A stretch of 61,372 nt of DNA, counting the filler. It is 4 parts of 4 records of this genome, joined end to end, with 100 filler letters (N's around TTAATTAATTAA, not from the genome) between each part and the next. Parts side by side here need not be neighbours in the genome. Positions count along the whole stretch, not along the records: positions 23,895 to 44,317 come from DRR723986_11710; 3 more parts are not named here. One strand, written 5' to 3'. Positions 1 through 61,372 of the stretch are shown piece by piece. A program made the position numbers and the translations under genes. The notes below the pieces were generated by a model. It did not search any database. It was not told the origin of the DNA and worked only from the letters and a program-made list of their open reading frames with translations. The first letter of the stretch is position 1. Each line of letters begins with the position of its first letter.

Positions 1-513
1 GTAGCCTCCGTCATAGCCCATGCCTTCGTCCCCGCCGTCGTAGCCTCCACCTGCCGAAGCAACGGACGGACGGCCACCCCCGGCAGAAGCAACAGACGGA
101 CGACCACCGCCGTAGCCACCATCGTAGCCGCCCATACCTTCGTCTTCGCCTTCGCCGCCGTAGCCGCCATCGTAACCACCGTCATAGCCGCCCATACCTT
201 CGTCTTCATCCTCGGCTCCATCGTATCCGCCGCTATAACCTCCGTCATAGCCACCAGATTCGCCGGAGTCACCGGATGATTCGCCGCCGTAGGACTCCCC
301 GCCGTAGCTTTCGCCACCATAGGACTCCCCACCGGCATATCCACCTTCTTCACCGGAGTTCTTGTCGTCACTTGAAGAACTCGAAGCAGGGGCAGGGGTT
401 GCCGGAGCAGGATTTTGGGCCACTTCAGTTGCCTCATCGCCGCCGCAACCAGCAAATCCGAGCATGAGGCAGCAGCAGAGTACCGCTGATTGGGACTGAA
501 AACGGTGTGACAT
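1..513 (-). CDS. Partial (3'-truncated) lipoprotein with Gly/Tyr/Asp/Glu low-complexity repeats
   Basis: Manual translation, not in the ORF track. GGAGGTGACC-ATG start at 513; MSHRFQSQSAVLCCCLMLGFAGCGGDE has a lipobox-like FAGC; then GGESY, GGYD and DEGMGGYDGG repeats. Open to the window edge (171 codons). Confidence 0.8.
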   Translation of the reverse strand, partial: MSHRFQSQSAVLCCCLMLGFAGCGGDEATEVAQNPAPATPAPASSSSSDDKNSGEEGGYAGGESYGGESYGGESYGGESSGDSGESGGYDGGYSGGYDGAEDEDEGMGGYDGGYDGGYGGEGEDEGMGGYDGGYGGGRPSVASAGGGRPSVASAGGGYDGGDEGMGYDGGY

Positions 514-777
514 GGTCACCTCCAAGAAGTTCTTGTGAAGGGAGTCCAGAATAGTGGTACAGGCACCGAAGCTCTCGACGTCAGCGCGCATCTTCCTTGC
601 GGAAGATCCTGAAAGATTCTGAGCATTATGGCACCAACGCCAGCGAATGTCGAGAATCAAAACACCCGGAAATCGGAGCGAAAGCCCCTCAGATGGCTCT
701 TTTGTCAGGTTTACGGCGGGCAACGTGCCCTAACGCACAGAAAGCCGACCACTGAACCGACTCTTCAAGGCCAGTCG

Positions 778-1926
778 CTAATCCCAAGCGAGGCCTTCCG
801 GCAGCGAATTCAGATTGATGGGGCCATCGTCGCTCGTGATGACCATGTCCTCGACTCGGCACCCACCGAAATGCCGGCTGTACAAACCAGGCTCAACGGT
901 CAACGCCTCGCCAGCGAGAAGCGTTCCACCGTTGTCGTCCAGCAGAATTGGCTCGTGGACATCCAATCCGATGCCGTGGCCGGTGCCGTGAGGCATTACT
1001 GGATCGTCCGAAAGCACTCCACGCTTGAATGGAAACCCGTGTTCGGACAGAGTCGATTTGGTCGCCTCGTGGACGCTGTCTGCCGACGCTCCTGGCTGCA
1101 GGGCCGCGATTGCAGCGACCTTGGCATCACAAACAGCCTTGTGCATCTTAACCATCATTTCACTAGGCTGACCGTGTACGACCGTACGAGTGCAATCACC
1201 GCAGTACTTCGTTGTGTTGTTTTGAGGAAAAATATCGACAATGACCGCCTCACCAGTAAGCAATGGCCCGCTTCCTCGTTTGTGGCAGTCAGCGGTATCC
1301 GGACGAGTTGCAACGATGCTACCGTGCGGCGTGGAGTAGCCTCTGCTAACGAGGTCATTGCTAATCATGCTGCGAACGATTTCACTCGTGAGCAACTCTC
1401 CTGCGTGCACGAGTTGCCCCTTTTCATCCGCTTTCGCTCTAGCGATTGTTTCAAGGGCCATCCGCATCGTGGCTTCGGTTGCCGCCTGAGCCTCGCGAAG
1501 CCATTCGATTTCTTGCGCCGACTTGGTGCGGCGTTGCAAGACGCCTAAGTCAGCATCGTAGTCGACTGTAATTCCTGCTTGCTGAATGTGCCAAGCAAAA
1601 ATGAATGGCAGAGTTCGGTCGGCTGTGACCTTGGCAACCTCATGCCGAGTCAGAAACTCTGCGACCGCCTGAGCGGTTGCGGTCGCTCGGTCCCCGGACA
1701 AACCTCTTTGTGGAGTAAAGTCTGCCGGTGCATACACATGATCGACGCTAACTTCCTGCTTGGCTCGGTCGACTTCAATATCGCGAACTATAAAGTGCGT
1801 CGATTCGCCAGCGTCGCCGCTTAGTTGAAGCCAGGCTGCAGGATCGCCAACGTCGAACGATACTCGATGAAAGAGTGCGTTGTTTTCCGAAGGGCAACCG
1901 GCCAGGAGTGTTGCGTGTTGAGGCAT
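778..1926 (-). CDS. Xaa-Pro peptidase family protein (M24)
   Basis: Pita-bread metal motifs VDIFP..GDCTRT, HGTGHGIGLDVHEP, TVEPGLY, CRVED. Confidence 0.9.
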   Translation of the reverse strand: MPQHATLLAGCPSENNALFHRVSFDVGDPAAWLQLSGDAGESTHFIVRDIEVDRAKQEVSVDHVYAPADFTPQRGLSGDRATATAQAVAEFLTRHEVAKVTADRTLPFIFAWHIQQAGITVDYDADLGVLQRRTKSAQEIEWLREAQAATEATMRMALETIARAKADEKGQLVHAGELLTSEIVRSMISNDLVSRGYSTPHGSIVATRPDTADCHKRGSGPLLTGEAVIVDIFPQNNTTKYCGDCTRTVVHGQPSEMMVKMHKAVCDAKVAAIAALQPGASADSVHEATKSTLSEHGFPFKRGVLSDDPVMPHGTGHGIGLDVHEPILLDDNGGTLLAGEALTVEPGLYSRHFGGCRVEDMVITSDDGPINLNSLPEGLAWD

Positions 1927-1965
1927 ATTCGTTTTGCTCTTTAAGGTCTTTGTTTGAGGCTTCGC

Positions 1966-3585
1966 CTACTCCCACTCGATCGTTGCGGGCGGCTTGCTCG
2001 AAATGTCATAGCAGACACGATTTACGCCACGCACTTCGTTGATGATTCGGTTGCTAATCCGTGCCAGTAAATCGTATGGAAGGTGGCTCCAGTCGGCAGT
2101 CATGAAGTCGTCAGTATTTACGCTGCGAATCGCGACAGCACTTTCGTAAGTCCGAGCGTCTCCCATGACACCAACGCTTTGCACCGGTAGTAGCACAACA
2201 AATGTTTGTGACGTCTGGCGGTACAGTCCTGCCGCTTTGACTTCGCTGACGACAATGTGGTCCGCCTCGCGAAGCACTTCTAGCTTGTCTTTGGTTACTT
2301 CGCCCAGGCAGCGGACGGCCAGCCCAGGGCCGGGGAAGGGGTGACGCCAGACGAGTTGTTCCGGTAGGCCGAGTTCGAGTCCCAGGCGTCGCACTTCGTC
2401 CTTGAACAGATCTCGAAGCGGCTCAACCAGCTCAAATCCAAGCTGTTCGGGCAGCCCGCCCACGTTGTGGTGTAGCTTGATGGTGGCTGCTGGGCCGTCA
2501 GGAGCAGCGCCGCTTTCGATTACATCAGGATAGAGGGTGCCTTGGGCCAGGTATTTCGCCCCCTGGATCTTCTCAGCTTCCTCTTTGAAGCAGTCAATAA
2601 ACAGGCCGCCGATAATCTTGCGTTTGCTCTGCGGTTCGGTCACGCCAGCAAGTGCATCTAGAAATCGTCCCTCAGCCTCAACAATATGCAAATCAGCCTT
2701 GAAGTGATTGGTGAACTCACTCAGCACCGCCCCCTGCTCGTCTTTCCGAAGCAGTCCGTTGTCTACCAAAATACAGCTAAGTTGTGAGCCGATTGCTTTG
2801 TAGAGTAGGGCTGCAGTGACGGCACTGTCGACGCCACCGGACAGGCCACAGATAACGCGATTGTCGCCGATCTCATTGCGAAGTCGCTCAATTGTGTGCT
2901 TGGCAAAGTCAGCGATGTGCCAACGTCCTTCGCAGTTGCAGATCGCATACAAGAAGTTGTGCAGGATGGTCGCCCCAAGTGGCGTGTGCGTGACCTCTGG
3001 GTGAAACTGGAGACCGTAAACTGGCAAGCTCTTGTGCTGCACCGCGGCAAACGGACAACTGCCTGTTGCGGCAAGAGGGGTAAAGTCGTCGGACACCGCG
3101 TTGACCTGGTCACCGTGGCTCATCCAAACATCCATCTCGTCAGGCAAGCCGGACAACAAGCCCTCTTTGTTCGCGATTTTCAACGCACTGCGCCCGTACT
3201 CGCGTGCTTCGCAGTGCCCGACCTCGCTTCCCAAGTAATGACTCGCGAGCTGCATGCCGTAACAAATGCCAAGAACTGGAATCCCTAGCTTGAATAATTC
3301 GGGATCACACTTGGGAGCACCATCGGCATAAACGCTCGACGGCCCACCAGAAAGAATAATCCCCGAAGGCTTCTTGGCTGCAATTTCGGCTGCAGGAAGA
3401 TTGTGACGGATAATCTCACAGTACACATTTTGCTCACGGACGCGGCGGGCGATCAGTTGTGCGTACTGCGACCCAAAATCCAAGACTAGCACTTTCTCGC
3501 TAGAAAGGCTCTCAGGATCGAAAACGTCAGGAGAGGTTTGCAACGAAGCGTCAGACACGCAAGATTCCTTTCGCTGGCAAAGCAT
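1966..3585 (-). CDS. guaA: GMP synthase (glutamine-hydrolysing)
   Basis: LDFGSQY, GICYGMQ, QFHPEV, SGGVDS PP-loop and C-terminal KPPATIEWE; the true start may be slightly downstream. Confidence 0.97.
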
Positions 3586-3752
3586 TCGCGGTCACAGCAG
3601 CTTTGATGCAGGACCGCCAAGTGGCAAACGTCCGAGTATAGGCTGAGCCCCGCAATCGCAACAGTGCTCGCCCTGGGCTGGAGCGGTGATTCATCACGTC
3701 CCTGCCTTATCCGGCGTCATTGATCAATCCAAGGCATGTGGTACTCAGGCAC

Positions 3753-4781
3753 TTAACGTGGAAGGTGGGAAAGGACGTATCGAGTGGTAGGAAGAGAAAG
3801 ACCGTTGCCAAGGAGCTTCCACAATTGGCGATTGGTTAGACTGGCTGGCAAAACGAAGGAGTCCGTAAAACCAAGTAACCGGGCGACCTCTCGAGGTGAA
3901 AACCGCCGAATCATCCCACGATCACTAAGGTAAGAACCACTCCTGCTGATTGCCCGCCCGTAGCTACTTCCGAAGCAGGCGGCGGGTCGGTCGAAGCGTC
4001 CATCAATGTCTGTCACGATATCCATCGCTGGTCGGTGGCGTTCCAGCACAATTGGATCTACCCACAGGTCTTCGCCGGCCCGGAAACAACTATCAGCGAC
4101 TGGATCGATAAAATCAGACGTAGGAAAACTGGAGCCCGCACGGTCGGCTGCGTCGCTTGAGTCAGGGCAATCCCTGAGTTCGAACCTCATCAACGATTGA
4201 TCTGGGGCTATGGGATGTGCAAGTGGCATGCTTCGCCAAGGGAGCGTTCGGCCTTGATGAGCGATCAAGTACAGCCGCACGCGACGGTTCGGCCATCGGA
4301 AATGTGTTGGACAGACCAATTGATACGTTATCTGGTACTGAGCCGAAGAAAGAACGTCCGAAACAAAGTTGAATCCGTCTGACTCAAGAAACCCCAGAAC
4401 ATTTTCGAGAACAATCGTCCTTGGCTGAACTTCCGCCAACAGGCGAATCACATGGCTGAGTGGCGCACTGCGGCGATCAGACATCCCGCGCCTTGCGCCA
4501 CGTCGGCTGAAGGGCTGGCAAGGCGGAGAGAGCCAAACGCAGTCAGCGGCCCAGGATTCAAAGTCTGACGTGGTGAGCGATTGGATTTCTCGGCGGAAGA
4601 AGCGAGCGGCGTGGTTCGCTTTATAGGTTGATTCAGCGTGTTGATCGATATCAACGGCAGCGACAATGTTAGCTTCTGGCCAAGCGGCAGCCACGCCCCC
4701 CAACCCCGCGAACAACTCAACAACTCGATGCGCTGGCGGCTCCCAGCAACCGTTTCCGTTCGCCTCAGTCGTCATCGCCAC
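3753..4781 (-). CDS. Cytosine-C5 methyltransferase, Dnmt2 (TRDMT1)-like
   Basis: Motif I ELFAGLGG, IV SPPCQPFSR, VI ENV, VIII PNRRVRLYLIA, CFGSSYG...SGS, IX RFSPREVARLLGF, X LLGNGLS. Confidence 0.85.
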   Translation of the reverse strand: MAMTTEANGNGCWEPPAHRVVELFAGLGGVAAAWPEANIVAAVDIDQHAESTYKANHAARFFRREIQSLTTSDFESWAADCVWLSPPCQPFSRRGARRGMSDRRSAPLSHVIRLLAEVQPRTIVLENVLGFLESDGFNFVSDVLSSAQYQITYQLVCPTHFRWPNRRVRLYLIAHQGRTLPWRSMPLAHPIAPDQSLMRFELRDCPDSSDAADRAGSSFPTSDFIDPVADSCFRAGEDLWVDPIVLERHRPAMDIVTDIDGRFDRPAACFGSSYGRAISRSGSYLSDRGMIRRFSPREVARLLGFTDSFVLPASLTNRQLWKLLGNGLSLPTTRYVLSHLPR

Positions 4782-4874
4782 TGCCCGTCTTCACTCCGCG
4801 TCTAGCTCCTTGGCGAAAAAGGATAGCGGCAGCTAGCTGCCGCCCACAAGAGTAAGACAGCATCTTTTGATGCT

Positions 4875-6245
4875 TTAGCGGTTGTCGATCCAGCGGCGGG
4901 ATTTTCCTTCGCTGCGGGGAAGTGAGTTTGGTTGAGCCAGGGTGACGGGGATGCGAAGGCCGAGACGTGTCTCGAAACGCTGCTGCAGTGCTGTGATTTG
5001 TTCAGCAGAAGCTTCTACTTCCAGCGAAAGCTGATCTAGGTGCCCGTCGCGAGTGACCGTCACACGATACTCCGCCATCGCGAGTACCTCACGAACAATT
5101 CGATCAACACTAGATGGAAAGACATTCACACCGCGAATGGTCACCATATTGTCCGCGCGGCCAACAACGCCCTCAGGCAACCACAGAAAATTACACTGGT
5201 CGCTGGGCGGCTGGGCAATCTTGACGACATCTCCCGTCCGATAACGAATCACCGGTGCACCAAGGCGACCAATCGAGGTCAGAAGCAGCTCAAACAGCTC
5301 GTCGGCTTCCTCCGCGTCTTCCTTGTCACTTGGTGAATCGTTTGCTGTCGCCACCGGAATGAGCTCAGCGATAAAGCTGGTTTCAATTATGTGTAAACCG
5401 ATTCGATCTTGCCAGCCGAATCCCCAAGGGCCGATCTCAGTCGCACCACTATGATCGATGACTCGTGCCGACCAGGCTGATTCGATTTGCTGACGGACGC
5501 TTGGGACGCTACCACCCGCTTCGCCCGCAACAATCAAACGATCGATGGGTAAACTGGCCAGATCGAATTCGTTTTCCTTGGCCACTGCGGCCAGATGCAA
5601 CGCGTAACTGGGCGTGCAACAAACGATATTCGCGCCAGAAGTCCTCATGAAATCCAGCCTAGCGAGCGAGCTAAGGCCTCCGCCGGGGATGGCCAGAGCT
5701 CCTCGGTCAGCGATCGCCTGATGAGCACTCCAGAAGCCGACGAAGGGGCCGAAGCTGAATGCCAGGAACGCCCGGTCGCTCTCTTGCACCTGGGCTGCAT
5801 CCAAGACATGTTGCCAGGTCTGACTCCACCAACGCCAATCCGCCTCCGTATCCAACACCTTTAGCGGCGTTCCTGTCGTGCCACTTGTTCGATGCATCCT
5901 CGAATAGGCAGACGGCGGGTAAGTATGGTGACCGCTCAGCCCCTCACTGGATGAATCGGCAGACTGGACGAGGTCCTCTTTGTGAGTGATCGGAAGACTC
6001 GCCAGCTCGTCGAGCGAGTTCAGCCGCAGGTCCGTGCCCAAGCTCTCGCGATAAAACTCGTTGTGTGGCAGAACAGCGGCAAACTGGGCATTCAAACGCT
6101 CAAGCTGCCAAGCTGCAATCGCGTCCCTCGACCAACTCCAGCACTCCGACGGCCGTGGCATTTCAAATCCACTGGTCTCGCTAGCATTAATCCCGCTAGC
6201 ACTGGACTCACGAGTATGGCTTGAGGGCGAACGATGGGGCTTCAT
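4875..6245 (-). CDS. Phenylacetate-CoA ligase (PaaK) family adenylate-forming enzyme
   Basis: RTSGTTG P-loop, CTPSY, AGEAG, SGATEIG, RYRTGD, GRADNM..RGVNVFP; start trimmed from the ORF-track 6380 to the ATG at 6245 (uncertain). Confidence 0.85.
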   Translation of the reverse strand: MKPHRSPSSHTRESSASGINASETSGFEMPRPSECWSWSRDAIAAWQLERLNAQFAAVLPHNEFYRESLGTDLRLNSLDELASLPITHKEDLVQSADSSSEGLSGHHTYPPSAYSRMHRTSGTTGTPLKVLDTEADWRWWSQTWQHVLDAAQVQESDRAFLAFSFGPFVGFWSAHQAIADRGALAIPGGGLSSLARLDFMRTSGANIVCCTPSYALHLAAVAKENEFDLASLPIDRLIVAGEAGGSVPSVRQQIESAWSARVIDHSGATEIGPWGFGWQDRIGLHIIETSFIAELIPVATANDSPSDKEDAEEADELFELLLTSIGRLGAPVIRYRTGDVVKIAQPPSDQCNFLWLPEGVVGRADNMVTIRGVNVFPSSVDRIVREVLAMAEYRVTVTRDGHLDQLSLEVEASAEQITALQQRFETRLGLRIPVTLAQPNSLPRSEGKSRRWIDNR

Positions 6246-6938
6246 GGGCTGCTCAGGCAAGGCAATCGGTCGGTGGAAAGCAATTCTGCTGCGCCGGACA
6301 GCAGGCGGTTTGGGCGAATCGAATTCTACCAATCGAGCTAGCCGGCCGCTTGCCGTCGTTACAGATTGTCTAACCCGCACAAAAAGAACGGCTTTGCCAG
6401 AATTACTTTACAAGCTGCAAAACGACTTCAGACGCCGCTTGGATCGTTTTAGCCACATCGATAGAGTCTTTGTGATGCCTGGCGGCAACCTCAGTGGATA
6501 AATTGAGGCAGCCTGGCAACACGGTGTGAAACTGTGCCGAATGTGCTGCTTAGGCAAGCAGCGACTGTAAGTTGTTTCACCAAAAACACTTATGCGTCCA
6601 CGGAGCCTGATTTTGAGGCGCATTTGGCATTTGTCGGCTATGGTTTCGCATTTTTGCGAAGTACTTAGCTGACCGTTGAAATAAACTAAGTTCCTGTACA
6701 AGCCAGGGTTTACGGCGCTGCGAACGGGGCAACTCGGGAGTGGACGGATCGCTGGCAGGCATTTGAAAATTGTCGCTCACAGTGGAAGAATGACCACGCG
6801 AGCAACCTGAGGCTGCATTGATGCGCAGCCTTTACTGAGAAGATAGTCGTCTCCTGCTCGGGAGCTGGCTATTCGCTTCGCCCACACGGACGTGCGACCA
6901 TGACTAACCCCCTTTCCGCATTTTGTCGGATACGAGCC

Positions 6939-8336
6939 ATGATGCACAAAATTGTATTACCACTAGCTGCACTGACCACCGGTCTGACGGTATTCTCGTC
7001 TGTCGGGCACGCGCAAAATTGCTGCCCAACTTACGGCGTTCGTACGCAGACCGTCTGGGTACCGCGAACAGAAACACGCTATCGAATCGAGTACGAAACG
7101 ATCGAGGAAGAGCGTGAAATCACGACTTATCGAAGTGTGCCGAAGACGCGCTATGAGACTCGGACGCGAAAGGTCAGCAAGCCAGTTGTCGAGACCAGTA
7201 CGATCGAAGAGCGTTACACGGTGATGAAACCGGTACGTCGAACCGAGATGGTCGATCGCAGCTATAACGAAACGACTTACGTGACCGAGACGTCGGAACG
7301 CGAAGAGTACTACACGACGTATCGTCCGGTGACCGAAACTCACATGCAGACGCGAAATCGCGTGGTGCAGCGACCGGTAACCGAGACCACTTACCAGACG
7401 CAGAACTACACAACCTATCGCCCGGTCACAACCTATCAGAACACCGTTGTTGACCAGGGGCAGTATGTTGCTCAGCAGTACTACCAGCCTGGGGATACGC
7501 GTTATCATCTTCGTTGGATGCGGGGTGGCTACCAGGCTGACCCTAGCGGCACAGCGGGCTACCGACGTGGCGGATTGGGCTGGGTTCCGTACACATCGCC
7601 GGGCCAAACCTATGCTCAGCTTGCTTACCGGCCAAATCCCGTTCAGGTTGCTGTTCCGCGTACGACCGTCGTTCCTGAAGTCCAGCAAGCTCAGGTGCCA
7701 GTCCAGGTAACCCGGATGCAAGCCGAGACCATTCAGGAGCAAGTGCCCGTAAACGTCACTCGGATGGAAGCGGTTCAGAACGTGCGCAAGGTGCCTGTGA
7801 CCACCCGCCGCCCGGTGACGCGACGCGTGGAGCGGCAAGTACCGGTTGAGCGCGTTGAGTGGGTTGAGCAAGAGATGGTTCGCCCGAAGGAAATCACACG
7901 CACAAGCTACAAGATCGAAGAGATTACCGAAGAGATTCCGATCCGCTACTACGAGACCGAAGCGGTTACCAACACGGTGAAAGTGCCTGTTCGTGTCGCT
8001 CGAAGAGTTCCTTATGAAGTGACCGTCCGTGTTCCTCAGCGAGTTGTAACGCCGATGACGCTGCGATACTACGACCCTTATGCGGTCCCACTGAGCAGCG
8101 GATCTTCGTCCTGGATGCCTTCGAGTGAGTCCACGTCGGTTCGCTACGGCGAGTCACGTCCTGCAGACAGCTTGCCTCCAGCACGTGTGAAGAAGGAACC
8201 TACACCGGATCCATTCGCATCAGGCGAGAGCGAGCCACGAAGTAGCGCCAAGCCTGCGGTTGAAGATCCCGAGTCGACCGCGGCGGACTCGCTTGAGTTG
8301 GAAGGCTCCGGCGCGAACGATGGCCCTCGAGCCTAG
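6939..8336 (+). CDS. Secreted planctomycete YTV-type repeat (cell-envelope) protein
   Basis: Signal peptide ending GHA-QNCCP; 16-residue V/T/R/E/Y-rich repeats (RYTVMKPV, YRPVTET, QVPV); disordered C-terminal tail. Confidence 0.7.
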   Translation: MMHKIVLPLAALTTGLTVFSSVGHAQNCCPTYGVRTQTVWVPRTETRYRIEYETIEEEREITTYRSVPKTRYETRTRKVSKPVVETSTIEERYTVMKPVRRTEMVDRSYNETTYVTETSEREEYYTTYRPVTETHMQTRNRVVQRPVTETTYQTQNYTTYRPVTTYQNTVVDQGQYVAQQYYQPGDTRYHLRWMRGGYQADPSGTAGYRRGGLGWVPYTSPGQTYAQLAYRPNPVQVAVPRTTVVPEVQQAQVPVQVTRMQAETIQEQVPVNVTRMEAVQNVRKVPVTTRRPVTRRVERQVPVERVEWVEQEMVRPKEITRTSYKIEEITEEIPIRYYETEAVTNTVKVPVRVARRVPYEVTVRVPQRVVTPMTLRYYDPYAVPLSSGSSSWMPSSESTSVRYGESRPADSLPPARVKKEPTPDPFASGESEPRSSAKPAVEDPESTAADSLELEGSGANDGPRA

Positions 8337-8408
8337 CCAGGCACACTAGCCCTAGCCCAGCACACTAGCGGCATAGTCGCCGCCAGCACAATTGGTTCTC
8401 CAATCTGG

Positions 8409-8442
8409 ATGGCTGTCACTTTCGGGTGGCAGCCATTTTTTT
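8409..8442 (+). terminator. Rho-independent terminator
   Basis: ATGGCTGTCAC-tTTCGg-GTGGCAGCCAT stem followed by a T-tract, downstream of the repeat-protein gene. Confidence 0.75.
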
Positions 8443-8585
8443 GCGCTCGCGTGGAATGAGTCGGATTCTGGCTGGCGGCTGTTCTAACAGTCATCTTGAC
8501 GGCGAGCTTTAGCGACAAGGCCGATTGACGGTTTTCGGCGGCAGCCTACCCTTTCTGCTTTGAGTCCCGTGGCGACAAGCAGAAT

Positions 8586-9965
8586 ATGATCAACGGACCC
8601 TCCAACGCCATCGCTGCTCGAGGCGGCTTCTTCTATGGCTACGCGATCGTTCTGGTCGCAATCCTCGCACAGATCGGCTCAACGCCGGGCCAGACGTACG
8701 CGATCAGCGTCTTCATCCCATATCTGGAATCTGGCCTTGAGCTGAGTAAGACGAAGATTTCAGCCGCCTACATGCTGGGCACACTCTTGGCGGCCGTGCC
8801 GTTGACATTCATTGGTCCGATCTCAGATCGTTGGGGCATTCGCAAAACCACTGTCGGAGTTTCCGTTGCACTTGGCATTGCATGTTGTTTGGCCAGTCTA
8901 GCGACTGGGTTCTGGAGTATTCTTGCCGCATTTCTATTTCTGAGGTTTCTCGGGCAAGGTGCAATTACTCTCTTAGCCGGCAACATGGTTAGCATGTGGT
9001 TTCACCGAAAATTGGGAGCCATGAACGCGATCATGTGCGCTGGCAGTGCGAGTGCATTTGCATTCGCACCTGTTCTGCTTCGCAATTTGATCGATTCCAC
9101 CAGTTGGCAAACGGGCTTTCTTGTTCAAGGTGGATTGTTAATCGGTCTGCTCGTCCCCATCGTGCTGCTACTCTACCGAAATCATCCCAGGGACTTAAAC
9201 CTACACTACGACGGTGATCCGGTCATCACAACAAATGAAGTCACACCGAATGATGACGCAACTCAGGACGATACGGCAGATGAGGCTGCGAGACTGGACG
9301 ACCAACAGCCAAACAGTCACACTCCGAAGCAAAAGAGCGTTCGTGCGCCAATCGAAACTCCAGACGTCAGTCTTTCGTTGGGGCAAGCGATTCAGCACCG
9401 AAGTTTTTGGGTGCTGGCTGCCGCGATGGTCAGTTGGGCGATGTTCGGAACAGGCGTGGTCTTCCATTGCTTGAGCGTTTTTGCGGAGTACGGCATCGCT
9501 GCAAAGCAGGCCGAATTGCTCTTTCCAACTTTTTCGGGCAGCATGCTCGCCATGCAATTGATCGGCGGGCTGCTGGCCGACCGCATGCCACTCAATCGCC
9601 TGCTGTCGATTAGTTTCTTGATGCTCGCGGTCGGGATTGGGATCGTCCCAATGACGACAAACGGTTGGATGGTGCATGGCTTTGCACTCTTCTTTGGAGC
9701 CGGGCAAGGATTGGCGATATCCGTCACCGCAACGATGTGGGCTCGCTACTACGGTCGGCAACACCTTGGCAAGATCCGCGGTGCGATTTGGTGCATGACG
9801 GTCGCGGGTAGCGGCTGTGGGCCACTTGTATTGGGGGCGGTACAGGAATCAACCGGTAGCTTCCAACTAGGACTCTGGTTCTTTGCGGGAACACTGGCCC
9901 TAATGACGCCAGTGTGTTTGTTGGCCACGCCTCCGAATCGAATCTTGGCCGGAGAAGCTGGTTAG
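8586..9965 (+). CDS. MFS transporter
   Basis: About 12 hydrophobic segments; motif A-like GPISDRWGIRK and GLLADRMPLNR; long central loop. Confidence 0.9.
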   Translation: MINGPSNAIAARGGFFYGYAIVLVAILAQIGSTPGQTYAISVFIPYLESGLELSKTKISAAYMLGTLLAAVPLTFIGPISDRWGIRKTTVGVSVALGIACCLASLATGFWSILAAFLFLRFLGQGAITLLAGNMVSMWFHRKLGAMNAIMCAGSASAFAFAPVLLRNLIDSTSWQTGFLVQGGLLIGLLVPIVLLLYRNHPRDLNLHYDGDPVITTNEVTPNDDATQDDTADEAARLDDQQPNSHTPKQKSVRAPIETPDVSLSLGQAIQHRSFWVLAAAMVSWAMFGTGVVFHCLSVFAEYGIAAKQAELLFPTFSGSMLAMQLIGGLLADRMPLNRLLSISFLMLAVGIGIVPMTTNGWMVHGFALFFGAGQGLAISVTATMWARYYGRQHLGKIRGAIWCMTVAGSGCGPLVLGAVQESTGSFQLGLWFFAGTLALMTPVCLLATPPNRILAGEAG

Positions 9966-10117
9966 GCTGTATTGCTGCAACGTTTGTGCTTGCTGAGGCA
10001 TTGGTGCTTCTGCCACGGCAACTTTGAGTCTGGTTTCGGGGCCGCTCAAGCAATCGACAAGTTCGCCTGCTAGAATTGTGCGGTCCCGCCTCCAAATCCC
10101 CTTCGCATTGGTGCCGT

Positions 10118-12280
10118 ATGAAGTTTCCCGCCCAAGTGCTTGCTGTTATTCTTGCCTGCCTTCCGTCGTCCCCTAACCTGCTTGCGCAGTCGTCAAACGC
10201 GGATGACGTTCCGGTTGCAACGACGGCCCCGACGCACGACTTTTCAAAGCGGAGCTTCTGGCAGACTGGTTCTGGCAAGCCCGTTGGTGACGACTGGCAA
10301 TTCGAAAATGGCGAAATACGACTCGACGCCCCGCGCGGAGGCAGTGGCAATATTCTCACGCCGCCGCTGCCGCCGAATTTCGAACTGACGTTTGACTGGA
10401 AAATTGCGTCGGGAACGAACACAGGGCTGAAGTACAGAGTCCGTCGATTCGGGAAGCGAGTGTTCTCCAACGCCCTGCTTGGTGTTGAGTATCAGATCAT
10501 CGACGATGCTCCCGACGCCACCGGGAAGGGTAGCACGGCGTCGATCTACGATCTGGTGAGTCCGGTCGGTGCCAAGAAGGTTAACCCGCCCGGCGAGTGG
10601 AATACGGCGAGGATCGTAGCCGTCGGCGACCGGATTGAGCACTACCTTAACGGGGCCTTAGTCGCTCAGGCGGAACTAGGTGTACCGGCTTGGGATTCGA
10701 AGATCGCATTTAGCAAATTTTACGGCGCGGCGGATTTTGGCACTCCTCAGGAGGGCGACCGAATCATGCTGACGGATCACGGAGGCGAAGCAGCGTTTCG
10801 CAACTTCCGCTTCGTCGCCAGGGAGCCCTCGGCCACAGGTGAAACAACAGCCGCCGCCAAGATACAACCAGCCGGCCCTTTTTTAGCCAATGGCATGCGG
10901 AATAGTTGGGCGGACCAGGATTCGATCGTCATCTGGACACGCACAACCGCTAGGCCAGAGATGTTGTCCAATGGTGCAAAGTTTATTTCTTTGTCGACGA
11001 AAGACGCCCGCAAGCTTGCCCGAACGACGGATGCGGAAAACATCATGGACGCGCAGATTCCGGCCGGAAAGCAGCTTTCGGAGATGTTTGGAGCTTGCCC
11101 AGGAACCGAGGGGGAAGTCCGGTTGTCGTACTTCCCAGGAAAACAACGTAATGCATCCAAGTCGACGGCGTGGGTTCGCACAAGCGCTGAGTTGGATTAC
11201 ACCGCGCAGTGGAAGTTGAGTGGCTTGCGGCCGGGGCGTAGCTACGCTGCCATCGTGGAAGCTCGCTCGATCGAGGGCGAAATCACGGCGGTTTGTCGAG
11301 GTGCTTTTCAGACCGCACCGGCCATCGATGCTCCCGAGAAAATCAATTTCTGTGTAACTACATGCCACGATTTCATCCGCCGCGACAATGGGATGCAAGG
11401 GCACAAGATCTACCCGGCCATGTCAAAACTTGCACCAAATTTCGTTGTTCACGCGGGCGACATCGAATACTACGACAAACCGGATCCCTGGGCGATGACC
11501 GAGGAGCTTATGCGGTTTAAGTGGGGGCGCATTTTTGCTTTGCCCGACAATCGACGTTTCTACTCGGCAACGACAAGCTACTTTCTCAAGGATGATCATG
11601 ACACGTTGATGAACGACTGCTGGGCCGGGCAGATGTACGGCTCGGTGAGTTTCGAGCGCGGCGTTGAGATCTTTAACAAGGAGCAATTCCCTTCGCTCTC
11701 ACCACGTTACACAACCATACACTGGGGCCGAGACCTGCAGGTTTGGTTTCTTGAGGGACGCGACTACCGCAGCCCAAACAATATGCCAGACGGTCCGGAG
11801 AAATCGATTCTCGGTGCCGAGCAAAAGCAATGGCTGTTCAAGACACTGGGCGAGTCGACGGCGAAGTTCAAACTCGTCTTTAGCCCCACTCCAATCGTCG
11901 GTCCTGATCGAGCGAACAAGAAGGACAATCACGCAAACGAAATTTTCGCGCACGAGGGCGCGGAAATCCGAAGCCACCTAGCCAAATATGATGGGGTCAT
12001 TGTGCTGTGCGGCGACCGCCACTGGCAGTACGCATCGTACGATTCGGCTGCGAACCTGTGGGAATTCGGCTGTGGTCCCGGTAGCGAGAAACATCAGCTT
12101 GGTTGGAAAGAGGGCGACGAACGGCCATTGCACAAATTTCTTCGCGTCGCTGGCGGTTTTCTATCAGGAGAAGTCGCCTACAAAGGCAAAGACAAGCGTG
12201 CGGAACTGACGCTTCGGCACCGTACGGTCACCGGCGAACCGGTCAGCGAATTTGAGTTCCCGGCGAATCCCCAAGAGTAG
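10118..12280 (+). CDS. DUF1080 (3-keto-glycoside hydrolase-like) / PhoD alkaline phosphatase fusion
   Basis: Signal peptide; DUF1080 motifs NFELTFDWK..NTG, EYQIIDD, GEWN, DHG..FRN; PhoD motifs HAGDIEYYD, DDHD, GRDYR, GDRH. Confidence 0.8.
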   Translation: MKFPAQVLAVILACLPSSPNLLAQSSNADDVPVATTAPTHDFSKRSFWQTGSGKPVGDDWQFENGEIRLDAPRGGSGNILTPPLPPNFELTFDWKIASGTNTGLKYRVRRFGKRVFSNALLGVEYQIIDDAPDATGKGSTASIYDLVSPVGAKKVNPPGEWNTARIVAVGDRIEHYLNGALVAQAELGVPAWDSKIAFSKFYGAADFGTPQEGDRIMLTDHGGEAAFRNFRFVAREPSATGETTAAAKIQPAGPFLANGMRNSWADQDSIVIWTRTTARPEMLSNGAKFISLSTKDARKLARTTDAENIMDAQIPAGKQLSEMFGACPGTEGEVRLSYFPGKQRNASKSTAWVRTSAELDYTAQWKLSGLRPGRSYAAIVEARSIEGEITAVCRGAFQTAPAIDAPEKINFCVTTCHDFIRRDNGMQGHKIYPAMSKLAPNFVVHAGDIEYYDKPDPWAMTEELMRFKWGRIFALPDNRRFYSATTSYFLKDDHDTLMNDCWAGQMYGSVSFERGVEIFNKEQFPSLSPRYTTIHWGRDLQVWFLEGRDYRSPNNMPDGPEKSILGAEQKQWLFKTLGESTAKFKLVFSPTPIVGPDRANKKDNHANEIFAHEGAEIRSHLAKYDGVIVLCGDRHWQYASYDSAANLWEFGCGPGSEKHQLGWKEGDERPLHKFLRVAGGFLSGEVAYKGKDKRAELTLRHRTVTGEPVSEFEFPANPQE

Positions 12281-12386
12281 CAGATTCCTGCGACGCGCCG
12301 TCTTGATCAAGTGCATCGTGTTGCCGCGCTGCCGAATCTAACCAACCCATAATTGCACAGACTGGTAATGCGCCGGAGCATCAGTC

Positions 12387-13121
12387 TTAGAAGCCGATTC
12401 GGATCGATGTGCCACGCCTAGGGGCTGGGCGATAATGGTAGTGGTGGCTTCGGTAGAAATCGTAGTAGACCGGACGTGGGTGCACGATAACTGGTTCATG
12501 CACAATGACGCTTGGCTGGTGCACAACGGTCGGCTGCACGTAGGTGCGAACTGGCGGCGGAGCAGGCTGAGAGTACTGAGTTTCGGCAACTCTGGCGGCC
12601 GAAGTTTGAGTCGACAGCGGGGCAGCTTGATAGGCGGTAATGACGGTGTCGGAAACTCCCTGTTGATGCAATGAGATGATCTCATTCACGTCCAGGCGTC
12701 GTTGAACGCCGCGGGAATTCAGGTGACCGATAATGATGCTCTCGCTGACACCACTTCGCGACATGTTGACGACATCCGCAGTCGTTGCTCCGCTGGCAAC
12801 AACGCGTTGTTGCGCGGCATAGGCTGCTTGCTGGTTGCGGTAGTAGGCTTGTTGCTGCGCGTAAGCTTGGCGCTGCAATTGAGCGTCTTGGTTCTTGCCA
12901 AGTAGTCCGCCGGCGATCGCCCCAACGGCTCCACCGATCAGAGCACCTTCGGGAGTTTCGTCGTTTTGGTGTCCGATGATTCCACCGATCACAGCACCGG
13001 CAACGCCACCGACTGTGGCACCATCGCGGCTACGAGACTGCGCCCATGCTTGTCCGGTCAGCCCGCTTGATAGCATTCCAAGCGTAGCGATGAACGCTAG
13101 CAATCTCTTCGTTGAGGTCAT
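12387..13121 (-). CDS. Glycine-zipper domain secreted protein
   Basis: Signal peptide, GATVGGVAGAVIGGIIG..GALIGGAVGAIAGG zipper, helical middle, Pro/Val/His/Tyr tail ending GTSIRIGF. Confidence 0.75.
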   Translation of the reverse strand: MTSTKRLLAFIATLGMLSSGLTGQAWAQSRSRDGATVGGVAGAVIGGIIGHQNDETPEGALIGGAVGAIAGGLLGKNQDAQLQRQAYAQQQAYYRNQQAAYAAQQRVVASGATTADVVNMSRSGVSESIIIGHLNSRGVQRRLDVNEIISLHQQGVSDTVITAYQAAPLSTQTSAARVAETQYSQPAPPPVRTYVQPTVVHQPSVIVHEPVIVHPRPVYYDFYRSHHYHYRPAPRRGTSIRIGF

Positions 13122-13311
13122 GGGGATTCTCCGACCGATGGTGTCTGTACTTGGGGCAGAAGTCGACAGGCGTCTTTTCTACCGCGGCGTTTGGCAAGCT
13201 GTGGTGCGATGCACCGGCAAGAACTTGCGATCTGCCTTCGTCAAGTATCGACATACCAAAGTCGGAGGTTTGAAGTAAACGTAGAAGTTGCCTCCAAACT
13301 CCCTTTGCTCG

Positions 13312-13872
13312 CTATCGCTGTTTCGTTGAACAGCCGATTTCCAACTGTAGTTTTCCACACTCGCACTCGAATCGAACGACTCGAAGCTGCATGTCGTGGT
13401 TGAATGCGACGCAGTGTCCTTCGCCGGTGATGACAGTTGGCAAGCCCAGAGTGAGTCCAGGCGCAGAGAGGCGTTCTTTAGCGTTGCCGCCGACCATGTT
13501 CGCTAGCTCGCCGATCATATCGACGACGCCTGCGTCCACTTCGGTTGGGCGTTCACCCAGGAACGCTTCGGAGACGGCAAATGCCAAGTCGGTATCGATG
13601 TTGATGACCGCCGTTGCTTTCATGCTTCCAGATATCGCAACGATGCCGCTCAATTCTTGCCGAGTTCTTGCTGCGCCAGATTCGATGCCGACGTGCTTTA
13701 CTTCGATTCCACACATCTTTGAGAAGACGCTTTCGGCTGCCTCCTTCATGCTCGCGCTCAGGGATTCAATTCCCAATTCAGGAGCGGACTTCGCAGCCGG
13801 TGTTTCTTGGATTTTCTCGTTTCGCTGCATTACTTGTGCGAGCAAGTCGTCGGTTGAAATACTTGTGGACAC
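13312..13872 (-). CDS. cheX: CheX-family chemotaxis phosphatase
   Basis: SGIVAISG, DMIGELANMVGGNAK (E-x2-N motif), LGLPTVITG. Confidence 0.85.
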   Translation of the reverse strand: MSTSISTDDLLAQVMQRNEKIQETPAAKSAPELGIESLSASMKEAAESVFSKMCGIEVKHVGIESGAARTRQELSGIVAISGSMKATAVINIDTDLAFAVSEAFLGERPTEVDAGVVDMIGELANMVGGNAKERLSAPGLTLGLPTVITGEGHCVAFNHDMQLRVVRFECECGKLQLEIGCSTKQR

Positions 13873-14184
13873 TGAGAAGCCTTTGTGGGATACGATGTTT
13901 TGGAAAACGCTGCAAACTCAACCGGCGGCACGGGCGGCTAGTCGAGCTTGTAGCGGTGATGCAAATGCATGTAAAACCATGGTTCACTCAATCTTCTCCT
14001 CCAAGCCGCACTTCGAACAACGACGACGCAACTCGAGCAGGGTATGACTGCTACGGCAATGGCGTGGCGGAGAAGAATGAGAGTCTTTCATGCCAAGCCA
14101 CTGTGGTACGGCAGCTTGGCATGAGGTAACAGATTCTTGCACGATCGGCCCAACGAAAACGAGGGTGCGATGTACAGATTTGTT

Positions 14185-14544
14185 TTAGACAGCGACGTAT
14201 TTGTCGAGCTTGTCGCGCAGTTCGTCTTGCTCAAACGGCTTGCAGAGGTAGTCGGTAACGCCAGCTTGAATTGCTTCGACAACCTTCTCTTTTTCCGCTT
14301 CCGTCGTCACCATGATCACGGGAACGGTAGAGCCGGTGCCACGAATTGCTTTCAACAATTCCAAGCCGCTCATCTCTGGCATATTCCAGTCAGTAATCAC
14401 AAGGTCGAATTCGGCACTTGTGAACACTTCCATGCCTTCGCGGCCGTCAGCGGCTTCTTCAATATCGTTGACACCACAGGCGCCCAAAGAACGCGAGATG
14501 ATTTTTCGCATCACGCCCGAATCATCAACAACCAATACCTTCAT
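14185..14544 (-). CDS. CheY-like single-domain response regulator
   Basis: VVDDS, TDWNMPEMSGLELL, VTT, YLCKPF; 119 aa. Confidence 0.9.
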   Translation of the reverse strand: MKVLVVDDSGVMRKIISRSLGACGVNDIEEAADGREGMEVFTSAEFDLVITDWNMPEMSGLELLKAIRGTGSTVPVIMVTTEAEKEKVVEAIQAGVTDYLCKPFEQDELRDKLDKYVAV

Positions 14545-15184
14545 CTGTCTGCCCCTCTAATGAGAACATATTTTTCTGCTCAGCATGGCGACCCAATTGG
14601 TGTTGAGCGAACACGACCATACTGAAAAACTCAGGAAATCTTCTCGCGTGGGGCAATTCGCGATTTTGGTGGTGCACGGGATATCTCTCCCGCAGGCAAT
14701 CGCCTGAGGGGGAGGCTGCACCGATGACCTCCGCAAGCAATACTTGGTCAAGAGCGGGGCGTTGGCAAACGGCAAAACCGCAAAATTTCGGGATTGAATT
14801 GCTACGCCCGGCGGCCAAACGACCGTTGGTAAATTGCAAGTTTTCGCCTTGTGGAATGTGGATCACCGCATCGCGAAAACGTTCAATCGGGACCGTTTTT
14901 GACGCCTGCCAAGACGTAGCCCTAGCCGTCAATTGATTGATTCCTCAGGCCCGCACTTTAAATCCTCGGGTTCGCACTCGGGACACAGGCGAACATTACA
15001 CGAAGCTTGAAAGCAAGCGAACTTCCATGACCGAGTCCGTGTCTGCGAAGTCGCCATGCCGCAACAGCCCGACGACTTGTATTGCGGTGATGGCAAAACG
15101 GCACATCGAGGGCGATATGTTCGGGCTTTGGGCTACCTGGAACACAAATTGGCAACTACGCTGCCTCTCTCCAGGTGTCGTGGG

Positions 15185-15220
15185 TTGGCGTTTTGGTGTT
15201 TGGCGTTTTGGTGTTTGGCG
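15185..15220. repeat. 15-bp tandem repeat (TTGGCGTTTTGGTGT) x2.4
   Basis: Directly visible in the intergenic region upstream of the MATE gene. Confidence 0.8.
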
Positions 15221-15330
15221 GTGACAGTGCCGGCCAGGTGCGGCGTGCATTAGACGCCGCCCGTAATGAACGCTGCCTGTAATAGACGCTGCGTCATGCA
15301 ATAAAACGGATTCCGCATAAGTGGACATCG

Positions 15331-16800
15331 ATGAACTCCGCGAAAAGCTCTTCCGAATCCGACAATCGAGCCCATGACGGCGATGCGGGCTCATCGACTG
15401 AGACTAGCTTCGGATCCTGGTGGAGTAGCGATTGGGGGCCGGGGCCACTGCTGCGTCTGGCGATCCCTTTGATGATCTCAGCGGGCTTCGTTTCGGTGAC
15501 GCTCTTTACCGACCGGACGCTCCTGTACTGGCAAAGTGAACTTTCGGCATCGGCCGCCCTCGAAGCAGGCAGTATCTACTGGTCGCTAGCATGTTTTCCG
15601 ATGGGACTGCTGGGCTACGTCAGCACATTTGTATCGCAGTACCGCGGTGCATCGCAGCCTCAGAAGATCAAAGGCCTGTACCGGCACGCCATGTTCGTCG
15701 CCTGGGCCTTTGTCCCACTCTTCTTGCTGGCAATGGTGGTCGCTCGTCTGATTTTCCAGTCCGCTGGCCACTCTCCCGAACTAACCGCGGCGGAAACAAC
15801 TTATCTTCGCATTCTGTTGTGTGGTGGACTCAGCGTATTGTTCTACAGTGTGCAGAGTGGATTGCTGACTGGGCAAGGGCGAACGGGAACCGTGCTTGCC
15901 ATCGATGCCGTTAGCACCGCCGTCAATTTAGTGCTGGATGCGGTACTCATATTTGGTTTCGGGCCGATTCCGGAGCTTGGAATTGTCGGTGCAGGCTTGG
16001 CTACCTCAATCTCTTTCTGGCTAAAGCTGCCTTTGGCGTGGTGGGTCCTTCGCGACGAGCCGGTACTCCGCGGCCTCAAATGGTTTGGGCCAAAGATCGA
16101 TTTGGCGGTGGTCGCGCGTTTCTTCAAGTATGGCGGACCGGCTGGCTTGCAATTGGTTGTCGAAGCCAGTTGTTTTACGCTGATCCTTCTTCAGGTTGGT
16201 CGTTTGGGAGAGCTGGAAACAGCGGCGACGACACTTGCACTCGGGATCAACATCCTGGTGTTCGTTCCAATGATTGGTTTGGGTATCGGAGTTGGAGTCC
16301 TGGTCGGTCAGCACCTGACAGAAGGCAGGATGGACCTGGCAAAACGTTCTGTGACCGTTGCAATTTCGGTCACCTGCCTCTACACGGCTTCGTTCGCAAC
16401 TTTCTTGCTGCTGTTCCCTGATGCTGCGATAGCCATTTACGCTTGGGGGACTCCGCCGGAACGGTTTGAACAGATTCGTCCACTGCTCGAGCCGCTACTG
16501 ACCGTAATTGCTGCCTATTGCGTGCTTGACGGTTTGCAGATCGTTTTTGTAGGGGCGATCAAGGGAGCCGGCGATACGCTCTTTGTTCTCCTGGCTACAC
16601 TAATCATTTCATGCGTTGTTTTCGGCGGAGGTCTGTTGTGGCAGGCCACCTTCGGTGCAAACGTTTTCATGTGGTGGTACACGATTGCGGCTTGGGTTCT
16701 GGTGATGGGGCTGACCTTCGGCGGCCGCTATTTCTCGGGTGCTTGGACGAAAAAACGCGTCATCGAAAGTCGTTTCGATGACGCGTCAGGTGTTGCCTAG
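15331..16800 (+). CDS. MATE family efflux transporter
   Basis: LRLAIPLM, NLVLDAVLIFGFGPIPELGIVGAGLAT, GAIKGAGDT; about 12 TM segments. Confidence 0.92.
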   Translation: MNSAKSSSESDNRAHDGDAGSSTETSFGSWWSSDWGPGPLLRLAIPLMISAGFVSVTLFTDRTLLYWQSELSASAALEAGSIYWSLACFPMGLLGYVSTFVSQYRGASQPQKIKGLYRHAMFVAWAFVPLFLLAMVVARLIFQSAGHSPELTAAETTYLRILLCGGLSVLFYSVQSGLLTGQGRTGTVLAIDAVSTAVNLVLDAVLIFGFGPIPELGIVGAGLATSISFWLKLPLAWWVLRDEPVLRGLKWFGPKIDLAVVARFFKYGGPAGLQLVVEASCFTLILLQVGRLGELETAATTLALGINILVFVPMIGLGIGVGVLVGQHLTEGRMDLAKRSVTVAISVTCLYTASFATFLLLFPDAAIAIYAWGTPPERFEQIRPLLEPLLTVIAAYCVLDGLQIVFVGAIKGAGDTLFVLLATLIISCVVFGGGLLWQATFGANVFMWWYTIAAWVLVMGLTFGGRYFSGAWTKKRVIESRFDDASGVA

Positions 16801-16819
16801 GGCTTGTCAACCAAGAGCT

Positions 16820-18205
16820 TTACTTCTTGGATTTTTGATCCTTGCCGAAGTCGCTCTGCTGGCCGTCTTTGCCGAATCTCTGTTGCGAGCCGTCCAGATA
16901 CTGCCACTGTCGCATAACTTTCCTGTTCTGTGTCCACGCCGCCCCTTCTAGGGACTCTGACTGCAACTTGTTGATTTCGCAGCGGAGTTCCAATGCTGGA
17001 ACTTGGTAACGCCTGAACTGTTCACCCAAGAATTTCGCGTTGCCGACCAGCAATTCCTTGGCTTCCGCAATGCGACCAGCGTCACGGAGTTCCGTCGCAC
17101 GGCGATTGCGCTCGTTTGCAATCTGAATCACACAGCTTGCCATGATCTCCTTGTCGATTTCAGCGTCGACGATCTCTTGCGATGCAGAATACTTGACGGC
17201 TACCGCACTGGTTAGGCGGTCTTCGGTCTCTGTCGTCATGTTCATGTACTCGAGCGATACGTCGGCAACCTCGGCAGCGCTGCCATCATCACCGGCTGGC
17301 ATTTCTAGCTCAACAACGAAGTATCGTTCTTGCCGCGCGTAAAGCTGGCCCAGGTCAATAACAACCGACTGCCCAGCGATTTCGGCCGGGTAGTTGAGCA
17401 CTTTGACGGGGCGAATTCCTTCAGCAATTTTGGCGTTGATGCGAATCTTTTGGGCTACCACGCTCAGGACATCGTCAAATTCGTTTTGAAAAACTTGCAC
17501 TAGGTTTTCCGCGTCTTCGATGAAGACGTGATTCCCACTACTGGCCATCGCTAGTCGCGACATGAGATCTTCGTTGTAACCAAGTCCGAGGCCCATTGTG
17601 CTGACGCTAATGCCGTCTTTAATGAGGGACGCCCCCAGTTGTTCTAGGTCTGCGGGAGAAGAAGGCCCCACGTTTGCAATACCGTCGGACAGCAAGATGA
17701 TTCGGTTGACGAATTTCTCGTCCATAAACTTCCGTAGTTCGGCGGCACCTTTACTGACACCTGCAAACAGAGCGGTGTTGCCACCAGCGGAGATGCTCTT
17801 GATGCGTCGCTTGATAGTATCGCGATCTTGAGCTTTCGTCGCTGGCAGAACGACGTTGACACTGCTGTCGTAGGTCACGATCGAAACGATGTCTGAATCC
17901 TTCAGTCGATCAACTGCCTGAATGGCGGCTTCACGAGCCTGCTCAATCTTGTCGCCTTGCATCGATCCAGATTTGTCGATCACAATCGCCACGTTGACCG
18001 GCATCCGTTCCTCTTGTTTGGGCATTTCAAACCCAGTCAGACCGATTCGCAGGTAGTTCGCCAGCTTTTTTGATTCACCATCGCCAGCAGCAAGCATTGT
18101 TGGATTTGCCATCGCAACGTCCAGTTTGACCTGCTTGGCGGCTGCCGTAGTCGCCAGCGTACTGAGGGCGACGGCGACTAGCATCATTAGAGTGCTTGTT
18201 CTCAT
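16820..18205 (-). CDS. Secreted VWA domain protein
   Basis: Signal peptide; MIDAS motif DKSGS..GGNT..LSDG. Confidence 0.88.
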   Translation of the reverse strand: MRTSTLMMLVAVALSTLATTAAAKQVKLDVAMANPTMLAAGDGESKKLANYLRIGLTGFEMPKQEERMPVNVAIVIDKSGSMQGDKIEQAREAAIQAVDRLKDSDIVSIVTYDSSVNVVLPATKAQDRDTIKRRIKSISAGGNTALFAGVSKGAAELRKFMDEKFVNRIILLSDGIANVGPSSPADLEQLGASLIKDGISVSTMGLGLGYNEDLMSRLAMASSGNHVFIEDAENLVQVFQNEFDDVLSVVAQKIRINAKIAEGIRPVKVLNYPAEIAGQSVVIDLGQLYARQERYFVVELEMPAGDDGSAAEVADVSLEYMNMTTETEDRLTSAVAVKYSASQEIVDAEIDKEIMASCVIQIANERNRRATELRDAGRIAEAKELLVGNAKFLGEQFRRYQVPALELRCEINKLQSESLEGAAWTQNRKVMRQWQYLDGSQQRFGKDGQQSDFGKDQKSKK

Positions 18206-18379
18206 ATTACATTCCTTCGAAAGCCGTTAATGAAAATGCGGACGCCAAGGGCTAACAGCTCAGGGCGTTCCGCAGCGGACGAGGCACCGCTGAGATGATT
18301 AGACGCGGAATCGTCCGGTAAGATCTCAAGAAGGCGCAAAGGAAATGTAAAAGATTTGTAAAACCTCCTGCGAAGCTAG

Positions 18380-19054
18380 CTACTGACTCGCTGCTAGCAT
18401 CTGCTGATATTCGGCAAAGGTGTCGATGTCCTTGGCAACCCACTCAGGCGGAATCATGAGTTTTCGCGGGCTCAGCGTTTGCAGCAGTGAATTGAGGCCT
18501 TTATCCTCGGGCAGCTCAAGAATTTGGGAAACCACCGACCACTTTAGCAAGGCCGGGTGCTTTGATTTCCCGTTGAACCAAGGTGTAATCGCTTCACAGT
18601 TGAACTGGTCCGTACTGCCCGCCGACGATTGCTCCGTCGCCCGCTGTCGCCGGTCAAGTTGTTCAGCCGCCTCCATGAGTGCCTCAAACAATTCTTTGCG
18701 AATCGTAGGCAGATCGGCCGGCATGAAAAAACACCAAGCATCTTCGCCGGGCGGATCCTGCGATTGTTGCAGTGCACGAACGCCCCCTTGAATCGATGCC
18801 CGCATGTCCAAAGTCCCCGTGACTTCGACAATAGAAGTGCCCAGGCTGTGACAGTGTCGGATCAGATCAGTGTCCGATTTTCGGCAGATCATGGTTGTTT
18901 GGACGCCCACTTCCACCAAGTTCCGAGCAACAGCGTCCACCACTACTTGGCATGCGGGCGCGAACTTACTTCGCCAAGGCAAGAGCAGTTTCGGGCGCCC
19001 CATTCGGCTGCTTTCTCCGGCGGCTGGGACAACTGCGTAGAAATTTAACGCCAA
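18380..19054 (-). CDS. MocA/MobA-like nucleotidyltransferase (molybdenum cofactor)
   Basis: PAAGESSRMGRPKLLLPW, PADLP, HPAL, DIDT; divergent from xdhC. Confidence 0.85.
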   Translation of the reverse strand: MALNFYAVVPAAGESSRMGRPKLLLPWRSKFAPACQVVVDAVARNLVEVGVQTTMICRKSDTDLIRHCHSLGTSIVEVTGTLDMRASIQGGVRALQQSQDPPGEDAWCFFMPADLPTIRKELFEALMEAAEQLDRRQRATEQSSAGSTDQFNCEAITPWFNGKSKHPALLKWSVVSQILELPEDKGLNSLLQTLSPRKLMIPPEWVAKDIDTFAEYQQMLAASQ

Positions 19055-19161
19055 GCGTTGGGCCTTTCGAGTTCTTCAGGACGCTTGCTTCTCAACTCAA
19101 CACGCGTCCCGTGGTAAACTATTCGATTGATTCGTACAGGATACCTCAGGATATCAAGTTT

Positions 19162-19971
19162 ATGTCGCACGATCGGTTTGAGCACGTGACTCGCCTGCAT
19201 GAATTGCTGCAGTCTGGCACGCCTCTGGTCGAGGTTACATTGATCGCCATCCGCGGCAGCGCTCCTCAGATTCTTGGGGCTCGCGCCATTGTAACGGCGC
19301 AGGGGTTGGTTTCGGGAACCGTCGGAGGCGGCAAAGTTGAAGCAGCCGCGATCGCGAAAGCCCAGGAACTGATTCAGCAAGGCTGTACAACGCCCGTAGT
19401 CGAAACTTGGAATCTACAAACCGACATTGGAATGACTTGCGGCGGAGAAGTAAAGCTCCTCTTCGACGCCCATTTCACTCGGCGGTGGAATATTGCAATC
19501 TTCGGCGCAGGACACGTTTCACAAGCACTTGTCCGGCTACTGCTCACGTTGGATTGCCACGTTAGCGTTGTCGATTCACGAAGCGACTGGATTGACAAAC
19601 TGCCCGACGCACGAAACTTATCAAAGCATTGCGTCGACGAGCCGAAGACATCGGTCAGCTCTTTTCCGCCTGAGACTTACTTTGTGCTGATGAGCAAGGG
19701 GCATGCAACCGACCTACCAGTCTTGGCGGAGATCCTCAAGGCACGTGAGGCACCCTACGTCGGAGTGATTGGCAGCAAGCAGAAGGCATCCGTTCTAAGG
19801 CGTGATTTGAAGAAGCTTGACATCGCGCCCGATAAGATCGCCTCGTTCCACTGCCCAATGGGACTGCCAATCGGCAACAACACGCCGCCCGAGATTGCAT
19901 TGAGCATCGCAGCACAACTACTAACGGTGCGCGACTCCCGTGCGCGAGCCTGCGACGATAACTCTGGCTAA
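19162..19971 (+). CDS. xdhC: Xanthine dehydrogenase accessory protein XdhC
   Basis: RGSAPQ, GTVGGGKVE, GMTCGG, FGAGHVS, GVIGSKQK, CPMGL..PEIALSIAAQ; start taken at the ATG at 19162 to avoid overlapping the opposite gene. Confidence 0.9.
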   Translation: MSHDRFEHVTRLHELLQSGTPLVEVTLIAIRGSAPQILGARAIVTAQGLVSGTVGGGKVEAAAIAKAQELIQQGCTTPVVETWNLQTDIGMTCGGEVKLLFDAHFTRRWNIAIFGAGHVSQALVRLLLTLDCHVSVVDSRSDWIDKLPDARNLSKHCVDEPKTSVSSFPPETYFVLMSKGHATDLPVLAEILKAREAPYVGVIGSKQKASVLRRDLKKLDIAPDKIASFHCPMGLPIGNNTPPEIALSIAAQLLTVRDSRARACDDNSG

Positions 19972-20106
19972 CCTGAATCAATCAAAACACGTTAAGCGAT
20001 CGCTACACGGCGCATCGACTGACATTAGAATAATGCTCCACAGACTCGTCTCCACTCAATACTCGTCTCACCTTCCACCTAGCCGCAGATCAAGAGAGAA
20101 ACGTCA

Positions 20107-21012
20107 ATGGATATCCGAATAAATCGCCGAACTTGGACTGCTGCCGCTGCAGCGTTGGCCGCGACTCCCGCAATTGCTCGAGGCGAGGCTGAGATTGACC
20201 ACAAAACCCAACCTAGGAAGCTGCTCAAGACCTTGAAGATCGGGATGGTTGGCGTTCCCGGAACACTGACCGACAAATTCAAAGCAGCCAAAGCGGCCGG
20301 CTTTGATGGAATCGAAATGAACAGCCCTGGGATAAATGTTGAGGAAACGATATCTGCGATTGAGGAAAGCGGTTTGCCGGTGGATGGAAGTGTTTGCTCA
20401 ACGCACTGGAAGACTCGGCACACCGATGCAGACATCTCCGTTCGAGCCCAAGCGCTGGCGGATTTGGAAACCGCGATACGTCAGACGCATGCCGTTGGCG
20501 GACACACGGTCCTGCTGGTTGTCGGTCGAGGCAGCGATGGTGATGCTGACGAAATCTGGGACCGTTCGATTAAGAACATTCGCAAGGTCTTGCCCCTGTG
20601 CGCGGAATACGGAATGACCATTGCGATTGAGAACGTTTGGAATCAGTTCATGTACGAACACAATGGTCCGTCGGATCAGAAGGCCGATCAATTCGTAGCC
20701 TACGTTGACGAACTTGATTCGCCGTGGGTTGGCATGCAATTCGACATCGGAAACCACTGGAAGTATGGCAATCCGGCCGACTGGATCCGACAACTTGGTC
20801 GTCGCGTTGCAAAGCTCGATATCAAAGGGTTCAGTCGTAAAACGGGGAAGTTTACAGCGATTACCGAAGGCGACCTTCCTTGGGCTGAGGTGCGTCAGGC
20901 GCTTGACGATATCAACTACCACGGCTGGGTTGCCGCGGAAGTAGGCCGAGCGGACCTGGACGGCCTGAAGAAGATCGCTGGCCAAATGGACTCTGCGCTA
21001 AACATTGGCTAG
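20107..21012 (+). CDS. Tat-exported sugar phosphate isomerase/epimerase (xylose isomerase-like TIM barrel)
   Basis: NRRTW Tat-like leader; AGFDGIE, IENVWN, FDIGN, KLDIK, AAEV. Confidence 0.85.
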   Translation: MDIRINRRTWTAAAAALAATPAIARGEAEIDHKTQPRKLLKTLKIGMVGVPGTLTDKFKAAKAAGFDGIEMNSPGINVEETISAIEESGLPVDGSVCSTHWKTRHTDADISVRAQALADLETAIRQTHAVGGHTVLLVVGRGSDGDADEIWDRSIKNIRKVLPLCAEYGMTIAIENVWNQFMYEHNGPSDQKADQFVAYVDELDSPWVGMQFDIGNHWKYGNPADWIRQLGRRVAKLDIKGFSRKTGKFTAITEGDLPWAEVRQALDDINYHGWVAAEVGRADLDGLKKIAGQMDSALNIG

Positions 21013-21080
21013 GCAGAATAACTCCGGGGTCTCACTCGACGTACGCGCTGAGAATCATCCACCGACGGAAAGTTACGTTC

Positions 21081-22535
21081 GTGCCAGCAGAGCTATTGTT
21101 GATACTGACCGCCGAGTCACAAGTTGACTGTGGACTTGGGCTTGCGCGGCAGTTCGCGTCCCGCAGCGACTATTCAGTGGCAGTGTGCGTCTTCTCGCAG
21201 GGCAAAGATCTGCTGCTTGAACATGTTAGAAGTCGAATCGAGAAACTTGGGCTTGTTGAAAAATTCAATGTGTTTCGGTGCAATGGCGACATTGCCGAAT
21301 TGGTTCAAAAAGCGCAGGCTAGTTCGGAGCTGAGGCTCGTCCTCGCCGCCGGGCTTGAGAACTGGCAAGATCTCCATGAGGCAATCCTGAAGGAGGTTCA
21401 CGCGACAGTTGCTTGCTTTGAATCGCACTCAGGTCTGCTTGAGCCGCCCGGCAGCGTCTTGGTCGACGGGACAGATCACCGTCAAGCAGCAGCGTGGTTT
21501 GCCGACCACTGGGCAGCCAATATCGAAATAGTCCACCGTAGCGAAGACGCCGAAGCACCCGCTGCAGGTGACGCTGGATCGGAAACGCTTGGTGCATGCC
21601 TGGTTAGTGTCCGCAAACGGGATTTTGCCTCATCACGGAAACGCGTTCGAAGGCTGACCGAACAACTTGATTGCCCCGTACTAATGGTACGTGGTGAAGT
21701 CAGTTACCTCCGCTGGATCTCGGAAACGGTACTACCACGAGCCGCCGATCGGTACGTCCCGCAGATGAGCCGCGAGCAGCGTCAGCAGCTCGCCACTTCT
21801 CTCAGCGACTTTTCAAAACTAGATTTTGAATTCGTTGTACTAATTTGTTCTGCAACTTTTCTCGCTTCGTTTGGGCTCGTGCAAAATTCAGCGGCGGTCA
21901 TCATCGGAGCGATGCTGGTTGCACCTCTGATGACGCCCATTCTTGGAGCGGGACTATCGCTGGCACAAGGAAATCGGCCTTTGTTCGCCAGCAGCGTGAA
22001 GACGATCATAGTTGGCTTCTTCGCCGCCCTCGCAACCAGCTTCCTGTTTGGCTTGCTTTTACAGATGCTGCCAACGTCGTTCTTTGCGACTACGGAAAAT
22101 GGCACGCTGCTGACAGAAGAAATGTGGTCCCGAACACATCCCACAATCATCGATTTTCTGGTCGGATTCGTGGGCGGCTGCGCGGCCGCATTTGCTCGCA
22201 CACGCGGCCACTTGTCCAGTGCACTCGCAGGAGCGGCCATTGCAGCAGCGTTAGTCCCGCCGATCGCGACCAGTGGCCTACAGCTATCGCTCAGTTTTTC
22301 AAACGTGCTGCAACCTGACGGCGAGACGCTAGCCCACAATCTTGTCTATGGGCCAGCATTGTTGTTCATTGCGAACATGTTGACGATCATGGTTGGATCG
22401 TCAATCGTTCTCTGGGCTTGTGGCGTACGCACTGACCACGGCTATTCGCCATTTGAGAAGTGGTCAACGCGGATGATCATGCTGCTGCTCGTACTCACTG
22501 CCGCGGTTGCGGTTTGGATTGTGCAGCACCCTTAA
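21081..22535 (+). CDS. DUF389 domain membrane protein with soluble N-terminal region
   Basis: FGLVQNSAAVIIGAMLVAPLMTPI, GAAIAAALVPP. Confidence 0.8.
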   Translation: MPAELLLILTAESQVDCGLGLARQFASRSDYSVAVCVFSQGKDLLLEHVRSRIEKLGLVEKFNVFRCNGDIAELVQKAQASSELRLVLAAGLENWQDLHEAILKEVHATVACFESHSGLLEPPGSVLVDGTDHRQAAAWFADHWAANIEIVHRSEDAEAPAAGDAGSETLGACLVSVRKRDFASSRKRVRRLTEQLDCPVLMVRGEVSYLRWISETVLPRAADRYVPQMSREQRQQLATSLSDFSKLDFEFVVLICSATFLASFGLVQNSAAVIIGAMLVAPLMTPILGAGLSLAQGNRPLFASSVKTIIVGFFAALATSFLFGLLLQMLPTSFFATTENGTLLTEEMWSRTHPTIIDFLVGFVGGCAAAFARTRGHLSSALAGAAIAAALVPPIATSGLQLSLSFSNVLQPDGETLAHNLVYGPALLFIANMLTIMVGSSIVLWACGVRTDHGYSPFEKWSTRMIMLLLVLTAAVAVWIVQHP

Positions 22536-22612
22536 ACGCTACACTTCATCGCCATGTAAAAGCTGGCAGAAGGGCAAGATCGAAGCGTATGCTCAGAGCC
22601 ATGTTGAGACTG

Positions 22613-23317
22613 CTACTTCTTGATTTCAAGCAGTTCGAGCTCGAAGACCAGCATTTCGTTTGGTCCAATCCGCGGTAGCGAGCCACCCGGTCCATAGGCA
22701 AGCGCCGGTGGAATGAACAATTGCCACTTATCACCCACTTTCATCCGCATCAGTGCTTCGGTCCAGCCCTTGATCACACCGGTCGTTGGAAACTCAGCGG
22801 GTTCCCCACGAGCAATGGAACTATCGAAGACCTTACCGCTTAGCAGCTTGCCTTCGTAGTGAACGCGAACAGTATCCGCAACCGTTGGGCTAGCCCCTGA
22901 ACCGGACTTGATCACTTTGTATTGCAGGCCACTTTCGGTCGTCTGTACGCCATCCTTCGTTTTGTTCGTCTCCAAGAAGCGACTGGCTTCTTTCTCGTTC
23001 TCAGCCGCAGCTTTTTGCATCCGCATCTGGATCTTCTGACCAAGTGCTTGCATGGCAGCTTGCACCTCAGGTTGCTTCGCGTTGATATCATCACCGGAGA
23101 TCGCGGCCAGGAAGCCCTTCAAGAATTCATCTTGCTTGACATCCTCAACCGTGAATCCCTGACGCCCCAGTTCCATTCCCATGCTGAAGCCAAGATAGCG
23201 GCTGGCCAAACCATCTTGCTTCTTCTGCCCTGGAGGCACGATCGGTGTTATTTCCTGAGCGATTGCCAGGGGACCGGTGAAGAGAACGGCTAGAGCGGTG
23301 ATAGCGATGCGTCGCAT
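22613..23317 (-). CDS. FKBP-type peptidyl-prolyl isomerase (FkpA/Mip type)
   Basis: SGLQYKV, VHYEGKL..FDSS, VIKGWTEAL, IPPALAYG, IGPNEMLVFELELL. Confidence 0.95.
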   Translation of the reverse strand: MRRIAITALAVLFTGPLAIAQEITPIVPPGQKKQDGLASRYLGFSMGMELGRQGFTVEDVKQDEFLKGFLAAISGDDINAKQPEVQAAMQALGQKIQMRMQKAAAENEKEASRFLETNKTKDGVQTTESGLQYKVIKSGSGASPTVADTVRVHYEGKLLSGKVFDSSIARGEPAEFPTTGVIKGWTEALMRMKVGDKWQLFIPPALAYGPGGSLPRIGPNEMLVFELELLEIKK

Positions 23318-23764
23318 AGTTATATCCTCAAGGTTTTACGCAGAGCCCCGAAAGTGGGTTGCTGGAGAGTAATCAAGGTTGGTAGTGAGCGTAGGATTTG
23401 GGCGGGGCCGATGTCCGCGGGTGTCACCGCACATCGGAATCAAACAATTGTTGTAGGGTACTTGCGCGATTCAAGGTGAAGAGCGGCATTTTCCCGGATA
23501 ATTGCCTGAATGCCCTAGAAACGTTGGTCAAAGTGGCTCGACTGGGGTGCGATCATGCACAGACTGCCAAGACACTCTTCATTTGCACCAGTGCATGGGA
23601 TTCGATGCTGGGCGTCTTCAACGGTATTCTCGGTGCTGCTGAGACACAGTACTCGTGGGTATCATTACGAATCAGAAGACGGTGTTCCCGCTTGTTGATG
23701 TGGGCGGCTGGGTCGATGGAAACCGTGAACCTGGGCCGTTTGACCCCAGAGCGTTTGCCCCCAG

Positions 23765-23794
23765 GCCCTGAGAGCCCGTGCCCTGAGAGCCCGT
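23765..23794. repeat. 15-bp tandem repeat (GCCCTGAGAGCCCGT) x2 at contig end
   Basis: Two exact copies running into the gap; possibly the cause of the assembly break. Confidence 0.7.
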
Positions 23795-23894
23795 NNNNNN
23801 NNNNNNNNNNNNNNNNNNNNNNNNNNNNNNNNNNNNNNTTAATTAATTAANNNNNNNNNNNNNNNNNNNNNNNNNNNNNNNNNNNNNNNNNNNN
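23795..23894. other. Artificial contig linker
   Basis: N44-TTAATTAATTAA-N44 (stops in all six frames). Confidence 0.99.
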
Positions 23895-24300
23895 CTCCCG
23901 CCACTTCGCCAGAAAACCTCGGTGCCCGGAGATCCGCTTCCGAGGGGAACACCCCAGCACCGGGAATAACCCGGCCTTCCGGAGTTGTCAGGGATGCCCC
24001 TAACAGGTCCCACCCTGTGCCCTGAGCGCACCAAATTGCTCCTCGGGCGCTCCAGGCGTGAAAGAGCTGCACCAGACCCAGGATCGCGCTCGCGCCAGGG
24101 TTGATGCTGGAGGTGGATCCACTGCCCACACACACGATGTCGACATCGGACACCGCATCCTGTGGGGAATGAATATCCACCATCGACACGTCATACCCAA
24201 GATGACGCAGTGAAGATCCCAGAATTTCTGCCGATGCGCTGGAGCCATTGAGTCCCAGGATCTGGGGCAACACCCGAGCAATCGTGAACGAGGTACTCAC
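23895..24300 (-). CDS. gatD: Partial GatD/CobQ-like glutamine amidotransferase homologue (apparently lacking catalytic Cys)
   Basis: Overlaps the murT stop (GTGA); GatD-like layout LPQILGLNG, VGSG, AQGTGWDLLG, IPGAGVF, RFSGEV; truncated by the contig end. Confidence 0.75.
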
Positions 24301-25583
24301 GAGGCCCCCTCGAGTTCCTTGTAGCCCGCAAGGCGCCGAATGCTCATCATCTGTTCGTAGTTCACAATCGCGTGCACAGGCTGGGCGGTGCTAGCCGCTA
24401 ATCCCACCACGTGTCGAAGACCCTCAGCGGTATCTTCCACGATGTGGCCATAGGGAATTCCCCGGGTTTCTAGGAAAAGCGCCCACTGCAGGGCTTTGGA
24501 TCCCGAGAGCACATCGACGTGATCGAGCACCGAGATGTCGGCGTCATATATCCACGATGGATCGGGAGTTCCCTCATCGACGGCAATCCAGACGCGCTCC
24601 AGAGGTCCTTCCAGAGCATCAAGATTGACCTGGAGGCTGGGAAGGTTTTTCATCATGGTCAGAGCAATCTGGCGACCGCGATAGGTGATGACTTCCCCCC
24701 GTCCAAAAACCGGTGCACCGCCTGCCATGGCAGTGGCCACTCGATCAGCCTGGAGGCCATCGTCCACCATCACATCAGCCATGGCCAAAGCCAAGGTCGC
24801 ATCGACCCCGTAATGCAATCCGGGTGCAGGAAGCTCAAGGGTGAGCGAACTCCCCGAGAGCTCAATTGTTGCCGCGCTCCCCTCCATAGTGCGAAGAAGT
24901 GCGCGCGGCGCGCTGTGGTTGATATTCGCGCCAAGGTCCTCCTCCTGGTCAAAAAACAACGCAGCGGGAACTAAGCCATGGCTTGCGCTCAAGCGCGCTT
25001 GATCCGAGACATCGATGGTGTGGACGAGATGCCCGCTCTGAGAAAGTTTTGCCCCCATCATCGCCAGATTGGGATCCCCCGCGTTGAGCACAACACCGTG
25101 TGATGCCCCTGCTGAGAGATCATGAAGCATGCGATAGACGTTTTCTGGTTCGCCAAAACGATTGAGTTGGTCCACCTGGACGTTGGTAAGCACCACCCAA
25201 TCCGGTTTCACCAGGGCAGCGATCTGAGCACCGTAGGCCTCATCAACTTCTAAGACAGCAATATCTGCTCGGAGTCTCCCCCGCAGGCTCGCCTGGGAGA
25301 CCAAAGCAGACGCCAAGCCCTGGGGCAAATTACCACCAGCTGGATTGGTAAAAACCCTCATCCCGTGGGCGCGAAGGACAGAGGCCACCATGGTCGTGGT
25401 CGTCGATTTCCCGTTGGAACCCGAGACGAAAATCACTCCATGGGCCAGATTCGACAACGTGGCACCCAAAATGTCGGGACGCATTCGAAGGAGAACTAAT
25501 CCCGGAAAGGCTGACCCTCCGCCTCGAAGCCTCGTCGCAAAGCGAGCACACTTAGCAAGGGCGAAGGCAAGAAATTGACCCAT
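24297..25583 (-). CDS. murT: MurT-like Mur ligase (DUF1727 C-terminal domain)
   Basis: GGGSAFPG, SGSNGKSTT, GGNLPQG, LEVDE, DQLNRFGE, FGRGE, MKN, DPSWIYD. Confidence 0.88.
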   Translation of the reverse strand: MGQFLAFALAKCARFATRLRGGGSAFPGLVLLRMRPDILGATLSNLAHGVIFVSGSNGKSTTTTMVASVLRAHGMRVFTNPAGGNLPQGLASALVSQASLRGRLRADIAVLEVDEAYGAQIAALVKPDWVVLTNVQVDQLNRFGEPENVYRMLHDLSAGASHGVVLNAGDPNLAMMGAKLSQSGHLVHTIDVSDQARLSASHGLVPAALFFDQEEDLGANINHSAPRALLRTMEGSAATIELSGSSLTLELPAPGLHYGVDATLALAMADVMVDDGLQADRVATAMAGGAPVFGRGEVITYRGRQIALTMMKNLPSLQVNLDALEGPLERVWIAVDEGTPDPSWIYDADISVLDHVDVLSGSKALQWALFLETRGIPYGHIVEDTAEGLRHVVGLAASTAQPVHAIVNYEQMMSIRRLAGYKELEGAS

Positions 25584-25588
25584 GGGAT

Positions 25589-27283
25589 TTATTCGAGGTA
25601 GTCGCGCAGAGCTTGTGACCTCGAGGGGTGGCGCAGTTTGGCCATGGTCTTGGACTCTATTTGTCGTATGCGCTCGCGCGTTACGCCAAAGGTGTCACCA
25701 ATTTGGTCGAGCGTCTTGGGCATTCCATCGCCGAGACCAAAACGCATCCGAATAACGCCCGCTTCGCGCTCCGAGAGCGATTCCAAAAGGCTCTCGAGCT
25801 GACGCTGCAGCATGGTGAAGCCCACAGCATCGGCTGGCACAACAGCTTCAGTGTCTTCGATCAGGTCGCCGAATTCGCTATCGCCATCTTCACCCAGAGG
25901 AGTGTGCAGCGAAATGGGCTCACGACCGTATTTCTGAACCTCCACCACCTTCTCAGGGGTCATATCGAGCTCGCGGGCGAGCTCTTCGGGCGTGGGTTCG
26001 CGACCAAGGTCCTGGAGCATCTGACGCTGGACGCGGGCCAACTTATTGATGACCTCCACCATGTGAACAGGAATACGAATGGTCCGGGCTTGGTCTGCCA
26101 TGGCGCGAGTAATCGCCTGACGGATCCACCAGGTGGCGTAGGTAGAGAACTTAAAGCCCTTGGTGTAGTCGAACTTCTCTACCGCGCGGATAAGACCCAA
26201 GTTTCCTTCTTGGATGAGATCCAAGAATTGCATTCCGCGACCGGTGTATCGCTTCGCTAGCGAGACGACGAGTCGAAGGTTAGCTCCCAGCAGGTGGTTC
26301 TTGGCGCGCTGTCCGTCTTTGGCAATCTCGTGCAATTCACGAGCAAGCTTGGTGGTCTTCTGCGAGGCCGTCATCGCCGAGAGTTTTTCCTCGGAGAACA
26401 AACCAGCTTCAATTCGCAGGGCAAGTTCCACCTCTTGCTCGGCATTAAGCAAAGCGACCTTACCGATTTGCTTGAGGTAATCCTTGACCGGGTCCGCGGT
26501 CGCTCCGGTAATAGTGGTCGAAATAATCGGAGCGTCATCGTCATCCGTGCTGGAGAGAACTAACGCCCCCTGAGGAAGAACTTCTTTTTCTACTTCTTCT
26601 TCGTCATCATCGCTGCCGAGATCCGCCAAACCAGCGATGACTTCGGCACCTAATTTTTCCGCAACGACGTCAGGGGCGACCTCTTCGCCCTCGACTACGA
26701 CCTCTTCGACATCCTCGCTAGAAGCAGCGGCCTTGGTCGACGCTTTCGCGGCAGACGCCTTCGTAGCGGGAGCCTTTTTCGCGGGAGCTTTGGCTGGCGT
26801 AGCCTTCGCGACAGGAGCCTTCTTCGCAGGCTCTTTCTTTGCAGGAGCCTTCTTTGCAGTCGCTTTCGCTGCAGTTTTGGCAGCCGTGGTCTTCGCGGGG
26901 GACTTCGCGGCAGGCTTAGCAGCGGCTTTCTTCGCTGGAGCTTTAGCGGCGGCAGGCTTCTGTGCCGCGGGCTTCGCAGCAGTTGATTTTGCAGCCGTGG
27001 TCTTCGCTGCAGTCGACTTAGCTGCTGGCTTTTTCACTGCTGGCTTCTTCGCAGCGGGAGTTTTCTTCGCAGGCGCCTTAGCAGCGCTCTTTGCAGGTGT
27101 CTTGCTAGCGGAAGTCTTGGCGGACGAAGAAGAGGACTTAGCGGGTGGGGTCACTGGATCTTTCTGAGGTTCAGGCTCTGTATTTCTTTGAAACAGGCCG
27201 CCGATGCGACCAACGAAACTCTTTTTTTCAGGCTTTTTGCCCGCGGGAGCGCTCGACTTTGGTTCTGGTGTGCGTGACGCCAT
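25589..27283 (-). CDS. rpoD: Principal RNA polymerase sigma factor (RpoD/SigA/HrdB)
   Basis: [48 protein letters not shown]; long Ala/Lys/Pro N-terminus. Confidence 0.97.
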
Positions 27284-27428
27284 GACCCACCTGCTTCACT
27301 ACTCAACGGGCAGTAAGAAAACCCTTGTCAAGTCCTAGTGAGTTTCCACACCAAGTCCTGCCAGGGCCTTCTCCACCATTATGACACGCATCCGCTTACT
27401 GTGCTCACAAGCGACCCGAACCGAGTGT

Positions 27429-28358
27429 CTAGAGGGAGTCGCTCCCGTCGCTGGATTCTGACGTGTCTCGCTTGGCAAGGAAATTTTGTAACTCAGCGGC
27501 AATGCTGTCAGCGGTGTGGACGTCCCCATCGGCTCCCATTAAAGGCGAGGGCATGGGGTTATCTTCCATGTAGCTGTCGTGCCGGGTTTCGAGAGTTTCG
27601 ACAAGCTTCTGAAGCTCGTTGTTGTTTCCCACCTGATCCGCAATGCCTTGCAGGAATTCTCTCCCTGCTTCTCGAAGCGCATCCGTGGGAAAAATCAGAC
27701 CAGTAGCAGAGCTCACACTTTGCAAGGCCGCTACCGCGGCATCGGGGAATTCTGTATCTGCCAAATAGTGGGGCACTAACACCACGAAGCCGGCGGTCGG
27801 GTGGTCCAGCTCCTGGAGTCGATATTCGATCAGGTGCATCATCGTGCCGGGGACACCGGTGGTGGGCCGCCAGACCGACATGGAATCGATGATCTCTGAG
27901 CGATTCCCACTAACCGTGACGCCGAGAGATCTCGTGTGGGGCACGGGCATCGGAATAGCGTGAACCCAACTACTGGTCGACACCTCCAAGGTGTTGATGA
28001 GTTCCAAAATGGTCGCACTGGTGTGCTCCCAGCGGAAATCTGGTTCATAACCCGAAAGAAAAAGAAAGGGCGAACCCAACTCGTCTTTGACCATGTCCAG
28101 GGACAACCTCGGTGGTTCATACGAGGTCAACGACGTTTCTTCAAATTGGAAAACGGGACGCCGAGCTCGGTAGTCGATCAACATGTCGTTGTTGAACGTC
28201 CCTACTCGCTCGGTTTCCAACGTCTCGAAAACGTATTTGTTGACCTGGGACACAGCCCCACCAGCGTCAGCAAAACCGGTCAGTCCCGTGACGAGAGGCA
28301 AACCCTTAGGCACACTGGATAACTCCATGGCCTCTTTGAACAACTCATCGCTAAACAT
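27429..28358 (-). CDS. PAC2 family (proteasome assembly chaperone-like) protein
   Basis: GFADAG, DYRARRP, GYEPDFRW, PMPVPHTR, VPHYL; ATG 28358 preceded by a TACCCT -10 element. Confidence 0.88.
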   Translation of the reverse strand: MFSDELFKEAMELSSVPKGLPLVTGLTGFADAGGAVSQVNKYVFETLETERVGTFNNDMLIDYRARRPVFQFEETSLTSYEPPRLSLDMVKDELGSPFLFLSGYEPDFRWEHTSATILELINTLEVSTSSWVHAIPMPVPHTRSLGVTVSGNRSEIIDSMSVWRPTTGVPGTMMHLIEYRLQELDHPTAGFVVLVPHYLADTEFPDAAVAALQSVSSATGLIFPTDALREAGREFLQGIADQVGNNNELQKLVETLETRHDSYMEDNPMPSPLMGADGDVHTADSIAAELQNFLAKRDTSESSDGSDSL

Positions 28359-28470
28359 ATATTCAGGGTACCGGAGGGACCCTAGGGGAATCGGAAGCTT
28401 CGCCCACAGCGTTATCCAGACAGGTCGCACTATCTCGATTTCATATCCGGGGTCGCCTACGATGAAGCAC

Positions 28471-29931
28471 ATGACACTGCCAGAACTTCAGTTCCTTGAT
28501 AACGCTCAGACTCTCGGTGCAGACGACATTCTTGTCGTCGGGCTTGCGAAGAAAAATGACACTATCGAGGTGGTCAGCACCGGTCTCGATTCAGAGCTTG
28601 TGACCGCCTTGACAACACAGGCAGGGCTCATCCAAGCCGATGGAGCACCAGATAGCACCTGGCGACTCCCCTCTCCCGAAGGATGTGCCGCGAGCAGCGT
28701 GGTGCTCACAGGGTTGGGCTCAAACGACCTCACGATTGATGTACTGCGCCAAGCAGCGGGCAGCGCTGCCCTAGCGCTCAACGGCCCGGGCCGTGTCGTG
28801 TTCGCTATCGAGGCTTCGGACGAAGAACACACCCTGGCGATTGCCGAAGGGGCACTTTTGGGATGCCATCGCGTGACAAAACTGGGGCTTTCGCCGGCTA
28901 AGACCCCACCCACGATTGCGGTGGTGGGCTCACTGGCACCGCCTCGGATCTCCCAGGCGGAACGCAGCGCTGAAGCGGTCTGGCAGGTACGTGACTTAGT
29001 CACCATGCCGCCGAACATGTTGAACCCATCCAGCTTCGTCGAGCACGTCAGCGCACTGGCTAAGGGCACCGAGGTCAGTATTGAGGTGCTCGAGGAAAAG
29101 GAATTAGAGAAAAAGGGTTACGGGGGTATCACCGCTGTGGGTAAGGGTTCCCAAAACCCACCCCGACTGATGGTTCTTCGCTACCAGCCTGGGAGCCCTA
29201 CTCGGCATGTGGCGTTGGTGGGTAAAGGAATCACCTTTGACTCTGGTGGGCTCTCCCTCAAGGCTCCTAACGCGATGGTCGGCATGAAGTACGACATGAC
29301 CGGTGCTGCGGTTATGGCCGCAGCCACACTGGCAGCAGCAGCTCTCGGCTCCCCCGCCGCCATTACGGCGTATCTGTGTCTTGCCGAAAATATGCCTAGC
29401 GGTAGCGCCTCACGACCCAATGACGTCATCACGATTTTGGGCGGCAAGACCGTAGAGATTCTCAACACGGATGCTGAGGGCCGACTGGTCATGGCCGATG
29501 GTTTACAAGCAGCCAGCGCAACCAAGCCCGACCTCATCATCGATGCAGCAACACTGACCGGCGCCGCCCGTATCGCCCTGGGCGAGAGATACGCCGGCCT
29601 GATGGGCACCGATGATGCTGTTGCCCAGATCGTGGCGTCCGCAGCCCACGTGGGCGAACTGGTCTGGCCGATGCCGCTACCTCGCGAACTTCGGACGTTG
29701 TTGAAATCTGACATTGCCGATATCGCCAACGCGAAGCCTGGTGAAGTTCTGGGCGGCATGCTCCTCGGGGGCCTTTTCCTCAAAGATTTTGTCGGCGAGG
29801 GTATCCCCTGGGCTCACCTCGACATTGCCGGTCCCGCTGCAAATTCCCAAGGCGCCTGGGGCTACACCCCCAAGGGCGCCACGGGCGCGATCACCCGTAC
29901 AGTGCTCGATGTGTTGATGTCGCGCCCATAA
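28471..29931 (+). CDS. pepA: Leucyl aminopeptidase (M17)
   Basis: GKGITFDSGG, MKYDM, NTDAEGRL, TLTGA, WAHLDIAG. Confidence 0.93.
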   Translation: MTLPELQFLDNAQTLGADDILVVGLAKKNDTIEVVSTGLDSELVTALTTQAGLIQADGAPDSTWRLPSPEGCAASSVVLTGLGSNDLTIDVLRQAAGSAALALNGPGRVVFAIEASDEEHTLAIAEGALLGCHRVTKLGLSPAKTPPTIAVVGSLAPPRISQAERSAEAVWQVRDLVTMPPNMLNPSSFVEHVSALAKGTEVSIEVLEEKELEKKGYGGITAVGKGSQNPPRLMVLRYQPGSPTRHVALVGKGITFDSGGLSLKAPNAMVGMKYDMTGAAVMAAATLAAAALGSPAAITAYLCLAENMPSGSASRPNDVITILGGKTVEILNTDAEGRLVMADGLQAASATKPDLIIDAATLTGAARIALGERYAGLMGTDDAVAQIVASAAHVGELVWPMPLPRELRTLLKSDIADIANAKPGEVLGGMLLGGLFLKDFVGEGIPWAHLDIAGPAANSQGAWGYTPKGATGAITRTVLDVLMSRP

Positions 29932-30039
29932 CAAACCAGCACTTATGAGCAGGTAGTAGGCTTATCCCTCGACATCGCACCGCGTCGATGGATCACATCA
30001 GAATCAGACATCTATACAAATCTAGGGAGTCCTGCACTA

Positions 30040-31413
30040 GTGGCTGAACACACTTTTGACCTTGTCGTTTTGGGAGCAGGAAGTGGCGGTTATGCCGCGG
30101 CTTTGCGCGCTAGCCAACTGGGAATGAGCGTTGGTCTCATTGAGAAAGACAAAGTCGGCGGAACGTGTTTACACGTGGGATGTATCCCCACCAAAGCGCT
30201 TCTCCACGCGGCGGAGGTTGCTGATTCTGCGCGCCATTCGGAGATGTTTGGTGTTAAGGCCACCCTGGAAGGGGTAGACCTTCCCGCCGTCAACACCTAT
30301 CGCGATGGGATTGTTGCCTCCAAGCACAAGGGTCTCCAGGGCCTGATCAAGGCTCGAGGGATTACCACCATCGAGGGCACCGGAAAACTTATCTCCCCGA
30401 CCACGGTCGCCGTGGGCGAGGACACCGTGGTGGGTAAGAATGTCATTTTGGCCACCGGCTCCTACCCCCGGTCGCTTCCCGGGCTCGACATCGGCGGTCG
30501 AATCATTACCTCCGAGCAGGCATTGGCCCTGGATTGGATTCCCTCGAAAGTCATCGTTCTCGGGGGCGGCGTCATCGGCGTTGAATTCGCCAGTGTCTGG
30601 CGTTCCTTCGGTGCCGAGGTAACGATTGTCGAGGGTCTTCCCCGTTTGGTTCCCGCTGAAGACGAATCGATTTCTAAGCAGTTCGAGCGCGCCTATCGCA
30701 AGCGTGGCATCAATTTCCACACGGGAGTGCGCTTCCAGTCCGCCACCCAGGATGACACCAGTGTCACGGTCACCCTCGAAGATGGCACCACGGAAACCGC
30801 AGACCTTCTTCTGGTTGCGGTGGGACGTGGTCCCAAAACTGATGGCATGGGTTTCGAAGAAGTCGGCGTCACGATGGACCGCGGCTTTGTTCTCACGGAT
30901 GAGCGTTTGCGCACGAACATTCCCGGTGTTTTTGCCGTGGGTGACATCGTTCCCGGTATTCAGCTCGCCCACCGAGGTTTCCAGCACGGAATCTTCGTAG
31001 CGGAAGAACTCGCGGGCCTGAACCCGATGGTCGTGTCTGACCGCAACATCCCCAAAGTCACCTACTCCGAGCCAGAGGTGGCCTCTGTGGGCTACTCCGA
31101 GGCTGATGCCACTGCCGAATTCGGTGAAGCGGGTATCGCTGTCTATGACTACAACCTTGCTGGAAACGGCAAGAGCCACATCCTGGAGACTGCAGGCTCT
31201 ATCAAGGTGATTCGCCAGGTCGATGGACCTATTTTGGGAGTCCACATGATTGGCGCCCGCGTGGGCGAACTAATCGGCGAAGCCCAAGTCGCCGTCAACT
31301 GGGATGCTTACCCTGAAGATGTTGCACCACTGCTCCATGCCCACCCCACCCAAAACGAAGCATTAGGCGAAGCGTTTATGGCGATTGCAGGTAAACCCCT
31401 GCACGCACTGTAA
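30040..31413 (+). CDS. lpdA: Dihydrolipoyl dehydrogenase
   Basis: GAGSGG, GGTCLHVGCIPTK, GGGVIGVE, HAHPTQNE. Confidence 0.96.
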   Translation: MAEHTFDLVVLGAGSGGYAAALRASQLGMSVGLIEKDKVGGTCLHVGCIPTKALLHAAEVADSARHSEMFGVKATLEGVDLPAVNTYRDGIVASKHKGLQGLIKARGITTIEGTGKLISPTTVAVGEDTVVGKNVILATGSYPRSLPGLDIGGRIITSEQALALDWIPSKVIVLGGGVIGVEFASVWRSFGAEVTIVEGLPRLVPAEDESISKQFERAYRKRGINFHTGVRFQSATQDDTSVTVTLEDGTTETADLLLVAVGRGPKTDGMGFEEVGVTMDRGFVLTDERLRTNIPGVFAVGDIVPGIQLAHRGFQHGIFVAEELAGLNPMVVSDRNIPKVTYSEPEVASVGYSEADATAEFGEAGIAVYDYNLAGNGKSHILETAGSIKVIRQVDGPILGVHMIGARVGELIGEAQVAVNWDAYPEDVAPLLHAHPTQNEALGEAFMAIAGKPLHAL

Positions 31414-31461
31414 GCACAGCGTCTACATCGACACAGCACTCTCACAAGGAGAACACTCGAG

Positions 31462-32916
31462 ATGAGCCAAGAAGTCAACCTCCCAGCATTGGGAGAAAGC
31501 GTTACCGAAGGAACAGTTACCCGCTGGCTGAAGAAGGTCGGTGACACTGTCGCCGTCGACGAGCCTTTAGTGGAGATCTCCACGGATAAAGTCGACACCG
31601 AAATTCCCTCTCCCATTGCCGGAGTCATCGAAGAAATCCTCGTCGCCGAAGACGAGACCGTCGAGGTAGGAGCCGTTCTCGCCCGCATTGGCGATGGCAG
31701 TGCCGCAGCTGCTCCTGTGGCAACGCCCGCACCAGAGGAAGCCCCTGCTCCTGCGCCGGTAGCGCAAGAACCAGTGGCCCCACCTGCTCCCCCAGCTCCC
31801 GAACCTGTCGCACCACCAGCTGCCCCCGTGGCCGCACCACCTGCACCACCTGCACCACCTGCACCTCCGGTTGCACCACCTGCACCACCTGCACCGCCCG
31901 CGCCGCCCGCGCCTCCGGCGGCAGCGCCTGCAGCCCCTGTTGCACCTCCAGCGGCTCCTGCAGCCGCTCCCGCGCCAGCAGCTGCACCAAGCGTCCCCGA
32001 ACCCGTTCCCGCAGCCTCTCGGGCGATGCCCTATGTGACGCCGATTGTGCGCAAACTTGCCCACGATCATGGCGTTGACCTGGCCCACGTCAGTGGCACT
32101 GGTGTGGGAGGTCGAATCCGCAAGGAAGACATTCTTGCCGCTGCCGGTGGTTCTGCTGGGACAGCAGCCCCCGCAGCAGCCACTGTGGTGGAGCCCTCAG
32201 CGCTTCGGGGTACGACCGTACCGATGAGCAGATTGCGCAAGGTCATCGCTGAGCGCGCTGTGGCATCTATGCAGGCCTCAGCCCAATTGACCTCTGTTGT
32301 CGAGGTCGATGTCACCGAGATCGCAGAACTGCGCCAGGTCGTCAAGGATCAGTTCTTGAGCTCGACGGGGACCAAACTGAGCTTCCTGCCATTCTTCGTC
32401 AAGGCAGCAGCCGAGGCTCTGCGGGTGTTCCCGATCATCAACGCAGTGGTGGAAGGCGAAAGCATTGTCTACCCCGCAACGGAAAACATCTCGATCGCCG
32501 TAGACACCGAGCGTGGTCTGCTCACCCCTGTGCTGAAAAACGCAGGCGAGAAAAACCTCGCCGGGATTTCGAAAGATATTTCGGACTTGGCAGAGCGCAC
32601 CCGCACGAACCAGCTCAGCCCCGATGAACTTGCCGGTGGCACCTTTACGGTGACCAACACTGGTTCACGAGGTGCACTGTTCGATACCCCAATCGTGTTC
32701 CTTCCCCAGGTAGCAATCTTGGGCACGGGAATCGTGCAGAAAAAGCCCGTGGTGGTCACTCACAACGGTGATGACTCGATTGCGATTCGCCACACGGTCT
32801 ATCTCGCACTGTCTTATGACCACCGCATCGTTGATGGTGCTGACGCCGCACGCTTCCTCACTATGGTCAAGGACCGACTAGAAGCTGGGGCGTTCGACGC
32901 AGACCTAGGCATCTAG
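31462..32916 (+). CDS. sucB: 2-oxo acid dehydrogenase E2 (dihydrolipoamide acyltransferase, SucB/DlaT)
   Basis: Single lipoyl domain STDKVD, Pro/Ala linker, E3-binding GTGVGGRIRKED, catalytic DHRIVDG. Confidence 0.92.
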   Translation: MSQEVNLPALGESVTEGTVTRWLKKVGDTVAVDEPLVEISTDKVDTEIPSPIAGVIEEILVAEDETVEVGAVLARIGDGSAAAAPVATPAPEEAPAPAPVAQEPVAPPAPPAPEPVAPPAAPVAAPPAPPAPPAPPVAPPAPPAPPAPPAPPAAAPAAPVAPPAAPAAAPAPAAAPSVPEPVPAASRAMPYVTPIVRKLAHDHGVDLAHVSGTGVGGRIRKEDILAAAGGSAGTAAPAAATVVEPSALRGTTVPMSRLRKVIAERAVASMQASAQLTSVVEVDVTEIAELRQVVKDQFLSSTGTKLSFLPFFVKAAAEALRVFPIINAVVEGESIVYPATENISIAVDTERGLLTPVLKNAGEKNLAGISKDISDLAERTRTNQLSPDELAGGTFTVTNTGSRGALFDTPIVFLPQVAILGTGIVQKKPVVVTHNGDDSIAIRHTVYLALSYDHRIVDGADAARFLTMVKDRLEAGAFDADLGI

Positions 32917-32957
32917 AAGTTTCCTCTTACCTCCCAAACGCATAGGCTAAAGAAGAC

Positions 32958-33665
32958 ATGGCTACCAAGGACAAAGCAGGAAATAGAGAACCCGGTCGGC
33001 TCAAGCAGCTGTGGCAGATTTTTAATCTGACTCGCGAGACCGATAAGGCGCTCATTCCCCTTCTCGCGCTCACCCTCACCGTGCCCATTGTTGCGGGTGT
33101 ATTCGTGGGGCTGTGGCTCGCAGCGGGAAGCATTTTCTCTCTCATCCTCTACATCACCACCGGTGTTTTGCTGGCGGTGCTTCTCACCCTGGTTGTGATG
33201 GGTCAGCGGGCAGAAAAAACCGCCTATGAAAAGATTTCCGGCCAACCCGGTGCGGTGGGTGCAGTCTTGCGCAGTGCTTTGCGTCGCGCATGGCAAGCCA
33301 GTGAGTTTCCGGTAGCAGTAAACCCCAGGACCCAAGAAGCGGTCTACCGCGCCGTAGGCAAGCCTGGTGTGGTTCTTATCGGAGAAGGTGCACGCTCGCG
33401 CACCAAGAAGATGCTCGAGGATGAGCGTCGCGCCGTCTTGCGAGCGGTGCCCGACATTCCGGTTCATTTTGTGCACGTCGGCCCCGATGAAGGCTCGACT
33501 CCCCTGCCTCAACTCAATAAGGCGCTTCGTAAATTCAAGAACTCTTTGCGCAAAGCAGAAGTATTAGCCGTCTCACACCGGTTGACCTCCCTACAGCGAG
33601 GCAATTCGATGCCCATTCCCAAGGGAATGGATCCCACCAAAGTTCGCGCACCGAAACCCCGCTAA
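32958..33665 (+). CDS. DUF4191 membrane protein
   Basis: Two TM helices, GQPGAVGAVL, PIPKGMDP; usual actinobacterial position before RDD-glnA. Confidence 0.85.
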   Translation: MATKDKAGNREPGRLKQLWQIFNLTRETDKALIPLLALTLTVPIVAGVFVGLWLAAGSIFSLILYITTGVLLAVLLTLVVMGQRAEKTAYEKISGQPGAVGAVLRSALRRAWQASEFPVAVNPRTQEAVYRAVGKPGVVLIGEGARSRTKKMLEDERRAVLRAVPDIPVHFVHVGPDEGSTPLPQLNKALRKFKNSLRKAEVLAVSHRLTSLQRGNSMPIPKGMDPTKVRAPKPR

Positions 33666-33677
33666 CACGCAGGTTCG

Positions 33678-34076
33678 CTAGCGCACCACCAGAATTGTTC
33701 CGACCAAACGGTCATGCAATCCTCTTTGGTCCTCATCCGTAATTAACGCTGGTATGACCAGCGCCACGAGTAGTGGTCGAACTAGCGGAGCGAAAAGACC
33801 CAGCGCACCGCCCTTAACCGGCGCGATACGAATGCGGGCAATGAGGTGACCGGGAGAACCCGCAGCCAGGAGACCGCCCAGCGCGGAGAGCGCCACAAAC
33901 ACCAGCAGAGTGGCGAGACCGTCGTAGTCGAAAAAGATCACCGATATTCCCACGGCCAGCGCCCAGTCGACCGCGAGCGCACCCACCCGGCGTAAATAGG
34001 TCGGTGTGGAGCGGGGCCCCGAAGCCGGTAAGCCAAATTTTTTGCCTGGCCAGTAGTCATCGGAGTCGGTGGCCAT
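33678..34076 (-). CDS. RDD family membrane protein
   Basis: WPGKKFGLPASGPRS, RRVGALAVDW, QRGLHDRLVGT; ATG 34076 preceded by TACACT. Confidence 0.85.
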   Translation of the reverse strand: MATDSDDYWPGKKFGLPASGPRSTPTYLRRVGALAVDWALAVGISVIFFDYDGLATLLVFVALSALGGLLAAGSPGHLIARIRIAPVKGGALGLFAPLVRPLLVALVIPALITDEDQRGLHDRLVGTILVVR

Positions 34077-34097
34077 GACTCCAGTGTAGATAGTGCT

Positions 34098-34135
34098 GTA
34101 ACACGAAGGAAACATATTGGATATGGCGGAGAAAT
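34098..34135 (+). promoter_or_regulatory. GlnR box upstream of glnA
   Basis: GTAAC-n6-GAAAC-n6-GATAT-n6-GAAAT matches the actinobacterial gTnAc-n6-GaAAc tandem consensus. Confidence 0.8.
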
Positions 34136-34209
34136 TGGCCTGACTTAGTGTTGAGCCAGCACCGAATCCTCGGTGCACCCATCCCACGAACACATCAGGA
34201 GTTAAGAGC

Positions 34210-35634
34210 ATGTTTAAAAACTCTTCCGAAGTACTCAAGTACATCAAAGAAAAAGACGTCAAGTTCCTTGACATTCGCTTCACCGACCTACCCGGCGTGC
34301 AACAGCACTTCAACATCCCCGCCCATTCGGTGGATGAAGAATTCTTCACCGTCGGACAACTTTTCGATGGTTCGTCCATCCGTGGTTTCCAGCAGATCCA
34401 CGAGTCGGACCTTCAGCTCATTCCCGATGTGACGACCGCCTATGTCGACGCGTTCCGTGACGAGCTCACGCTGATCATGCTCTTTGACATCTACAACCCC
34501 CGTAATGGCGAAATTTACAGCCGTGACCCCCGTCAGGTGGCCCACAAGGCTGAGAAGTACCTCGCCTCCACCGGGATTGCGGACACGGCGTTCTTTGCCC
34601 CCGAAGCAGAGTTCTACATCTTTGATGACGTTCGTTACGACGTGCGCCAAAACCGCAGCTTCTATGAAGTGGATTCGATTGAAGGCGCCTGGAACTCAGG
34701 CCGCAGGGAAGAAGGCGGAAACCTCGCCAACAAGACCCCGTATAAGGGTGGCTACTTCCCCGTCAGCCCCGTCGACCACTTCGCTGACCTGCGCGATGAC
34801 ATCTGCTTGAAGCTCGAAGAAGCAGGCCTCATCGTCGAGCGTTCACACCACGAGGTGGGAACCGGTGGCCAGGCTGAAATCAACTACCGCTTCAACACCA
34901 TGGTCAAAGCAGCTGACGACATCTTGAAATTCAAGTACATCGTCAAGAACACTGCCTTGGAGTGGGGCAAGACGGCAACCTTCATGCCCAAGCCTCTCTT
35001 CGGTGACAACGGATCGGGTATGCACACGCACCAGTCGCTCTGGAACGATGGCGTGCCATTGTTCTACGACGAGGCAGGCTATGGCGGACTCAGCGACCTC
35101 GCTCGCTGGTACATCGGTGGAATCCTCAAGCACGCACCCGCGCTTCTGGCTTTTACCAACCCCAGCATCAACAGCTACCACCGTTTGGTCAAGGGCTTCG
35201 AAGCTCCGGTCAACCTGGTGTACTCCGCTGGTAACCGCTCGGCCTCGATTCGTATTCCGATTACGGGAAGCAACCCCAAGGCGAAGCGAATTGAATTCCG
35301 CGCCCCCGATGCCTCCGGAAACCCTTACCTCGCCTTCGCTGCACAGATGATGGCCGGTTTGGATGGAATCCAGAACAAGATTGAGCCCCACGAGCCCGTG
35401 GATAAGGACCTCTACGAGCTTCCCCCCGAGGAAGCAAAGTCCATCCCTCAGGTTCCAGGTTCCCTGGAAGAAGCACTTCAAGCACTCGAAGCCGACCACG
35501 ACTTCCTGCTCGCTGGCGGTGTCTTCACCCAGGACCTGATCGACACCTGGGTCGAGTTCAAGCGCGAGAACGAAATTGCTCCTATGGCGCAGCGTCCTCA
35601 CCCGTTCGAATTCGAACTGTACTACGGCGTCTAA
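34210..35634 (+). CDS. glnA: Glutamine synthetase type I (GlnA1)
   Basis: [38 protein letters not shown], adenylylation site KDLYEL. Confidence 0.97.
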
Positions 35635-35647
35635 ACGCTCCTAAACT

Positions 35648-35681
35648 CTGGCGGGTCCTATCGTGGGATGGGGCCCGCCAG
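35648..35681. terminator. Hairpin between convergent glnA and glnE
   Basis: CTGGCGGGTCCTATC-GTGG-GATGGGGCCCGCCAG inverted repeat. Confidence 0.7.
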
Positions 35682-35685
35682 TGCT

Positions 35686-38604
35686 TTAACCGCCCAGACC
35701 TCCGGCACTCTTGCCATAGAACACGCGCTCAAATACCACTCGGGAACGTCGCGTGACGCGGAGGTACCGATCTTCAAGCTCACTAGCACTGCCCGAGGGA
35801 TAGCCCATCAAACGCGCCGCCCCTTCGAGCCCGACTCGATCAGTGGGAAGCACATCGGTGGAGTGAGCGCCAAATAGCGCCAGAGCGCTGCGTATTTGAG
35901 ACGCCAACGTCCAGGCCTCACCCAATTCTTCGCTGTCGCGTCGCTCTAAGAGGCCATGCTCCACCATGCGCTCCATCGCCACGAGAGTGGAGGGAGTTCG
36001 GATATCCGGGTACTGGTGACCATGTTGTAACTGGAGGAGCTGGATCGCCCACTCAACATCGCTGAGAGAACCCCTGCCTAGTTTGAGATGCCGGGATGAA
36101 TCAGCACCCTGGGGAAGGCGTTCCGCTTCCACTCGGGCTTTGATCCGGCGAATTTCTCGCGCCTGGTCGTCACTAAAGCTCACGGGATAGCGATAGGGCG
36201 CTGCCATTTCCAGGAAATCATCTTGAAGAGATTCCTCCCCCACGCAACTCGCGGCTCGCAATAGCGCTTGTGCCTCCCAACCCAAAGCCCACCGCTGGTA
36301 ATACTGGGAGAAAGCTTCCAGACTGCGCACCAGCGGACCATTCTTGCCTTCGGGGCGAAGCCCCGCATCAAGATCCACGGGAAAAAGCACGTCTTCACTC
36401 AACAAGGTGATGTTTTTGACGATCTCGGCAGCCACCTGGGAAGCGTTGGTGCCAGCACCGTTATCCCGAAACACGTACACCACGTCTAAATCAGAACCAA
36501 AGCTCAACTCGCCCCCGCCGAAGCGACCCATGGCGATGATGGCAAACTCAATTCCATCCTCAGGTGTTCGAGCAAGGCTGAGAATGCCGGCTAAGAATTC
36601 ACAGGCCAACCCGGTGAGAGCCTCGGCGACCCGGGCGTTGTCGCTCACCCCCACCATGCTCGAGAGCGCAATACGCAACAGTTCCCTTCGACGCATGCCG
36701 CGAAGTGCTTTTTTCGCAGCCCCCTGGTCACCCTTGTGACGCTCGAGAGTGGCGCGGACCTCGTCGCGCAGCGCACTGCGCTCGCGAGGAATGAGGTCCT
36801 CGTCGTTATCCAACCAGGCTGCGCCCTCGGGCACTCGACCAAAGAGCTTGGCAACAAATCCGCTCGTGGAGAGTGCTCGGGTGAGCCGCTTTGCAGCTCC
36901 CGAGGAATCTCGCAACATGCGCAAGAACCAATAGGCCTCACCCAGATCATCACTGAGTTTCCGAAAAGCCAAGAGACCGCCATCGGGATCCGTTCCTTCG
37001 GCGAGCCACCTCAATAAAACAGGCAACAAATTCTTTTGAATCGCTGCTCTGCGCGACACTCCCCCAGTCAAAGCAGCGATGTGGTGCAAAGCGCCACGGG
37101 GGTCCCTAAAACCAGAAGCCTGCAATCTCAAGGCAGCTTGGTCACTGGTGAGTTCCGCTGCCCCCTCACCCAAATCTGCCACAGCGGAAAGCAGTGGGCG
37201 ATAGAAAATTCGCTCATGAAGACCACGGACCTGGCGTTGAACGCCCCGCCACAGCGTTACTAAGTCCGTGGCAGTATCAGCAAGCTTGGTAGCTCGGGCG
37301 AGGACTCGAACCGCCTCTTCCTCGCGCGGCATCAGGTGACTTCTCGCCAAAGCCTGAAGTTGAATTCGGTGCTCGAGAACGCGCAAAGTCCGATACGCAT
37401 GATCAAATTCAGCGGCTTCTGCTCTGCCGACATATCCCGCCTGGGTCAGAGAAGTCAAAGCACCCAGGGTGTCGAGATCTCTCACCTGATCATCATGGGC
37501 GCCATGGACAAGCTGCAAGAGCTGAATGGTGAACTCGATATCGCGAAGTCCCCCTGGCCCCAGCTTGATTTGATAATCCACTTCCTCAGCCGGAATATGG
37601 GCGCTGACGCGCTCGCGCATCCGCTGCACTTGTTCCACAAATCCAGGTCTGGTGGAGGCAGCCCAAATCAGGGGTTCCACAGCTTCGCGGTAGCGGCGAG
37701 CCAAATCCTTATCTCCGGCTAACCCTCGGGCCTTGATCAGGGCTTGGAATTCCCAATCTTTAGCCCAGCGCTGGTAGTAACTCAGATGAGAATCCAGCGT
37801 GCGCACCAAGGCGCCATCTTTACCCTCGGGGCGTAAGTTTGCATCGACTTCCCACAGTCCTGGCTCCACGCCAAACTCCGTGAGAAAGCGGGCAGTATCG
37901 CGTGCCAGGTTGTGAGCGCTGGTCATCACCCGATCCGGGTCCTCGCCCTCGGGCACCTCGGTGACATAGATGACGTCAACATCGCTGAGGTAATTAAGCT
38001 CCCGAGCCCCAGCCTTACCCATGCCGATGATCGCCAAGGGAACTTTCTCGGCCGGCACATCGTGGGTTTGGCGAGCCAAATACAGTGCGTTTTCGAGCGC
38101 TGCCCCTGCCAGGTCAGATAGTGCCCGAGCGACAACATCGACTACCGCAAGCGGCGATTCAGCGGAGGAATCCCACAGCGCAATCCGACACAACTCTCGT
38201 CGATACGCCACCCGGAGGGCCACCACCGCGTCGTCGCCTTCTTTGCCCTGGAGTGCCTCTTGGAGCACAGCGCCATAGCGCTCGGCATCGAGGGGCCGCT
38301 TGAGCGGGCCCGAGACGACATTCCACTGGTCAACATGGCGGTGCAGGAAATCTCCCAGGCCAGAGCTGGCGCCCGTCAACAACACCAAGCGTTGCCGAGC
38401 TGTTGGCTTTGCCCAGAGTGTCCTCCAGGCTTGGGGGGATTTTTCCTCCAAAGCGTGAATTGTTTTAAGTGCCAAATCTGGATCGGCAGCGGAGGAGAAA
38501 TCCGATGCCTCATAACCCAGGTCCTCTAAACGACCACGAGACTCACTGAGGTTGGCAAAACCAGCTTTAACCAGCGAAGTCAGAGCTGACGGCGCTCGTG
38601 TCAT
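35686..38604 (-). CDS. glnE: Bifunctional glutamine synthetase adenylyltransferase/removase
   Basis: Two NT domains GMGKAGARELNYLSDVD and AMGRFGGGELSFGSDLD; DANLRPEG, DAGLRPEG. Confidence 0.95.
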   Translation of the reverse strand: MTRAPSALTSLVKAGFANLSESRGRLEDLGYEASDFSSAADPDLALKTIHALEEKSPQAWRTLWAKPTARQRLVLLTGASSGLGDFLHRHVDQWNVVSGPLKRPLDAERYGAVLQEALQGKEGDDAVVALRVAYRRELCRIALWDSSAESPLAVVDVVARALSDLAGAALENALYLARQTHDVPAEKVPLAIIGMGKAGARELNYLSDVDVIYVTEVPEGEDPDRVMTSAHNLARDTARFLTEFGVEPGLWEVDANLRPEGKDGALVRTLDSHLSYYQRWAKDWEFQALIKARGLAGDKDLARRYREAVEPLIWAASTRPGFVEQVQRMRERVSAHIPAEEVDYQIKLGPGGLRDIEFTIQLLQLVHGAHDDQVRDLDTLGALTSLTQAGYVGRAEAAEFDHAYRTLRVLEHRIQLQALARSHLMPREEEAVRVLARATKLADTATDLVTLWRGVQRQVRGLHERIFYRPLLSAVADLGEGAAELTSDQAALRLQASGFRDPRGALHHIAALTGGVSRRAAIQKNLLPVLLRWLAEGTDPDGGLLAFRKLSDDLGEAYWFLRMLRDSSGAAKRLTRALSTSGFVAKLFGRVPEGAAWLDNDEDLIPRERSALRDEVRATLERHKGDQGAAKKALRGMRRRELLRIALSSMVGVSDNARVAEALTGLACEFLAGILSLARTPEDGIEFAIIAMGRFGGGELSFGSDLDVVYVFRDNGAGTNASQVAAEIVKNITLLSEDVLFPVDLDAGLRPEGKNGPLVRSLEAFSQYYQRWALGWEAQALLRAASCVGEESLQDDFLEMAAPYRYPVSFSDDQAREIRRIKARVEAERLPQGADSSRHLKLGRGSLSDVEWAIQLLQLQHGHQYPDIRTPSTLVAMERMVEHGLLERRDSEELGEAWTLASQIRSALALFGAHSTDVLPTDRVGLEGAARLMGYPSGSASELEDRYLRVTRRSRVVFERVFYGKSAGGLGG

Positions 38605-38615
38605 AACTGGGCAGG

Positions 38616-39959
38616 TTAGAGAAGTTCGAGGTTGCTAGAGAGCTCATACGGGGTGACTTGAGCTCGGTAGGCTTCCCATTCCCGCTTCTTATTGAGCAGG
38701 ACATAGTTGAACACCCGCTCACCGAGTGTTTCCGCCACCAATTCACTGCCCTCCATCAAGGCGAGAGCGTGATCCAAACTTGCCGGTAACGGTTCATAGC
38801 CCAAAGCAAGACGCTCGCCCGCGCTGAGTTCCCACACCGTGTCTTCGGCCTCCGCGGGGAGTTCGTAGTTTTCTGCGATGCCCTTGAGGCCGGCAGCCAG
38901 GAGAACAGCAAAAGCCAAATAGGGGTTGGCAGCAGAATCAATACCGCGGTATTCCACGCGAGCGCTTTGACCCTTACCGGGCTTATACAGCGGAACTCTA
39001 ATCAAGGCCGAGCGGTTGTTGTGACCCCAGGTGACGTAACTCGGGGCCTCGTGGCCGCCCCACAGACGCTTGTAGGAGTTCACAAACTGGTTCGTAATCG
39101 CGGTGAATTCCGGTGCGTGCTTGAGAACGCCCGCGACAAAGGAGCGGCCCACTGCGGAGAGCTGATATTTTCCACCCGCGTCATAGAAGGCATTGGTGTC
39201 ACCTTCAAAAAGCGAGAAGTGGGTGTGCATACCCGAGCCTGGGTGATCAGCCAGGGGTTTGGGCATAAACGTTGCGTAAACGCCCTGTTCGATCGCCACT
39301 TCCTTGACCACGGTTCTAAAGGTCATGATGTTATCGGCGGTGGTCAACGCATCGGCGTATCGAAGGTCAATTTCGTTTTGCCCAGGGCCTGCCTCATGGT
39401 GACTAAATTCCACCGAAATACCCAAATCCTCGAGCATGCGCACGGCACGACGACGGAAATCATGAGCAGTACCGCCTGGAACGTTGTCGAAATACCCGGC
39501 AGAATCTACTGGCTCTGGTCCCGAGGGGCCGTGGGCACTGGATTTGAGCAGATAAAACTCGATTTCCGGGTGGGTATAAAACGTGAACCCAAGGTCCGCC
39601 GCTTTTTCTAGCTGGCGCTTGAGTACAAAGCGGGGATCGACCACCGCTGGCTGACCGTCCGGGGTCGTGATGTCGCAAAACATGCGAGCGGTGGGGTCAA
39701 TTTCTCCCCGCCAGGGAAGAATCTGGAAGGTGGTGGGGTCTGGGTGAGCTAAGACGTCAGCTTCGAACGCGCGCGTGAAACCTTCGATGGAGGAACCATC
39801 AATTCCCAAGCCTTCGGTAAAAGCACCCTCGACCTCAGCGGGGGCAATGGCCACCATCTTGAGCGTGCCCACCACATCGGTAAACCACAGCCGAATGAAC
39901 TTGACGCCACGCTCTTCAATGGTGCGCAGCACGAAGTCGCGTTGTTTATCCACAGTCAT
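38616..39959 (-). CDS. glnA2: Glutamine synthetase-like protein GlnA2
   Basis: RLWFTDVVG, DGSSIEGF, HHEAGPGQNEID, FMPKP..GSGMH; adjacent to glnE. Confidence 0.9.
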   Translation of the reverse strand: MTVDKQRDFVLRTIEERGVKFIRLWFTDVVGTLKMVAIAPAEVEGAFTEGLGIDGSSIEGFTRAFEADVLAHPDPTTFQILPWRGEIDPTARMFCDITTPDGQPAVVDPRFVLKRQLEKAADLGFTFYTHPEIEFYLLKSSAHGPSGPEPVDSAGYFDNVPGGTAHDFRRRAVRMLEDLGISVEFSHHEAGPGQNEIDLRYADALTTADNIMTFRTVVKEVAIEQGVYATFMPKPLADHPGSGMHTHFSLFEGDTNAFYDAGGKYQLSAVGRSFVAGVLKHAPEFTAITNQFVNSYKRLWGGHEAPSYVTWGHNNRSALIRVPLYKPGKGQSARVEYRGIDSAANPYLAFAVLLAAGLKGIAENYELPAEAEDTVWELSAGERLALGYEPLPASLDHALALMEGSELVAETLGERVFNYVLLNKKREWEAYRAQVTPYELSSNLELL

Positions 39960-40011
39960 CCCTCACAACCAAGCAAAATGGGCATAATTCCTAGCCATTA
40001 GGCTACTCGGT

Positions 40012-41775
40012 ATGCCCCGTCTTCGCTTGGCTATGGCCCAAACAAATCCCACCGTGGGAGATCGCTTAGGCAACGTCACCGCGTTGCTCGCTATGGCACG
40101 CACGGCGTATGACCAGGGAGCCCAGGTCTTCCTCACTGGCGAGTTAGCGCTCACCGGGTACCCGATCGAAGATCTGGCACTGAGAGATAATTTCCTCGCC
40201 CTTTCTGACCAAGCGCTTCATGCCTTTGCTCACTCCCTGCAAGACGAAGGCATGGGCGATATGGCGGTAATCGTGGGCCACCCCAGTGGGCCCCATGACG
40301 TAGACGATGACCCCACGTTGTTACATTCCCCAGCTCGTGCCCAAAACCGTGCCAGCGTGCTTCTTGGCGGTGTCGTGGCGGCTAGTTACGCGAAGCACCA
40401 TTTGCCCAACTACGCCGTATTTGACGAATTTCGCACCTTTGTTCCTGGCGACACCGGCTTGATTCTTCGCGTGGGCGGAGTTGATCTTGGCGTGGTGATT
40501 TGTGAGGATCTCTGGCGAAGCGACGGACCCGTTGCCTCCCTGACGCCCTATCCCCTGGGCGCGCTATTGGTCCCCAATGCCTCGCCTTTTGAGCGCGACA
40601 AAGACACCGTTCGGGAACCCCTGGTCAGAACGAGGGCCCGGGAAATGAACACCACCGTGTGTTACGTCAATATCGTGGGTGGCCAAGACGACCTGGTCTT
40701 CGATGGTGACAGCATGATTATTGATCCCTCGGGCACACGACTAGCCAGTGGCCCCCGTTTTCACGAATCACTCATTCTGTGCGACCTTGAACTTGACGCC
40801 GCTGACCCCCACGCAGCGCTTCCAGAACACACGGACCTCGTCACCTTGGAGGTTCGCGAGCCTGGCACCCAAGCACTCACGGTGACTCCACTGCCACCCA
40901 CTAACGATTTAGAAATCTTGTGGGACGCGTTGGTGACCGGGACGCGTGACTATGTTGACAAGAATCGTTTCCCCAGCGTCATCTTGGGGCTCTCCGGCGG
41001 AATAGATTCCGCTGTGTGTGCCGCGATTGCCGCCGATGCGCTGGGCGGCGATCGGGTCTATGGGGTGAGTATGCCTAGCGTCCACTCCAGCGGGCATTCC
41101 CAGGATGACGCGGGGGTGCTGGCGAGAAATATTGGTCTGCACTACCGCACAGAACCCATTGCAGAACTGGTGGCAGCCTTTGACAACCAACTGGGTCTCA
41201 CGGGGCTTGCGGCAGAAAATGTACAAGCCCGAGCCCGTGGCGTCGTGTTGATGGCGCTATCGAATCAGGAAGGCCATTTGGTTCTCACCACCGGCAACAA
41301 ATCTGAACTCGCGGTCGGATATTCCACCATCTATGGTGACTCCGTGGGCGGGTTTGCTCCTATCAAAGATGTGCCCAAAACGCTGGTGTGGGAACTAGCC
41401 CGTTGGAGAAACGCTCATGCTCTCGCCCACGGTGAGACTCCCCCGATTCCCCAGGAATCCATCGACAAGCCACCCAGTGCCGAGTTGCGTCCAGACCAGA
41501 GCGACCAGGACAGCCTGCCCGAATACGACCTCTTGGATGAAATCTTGGACCTGCTGGTGGTTCAAGGTTTGGACCTACCGCAGATCGTGGCCCAAGGCTT
41601 TGATGAGGAGCTGGTCTCCGAAATTGTCGGCCTTGTGGCCCGGGCGGAATGGAAAAGGCGACAAGGAGCAATTGGGCCTCGGATTTCCAGTGTGGCTTTT
41701 GGCCGCGATCGCCGTCTTCCCATCACCAGCTCACTAACGACCTTTGACCGGGGTGCTCAGCACCCGGGCGAGTAG
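40012..41775 (+). CDS. nadE: Glutamine-dependent NAD+ synthetase
   Basis: Nitrilase domain (EL..GY, KHHLPNY..FDE, ICEDLW) plus SGGIDS, ENVQAR, TGNKSE, PSAELRPDQ. Confidence 0.95.
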   Translation: MPRLRLAMAQTNPTVGDRLGNVTALLAMARTAYDQGAQVFLTGELALTGYPIEDLALRDNFLALSDQALHAFAHSLQDEGMGDMAVIVGHPSGPHDVDDDPTLLHSPARAQNRASVLLGGVVAASYAKHHLPNYAVFDEFRTFVPGDTGLILRVGGVDLGVVICEDLWRSDGPVASLTPYPLGALLVPNASPFERDKDTVREPLVRTRAREMNTTVCYVNIVGGQDDLVFDGDSMIIDPSGTRLASGPRFHESLILCDLELDAADPHAALPEHTDLVTLEVREPGTQALTVTPLPPTNDLEILWDALVTGTRDYVDKNRFPSVILGLSGGIDSAVCAAIAADALGGDRVYGVSMPSVHSSGHSQDDAGVLARNIGLHYRTEPIAELVAAFDNQLGLTGLAAENVQARARGVVLMALSNQEGHLVLTTGNKSELAVGYSTIYGDSVGGFAPIKDVPKTLVWELARWRNAHALAHGETPPIPQESIDKPPSAELRPDQSDQDSLPEYDLLDEILDLLVVQGLDLPQIVAQGFDEELVSEIVGLVARAEWKRRQGAIGPRISSVAFGRDRRLPITSSLTTFDRGAQHPGE

Positions 41776-41784
41776 GCTTGCACC

Positions 41785-42600
41785 ATGAGTGAGGCCACCA
41801 AGCGCGTTCGAGTGCGTCATTTTGCCAAGGCAAAGGCGGAAGGCATCCGGATTACCGGGTTGACCAGCTATGACTACCTCAGCGCCGGGATTTTTGACCG
41901 CGCTGGTGTGGATTTTCTGTTGGTTGGGGATTCTGCTGCCAACGTCGTGTTTGGTTACGACAGCACCGTGCCCGTGACCATTGAGGAACTTATTCCCCTG
42001 TGCCGCGGAGTCGTGCGAGGAGCCCAGCGCGCGCTCGTCGTGGCGGATATGCCCTTTGGGTCTTACGAAGCTAGTCCCGACGAAGCACTCCACACCGCCG
42101 TTCGCTTCATGAAGGAATCCGGAGTCCACGCGGTCAAGCTCGAGGGTGGTGTCCGCTCCGGGCCCCACATCGAGCGCATCGTCTCTGCCGGTATTCCCGT
42201 GATGGCACATATTGGTTTTACTCCCCAATCTGAGCATGGCCTCGGAGGGCACGTGGTTCAGGGCCGCGGGTCTGGCAAAGAACAACTCTTGGCCGATGCT
42301 CGAGCCGTAGAAGAAGCCGGCGCATTCGCCGTGGTGATCGAAATGGTGCCCAGCGATGTGGCGGCCGAGGTCACCAAGGCCATCGGGATTCCGACCATCG
42401 GTATTGGCGCTGGCCCCGACACGGATGGCCAAATACTGGTGTGGACGGACCTAGCGGGTCTTTCCACCAAGCGAGTTCCTCGCTTCGTCAAGCAGTACGC
42501 GTCTCTGGAGTCGACTCTTCACGACGCGGTGAGTCAATGGCGATCCGATATCGATGCTGGAGTGTTCCCCGGACCAGAGCACAGTTTCAACGGCGACTAG
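41785..42600 (+). CDS. panB: 3-methyl-2-oxobutanoate hydroxymethyltransferase
   Basis: LTSYD, LVGDS, ADMPFGSY, VKLEGG, HIGFTPQ, IGIGAG. Confidence 0.96.
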   Translation: MSEATKRVRVRHFAKAKAEGIRITGLTSYDYLSAGIFDRAGVDFLLVGDSAANVVFGYDSTVPVTIEELIPLCRGVVRGAQRALVVADMPFGSYEASPDEALHTAVRFMKESGVHAVKLEGGVRSGPHIERIVSAGIPVMAHIGFTPQSEHGLGGHVVQGRGSGKEQLLADARAVEEAGAFAVVIEMVPSDVAAEVTKAIGIPTIGIGAGPDTDGQILVWTDLAGLSTKRVPRFVKQYASLESTLHDAVSQWRSDIDAGVFPGPEHSFNGD

Positions 42601-42773
42601 TCGCTGCTTTCGTCTTCTTCCCACGCCCTAGCGCGTTCACGCGCAATCTCTGGAGCTCGTCGTGCGTCGGCTTCACTGGCGAAGGGGCCATCGCGATCAG
42701 AACCCAACGATTGACGTCCCTGCTCTACTTCGCCGGTTTTGTGGTTGTACCACCACTGGATCTTGTCGGCCAC
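42597..42773 (-). CDS. Small 58-aa protein (below ORF-track cutoff)
   Basis: GAGGGAG SD plus GTG; MADKIQWWYNHKTGEVEQGRQSLGSDRDGPFASEADARRAPEIARERARAWEEDESSD; fills the panB-map gap exactly. Confidence 0.75.
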   Translation of the reverse strand: MADKIQWWYNHKTGEVEQGRQSLGSDRDGPFASEADARRAPEIARERARAWEEDESSD

Positions 42774-42800
42774 AGGTGCTCCCTCGATTAGAATGGTGTG

Positions 42801-43667
42801 GTGCCCAAAAATGCTGAAGGATCATTGATTCCCGGCATTGTCGGACCTGCCCGAAGTGTACCGGGCAGTATCACTCGCCCGGAATATGTGGGTAGGCAAG
42901 CACCAGCGGAACACCTCGGAGACGACGTGTATACCGAAGAAGAAATTGAGCGAATCCGGCGCGCTGGAGCTATCGCCGCCGGGGCTATTGAGGCAGCGGG
43001 CGCGGCGGTGAAGCCCGGGGTGACCACCAATGAACTCGATGCGATCGCCCACGAGTATGTCCTGAGTTTTGATGCCTATCCCTCGACCCTGGGTTATCGC
43101 GGCTATCCCAAGTCCTGCTGCACGTCGCTCAACGAGGTCATTTGTCACGGTATCCCCGATAACACGGTCTTAGAAGACGGCGACATCGTCAATATCGATA
43201 TCACCGCGTTCAAAGAGGGCATGCACGGTGATTTGAACAAAATGTTTGTGGCCGGGGAACCCAGCGAGGAAGCCAGACTTCTGATCGAGCGCACAGAAGA
43301 ATCTCTGCGGCGAGGAATCAAGGCTGTGGCCCCGGGGCGGCAGATTAACGTCATCGGACGGGCCATCGAAGCGTACGCGTCACGCTTTGGCTATGGCGTT
43401 GTGCGAGACTTCACCGGTCACGGTGTGGGGTCGTCTTTTCACTCCGGGCTGATCATCCCCCACTACGACGCCGCACCGCTGTATGACCAGGTGATGGTGC
43501 CAGGAATGGTGTTCACCATTGAGCCGATGCTCACCCTGGGAGATATTAGTTGGGACATGTGGTCGGATGGCTGGACAGTCACCACCCGAGATAAGAAACT
43601 CTCCGCACAGTTCGAACACACCCTGGTGGTGACCCAGACGGGAGCAGAAATATTAACGCTTCCCTAA
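42801..43667 (+). CDS. map: Type I methionine aminopeptidase
   Basis: [40 protein letters not shown]. Confidence 0.96.
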
Positions 43668-44317
43668 ACCAGGCGATTGGCATTGATATCGGTGGCACCG
43701 GCATCAAAGGCGGCCGAGTCAATCTCGATACCGGAGAGCTGACCTCTGACCGGGTGAAGTATGCAACCCCGGAAGGAGGTCACCCCGATGACATCCTCTC
43801 GGTGGTCGCACAAATTTTGGAGGACTTAGAAGCCAGCGCACGCGAGCACCTGGGCGTGTGTGTTCCCTCGGTCGTGACCCACGGGATGACGCGCTCGGCG
43901 GCCAACATATCGCCCGACTGGATTGATTTTGCTGCTGAAGAAACGTTTTCCACTTCTCTCAACCACACCACTCATTTCATCAATGACGCTGATGCCGCGG
44001 GCTTCGCCGAAGCCAGATTGGGTGCTGCCCGAGGGATTGCTGGCATGACAATCCTGACGACGCTGGGAACAGGAATCGGATCTGCTCTGCTGGTCGATGG
44101 CGAGCTGATTCCCCATTCCGAATTAGGCCACCTCGAACTCGATGGCACCGATGTCGAGCACCGGATGTCCAACGCCGCGCGGGAGCGAGAAGGTCTGAGC
44201 TTCGCAGTGTGGGGAGAAAGGCTCACCAGCTTTTACGCCCATTTGGAAAAAATCTTCAGCCCGGAGCTTTTTGTGATCGGAGGAGGAATTTCAGCCCAGC
44301 ACGCCGAGTTCTTCCCC
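43652..44317 (+). CDS. ppgK: Partial polyphosphate glucokinase (ROK family); start codon unclear
   Basis: In-frame [12 protein letters not shown] at 43676 lies upstream of the ORF-track start; [22 protein letters not shown]; truncated by the contig end. Confidence 0.85.
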
Positions 44318-44417
44318 NNNNNNNNNNNNNNNNNNNNNNNNNNNNNNNNNNNNNNNNNNNNTTAATTAATTAANNNNNNNNNNNNNNNNNNNNNNNNNNN
44401 NNNNNNNNNNNNNNNNN
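44318..44417. other. Artificial contig linker
   Basis: N44-TTAATTAATTAA-N44. Confidence 0.99.
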
Positions 44418-44497
44418 CTGTGCGGAACAAGTAACCCACGCCGAGTTGGCCAGAAACCGCAACGGTGACCATTCAAGTTCAGCTCGCAGTCACCCAG

Positions 44498-45055
44498 TCA
44501 ATCGATCACATACCGCACTTCGACAATCTCAAGCTCATCACGCCCTGCAGGTGTCATCAATTGCACAACATCGCCCTCTTTTGCTTTCAACAACGCACGC
44601 GCCACCGGAGAAATCCAGCTGATGTGACCCTTGGCAGTGTCTACCTCATCAACGCCCACTATTTTTACAGTCAGTTCCTCACCTTTTGAATTGATGTAGG
44701 TGACTGTAGCGCCGAAGAAAATGCTCTCAAGTTCCTGCTGCGTGGCGGGGTCTACTACCTCTGCAATTTCAGTGCGCTTGGTAAGAAAACGAATTCGGCG
44801 ATCAATTTCACGCAGGCGTTTTTTGCCGTACAGGTAATCTCCATTCTCGGAGCGATCCCCATTGGACGCCGCCCAAGACACCACAGACACCACTTCGGGC
44901 CTCTCGGTTTTCACAAGATGGGTAAGTTCGTCGCGCAAGCGGCGGTAACCTTTGGGTGTGATGTAATTTTTCAAGCCTTGAGGCAAGGCCGGGCTCGCAT
45001 CGGGACCGTCGTCCTCGAATTCTGAATCGTTTTCTTTGGTGAAAGCTTTGCTCAT
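44498..45055 (-). CDS. greB: Transcription elongation factor GreB
   Basis: MSKAFTKE, NYITPKG, WAASNGDRSENGDY, ISWISPVARAL. Confidence 0.95.
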   Translation of the reverse strand: MSKAFTKENDSEFEDDGPDASPALPQGLKNYITPKGYRRLRDELTHLVKTERPEVVSVVSWAASNGDRSENGDYLYGKKRLREIDRRIRFLTKRTEIAEVVDPATQQELESIFFGATVTYINSKGEELTVKIVGVDEVDTAKGHISWISPVARALLKAKEGDVVQLMTPAGRDELEIVEVRYVID

Positions 45056-45157
45056 GTCTTTTCTCGTGAATTGCCCGACTAGACAGCCTCAGCAGAAGTG
45101 TGCAGGATACAGGAAAGCGGTCGTTTCTTTGCCAATCACACCATCATAAATCCTTCA

Positions 45158-46876
45158 ATGACGACAGAACAGGAAGCGCCAAGAATCATTGTTGTCGACG
45201 ACAGCGACGATGACTTTCTTTTGATCAAGCGGCAGCTGACAAAAACCTGGCACACCGCCGTTGTCCGGCATGCCCACAGCGAGGAAACGCTGAGAACAAC
45301 ACTGGATGACCTCGAACCCGACCTGGTGATCTGCGACTATTCCATGCCTCAACTGACGCACGACAGAGCCATCGAGATGGTTCAGACCCTGCGACCTGAA
45401 ACGCCCATGATTCTGCTTTCTGGACTGGCCAGCGACGCCCTGGGTGTACAAGCCATGCATGAAGGAGTGCGCGACTATGTGGAAAAATCCAAACCCGAGC
45501 GCCTGATTCCGGCCGTCCGCCGGGAAATACACACTCACCGGCTTCGCCGGGAAAAACTATTGCTTGAGCAGGCCCACAGGCGGGCAGTCTACTTTGATGC
45601 AGCCACCGGTTTTTTGAACCGCCAAGGATTGGTAAAAACCCTCTCTGGTCTAAGCACAAATTCTGGTGAGGACAATGACCTGTGCCTGTTGAGCGTGAAC
45701 GTGTCGAGAAACCAGGCACGCCGCCCTGAGGTGGACCCACGCATCCGGCGCAACATGCTGGAAAAAATTGTGGAACGGATTCGGGACACCTTCAAACAGG
45801 ACATTCTCTGTCGATGGTCTGACAATGTGCTGGTGGTGTTAACCAACAAGCTGGACTGGAATGCGGACAACACTTCGGTGGCGGATACCCTGTGTGAGTT
45901 TGAGGCGAACCTGAACCGCGTATTTACTGTTGACAACATTGCAGTGCGGCCCAATATGCGTTTGGGGCTGGCGCGCCCCGGCGTGCATGGTCAACATGCA
46001 GCCGAGCTGGTCACGCATGCGCAGTCGGTGGCGCATGTGATCGAATCGCGCGGCTTGGAACTGTTGAATGTTCTGGATGCGGAAATCCATGACCTCGCCA
46101 AACGCCGAAAAACGATTGAACTGGGCTTGGCCAAAGGGATTGAAAGCAACGAACTGGTGTTGGACTTTCAGCCGATTGAAGATCTTAAAACGGGCCGTAT
46201 TTGCGGTCTTGAGGCCTTGGTGAGATGGACCCACCCCGAATTGGGTCGGATCATGCCAAGCGAGTTTATTGGCGTTGCCGAAGATTCAGGCTTGATTGAT
46301 GCACTGGGTGACTGGGTGATTGAATCGAGCAGCAAAAAAGTGCTGGAGTTGCATCAACAAGGGCACATGCTCTGGTGCGCGGTCAATTGCTCGGCGGGGC
46401 AATTGCTGAACCCGGAGTTTCCGGCCAAAGCCCAACAAACCATTCGCCATGCAGGGCTTGATCCCAAGTGGATTGAGTTTGAAGTCACCGAATCGGCAGC
46501 AATCGATGACATGAGCCGCACCGTGGACGCGCTCAAGAAACTGAAGGCGCAGGGTTCGCAAATTGCCATGGATGATTTTGGTACTGGCTATGCTTCGCTG
46601 AACTACTTGCGCCAACTGCCCGTGGATGTCCTGAAAATCGACAAAAGCTTTGTGATGGATTTGCTCGAGGACAAAAACAGCCACATGATTGTAAAAGCCG
46701 TGATTGACCTTGCGCATGCATTGGGCCTGATTGTGCATGCTGAGGGGATTGAAACTGCAGAGCAGCGCGAGAGCCTCATCCAGATGGGATGCGACAGGCT
46801 TCAAGGCTATTGGTTTTCGCGTCCTATGGACCTGGAGAGCCTGAAAAACTGGCTCAACAAGACCGGGCTTCAGTGA
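45158..46876 (+). CDS. REC - degenerate GGDEF - EAL c-di-GMP phosphodiesterase
   Basis: VVDD, CDYSMP; GGDEF position reads RWSDNV; EALVRW, EVTES, DDFGTGYASL, AEGIET, QGY. Confidence 0.88.
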   Translation: MTTEQEAPRIIVVDDSDDDFLLIKRQLTKTWHTAVVRHAHSEETLRTTLDDLEPDLVICDYSMPQLTHDRAIEMVQTLRPETPMILLSGLASDALGVQAMHEGVRDYVEKSKPERLIPAVRREIHTHRLRREKLLLEQAHRRAVYFDAATGFLNRQGLVKTLSGLSTNSGEDNDLCLLSVNVSRNQARRPEVDPRIRRNMLEKIVERIRDTFKQDILCRWSDNVLVVLTNKLDWNADNTSVADTLCEFEANLNRVFTVDNIAVRPNMRLGLARPGVHGQHAAELVTHAQSVAHVIESRGLELLNVLDAEIHDLAKRRKTIELGLAKGIESNELVLDFQPIEDLKTGRICGLEALVRWTHPELGRIMPSEFIGVAEDSGLIDALGDWVIESSSKKVLELHQQGHMLWCAVNCSAGQLLNPEFPAKAQQTIRHAGLDPKWIEFEVTESAAIDDMSRTVDALKKLKAQGSQIAMDDFGTGYASLNYLRQLPVDVLKIDKSFVMDLLEDKNSHMIVKAVIDLAHALGLIVHAEGIETAEQRESLIQMGCDRLQGYWFSRPMDLESLKNWLNKTGLQ

Positions 46877-46877
46877 G

Positions 46878-48017
46878 TTAGATGCGAACGGCTGAACGTC
46901 CGCCGATTTTCGAGAGGTAATCAAGCAGACGCTTGGCGATCATGTTCAGTGGCACCACCTCATCGGCGGCACCCAGGGCGATTGCTTCGCGCGGCATGCC
47001 GAATACCACGGAGCTGGCCTCGTCCTGGCAAATATTGTAGGAACCCGCTTTTTTCATGTCAGCCATGGCCTGTGCACCGTCTTTGCCCATCCCGGTAAGC
47101 ATGATGCCCACGATATTGCGTGGCGAGACTTCCTGGCCTGACTTGAACAGCACTTCCACCGACGGGCGATGACGGTTGACCGGCTCAGAATCCGAAAGCT
47201 GACAAATGTAGTTGGCACCACTTCGCCCCAACAACAGGTGTTTGTCACCTGGCGCGATGTAGGCATGACCTGGCAACACGCGCTCACCGTGCACGGCTTC
47301 TTTCACAGTGATGTTGCACACCTGGTTTAAACGATCTGCAAAGCTTTTGGTAAAACCGGCAGGCATGTGTTGAGTGATCAAAATCGCAGGGCTGTCTTTG
47401 GGCAGTTGCTCCAGAATGACTCGAATGGCTTCGGTGCCGCCAGTAGATGAACCGATCAATACCAGCTTCTCAGTGGCTGCAAAGCGGTTGCCAAGTGCAT
47501 TGTTGGTGGGCACGGGCTTGGCCGCCTCGGCAGGAACAACCATGCCGGTCACCGGATCAGTTTGCGCTGCTGCTGGTTGAACAGCAGACTTTGGGGGCAG
47601 CCGGTTCAGACGAAAACGCGCAGCATAGGCGGCACGAATTTTGTCGGTAATTTCGTTGGCATAATCGATCATGCCTTGGCTGATGTCCAGTTTGGGTTTG
47701 GTCACGAAATCAACTGCTCCAAGTTCAAGGGCGCGGAAGGTTACATCGGTTCCACGTTCGGTCAGTGTAGACACCATCAACACCGGCGTGGGCCGCAAAC
47801 GCATGATTTTTTCAAGAAACTCAATGCCATCCATTTTTGGCATTTCAATGTCGAGTGTAATCACATCGGGATTGAATTTCTTGATTTGATCTCTGGCAAT
47901 GAATGGATCGGGTGCCGTGGCCACGGTCTCCATGTCGCGCTGTGAATTGATGATCTTGCTCATCAGGTTTCGGATCAAGGCCGAGTCGTCTACCACCAAC
48001 ACTTTGATTTTGTTCAT
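46878..48017 (-). CDS. cheB: Chemotaxis methylesterase CheB
   Basis: REC domain plus [24 protein letters not shown]. Confidence 0.96.
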
Positions 48018-48028
48018 CTCACTGGCCC

Positions 48029-48631
48029 TTAGAAAAACACAATGTCGCCATTGACGGGGTCTTTGTTGATCTTCTCGCTGTAACGCTTTTCCTGCTGCAA
48101 GGCGGCTGAATTGGCACTGGCCACTCGCTCAACGCGCACTGCACTGGTTTGGGTATTGAAACGAATGCGACGGCTGTGCGGTCCACCCAAATCGGATGCA
48201 ACTACTTTGATTCTGTCTTTCCGCAAAAAATCGATCACGAACTCGGCATTGCGGCGTCCAACGTGCTGAGTGTGCAAGGCGCCTGTAATGTTGGCACCTC
48301 CGAACACTTTGGCAGTGAGATGCTCTCGCTTGGCGCCCATGGTCAACAAGTCGTTGATCAAGCATTCCATGGCATAGAGGCCATAACGCAAGGACTTGGT
48401 TTTGTCGCCCAGGCTGCGGGCCTCAGAAGGTGAATCCGGCAGCATGAAATGATTCAGGCCCCCAATCTTTCGATGACTGTCCCACACACAAGCGGAAACA
48501 CAGGAGCCCAGCAAGGTGGCAATTTCCGCAGGAGCCCATGACACGAAGTAATCGCCGGGCATGATGATTTTCTTCACCAGCGCTGGTGCAGCAGGTGCTG
48601 CAACCGGTGCAGCCAAAAGCCCGGTACTCAT
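48029..48631 (-). CDS. cheD: Chemoreceptor glutamine deamidase CheD
   Basis: [30 protein letters not shown]. Confidence 0.93.
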
Positions 48632-49620
48632 GCAGTAACCTGACGCGACTGACCTTCACCACCTGTGCCGGTTTTCGCGGCCTTGTCAGTGTTGACGGTG
48701 TATACGGTTTTACCACGCAGGGTGAAATAGTCTCGCGCCATGGCAAAATTCTCAGAGTGACCTGCGTACAACAAGCCATTTGGATTCATCAGAGGAGCAA
48801 ACCGCTTGAGGATTTGCAACTGCACATCTTTCTCAAAATAGATCATGACATTCCGACAGAAAATGGCATCAAAGCCGGGTCGCAGGGACCAGACATTGTC
48901 CATCAGGTTCAGCTTTCGGAATGTCAACAATGCTTGCACCTCGGGGCGTACACGGATCAAGCCTTCGCTTTCGCCTTTCCCCTTCAAAAAATACTTGCGC
49001 AGGATTTCATCGGGAATTTTGTCGACCTGGTCCATGCGGTACACGCCTTTTTTGGCATGGTCCAACACCTTGGTATCAATGTCGGTGGCCAGAATACGCA
49101 CGGGCGGATTCATGCTATTGAAGGCTTCCATGGCGGTAATCGCCATGGTGTAGGGCTCTTCACCGGTTGACGCTGCGCTGCACCACAACTCAATTCGCGC
49201 ATTGCGTGAAAGCGATTGCAACTGTTTTTTCAGAATGTCGAAATGATGTGCCTCACGGTAAAAGGATGTGAGGTTGGTGGTCAGCGAATTGGTGAAGTGC
49301 TCCCATTCCGGGTTGCTTGCATTGGACTCCAGCGCATCCAGATAGGTGGAAAAACGGTTGTGGTTACAGGCGCGCAAGCGACGGGCCAATCGGCTGTACA
49401 CCATGCTTTGTTTGCTGGGTGCCAGTGAAATTCCCGCAATTTTCAGGATGAGCGCGCGTACCCGGGCAAAGTCCTTGTCATTGAACTCGAATTCACGGTC
49501 GGCATTGTCATCGCTTAACAAACTGCGATTGACCGCTGCGGCGGCCTGTTTTGCACCGGCTACAGCATCGTTGGCGTATTGGGCTTTGGAGAATTCAAAT
49601 TTCACTGGGGGTCGGTTCAT
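48628..49620 (-). CDS. cheR: Chemotaxis methyltransferase CheR
   Basis: TTNLTSFYRE, ASTGEEPY, ATDID, FCRNVMIYF, GHSE. Confidence 0.95.
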   Translation of the reverse strand: MNRPPVKFEFSKAQYANDAVAGAKQAAAAVNRSLLSDDNADREFEFNDKDFARVRALILKIAGISLAPSKQSMVYSRLARRLRACNHNRFSTYLDALESNASNPEWEHFTNSLTTNLTSFYREAHHFDILKKQLQSLSRNARIELWCSAASTGEEPYTMAITAMEAFNSMNPPVRILATDIDTKVLDHAKKGVYRMDQVDKIPDEILRKYFLKGKGESEGLIRVRPEVQALLTFRKLNLMDNVWSLRPGFDAIFCRNVMIYFEKDVQLQILKRFAPLMNPNGLLYAGHSENFAMARDYFTLRGKTVYTVNTDKAAKTGTGGEGQSRQVTA

Positions 49621-49800
49621 CAGGGCCTTTGTCGCGGGGTTAACACAATTTGGGAGGTGCCCCGACGCGAATGAGTTCTATACCCTGATATGTTCCGATA
49701 AGATGAACAAAATAATGCAAGGATTAAAACCTTGAAAGGGCGTTATCTCTCGCTTTGATCCTGCACACAACAATAAAAACCAACAACAAGCGAACAGACA

Positions 49801-51339
49801 ATGAGTGATTCCAAAGGACTACCCCCTTCATTGCTGGACATCAGTAACTTTTCAGATGGTGGATTGAAAGTACTGGTGGTGGAAGACAATGATTCGGACT
49901 TTGAGCTGATGTGCTACCGCCTTAAACAAGGTGGATTGAAGTACACAGCGACGCGGGTAGACCGCATCGAAGATTTGCGAAAATGCCTGGAACACGAGGA
50001 GTGGCAGGTGGTGATTTCGGATCACAACCTGCCTGGCTTCGGCTCTGAGGAGGCCCTGCGTGTGGTGCGCGATTCGGGGCTGGACATTCCTTTCATTATT
50101 GTGTCAGGCAGCATTGGTGAACATGTCGCAGTCGAGGCCATGCGTGCGGGTGCCGACGATTATTTGATGAAAGACAAAATGGCGCGTCTGGTGCCAGCCA
50201 TCGAGCGTTCCTTGCGGGCTGCAAATGAACGGCGAAGCCTGGCCGCAGCTGAACTGGCGCAGCGGGAGTCTGAGCGTCGGTTTGCAGCCATCGCAGAGAA
50301 TATTCCAGGCATAATTTTTCAAATGCAATCGGGCCCGTCAATGCCCCGCCCCACCGTACCTTTTGTGAGCGAAGGTGTGGTGCGTCTGTTTGGTGTGCCG
50401 CCGAGGTTGTTTCTCGAAAATCCACATTATTTCTTCGAGCAGTTTGAACCCGACGATGCCGCAACCCTTTTTGAGCTTTTGATGGACCCGCCCAAACCTG
50501 GCGTGCCGGTGAGTTGGGAAGGTCGAATCAAGAATTACGGCAAACGCGAATCGCGTTGGGTCTACATGAACGCAGTAGCCAAACCTCGGGGCAGCATGTT
50601 TGTGTGGGATGGCGTGTTGCTCGACATCTCGGATCGCAAACAGGCCGAAGAACGCTTGCTGAATGCACAGACCGAGTTGCGCCTTGTAACCACCGAGTTT
50701 GAGAAAAGACGTGAACAGGAACGCGGCGCAATTGCCCGTGAAATTCACGATGACATGGGCGGATCGCTCACCAAGTTAAAAGCAGACGTGGCCTGGCTGA
50801 ACAAGAACATGACTCTGGATGTTGCATCGCAAGAAAAACTCGATGACATGCTGGAACTGATTGAACATTTGCTGGCGAGCAGCCAGCGGATCGCCAAGGA
50901 TTTGCGCCCCGGAATTCTGGACTACGGCTTGATTCCTGCCCTGGAGTGGCAGATGAATGACTTCCAGAAGCGCACCCAGATTGAGGGCACGTTCCAGTGC
51001 AATGTTGAAGAACTGGACCTGGACAGCGAACAAAGCACAGCGTTGTTCAGGATCTTGCAAGAGGCCCTGACCAACATTGTGAAACATGCACAGGCCACAC
51101 GGGTTGACGTCGAACTGTTTGTAACAGAAAGTGAATTAACACTGGAGATTCGTGACAATGGTCGAGGAATCGAGAATACTGATAAATTGAAAGAAACATC
51201 GTTCGGCCTTCGTGGCATGCAAGAACGGGTTGCAGCCTTTGAGGGTTGGGTCGATGTCAGCGGATCCTTGGGATCCGGGACAACGGTCATGGTTTCGATA
51301 CCAAGAAGCATTCAGACAGGTGAGGCGGGAAATGATTAA
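49801..51339 (+). CDS. REC-PAS-HisKA_3 sensor histidine kinase
   Basis: N-terminal REC, PAS-like middle, REIHDDMG H-box, QEALTNIVKHA, DNGRG, GLRGMQER. Confidence 0.9.
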   Translation: MSDSKGLPPSLLDISNFSDGGLKVLVVEDNDSDFELMCYRLKQGGLKYTATRVDRIEDLRKCLEHEEWQVVISDHNLPGFGSEEALRVVRDSGLDIPFIIVSGSIGEHVAVEAMRAGADDYLMKDKMARLVPAIERSLRAANERRSLAAAELAQRESERRFAAIAENIPGIIFQMQSGPSMPRPTVPFVSEGVVRLFGVPPRLFLENPHYFFEQFEPDDAATLFELLMDPPKPGVPVSWEGRIKNYGKRESRWVYMNAVAKPRGSMFVWDGVLLDISDRKQAEERLLNAQTELRLVTTEFEKRREQERGAIAREIHDDMGGSLTKLKADVAWLNKNMTLDVASQEKLDDMLELIEHLLASSQRIAKDLRPGILDYGLIPALEWQMNDFQKRTQIEGTFQCNVEELDLDSEQSTALFRILQEALTNIVKHAQATRVDVELFVTESELTLEIRDNGRGIENTDKLKETSFGLRGMQERVAAFEGWVDVSGSLGSGTTVMVSIPRSIQTGEAGND

Positions 51340-51961
51340 GGTGCTGCTGGCAGATGACCATGCATTGCTTCGGGGAAGCCTGAAGCAGTTGCTGGATGAC
51401 ACAGGCTTTGTACAGGTGGTAGCCCAGGCGGGCGAATATTCGGAAATCATGAAAGCCATGACTTCCAACACGGTTGATTTGGCAATACTGGACATTTCAA
51501 TGCCGGGTAAAAACGGTGTGGATATTGTCAAGATCCTGAAGGACAAATACCCTGCCCTGAAAATCCTGATGTTGTCGATGCACCCTGAAGACCAGTATGC
51601 AGTGCGCTGTTTGAAGGCCGGCGCTTCCGGCTACCTGACCAAGAATACCGCCCCTGAAAAACTGGTGGATGCCATTCAGGTCATTGCAGCGGGCCGCAAG
51701 TACATCACTCCTGAATTGGCAGAATCTCTGGCCAGCCACTTGACTGAGGACTCTGAAAAACCACTGCACGCCTCGCTCAGTGACCGTGAATTTCAAACCA
51801 TTCGCATGATTGCTGCAGGCAAGAAGCTGAGCGAAATTGCGGATGAGCTGTCGCTGAGCCCGAAGACTGTAAGCGTTTACCGGGCGCGGATTCTTGAAAA
51901 AATGCGCATGAAAACCAATGGTGAACTCACGCGCTATGCGTTGGAGAACGGGCTGATCTAA
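51332..51961 (+). CDS. NarL/UvrY-family response regulator (REC-LuxR HTH)
   Basis: ADDH, DISMPG, LSDREFQ..IADELSLSPKTVS; ATG overlaps the end of the kinase gene. Confidence 0.92.
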   Translation: MIKVLLADDHALLRGSLKQLLDDTGFVQVVAQAGEYSEIMKAMTSNTVDLAILDISMPGKNGVDIVKILKDKYPALKILMLSMHPEDQYAVRCLKAGASGYLTKNTAPEKLVDAIQVIAAGRKYITPELAESLASHLTEDSEKPLHASLSDREFQTIRMIAAGKKLSEIADELSLSPKTVSVYRARILEKMRMKTNGELTRYALENGLI

Positions 51962-51995
51962 GCTTGCTCGGCCGTTCGTTAACTGCCCGATCATC

Positions 51996-52101
51996 GGCTT
52001 GGGTTCAACTCTCTCGCAGCTTTCTTAATCACCCAATTGGCTTGGGTTCCGATCTCTCGGAGCTCATTAGTCGCCCACTCGGCTTGGGTTCCGATCTCTC
52101 G
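51996..52101. repeat. Three copies of a 21-bp motif with 42-43 bp period
   Basis: GGCTTGGGTTCAACTCTCTCG (51996), GGCTTGGGTTCCGATCTCTCG (52039, 52081). Confidence 0.8.
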
Positions 52102-52133
52102 CCAGTAAACCTGTATTTCCCTTTTTGATATTC

Positions 52134-52233
52134 NNNNNNNNNNNNNNNNNNNNNNNNNNNNNNNNNNNNNNNNNNNNTTAATTAATTAANNNNNNNNNNN
52201 NNNNNNNNNNNNNNNNNNNNNNNNNNNNNNNNN
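52134..52233. other. Artificial contig linker
   Basis: N44-TTAATTAATTAA-N44. Confidence 0.99.
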
Positions 52234-53149
52234 CTTTCCGCTCAGTTCACCGGGCGCACTCGGAGTGTTCCATGCCGGTGGCTGCGTCGTGCTCGCCCCC
52301 AATCCGGAACCTCTTGCCTGTTTCGAGCTTATTCGCAAACACAAGGTGACGATGGCCGGTCTTGTGCCTTCCGCCGTCAATCTCTGGCTTCAGGCAGCGC
52401 CTGATCACCGCAAGGCGCTGGAGAGCCTGGAACTCCTGCAGGTGGGCGGCGCACATTTTCCCGAGTCCCATGCGCGTCTGGTTCCTCAGATACTTGGCTG
52501 CAAGCTGCAACAGGTCTTCGGAATGGCGGAAGGACTGGTGAATTACACCCGTCTGGATGATCCGGATGAGCTTGTCTTCACGACCCAGGGACGCCCGATC
52601 AGCCCTGACGACGAAATCAAGATTGTCGGAGAAGACGGGCAACCTGTTCCCGACGGCGAAACGGGCAGACTTGCGACGCGTGGTCCCTACACCTTCCGCG
52701 GTTACTTTCGAAGCCCGGAACACAATGCCGACGTCTTCGATGAGGACGGGTTCTACTATTCCGGTGACCTGGTGTGCCGCACCGGTGAAGGTTATCTGCG
52801 GGTGGTTGGACGGGTAAAGGACCAGATCAACCGGGGCGGCGAGAAGATAGCCGCGGAAGAGGTGGAAAGCCTGCTTCTGCTTCATCCTGATGTGCGTGAA
52901 GCGGCCCTTGTCGCCATCCAGGATCCGGCACTCGGCGAGAAAAGCTGCGCTGTCATTGTCTCGGACAACTCCTGCATCAAGCCGCTTGCTCTTCGCAGGC
53001 ACCTGATGTCGCTCGGAGTTGCCGATTACAAGCTGCCTGACCGCTTCAGTTTTGCGGACGCCATTCCCCTTACAGCCTTCGGCAAACCCGACAAGAAGAA
53101 ACTGCGCATGGATCTCGCGCAGAAATTCACTCCCGCTCTGACACAGTAG
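52234..53149 (+). CDS. entE: Partial 2,3-dihydroxybenzoate-AMP ligase
   Basis: FPLSSPGALGV, LQVGGA, QQVFGMAEGLVNYTRLDD, GPYTFRGY, SGD, KDQINRGGEKI; 5'-truncated. Confidence 0.92.
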
Positions 53150-53158
53150 AGGTTCCCA

Positions 53159-54025
53159 ATGACCATCCCGACAATTTCCGACTACCCGATGCCGAAGGAC
53201 TTTCCGGCGAACAAGACCGGCTGGAAACCGGATGCCGCTCGTGCTGTCTTCCTGATCCACGACATGCAGGATTATTTCCTGCGGTATTACAACGCCGACG
53301 GCGAACTGATGACGCGGTTGATCGCCAACCTGCAGCGTGTTCGCAACTGGGCCTACGCCAACAACGTCCCGGTCATCTACACGGCTCAGCCTCATGACCA
53401 GCCGCCGGAAGACCGAGCACTCCTGAACGACATGTGGGGTCCCGGCCTGACCGTGGCCGACCCGGCCCTGCAGCAGGTGGTCAAGGGACTGGAGCCCGGC
53501 GAAAACGACGTGGTTCTGACGAAATGGCGCTACAGTGCATTTCAACGATCCGACCTCAAGGCCCGCATGGCATCCCTTGGCCGCGATCAACTGATCGTCG
53601 GTGGCATCTACGCACATATCGGCTGCCTGATGACTGTTGCGGATGCGTTCATGAACGACATTCAGGCTTTCATGATTGGCGATGCGGTTGCCGATTTTTC
53701 CGAGGCCGAACACAAAATGGCCCTGAAATATGTCGCCACCCGCTGCGGTGCGGTCACAGATACGGCAAGCCTCACAGGTGCAGCCCAGAAGTCTGAGCCG
53801 ATGCGGGACTGGCTGCACAGCCGCGTGTTGGAGCTCATCGAAGACGACGCCGATCTCGATCCGGAAGAAAACCTGATTTTCTATGGCCTCGATTCCATTC
53901 AGGTCATGAAACTCGCCAGTGAACTGAAGGAACGCGGCATTGTGGTCGGCTTTGACGAACTTGCGCGTGTCCCGACCCTGAACGGCTGGTGGGCGCTCAT
54001 TGAAAGCAAGCGCCTTGCAGCCTGA
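53159..54025 (+). CDS. entB: Isochorismatase / aryl carrier protein
   Basis: LIHDMQDYF, WGPGL, KWRYSAF, YAHIGC; ArCP motif YGLDS. Confidence 0.95.
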   Translation: MTIPTISDYPMPKDFPANKTGWKPDAARAVFLIHDMQDYFLRYYNADGELMTRLIANLQRVRNWAYANNVPVIYTAQPHDQPPEDRALLNDMWGPGLTVADPALQQVVKGLEPGENDVVLTKWRYSAFQRSDLKARMASLGRDQLIVGGIYAHIGCLMTVADAFMNDIQAFMIGDAVADFSEAEHKMALKYVATRCGAVTDTASLTGAAQKSEPMRDWLHSRVLELIEDDADLDPEENLIFYGLDSIQVMKLASELKERGIVVGFDELARVPTLNGWWALIESKRLAA

Positions 54026-54044
54026 CACAACAGAGCGCTCCGAC

Positions 54045-54800
54045 ATGTCAACTCGGCAGTTCGCAGACAAGCGCGTGTTCGTAACCGGTGCCGCAAGCGG
54101 CATCGGTCGGCGCATCGCCGAAAGGTTTTGTGACGAGGGTGCCACGGTCCTTGGTCTGGACAGACAGGCCGGCGACAGCACCCTGCCATTTCGCATTCTC
54201 ACAGCGGACCTTGCCGATGCCCGTCAGGTTGAAAAGATCTCTAGCGGGCTCATGGCGGACCGGTGGTACCCGGACATCCTGGTGAATGCCGCCGGTGTCC
54301 TGCGAACCGGGGCGGCGGAGGATCTGTCGCTAGAGGATTGGCAGGCCTGTATGAACGTCAACGTCAGCGGACCGTTCTACCTGCTGCGCCAATGGATACC
54401 GGTGTTCAAGGAACGGCAAAGCGGGGCGATCGTGAACATTGCCTCCAACGCGGCGCATGTGCCGCGCACGGGCATGACTGCCTATTGCGCGTCCAAGGCG
54501 GCGATGGCGAGCCTCAGCCATTGCATCGGGCTGGAACTCGCGCCCTTCGGCATCCGCTGCAACCTTGTCTCGCCGGGTTCGACCGATACGCCGATGCTGC
54601 GCGAGATGGCAGGTGGAGCATCCGGCTACAGGCAGCTGGTCGCGGGCCAACCGGATCGGTTCAAACTCGGCATTCCACTGCAAAAGGTAGCCACGACCGA
54701 CGATATTGCCGAGACGGTGCTGTTTCTTGCATCCGACAAGGCCGGGCACATCACGCTGCAGGACATCGTGGTCGATGGAGGTGCGACCCTGGGCGCCTGA
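54045..54800 (+). CDS. entA: 2,3-dihydro-2,3-dihydroxybenzoate dehydrogenase
   Basis: TGAASGIG, SNAAHVPR, YCASK, VSPGSTDTPM, FKLGIPL, DGGATLGA. Confidence 0.93.
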   Translation: MSTRQFADKRVFVTGAASGIGRRIAERFCDEGATVLGLDRQAGDSTLPFRILTADLADARQVEKISSGLMADRWYPDILVNAAGVLRTGAAEDLSLEDWQACMNVNVSGPFYLLRQWIPVFKERQSGAIVNIASNAAHVPRTGMTAYCASKAAMASLSHCIGLELAPFGIRCNLVSPGSTDTPMLREMAGGASGYRQLVAGQPDRFKLGIPLQKVATTDDIAETVLFLASDKAGHITLQDIVVDGGATLGA

Positions 54801-54872
54801 CAGCCAGCCCCCTCCCCTGCCCCCCAGTGAGCCGGACCCTCCGGCAAATTTTCATTTACAAGGATTGCGAAA

Positions 54873-55916
54873 TTGACAGCACCAGCTCCCACACCTTCCG
54901 AACACCCGGCAGCCGTTCCGCCCTTCAAGCTGATGGCACAGATCACGGCATATCGTACGTCTCAGTGTATTCGTGCTCTTGTCGAGCTCGGGATACCCGC
55001 CCTCCTGGTCGAGCGGGCGAGATCGCTGGGAGAGCTTGCGGAAATCACTGGAACAAAGCCCCGTCTCCTGGAACGAGTGCTCAGGCACCTGGTCAATGAA
55101 GAAGTGATTTCCCTGGATGCCCAAGGGCATTACCTCCCCTCCCCTGTCACCCGCCACCTCGTGCCGGGGCATCCGCAGAGCCTGCGCAACTGGGTGGCCT
55201 GTGAACTCGACCCGTTACTCTGGCGAAGCTGGGAAAACCTGACCGAACAACTGCGAACCGGTACGACTGCCTTCGATCTGGCCCATGGCTCCGCGTTTTT
55301 CGATTGGCACGCACAGGATCAGGCCGCGCAAAAACGGTTCGATGACCAAATGAACGGGGCTTCAAAGGGCATCGGTGCTGTCGTCGTCGACAAACTGGCA
55401 TTCGCACCAGGCACCAGGATCATGGATGTCGGCGGCGGCAACGGGTCGTTTCTGGCACAAATTCTGGACAGGAACGCGGAAACCACGGGAACTCTGTTCG
55501 AACTTCCGCGCGGTGTCGAAGACCACGATCCGCTGTTCGAGCAGATGCGGTCAAACGGCCGGGCAACTACTCAAAACGGGTCCTTCTTCGAACATGTACC
55601 AGGTGATGCCGATGTTTATCTGTTCAGCCGGGTCTTCCATGACTTTGACGACGAAGCTGCGATCACCATCCTGCAGAACACCAGCCAATCCCTGAGCGGA
55701 AAAGAGCGCCTTTACCTGATCGACATGATGACCAGCGACGCTGCTGCCGATGCCCGCGGGTCGTCCCAGGATATCTTCATGATGACGCAGCTCGGCGGCA
55801 GGGAGCGGACGGCGGACGAATTTATCGAACTGTTGGCGAAGGCAGGTTTTGAGACTTCTTCCATAGCACCGACGGCGAGCCCCGTCAGCATTCTGGAATT
55901 CAGGCTGGCAGGTTGA
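54873..55916 (+). CDS. SAM-dependent O-(or N-)methyltransferase, COMT/PhzM-like with dimerisation domain
   Basis: N-terminal wHTH-like region, DVGGGNG, GSFF, SRVFHDFDD, GGRERT. Confidence 0.88.
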   Translation: MTAPAPTPSEHPAAVPPFKLMAQITAYRTSQCIRALVELGIPALLVERARSLGELAEITGTKPRLLERVLRHLVNEEVISLDAQGHYLPSPVTRHLVPGHPQSLRNWVACELDPLLWRSWENLTEQLRTGTTAFDLAHGSAFFDWHAQDQAAQKRFDDQMNGASKGIGAVVVDKLAFAPGTRIMDVGGGNGSFLAQILDRNAETTGTLFELPRGVEDHDPLFEQMRSNGRATTQNGSFFEHVPGDADVYLFSRVFHDFDDEAAITILQNTSQSLSGKERLYLIDMMTSDAAADARGSSQDIFMMTQLGGRERTADEFIELLAKAGFETSSIAPTASPVSILEFRLAG

Positions 55917-56002
55917 TGCAGCCACTCCCCTCACCTCTCGCGCGGAAAATCGGTTCGCGTCAGACAGATATTTAAGCGGCTAATTTTCTTAAGAAATCAA
56001 TG

Positions 56003-56041
56003 TTCTGCCGGCGGCACGGGTTTCCCCAGCCGCCGGCAGAA
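56003..56041. terminator. Hairpin between convergent methyltransferase and receptor genes
   Basis: TTCTGCCGGCGGC...GCCGCCGGCAGAA perfect 13-bp stem. Confidence 0.75.
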
Positions 56042-56060
56042 TTGTGTCGTGAAGCCTGAT

Positions 56061-58163
56061 TTAGAACGTTGCCTTTGCACCAATGCCGAACATGCGCGGT
56101 GCTGTCATGGTGGCGAAGGAAGCGACACCAGGCCGGTTCTCGAGATAGGTCGGAACACGCTCGTCGAAGATATTGTTCACGTAGCCATAAAGCTGGAAAT
56201 GATCGTGAACCTGGTAGGTCGCCCGTGCATTCGCGATTGTATAGGGATCGACCTGGAAAGCCGGCGTGTTGAGATCGTCCGAATAGTACCCGTCGAAATG
56301 CTCGACATTTGCCGAGAGGGTCAGGTTTTCCAGCACACTCCAGTCCACACCAAAGCCCAGCATATAGCCCGGAGCCTTGCCGAATTCATTGCCTTCGACC
56401 GACGGCAGCGTGTCGAATTCGGAGATCTCGCTCTGAAGCACACCGGCATTGGCATTCGCACGCAGATTGTCCAGGACCTGGTAGCTCATCGCCACTTCAA
56501 GACCATAGGCGTGGGCCCGTTCCGCGTTCAACGTGAGGAGCTGCGTCACGCTGCTGCCAGGCAACACCGTTTGGAAGTAACGCTGGGAGTCGTGATAGTC
56601 GGTGTAGAACAGGTTTGCGGACACAAACAGTTTGTCGTCCAGAAGATTGGCACGGCCGAAAATTTCATAGTTCCAGGACGTCTCCGCCTTGAACGGCAGG
56701 GCTTGTCCGTTCAGGAAGTCGAAGGCAACACCACCTGGATTGAAACCCCGATTGACAAGGCCGCCCACGGTAACGTCAGGCGTGATGTTGTAGGCGAGCG
56801 CAATCTTCGGCAGAAGCGCGTTGAAGGTCTCGTCGTAATCGAAATCCACGGGCCTGGGCGCAACCGTCGACGACAGGCCGGTGCGCTTGATCCGGTCGCT
56901 TTCGAACCTCAAGCCGCCTGTCAGGGTCCAGGCATCGCTGATCCGGTAATCGATCTCGGTGAATACACCCAGATTGGTCTTGGAATCCTCGAAATCCGGC
57001 GAACCGTTGAAGGGCAAGAGCAGGGTTTCGTCTGACTGTGTATGAGCTGCATAAAGGCCCGCAACACCACTGAAAGTGCTGTCTTGGGTTCCGAAGTTCA
57101 CCAGGGTCTCGTTCGACCAGTTCTGCTGGTCGATGGTCGCATCGCCGTTGCCGACTGTTTCGACGCTCCGCTTCACTTCCAGATCGGTGTATTGGGTGAC
57201 GTTGCTGACGACAATTCCGTTTTCGAACTCATAGGAAAGGTCGGCGATCCCGGTGTGTGAACGGGAATAGAAGCTCGGCACGTTTGCCTGGCTGTTTTCA
57301 AGCCGGTCGTAGGGCTGGACCGTCGCAGCTTCATATGTCGGCTGATTGTTCTGAGCGGTCGCATAGGTGAGCTTTGCCGTCAGACCCGGAATGGCGTCCG
57401 GCGTATAGAGCAACTTCGCCCGTCCATTGAAGGACATGATGTCGAGGTTGGTCTCGTCATCCGTGAAGCTTGCATTGATGTAGTCGATGAACGTGTCACG
57501 GCCGTAGTAGTCCAGCGCGACACGGGCGGCCAGCTGGCTGCTCAGCGGTCCGCTCAGCATGCCCGACACACGGTGAGTGTTGTAGCTGCCGTATTCAGCC
57601 TGCAGCGCACCTTCCGGCGTGAACGTGGGATCCTTGGTCTTGACGATGATCGCACCGGCGATGCTATTCGCACCTTGAGACGTTGTCTGTGGGCCCCGGA
57701 ACACTTCGATCTGGTCCACATCCCAGATCGATGTCGCACCGAACACCGTTTCGAAATAGGTCTGGTAGTGTCCGTCTATGTTGATGGACGCCCGAGGAAC
57801 GGTACCTGAATAAAACGCGACCGCGCCAGTGTTCGGCCCTTGTGTATCCTGCCCGCGGATAATGGGCGCAACGCCTGCCGTGCCGGGATAGTAGACGTTG
57901 GGAACGTCCTGAATGGCACTCTGGACATTTTCCTCATCCGGACGTGTTTCCAGATCCTCCCCCGTAATGATTTCAACCGAACTGGCCGTCTCCTGAAGGC
58001 TGCGCGAAATCTTCTCGCCGCTCACGAGGATCGTATCGAGGACAGTTACGTCTGCAGCTGTTCCGGTTCCTGCATCTTGAGCCCATGCGATGCTGGTAAC
58101 CATCTGTGAAACGGTGAGCACGGCGGTGCTGCCAAGCATCGTCGCAATACGAGTCGGTTTCAT
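56061..58163 (-). CDS. TonB-dependent (siderophore-type) outer membrane receptor
   Basis: Signal peptide, TonB box DTILVS, plug QIEVFRGPQTT..GAI, C-terminal NNIFD..PRMFGIGAKATF. Confidence 0.93.
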   Translation of the reverse strand: MKPTRIATMLGSTAVLTVSQMVTSIAWAQDAGTGTAADVTVLDTILVSGEKISRSLQETASSVEIITGEDLETRPDEENVQSAIQDVPNVYYPGTAGVAPIIRGQDTQGPNTGAVAFYSGTVPRASINIDGHYQTYFETVFGATSIWDVDQIEVFRGPQTTSQGANSIAGAIIVKTKDPTFTPEGALQAEYGSYNTHRVSGMLSGPLSSQLAARVALDYYGRDTFIDYINASFTDDETNLDIMSFNGRAKLLYTPDAIPGLTAKLTYATAQNNQPTYEAATVQPYDRLENSQANVPSFYSRSHTGIADLSYEFENGIVVSNVTQYTDLEVKRSVETVGNGDATIDQQNWSNETLVNFGTQDSTFSGVAGLYAAHTQSDETLLLPFNGSPDFEDSKTNLGVFTEIDYRISDAWTLTGGLRFESDRIKRTGLSSTVAPRPVDFDYDETFNALLPKIALAYNITPDVTVGGLVNRGFNPGGVAFDFLNGQALPFKAETSWNYEIFGRANLLDDKLFVSANLFYTDYHDSQRYFQTVLPGSSVTQLLTLNAERAHAYGLEVAMSYQVLDNLRANANAGVLQSEISEFDTLPSVEGNEFGKAPGYMLGFGVDWSVLENLTLSANVEHFDGYYSDDLNTPAFQVDPYTIANARATYQVHDHFQLYGYVNNIFDERVPTYLENRPGVASFATMTAPRMFGIGAKATF

Positions 58164-58326
58164 CTCTTGATCCTGATGAGTTGATGACTGCGCGAGCTGG
58201 AAAAGCCTTGCCCACGAGCAGTTGGGGAGAGACGACCCTGTCACCGGTTGCGGCTCATGCTTGCCCCAGCCGCCGGTGACCGGATCAACTGAATTTCACT
58301 ATACAGAACTCGTTACACATTTCAAC

Positions 58327-58343
58327 ATGAGTATAAAACTCAT
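58327..58343. promoter_or_regulatory. Putative iron-responsive operator (TGA-N9-TCA, RirA/IRO-like)
   Basis: ATGAGT-ATAAA-ACTCAT palindrome between the receptor gene and iclR. Confidence 0.55.
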
Positions 58344-58535
58344 AAATAAATGTGGCGAACCGGCAACACCTTCAGTCAACAAACTGAATTTCAACGGAAA
58401 ATCTGCTGCATTCACGATTGAACTTGCAACGGTTGCCAAATACCCTGTCGGTGAAATGGGAGGGGTGTGCGTTGTCGAAATTTTCAGATTGGTTGCACGA
58501 CGAATCCAGGCATCAGTCGATTAAGGTGCCAGGCA

Positions 58536-59330
58536 ATGAGTGAAGACGCAGATGGTCAAACGACCGGACAATCACCCAAACGCTCCGGTAACATTCAATC
58601 CGTTTCCATTGCCACGCGATTCTTGAACATCCTGGCCAATGGGTCCGAAGCCATGGCACTTGGCGTCATCGCCAAACAGGCCGGCACCGGCAGCCCGACC
58701 GCACACCGATACCTTCAAAGCCTGGTGAAGGAGGGGCTCGTCATGCAAGACCCCCAGACCGGGCACTACGATCTTGGCCCGACAGCGCTGAGTATCGGCA
58801 TTGGCGCATTGAAACGTGTAAACCCTGTAGAGATCGCGGCAAGGCACACGAAGCAACTCGCCAGTGGCTACGCCGCAAGTGCGGGCATTGCCATCTGGAC
58901 CGAGCGTGGCCCAACAGTCGTGCGCTGGTATCGGAGCGCACTTTTTTCGATCAGTTCCGTCGGGCTTGGTGACGTCCTTCCGGTCGACAATTCAGCGTGC
59001 GGTCTGGTCTTCCAGGCATTCCTTCCCGAAAGCCAGATCAACGTTGCCAGGAAATTGCAGCCACCTCATTTCCGAGGCAAACCACCCTCGCGCAAGATCC
59101 TCGAGACCGTTCGCGCCGAGTGCTGGGCCGAACTGACCGACCACCTGCTGCCAGGTATTACGGGACAGGCTGTACCGGTGTTTGATGCACAGCAGGAGAT
59201 TGCCTGCGTCATGACGACGGTCACAAATCTCGGCCTCATGCACAAGCCCGAGGACAGAAATGCTCTGTTCGACTGCGCCAGGCAAGCTGCTCGGGAAACT
59301 GGTGGCCTGGATGCGTTCACGGGTTTGTAA
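58536..59330 (+). CDS. IclR family transcriptional regulator
   Basis: IQSV..LNIL, PTAHRYLQSLVKEGLVMQD..YDLG HTH; NSACGLVF; AVPVFD. Confidence 0.9.
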   Translation: MSEDADGQTTGQSPKRSGNIQSVSIATRFLNILANGSEAMALGVIAKQAGTGSPTAHRYLQSLVKEGLVMQDPQTGHYDLGPTALSIGIGALKRVNPVEIAARHTKQLASGYAASAGIAIWTERGPTVVRWYRSALFSISSVGLGDVLPVDNSACGLVFQAFLPESQINVARKLQPPHFRGKPPSRKILETVRAECWAELTDHLLPGITGQAVPVFDAQQEIACVMTTVTNLGLMHKPEDRNALFDCARQAARETGGLDAFTGL

Positions 59331-59666
59331 GCCCCCTCCCCTCTCCGGGGATTTGCAATACAGCAGGCTCGCAAAAAGCTTTTGGCCGGAACGGCTCCAA
59401 TCAAAAGGTCGGCGACCATCTAAAAGCCCACCTGGCACTCGTTGCCCAATCCGCCAGAAAGATCTTCGGGAGTGAAGCAGGCCCTGGCATCTGACGAACC
59501 GCCCTCATAGGGCACCTGCCCAATCTTTTGCCGCGTATTTTTGCCATGCATCGCAGGACTGTTCGCCTGGAACCCCCGCATTACAAATCACGATCATGGC
59601 CGAACAATCGACGGAATTGGCACCAGGCTCTTTGTGCCTCCACGAACGCTCAGCACAGCACCGGCC

Positions 59667-59765
59667 AATTATAGCAATTGCTATAATTTCTAGCGGAGCG
59701 ACTTTTAACACTGAGGGGCTATGCTCCACACCCGGAAAAATCAGCTGATATAGCAATTGCTATAT
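59667..59765. promoter_or_regulatory. Pair of perfect palindromes with shared core TATAGCAATTGCTATA
   Basis: 22-bp AATTATAGCAATTGCTATAATT (59667-59688) and 18-bp ATATAGCAATTGCTATAT (59748-59765). Confidence 0.7.
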
Positions 59766-61252
59766 TCACAACGTTTTGCCCTTGGCAGCGTGAAACGTTA
59801 GCGAACGTTATGAGACATCGTCGCCTGTGAATCTGGTAATTCCAAAATTTCGGTGCAGGCAACACATCGCAGATGACTATCTATATTCGCCAGACCATGG
59901 ACGTTCAAAAGAAAGCCCTATCACAGAGCCTCCGCTTGGTTTCCGGCGAACATTCTCAGTACCAGAACGTCGCGCCACCCAATGCAAGAAAAAAGAGAGC
60001 AGAAAACACCTCAAGCTGAACAAGGCATCGGACGAAAAGCTGGTCCTTGGCATAACGAGCATCGGCTCGCGCGGACTGTCTCGATATTCTCTTTTCTTGA
60101 AGCGGGTCAGGACAAAAATGGAGCGGGCAGGGAGGTGACACTGAACGATGAAAGTAACGTGACCTCTGGCTGGAGACACAAGCTTACGCTTCTCACAATG
60201 CGTCCAATCGAAACGTCCGGAACATCTGCAACTCCAGCACCAACCCGTCTACCGCTCCATCCACCAATGAGTGCTCCGCAACACCTTCCATAAACCACGT
60301 GGCAATAAAGAGCTCAATCATTCGGCAGCTTCAATTCAAGGCTGAACGACGAACAGCCTGTATGGCAGCAACCGGACTCCTGACCGGAGCTCATTAGACC
60401 AACGAAAATTACGCAACGCTTCAAGAAAACTTCCTCAATCGAGGGAGCGCATCGCATCTGGGGGGCTATGACTATTGAACGAACCCCATCGCGCTAAAGG
60501 CCATTTCACACAACTAGCAAATCCCAAAAAGCAATCAATTAGCCGAGCCTGTCCGCGAGCTCCCCGGCATCTCACAACTAAGTATTTTCAGACCGGAAAC
60601 CAATGAACCGGCAACACAAGCATGGACCAAGCCGACAGCTCCCTTGTTGGCTCTATATAGCTCAACCCGTGTTGGTGAAACCCACTGTGGCTATGCGACC
60701 AAACTTTAGTTTCCTGTTTGCTTCCCCAATCAGCCGTCACCTATCCGAACGAAATCTTGAAGAGAATGAACCAACTCAAGAGAGGAGCAAGTGGTCACGT
60801 ATTTAGGAGCTACCAGATACATGTCCTGCAAACGCTAGCTGCTGAAATTGCGCAGCCGGCCTGACAGGAACAGGACGACCTGTTTTCAGAAAGATGATTG
60901 CAGACTTGATAGCATCGACCTGACCAGCCGGCACTGCGAACAGAATTCAAACGACAACCATGAGAGGCATTACGTGCAATGGCGCACACCAATCATTACG
61001 CTCAATGATCATGCCTCGCTAAACAACATTGGAAAATTGCGCGCCAGTCCGGCGCAATGTAAAACGCCAGCCTCAGGAACGACCTCGCAGCAAACAGAGC
61101 CTGCCGAAGTCTGCACAACACGAAATGGATGCACCTTGGCCATGACAACAACCTCTCGTCGCTTGTATGCCGCAAGGGAATATGAGAGGTTATTAACTGT
61201 TTTTTAAGGAGTTCAACTCGACTGATGGATCAGCTAATGATTGAGGAGAAAT

Positions 61253-61288
61253 GATCCGGACGGGCCACTTTCAAGACCTGCCCGGATC
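61253..61288 (-). terminator. Hairpin, probable terminator of a minus-strand gene beyond the window edge
   Basis: Minus strand GATCCGGGCAGGTC-8 nt-GGCCCGTCCGGATC-ATTT. Confidence 0.5.
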
Positions 61289-61372
61289 TCCCTCATGAGC
61301 TTCCCTCGCGTTGAACATCACCCCAACAATCTGGCCGACCGCCGTCTGCTGCGCCCGGCATCGCTGTAATAG

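Follow-up and report, generated by a model that had tools for sequence, protein, structure and literature searches.

The murT–gatD-like gene pair found in the window (the whole analyzed stretch of 61,372 nucleotides, filler included, in which four contigs are joined) represents a Microbacteriaceae-specific branch of lipid II isoglutaminyl synthase (MurT/GatD). Its function as an amino-acid ligase acting on the D-Glu α-carboxyl of group-B peptidoglycan is given about an even chance; distribution, gene neighborhood and residue changes in the sequences point to it.

Members of the Microbacteriaceae possess group-B peptidoglycan by family description, their walls being cross-linked through D-Glu, and for most named genera, too, the peptidoglycan type is taken here as general background. 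We are aware of no gene for the attachment of the group-B bridge to the D-Glu α-carboxyl. The pair represents a concrete candidate for this group-B-defining step, located at a fixed locus in a family with such walls. A literature search returned no report of a Cys-less MurT/GatD pair or of a gene for group-B bridge attachment. The literature found on GatD as a pseudoenzyme comprised canonical MurT/GatD work only, and among the matches listed for MurT in Microbacterium or Clavibacter, none was relevant judging by titles and the beginnings of abstracts.

Organization and Genomic Setting of the Locus

The coordinates of the genes and residues discussed below are summarized in Table 1.

Table 1. 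Features of the murT–gatD-like locus, in window positions.
Feature	Position	Strand	Remark
Artificial contig joint, N44-TTAATTAATTAA-N44	23795..23894	.	two contigs joined
gatD-like gene, 5' part	23896..24300	-	135 codons, GTG start; remainder cut by the contig end
Arg128 codon (GatD-like)	23917..23919	-	retained; equivalent to glutamine-capturing Arg128 of S. aureus GatD
Gly94 codon (GatD-like)	24019..24021	-	nucleophile-elbow position; equivalent to Cys94 of S. aureus GatD
Cys91 codon (GatD-like)	24028..24030	-	mid-strand
GTGA overlap, murT stop/gatD-like start	24297..24300	-	4 nt
murT-like gene	24297..25583	-	428 aa; Mur-ligase central domain and putative MurT-type C-terminal domain; ORF call
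Asp341 (MurT-like)	24561..24563	-	equivalent to S. aureus MurT Asp349
DEGTP (residues 336-340)	24564..24578	-	in place of a DNAAD-type stretch, three residues shorter
Val137 (MurT-like)	25173..25175	-	position of the canonical "gate" Arg (S. pneumoniae Arg135), in the RDQxDR loop facing GatD
EVDE (residues 112-115)	25239..25250	-	Mg/ATP site; E112, D114 and E115 invariant (125/125)
P-loop GSNGKST (residues 55-61)	25401..25421	-	Lys invariant (125/125)
Principal-type sigma-70 gene	25589..27283	-	ends 5 nt upstream of murT-like; conserved neighbor

Judging by the GTGA overlap, the murT-like and gatD-like genes are predicted to be translationally coupled. Of 79 related loci, 78 had a start codon on the murT stop codon or at most 7 nt from it, with overlapping genes in 76; the 79th locus (L018) is cut by its contig end. 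The MurT-like gene was upstream of the GatD-like gene in all 174 loci with room for the comparison.

The truncation of gatD described in an earlier note on this DNA was traced to an assembly artefact, the contig joint. Because this joint is artificial, the sequence to its left does not represent the genomic context of the pair. A search of the three remaining contigs of the window recovered neither the 3' remainder of gatD nor the racemase that often accompanies the pair.

The closest relative was a metagenome-assembled genome (MAG) of Pontimonas sp., whose MurT was 97% identical, in agreement with the earlier assignment to Microbacteriaceae; the host is a marine actinobacterium of that family. 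The MAG provided the complete partner, a 245-aa GatD-like protein (L001:5284-6018). Residues 1-135 of L001 were 100% identical to the protein encoded by the window fragment, and the DNA differed at five nucleotides, all five differences being synonymous. L001 was the protein used for structure modeling.

In the clade as a whole, the pair was observed at a fixed locus in the order sigma-70, murT, gatD, often adjoined by an extra two-gene racemase. The Cys-less locus lies among housekeeping genes (sigma-70, gyrB-like). None of 44 canonical pairs adjoined sigma-70 or gyrB, so their locus is unlike that of the Cys-less pair.

The extra two-gene PLP racemase was located beside gatD in most named lineages and was absent from Microbacterium-like loci. 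Outside the named lineages, it was present in 47 cases, absent in 61 and undecidable in 16. Racemase adjacency was considered as a clean subclade marker and rejected, as at least five racemase-less subclades were observed.

Loss of the Glutaminase Site in the GatD-Like Partner

Around the nucleophile elbow, the window translation of the GatD-like protein has the sequence ...AIWCAQGTGWDLLG.... A profile built from 75 orthologues aligned with S. aureus GatD (6gs2_A) free of gaps, with an E-value of 6e-45, and placed Gly94 opposite Cys94. An AlphaFold2 model of full-length L001 (pLDDT 94.4) displayed a strand at residues 89-93 and a helix starting at 94; Gly94 is therefore positioned at the elbow and Cys91 within the strand. 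Both results uphold the earlier proposal that the elbow carries Gly94 and that Cys91 is out of register, and the structural check for a cysteine at the elbow found the glycine there instead. Cys91 as a shifted nucleophile was rejected on the basis of the profile alignment, the model and its poor conservation, with Cys in just 4 of the 75 orthologues.

Among the same 75 orthologues, position 94 was occupied by Gly (55), Ala (19) or Ser (1), and never by Cys. In the family sample, the 123 genes of the Cys-less type likewise had no cysteine at this position, the residue always being small (G, A, S, N or T). The catalytic His189 is replaced by Gly in the near-identical L001, the window copy ending before position 189, and His was kept in 85 of the 123 Cys-less genes. 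Position 128 was Arg in 118 of the 124 family-sample rows for Cys-less genes, which correspond to the 123 genes, one of them being in two pieces. In S. aureus GatD, Arg128 is assigned to glutamine capture (PMC5871853).

The alignment also bore out the previous reading of NGSSAS at the position of the canonical YGDxGN segment and of GSGST at that of GGGxD. In addition, Asn was observed at the position of Y17 of the active-site lid. These observations support the view of the partner as a glutaminase-dead protein with a predicted GatD fold. Lacking the nucleophile, such a partner would release no ammonia from glutamine.

The L001 model exhibited a GatD fold with an extra C-terminal helix (residues 219-242), and in a Foldseek search the top nine matches were all GatD chains (TM 0.72-0.83). 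Single-sequence searches with the 135-aa fragment yielded no GatD match in Pfam or PDB, and in NCBIfam a GatD match of 11 bits (E 0.24); the fragment was linked to GatD only by the orthologue profile. Neither the fragment nor the full-length L001 protein matched the Pfam family (PF07685), and L001 scored 20.6 bits against the NCBIfam GatD equivalog, for which the cut-off is 400. Less divergent GatD-like proteins of the clade were above the Pfam cut-off (72.2 and 51 bits) and below the NCBIfam cut-off. In the ESM Atlas, only GATase_3 clusters were found, whose taxonomic labels stopped at Actinomycetota or Bacillota.

A divergence of this extent in Pontimonas, blank in Pfam and far below the NCBIfam threshold, could be taken as a sign that the pair is a decaying, functionless murT–gatD remnant. 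This explanation is extremely improbable and is already contradicted by full-length coupled ORFs throughout the family, by purifying selection (median dN/dS 0.16 over 80 pairs), by the exclusively synonymous differences from the closest relative, by the invariant ligase residues and by the confidently predicted fold.

Conserved and Altered Residues of the MurT-Like Ligase

The MurT-like protein matched Pfam Mur_ligase_M (PF08245) with 56.9 bits. For MurT_C (PF08353), the window protein fell short of the cut-off of 25 with 17.5 bits, and the clade members L040 and L058 reached 29.6 and 26.0 bits, respectively. MurT chains from the PDB matched with E-values from 2e-25 to 2e-21, with weak coverage of residues 262-421. 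Scores against the NCBIfam MurT equivalogs (NF045635 and NF052464) were 99.8 and 87 bits, compared to a cut-off of 800. The alignment with S. aureus MurT begins at residue 1 of both proteins, the N-terminal UDP-binding domain being missing.

The ATP-binding motifs GSNGKSTT, EVDE and DQLNRFGE, previously reported as intact, were all present in the window protein. The role of EVDE at the Mg/ATP site is described in PMC6113224. Asn85 was invariant in all 125 MurT-like proteins of the clade, and its equivalent in S. pneumoniae MurT contacts the acceptor carboxylate, according to PMC6085368. The alignments thus showed that every examined residue with a predicted role in the binding of ATP-Mg or of the acceptor carboxylate is kept.

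The MurT-like protein also reads DEGTPDPSWIYDAD. The claim that the MurT aspartate was lost did not hold, as S. aureus D349 (RDTSW) aligns with Asp341 (PDPSW), which was retained in 125 of 125 proteins. The change concerns the DNAAD stretch that precedes this aspartate. The DNAAD stretch has been implicated in stem-peptide binding (PMC6113224).

At the gate position, V, I, T or L was found in all 125 clade proteins, in contrast to Arg in all 44 canonical ones; the gate role of S. pneumoniae Arg135, in the loop facing GatD, is described in PMC6085368. Acidic residues were gained in the clade at two positions, N261D and T410E/D, each in 124 of 125 proteins. The changes of the gate Arg, the DNAAD stretch and the acidic residues are systematic, and by alignment they would be situated at the entry site of the nitrogen donor.

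The protein contains a single cysteine and therefore no Cys4 ribbon. The zinc insert is absent, as the earlier note had stated; its absence was rejected as a clade marker because 38 of 44 canonical actinobacterial MurTs are also without the ribbon (see also PMC6113224 and PMC6085368).

The alteration of a stretch implicated in stem-peptide binding and the divergence of the C-terminal domain, with its MurT_C score below the cut-off, would both suit a pair that applies the same ATP-dependent chemistry to another acceptor or donor (another precursor carboxyl or a non-amino-acid amine), or one with a non-catalytic binding or regulatory role. The invariance of Asn85 and of all ATP-Mg residues argues instead for catalysis on a similar carboxylate, and the housekeeping setting is one expected of core wall synthesis; this alternative is regarded as unlikely.

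Distribution of the Cys-Less Pair

The Cys-less pair was monophyletic (124/124, support 0.986). The family sample, drawn from the GTDB family to which a Conyzicola genome belongs, consisted of 201 genomes, of which 145 were classified and 43 gave no match. Among the classified genomes, 122 carried the Cys-less pair, 17 had a canonical Cys/His pair alone, at a different locus, and 6 carried a third variant. Three genomes (G216, G297 and G298) harbored both the Cys-less and the canonical pair.

In the order sample, Cys was absent from 6 of 56 GatDs, five of them from genomes shared with the family sample and the sixth falling inside the clade; no loss was observed among the 50 order-sample GatDs outside the clade. 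All named carriers were Microbacteriaceae or unclassified MAGs. These sequence data support Cys loss as a clade-wide trait tied to Microbacteriaceae. The 17 genomes with the canonical pair only, the 6 with the third variant and the 43 with no match speak against the amino-acid ligase proposal. If these organisms have group-B walls, another enzyme must build the bridge there.

In four named genomes, 7, 6, 6 and 7 Mur-family ligase matches were obtained. The MurT-like protein was the sole Mur-family ligase common to all four beyond the expected six, and the remaining matches are probably MurC–F and FolC.

Proposed Function

According to the proposed mechanism, the MurT-like protein would still convert the α-carboxyl of D-Glu (position 2) in the lipid-linked precursor to an acyl phosphate. 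The activated carboxyl would then react not with ammonia but with the amino group provided by the first group-B bridge residue, which would be glycine in some lineages and a D-diamino acid in others. The dead GatD would serve as an obligatory structural partner, perhaps forming part of the acceptor site.

A more specific version, a lipid II D-Glu α-carboxyl:amino-acid ligase in which the glutamine pocket at the MurT/GatD interface is re-used for the incoming amino acid, falls just short of an even chance. Such a pocket would keep Arg128 and the MurT Asp, would have lost the gate Arg and would have gained the new acidic residues. The surviving His, Arg128 and MurT Asp could equally well reflect a residual nitrogen-handling role.

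The main competing explanation is ammonia-dependent amidation to D-isoglutamine, with the GatD-like protein kept only as a scaffold for MurT. The S. aureus substitutions C94G and C94S abolish glutamine-dependent activity (PMC3266927, PMC6113224), MurT with GatD C94G still amidates lipid II in vitro with ammonia at pH 8.5 (PMC3266927), and this ammonia-dependent reaction requires GatD (PMC3266927, PMC6085368). A uniformly small residue at position 94 would also be required of an elbow whose role is purely structural. However, the clade-wide changes of the gate Arg, the DNAAD stretch and the acidic residues are unnecessary for the use of ammonia, and the two pairs in each of G216, G297 and G298 would be redundant. 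Moreover, Schleifer and Kandler reportedly described in 1972 that the group-B D-Glu α-carboxyl carries the bridge and not an amide. Rhodoluna, whose locus carries the racemase, has a B-type wall containing D-Dab, and Gly-D-Glu and D-Ala-D-Dab peptides are listed in the wall analysis (PMC4156110). Ammonia-dependent amidation is accordingly considered rather unlikely.

If amino-acid ligation is correct, the pair would be a clear example of how an amidotransferase can become an amino-acid ligase and retain its former glutaminase as a pseudoenzyme subunit. If the pair performs only ammonia-dependent amidation, it would illustrate that the structural role of GatD can outlive its catalytic role.

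Comparison with Known Systems

The MurT/GatD structures compared were those of S. aureus (6gs2, 6h5e, 5n9m), S. pneumoniae (6fqb) and S. pyogenes (9sq9, 9sqj); Rv3712/Rv3713 of M. tuberculosis is a further canonical system. Like these, the Cys-less pair is a coupled two-gene operon whose MurT has a Mur-ligase central domain, a putative MurT-type C-terminal domain and no N-terminal domain. It also shares the P-loop, the Mg site, the acceptor Asn and the GatD-facing Asp as well as the GatD fold with its C-terminal helix. In contrast, the nucleophile Cys is gone and the His is often absent, so no glutaminase is expected in the Cys-less pair. Further differences are the lost gate Arg, the shorter and remodeled DNAAD stretch, the replacement of Y17 by Asn and of GGG by GSG, the other chromosomal locus, and scores far below the curated equivalog cut-offs.

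The engineered S. aureus GatD variants C94G and C94S carry the same class of substitution at the nucleophile, and the mutant complex still forms. These laboratory mutants are inactive with glutamine and work only when given ammonia at high pH (PMC3266927, PMC6113224). In contrast to them, the change described here is natural and clade-wide, and it is accompanied by changes in MurT.

Similarity to MurC–F lies in the ATP-dependent acyl-phosphate chemistry, in which an amino acid is coupled through its amino group to a carboxylate, and the MurT-like protein matched the MurF, MurC, MurE and MurD models with E-values from 5e-15 to 1e-9. MurC–F differ in acting on UDP-MurNAc precursors, in possessing the N-terminal domain missing from the MurT-like protein and in having no GatD partner. 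Finally, Katz et al. are said to have described in 1967 an ATP-dependent addition of glycine to the D-Glu α-carboxyl on lipid intermediates in Micrococcus lysodeikticus, an activity for which we know of no assigned gene. This activity, like the attachment of the group-B bridge, is the same reaction as that proposed for the pair.

Gene Pair and Identity of the Encoded Proteins

The four contigs of the window were joined by artificial linkers (N44-TTAATTAATTAA-N44) at 23795-23894, 44318-44417 and 52134-52233. Because the gene pair opens contig 2 (23895-44317), it is the assembly and not biology that truncates the gatD-like gene, and there is no genomic context to the left of 23895. The short gap between the sigma-70 and murT-like genes suggests co-transcription. 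The N-terminal ~190 residues of the sigma-70 protein were Ala/Lys/Pro-rich, with a match to a histone-like HC2 model below the cut-off. Contig 1 (1-23794) encoded an FKBP with an N-terminal domain, a DUF389 protein and a TAT-signal sugar-isomerase-like protein.

Location of the murT-like/gatD-like pair, its neighbour in the window and the racemase genes of related loci (L001, Pontimonas sp. MAG locus)
Feature	Location	Strand	Basis or remark
MurT-like ORF, 428 aa	24297-25583	-	TGA stop shared with the start of the next ORF
GatD-like ORF, first 135 codons, GTG start	from GTGA to contig end	-	ORF
GTGA overlap, murT-like TGA stop/gatD-like GTG start	24297-24300	-	sequence
Principal-type sigma-70 gene	25589-27283	-	ends 5 nt before the MurT-like ORF (gap of 8 nt in relatives)
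Two-gene PLP racemase beside gatD-like	L001:6028-6381; L003:5987-7830; L078:6066-8035; L044:6017-7785		domain matches

The MurT-like protein matched Pfam Mur_ligase_M with 56.9 bits and MurT_C with 17.5 bits, below the cut-off of 25, while the NCBIfam MurT equivalogs, whose cut-offs are 800, yielded 99.8 and 87 bits. Its alignments to the PDB MurT chains of S. pneumoniae, S. aureus and S. pyogenes (E 2e-25 to 2e-21) started from residue 1, and the protein is thus without the N-terminal domain of MurC-F. The 135-aa GatD-like fragment, searched alone, had no match to GatD in Pfam or PDB; in NCBIfam its only GatD match reached 11 bits (E 0.24).

The MurT-like protein was scanned against one genome per GTDB species, yielding 79 loci. 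The best was a Pontimonas sp. MAG (97% identity), and the others belonged to Microbacteriaceae (Leifsonia, Labedella, Conyzicola, Pseudoclavibacter, Microbacterium, Gulosibacter, Rhodoluna, Microcella, Rhodoglobus) or to unclassified MAGs. An ORF of ~240 aa started at, or at most 7 nt from, the murT stop in 78 of the 79 loci, with an overlapping stop in 76; the remaining locus was cut by a contig end. The Pontimonas partner, 245 aa in full, was identical to the window protein over 135 residues. A profile of 75 partners matched S. aureus GatD with E 6e-45, and for the AlphaFold2 model of the full-length Pontimonas partner (pLDDT 94.4) the best nine Foldseek matches were all GatD chains (TM 0.72-0.83).

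Active Site of the GatD-like Protein

The earlier note had reported that the nucleophile Cys is missing from the GatD elbow, and this was confirmed. The profile alignment was ungapped there, placing vlAvGaGwdLLg opposite gLTICGGYQFLG of S. aureus GatD; in the AlphaFold2 model, with a strand at 89-93 and a helix from 94, Gly94 forms the elbow and Cys91 is buried mid-strand. Among 75 orthologues, position 94 was Gly in 55, Ala in 19 and Ser in one, and Cys occupied position 91 in only four. The position of His189 was Gly in the Pontimonas protein and variable across orthologues (H30/G25/Q10/S7/R3). Lid Tyr17 was replaced by Asn, GGG by GSG, and the YGDxGN stretch read NGSSAS in the Pontimonas protein; Arg128 was retained.

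According to the S. aureus studies, C94G, C94S, C94A, H189A and R128A each end glutamine use by GatD (PMC3266927, PMC6113224, PMC5871853). Since active-site residues are changed and such mutants lose glutamine use, a glutaminase role is out for the GatD-like partner, as judged from sequence and model. The main rival reading, ammonia-dependent amidation with the GatD-like protein as a scaffold, is chemically feasible, as the C94G complex is active at pH 8.5 when given ammonia (PMC3266927), and is nonetheless considered rather unlikely.

Residues of the MurT-like Ligase and Selection

Contrary to the earlier note, the triad Asp of MurT is not lost: D349 (RDTSW) aligned with Asp341 (PDPSW), invariant in 125/125 proteins of the clade. 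The stretch before it, of the DNAAD type in canonical MurT, read DEGTP in the window protein and was three residues shorter. The note was right that the Cys4 ribbon is absent (the MurT-like protein contains a single Cys), but this is no special trait, as the ribbon was likewise missing from 38 of the 44 canonical actinobacterial MurTs examined; both structure papers describe it as confined to some lineages (PMC6113224, PMC6085368).

The P-loop Lys, Glu112, Asp114, Glu115, Asp138, Arg142 and Asn85 were invariant in the 125 clade proteins; in S. pneumoniae MurT, the equivalent of Asn85 contacts the acceptor carboxylate (PMC6085368). Clade-specific differences from the canonical type fell in two places: the GatD-facing loop, where the gate Arg was replaced by V, I, T or L in 125/125 proteins, and the C-terminal domain (N261D, G316S, the DNAAD stretch, R363K, T410E/D). 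Loss of the gate Arg together with acidic gains would be expected if ammonia had given way to a larger and cationic nucleophile, and ammonia-dependent amidation leaves these changes unexplained.

The dN/dS of the GatD-like genes had a median of 0.16 (range 0.03-0.38, 80 gene pairs). Between the window and the Pontimonas MAG, the GatD-like fragment differed at five sites, all synonymous, and dN/dS for the MurT-like gene was 0.20. A decaying relic was considered and is excluded by selection and conservation.

Extent of the Cys Loss

The GatD-like profile was run on two GTDB samples centred on the Conyzicola genome G001, and it matched 59 of the 151 genomes sampled from the order and 158 of the 201 sampled from the family. 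In the family sample, 150 loci were classified, corresponding to 149 genes in 145 genomes, with 13 matching genomes outside the classification. The nucleophile Cys was absent from 123 genes in 122 genomes (G87, A23, S8, N3, T2), and 20 genes were canonical (YGDxGN, GGGGQD, ICGxYQ, YLHG). The canonical type occurred alone, at a different locus, in 17 genomes (e.g., G177, G207, G218, G300), in four of which a single MurT was confirmed. Both pair types were present in three genomes (G216, G297, G298), a coexistence that ammonia-dependent amidation leaves unexplained. The loci of these two groups of genomes are L163-L187, L190 and L191.

In a third variant, found in six genomes of the family sample (L154-L159; G346, G277, G182, G240, G310, G273), the Cys of GatD was replaced by His and the His by Ile/Leu; its MurT had Asn at the D349 position and a CxxC...CxxC ribbon in 5/6. 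It occupied the sigma-70/gyrB locus of the Cys-less pair and formed a very long tree branch. One very small genome of the family sample (G166, 0.9 Mb, locus L162) kept the pair, with Ser in place of the Cys and the His unchanged.

The order sample contained 50 canonical GatDs, three weak CobQ-like matches and six GatDs without Cys; of these six, five came from genomes that the family sample also contained and one grouped with the clade. In the concatenated MurT+GatD tree, the Cys-less proteins formed one clade (124/124, support 0.986). Cys-less pairs adjoined sigma-70 and a gyrB-like gene, compared with 0/44 canonical pairs. Exactly one GatD-like gene was present in each of four named Microbacteriaceae genomes.

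Adjacent Racemase and Other Mur Ligases

A two-gene PLP racemase came after the gatD-like gene in most named lineages, with one gene encoding a full Ala_racemase N+C protein and the other an Ala_racemase_C-only protein; it was usually convergent with gatD-like, and in the same direction in Labedella. The racemase is lost past the contig end in the window, and its start was visible right after gatD-like in the near-identical Pontimonas MAG. Because the racemase-bearing genomes had a further strong Ala_racemase_N match elsewhere, the adjacent racemase is an extra paralogue. Across the other loci sampled, adjacency was patchy: 47 had the racemase, 61 lacked it and 16 could be placed in neither group, and at least five subclades were racemase-less. 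Microbacterium-like loci were without an adjacent racemase; the residue attached to D-Glu in Microbacterium is glycine. Rhodoluna had the racemase, and its wall is given as B2-beta, with D-Ala-D-Dab and Gly-D-Glu peptides (PMC4156110).

The four named genomes had 7, 6, 6 and 7 Mur_ligase_M matches. If five of these are MurC-F and FolC, the MurT-like protein would be the sole additional Mur-family ligase that the four share. An extra Mur_ligase_M gene lay beside another Ala_racemase_N gene, off the dcw cluster, in Conyzicola (G001:C3:180860-182628), and genome G004 had a seventh match; these extra genes are possible alternative wall-modifying ligases.

Proposed Function

In the preferred reading, the complex would activate the alpha-carboxyl of D-Glu in the lipid-linked precursor and couple it to the residue that begins the group-B peptidoglycan bridge; the dead GatD-like protein would act as partner of the ligase. 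Based on the sequences, this is given roughly an even chance. Among its weakest points are the 17 family genomes with the canonical pair only. Ammonia-dependent amidation is ill-fitting for a wall chemistry in which the bridge is attached at the D-Glu alpha-carboxyl. Action on another acceptor, or a role without catalysis, is judged unlikely.

Neither a Cys-less MurT/GatD nor a group-B bridge gene was found in the literature searched, most subscription journals being outside its reach; the consulted passages of the Pontimonas genome paper name genes for the wall and do not address the bridge. In the MurT/GatD structure and discovery papers, Cys94, His189 and D349 are called conserved, and the operon universal in Actinobacteria (PMC3266927, PMC6113224, PMC6085368).
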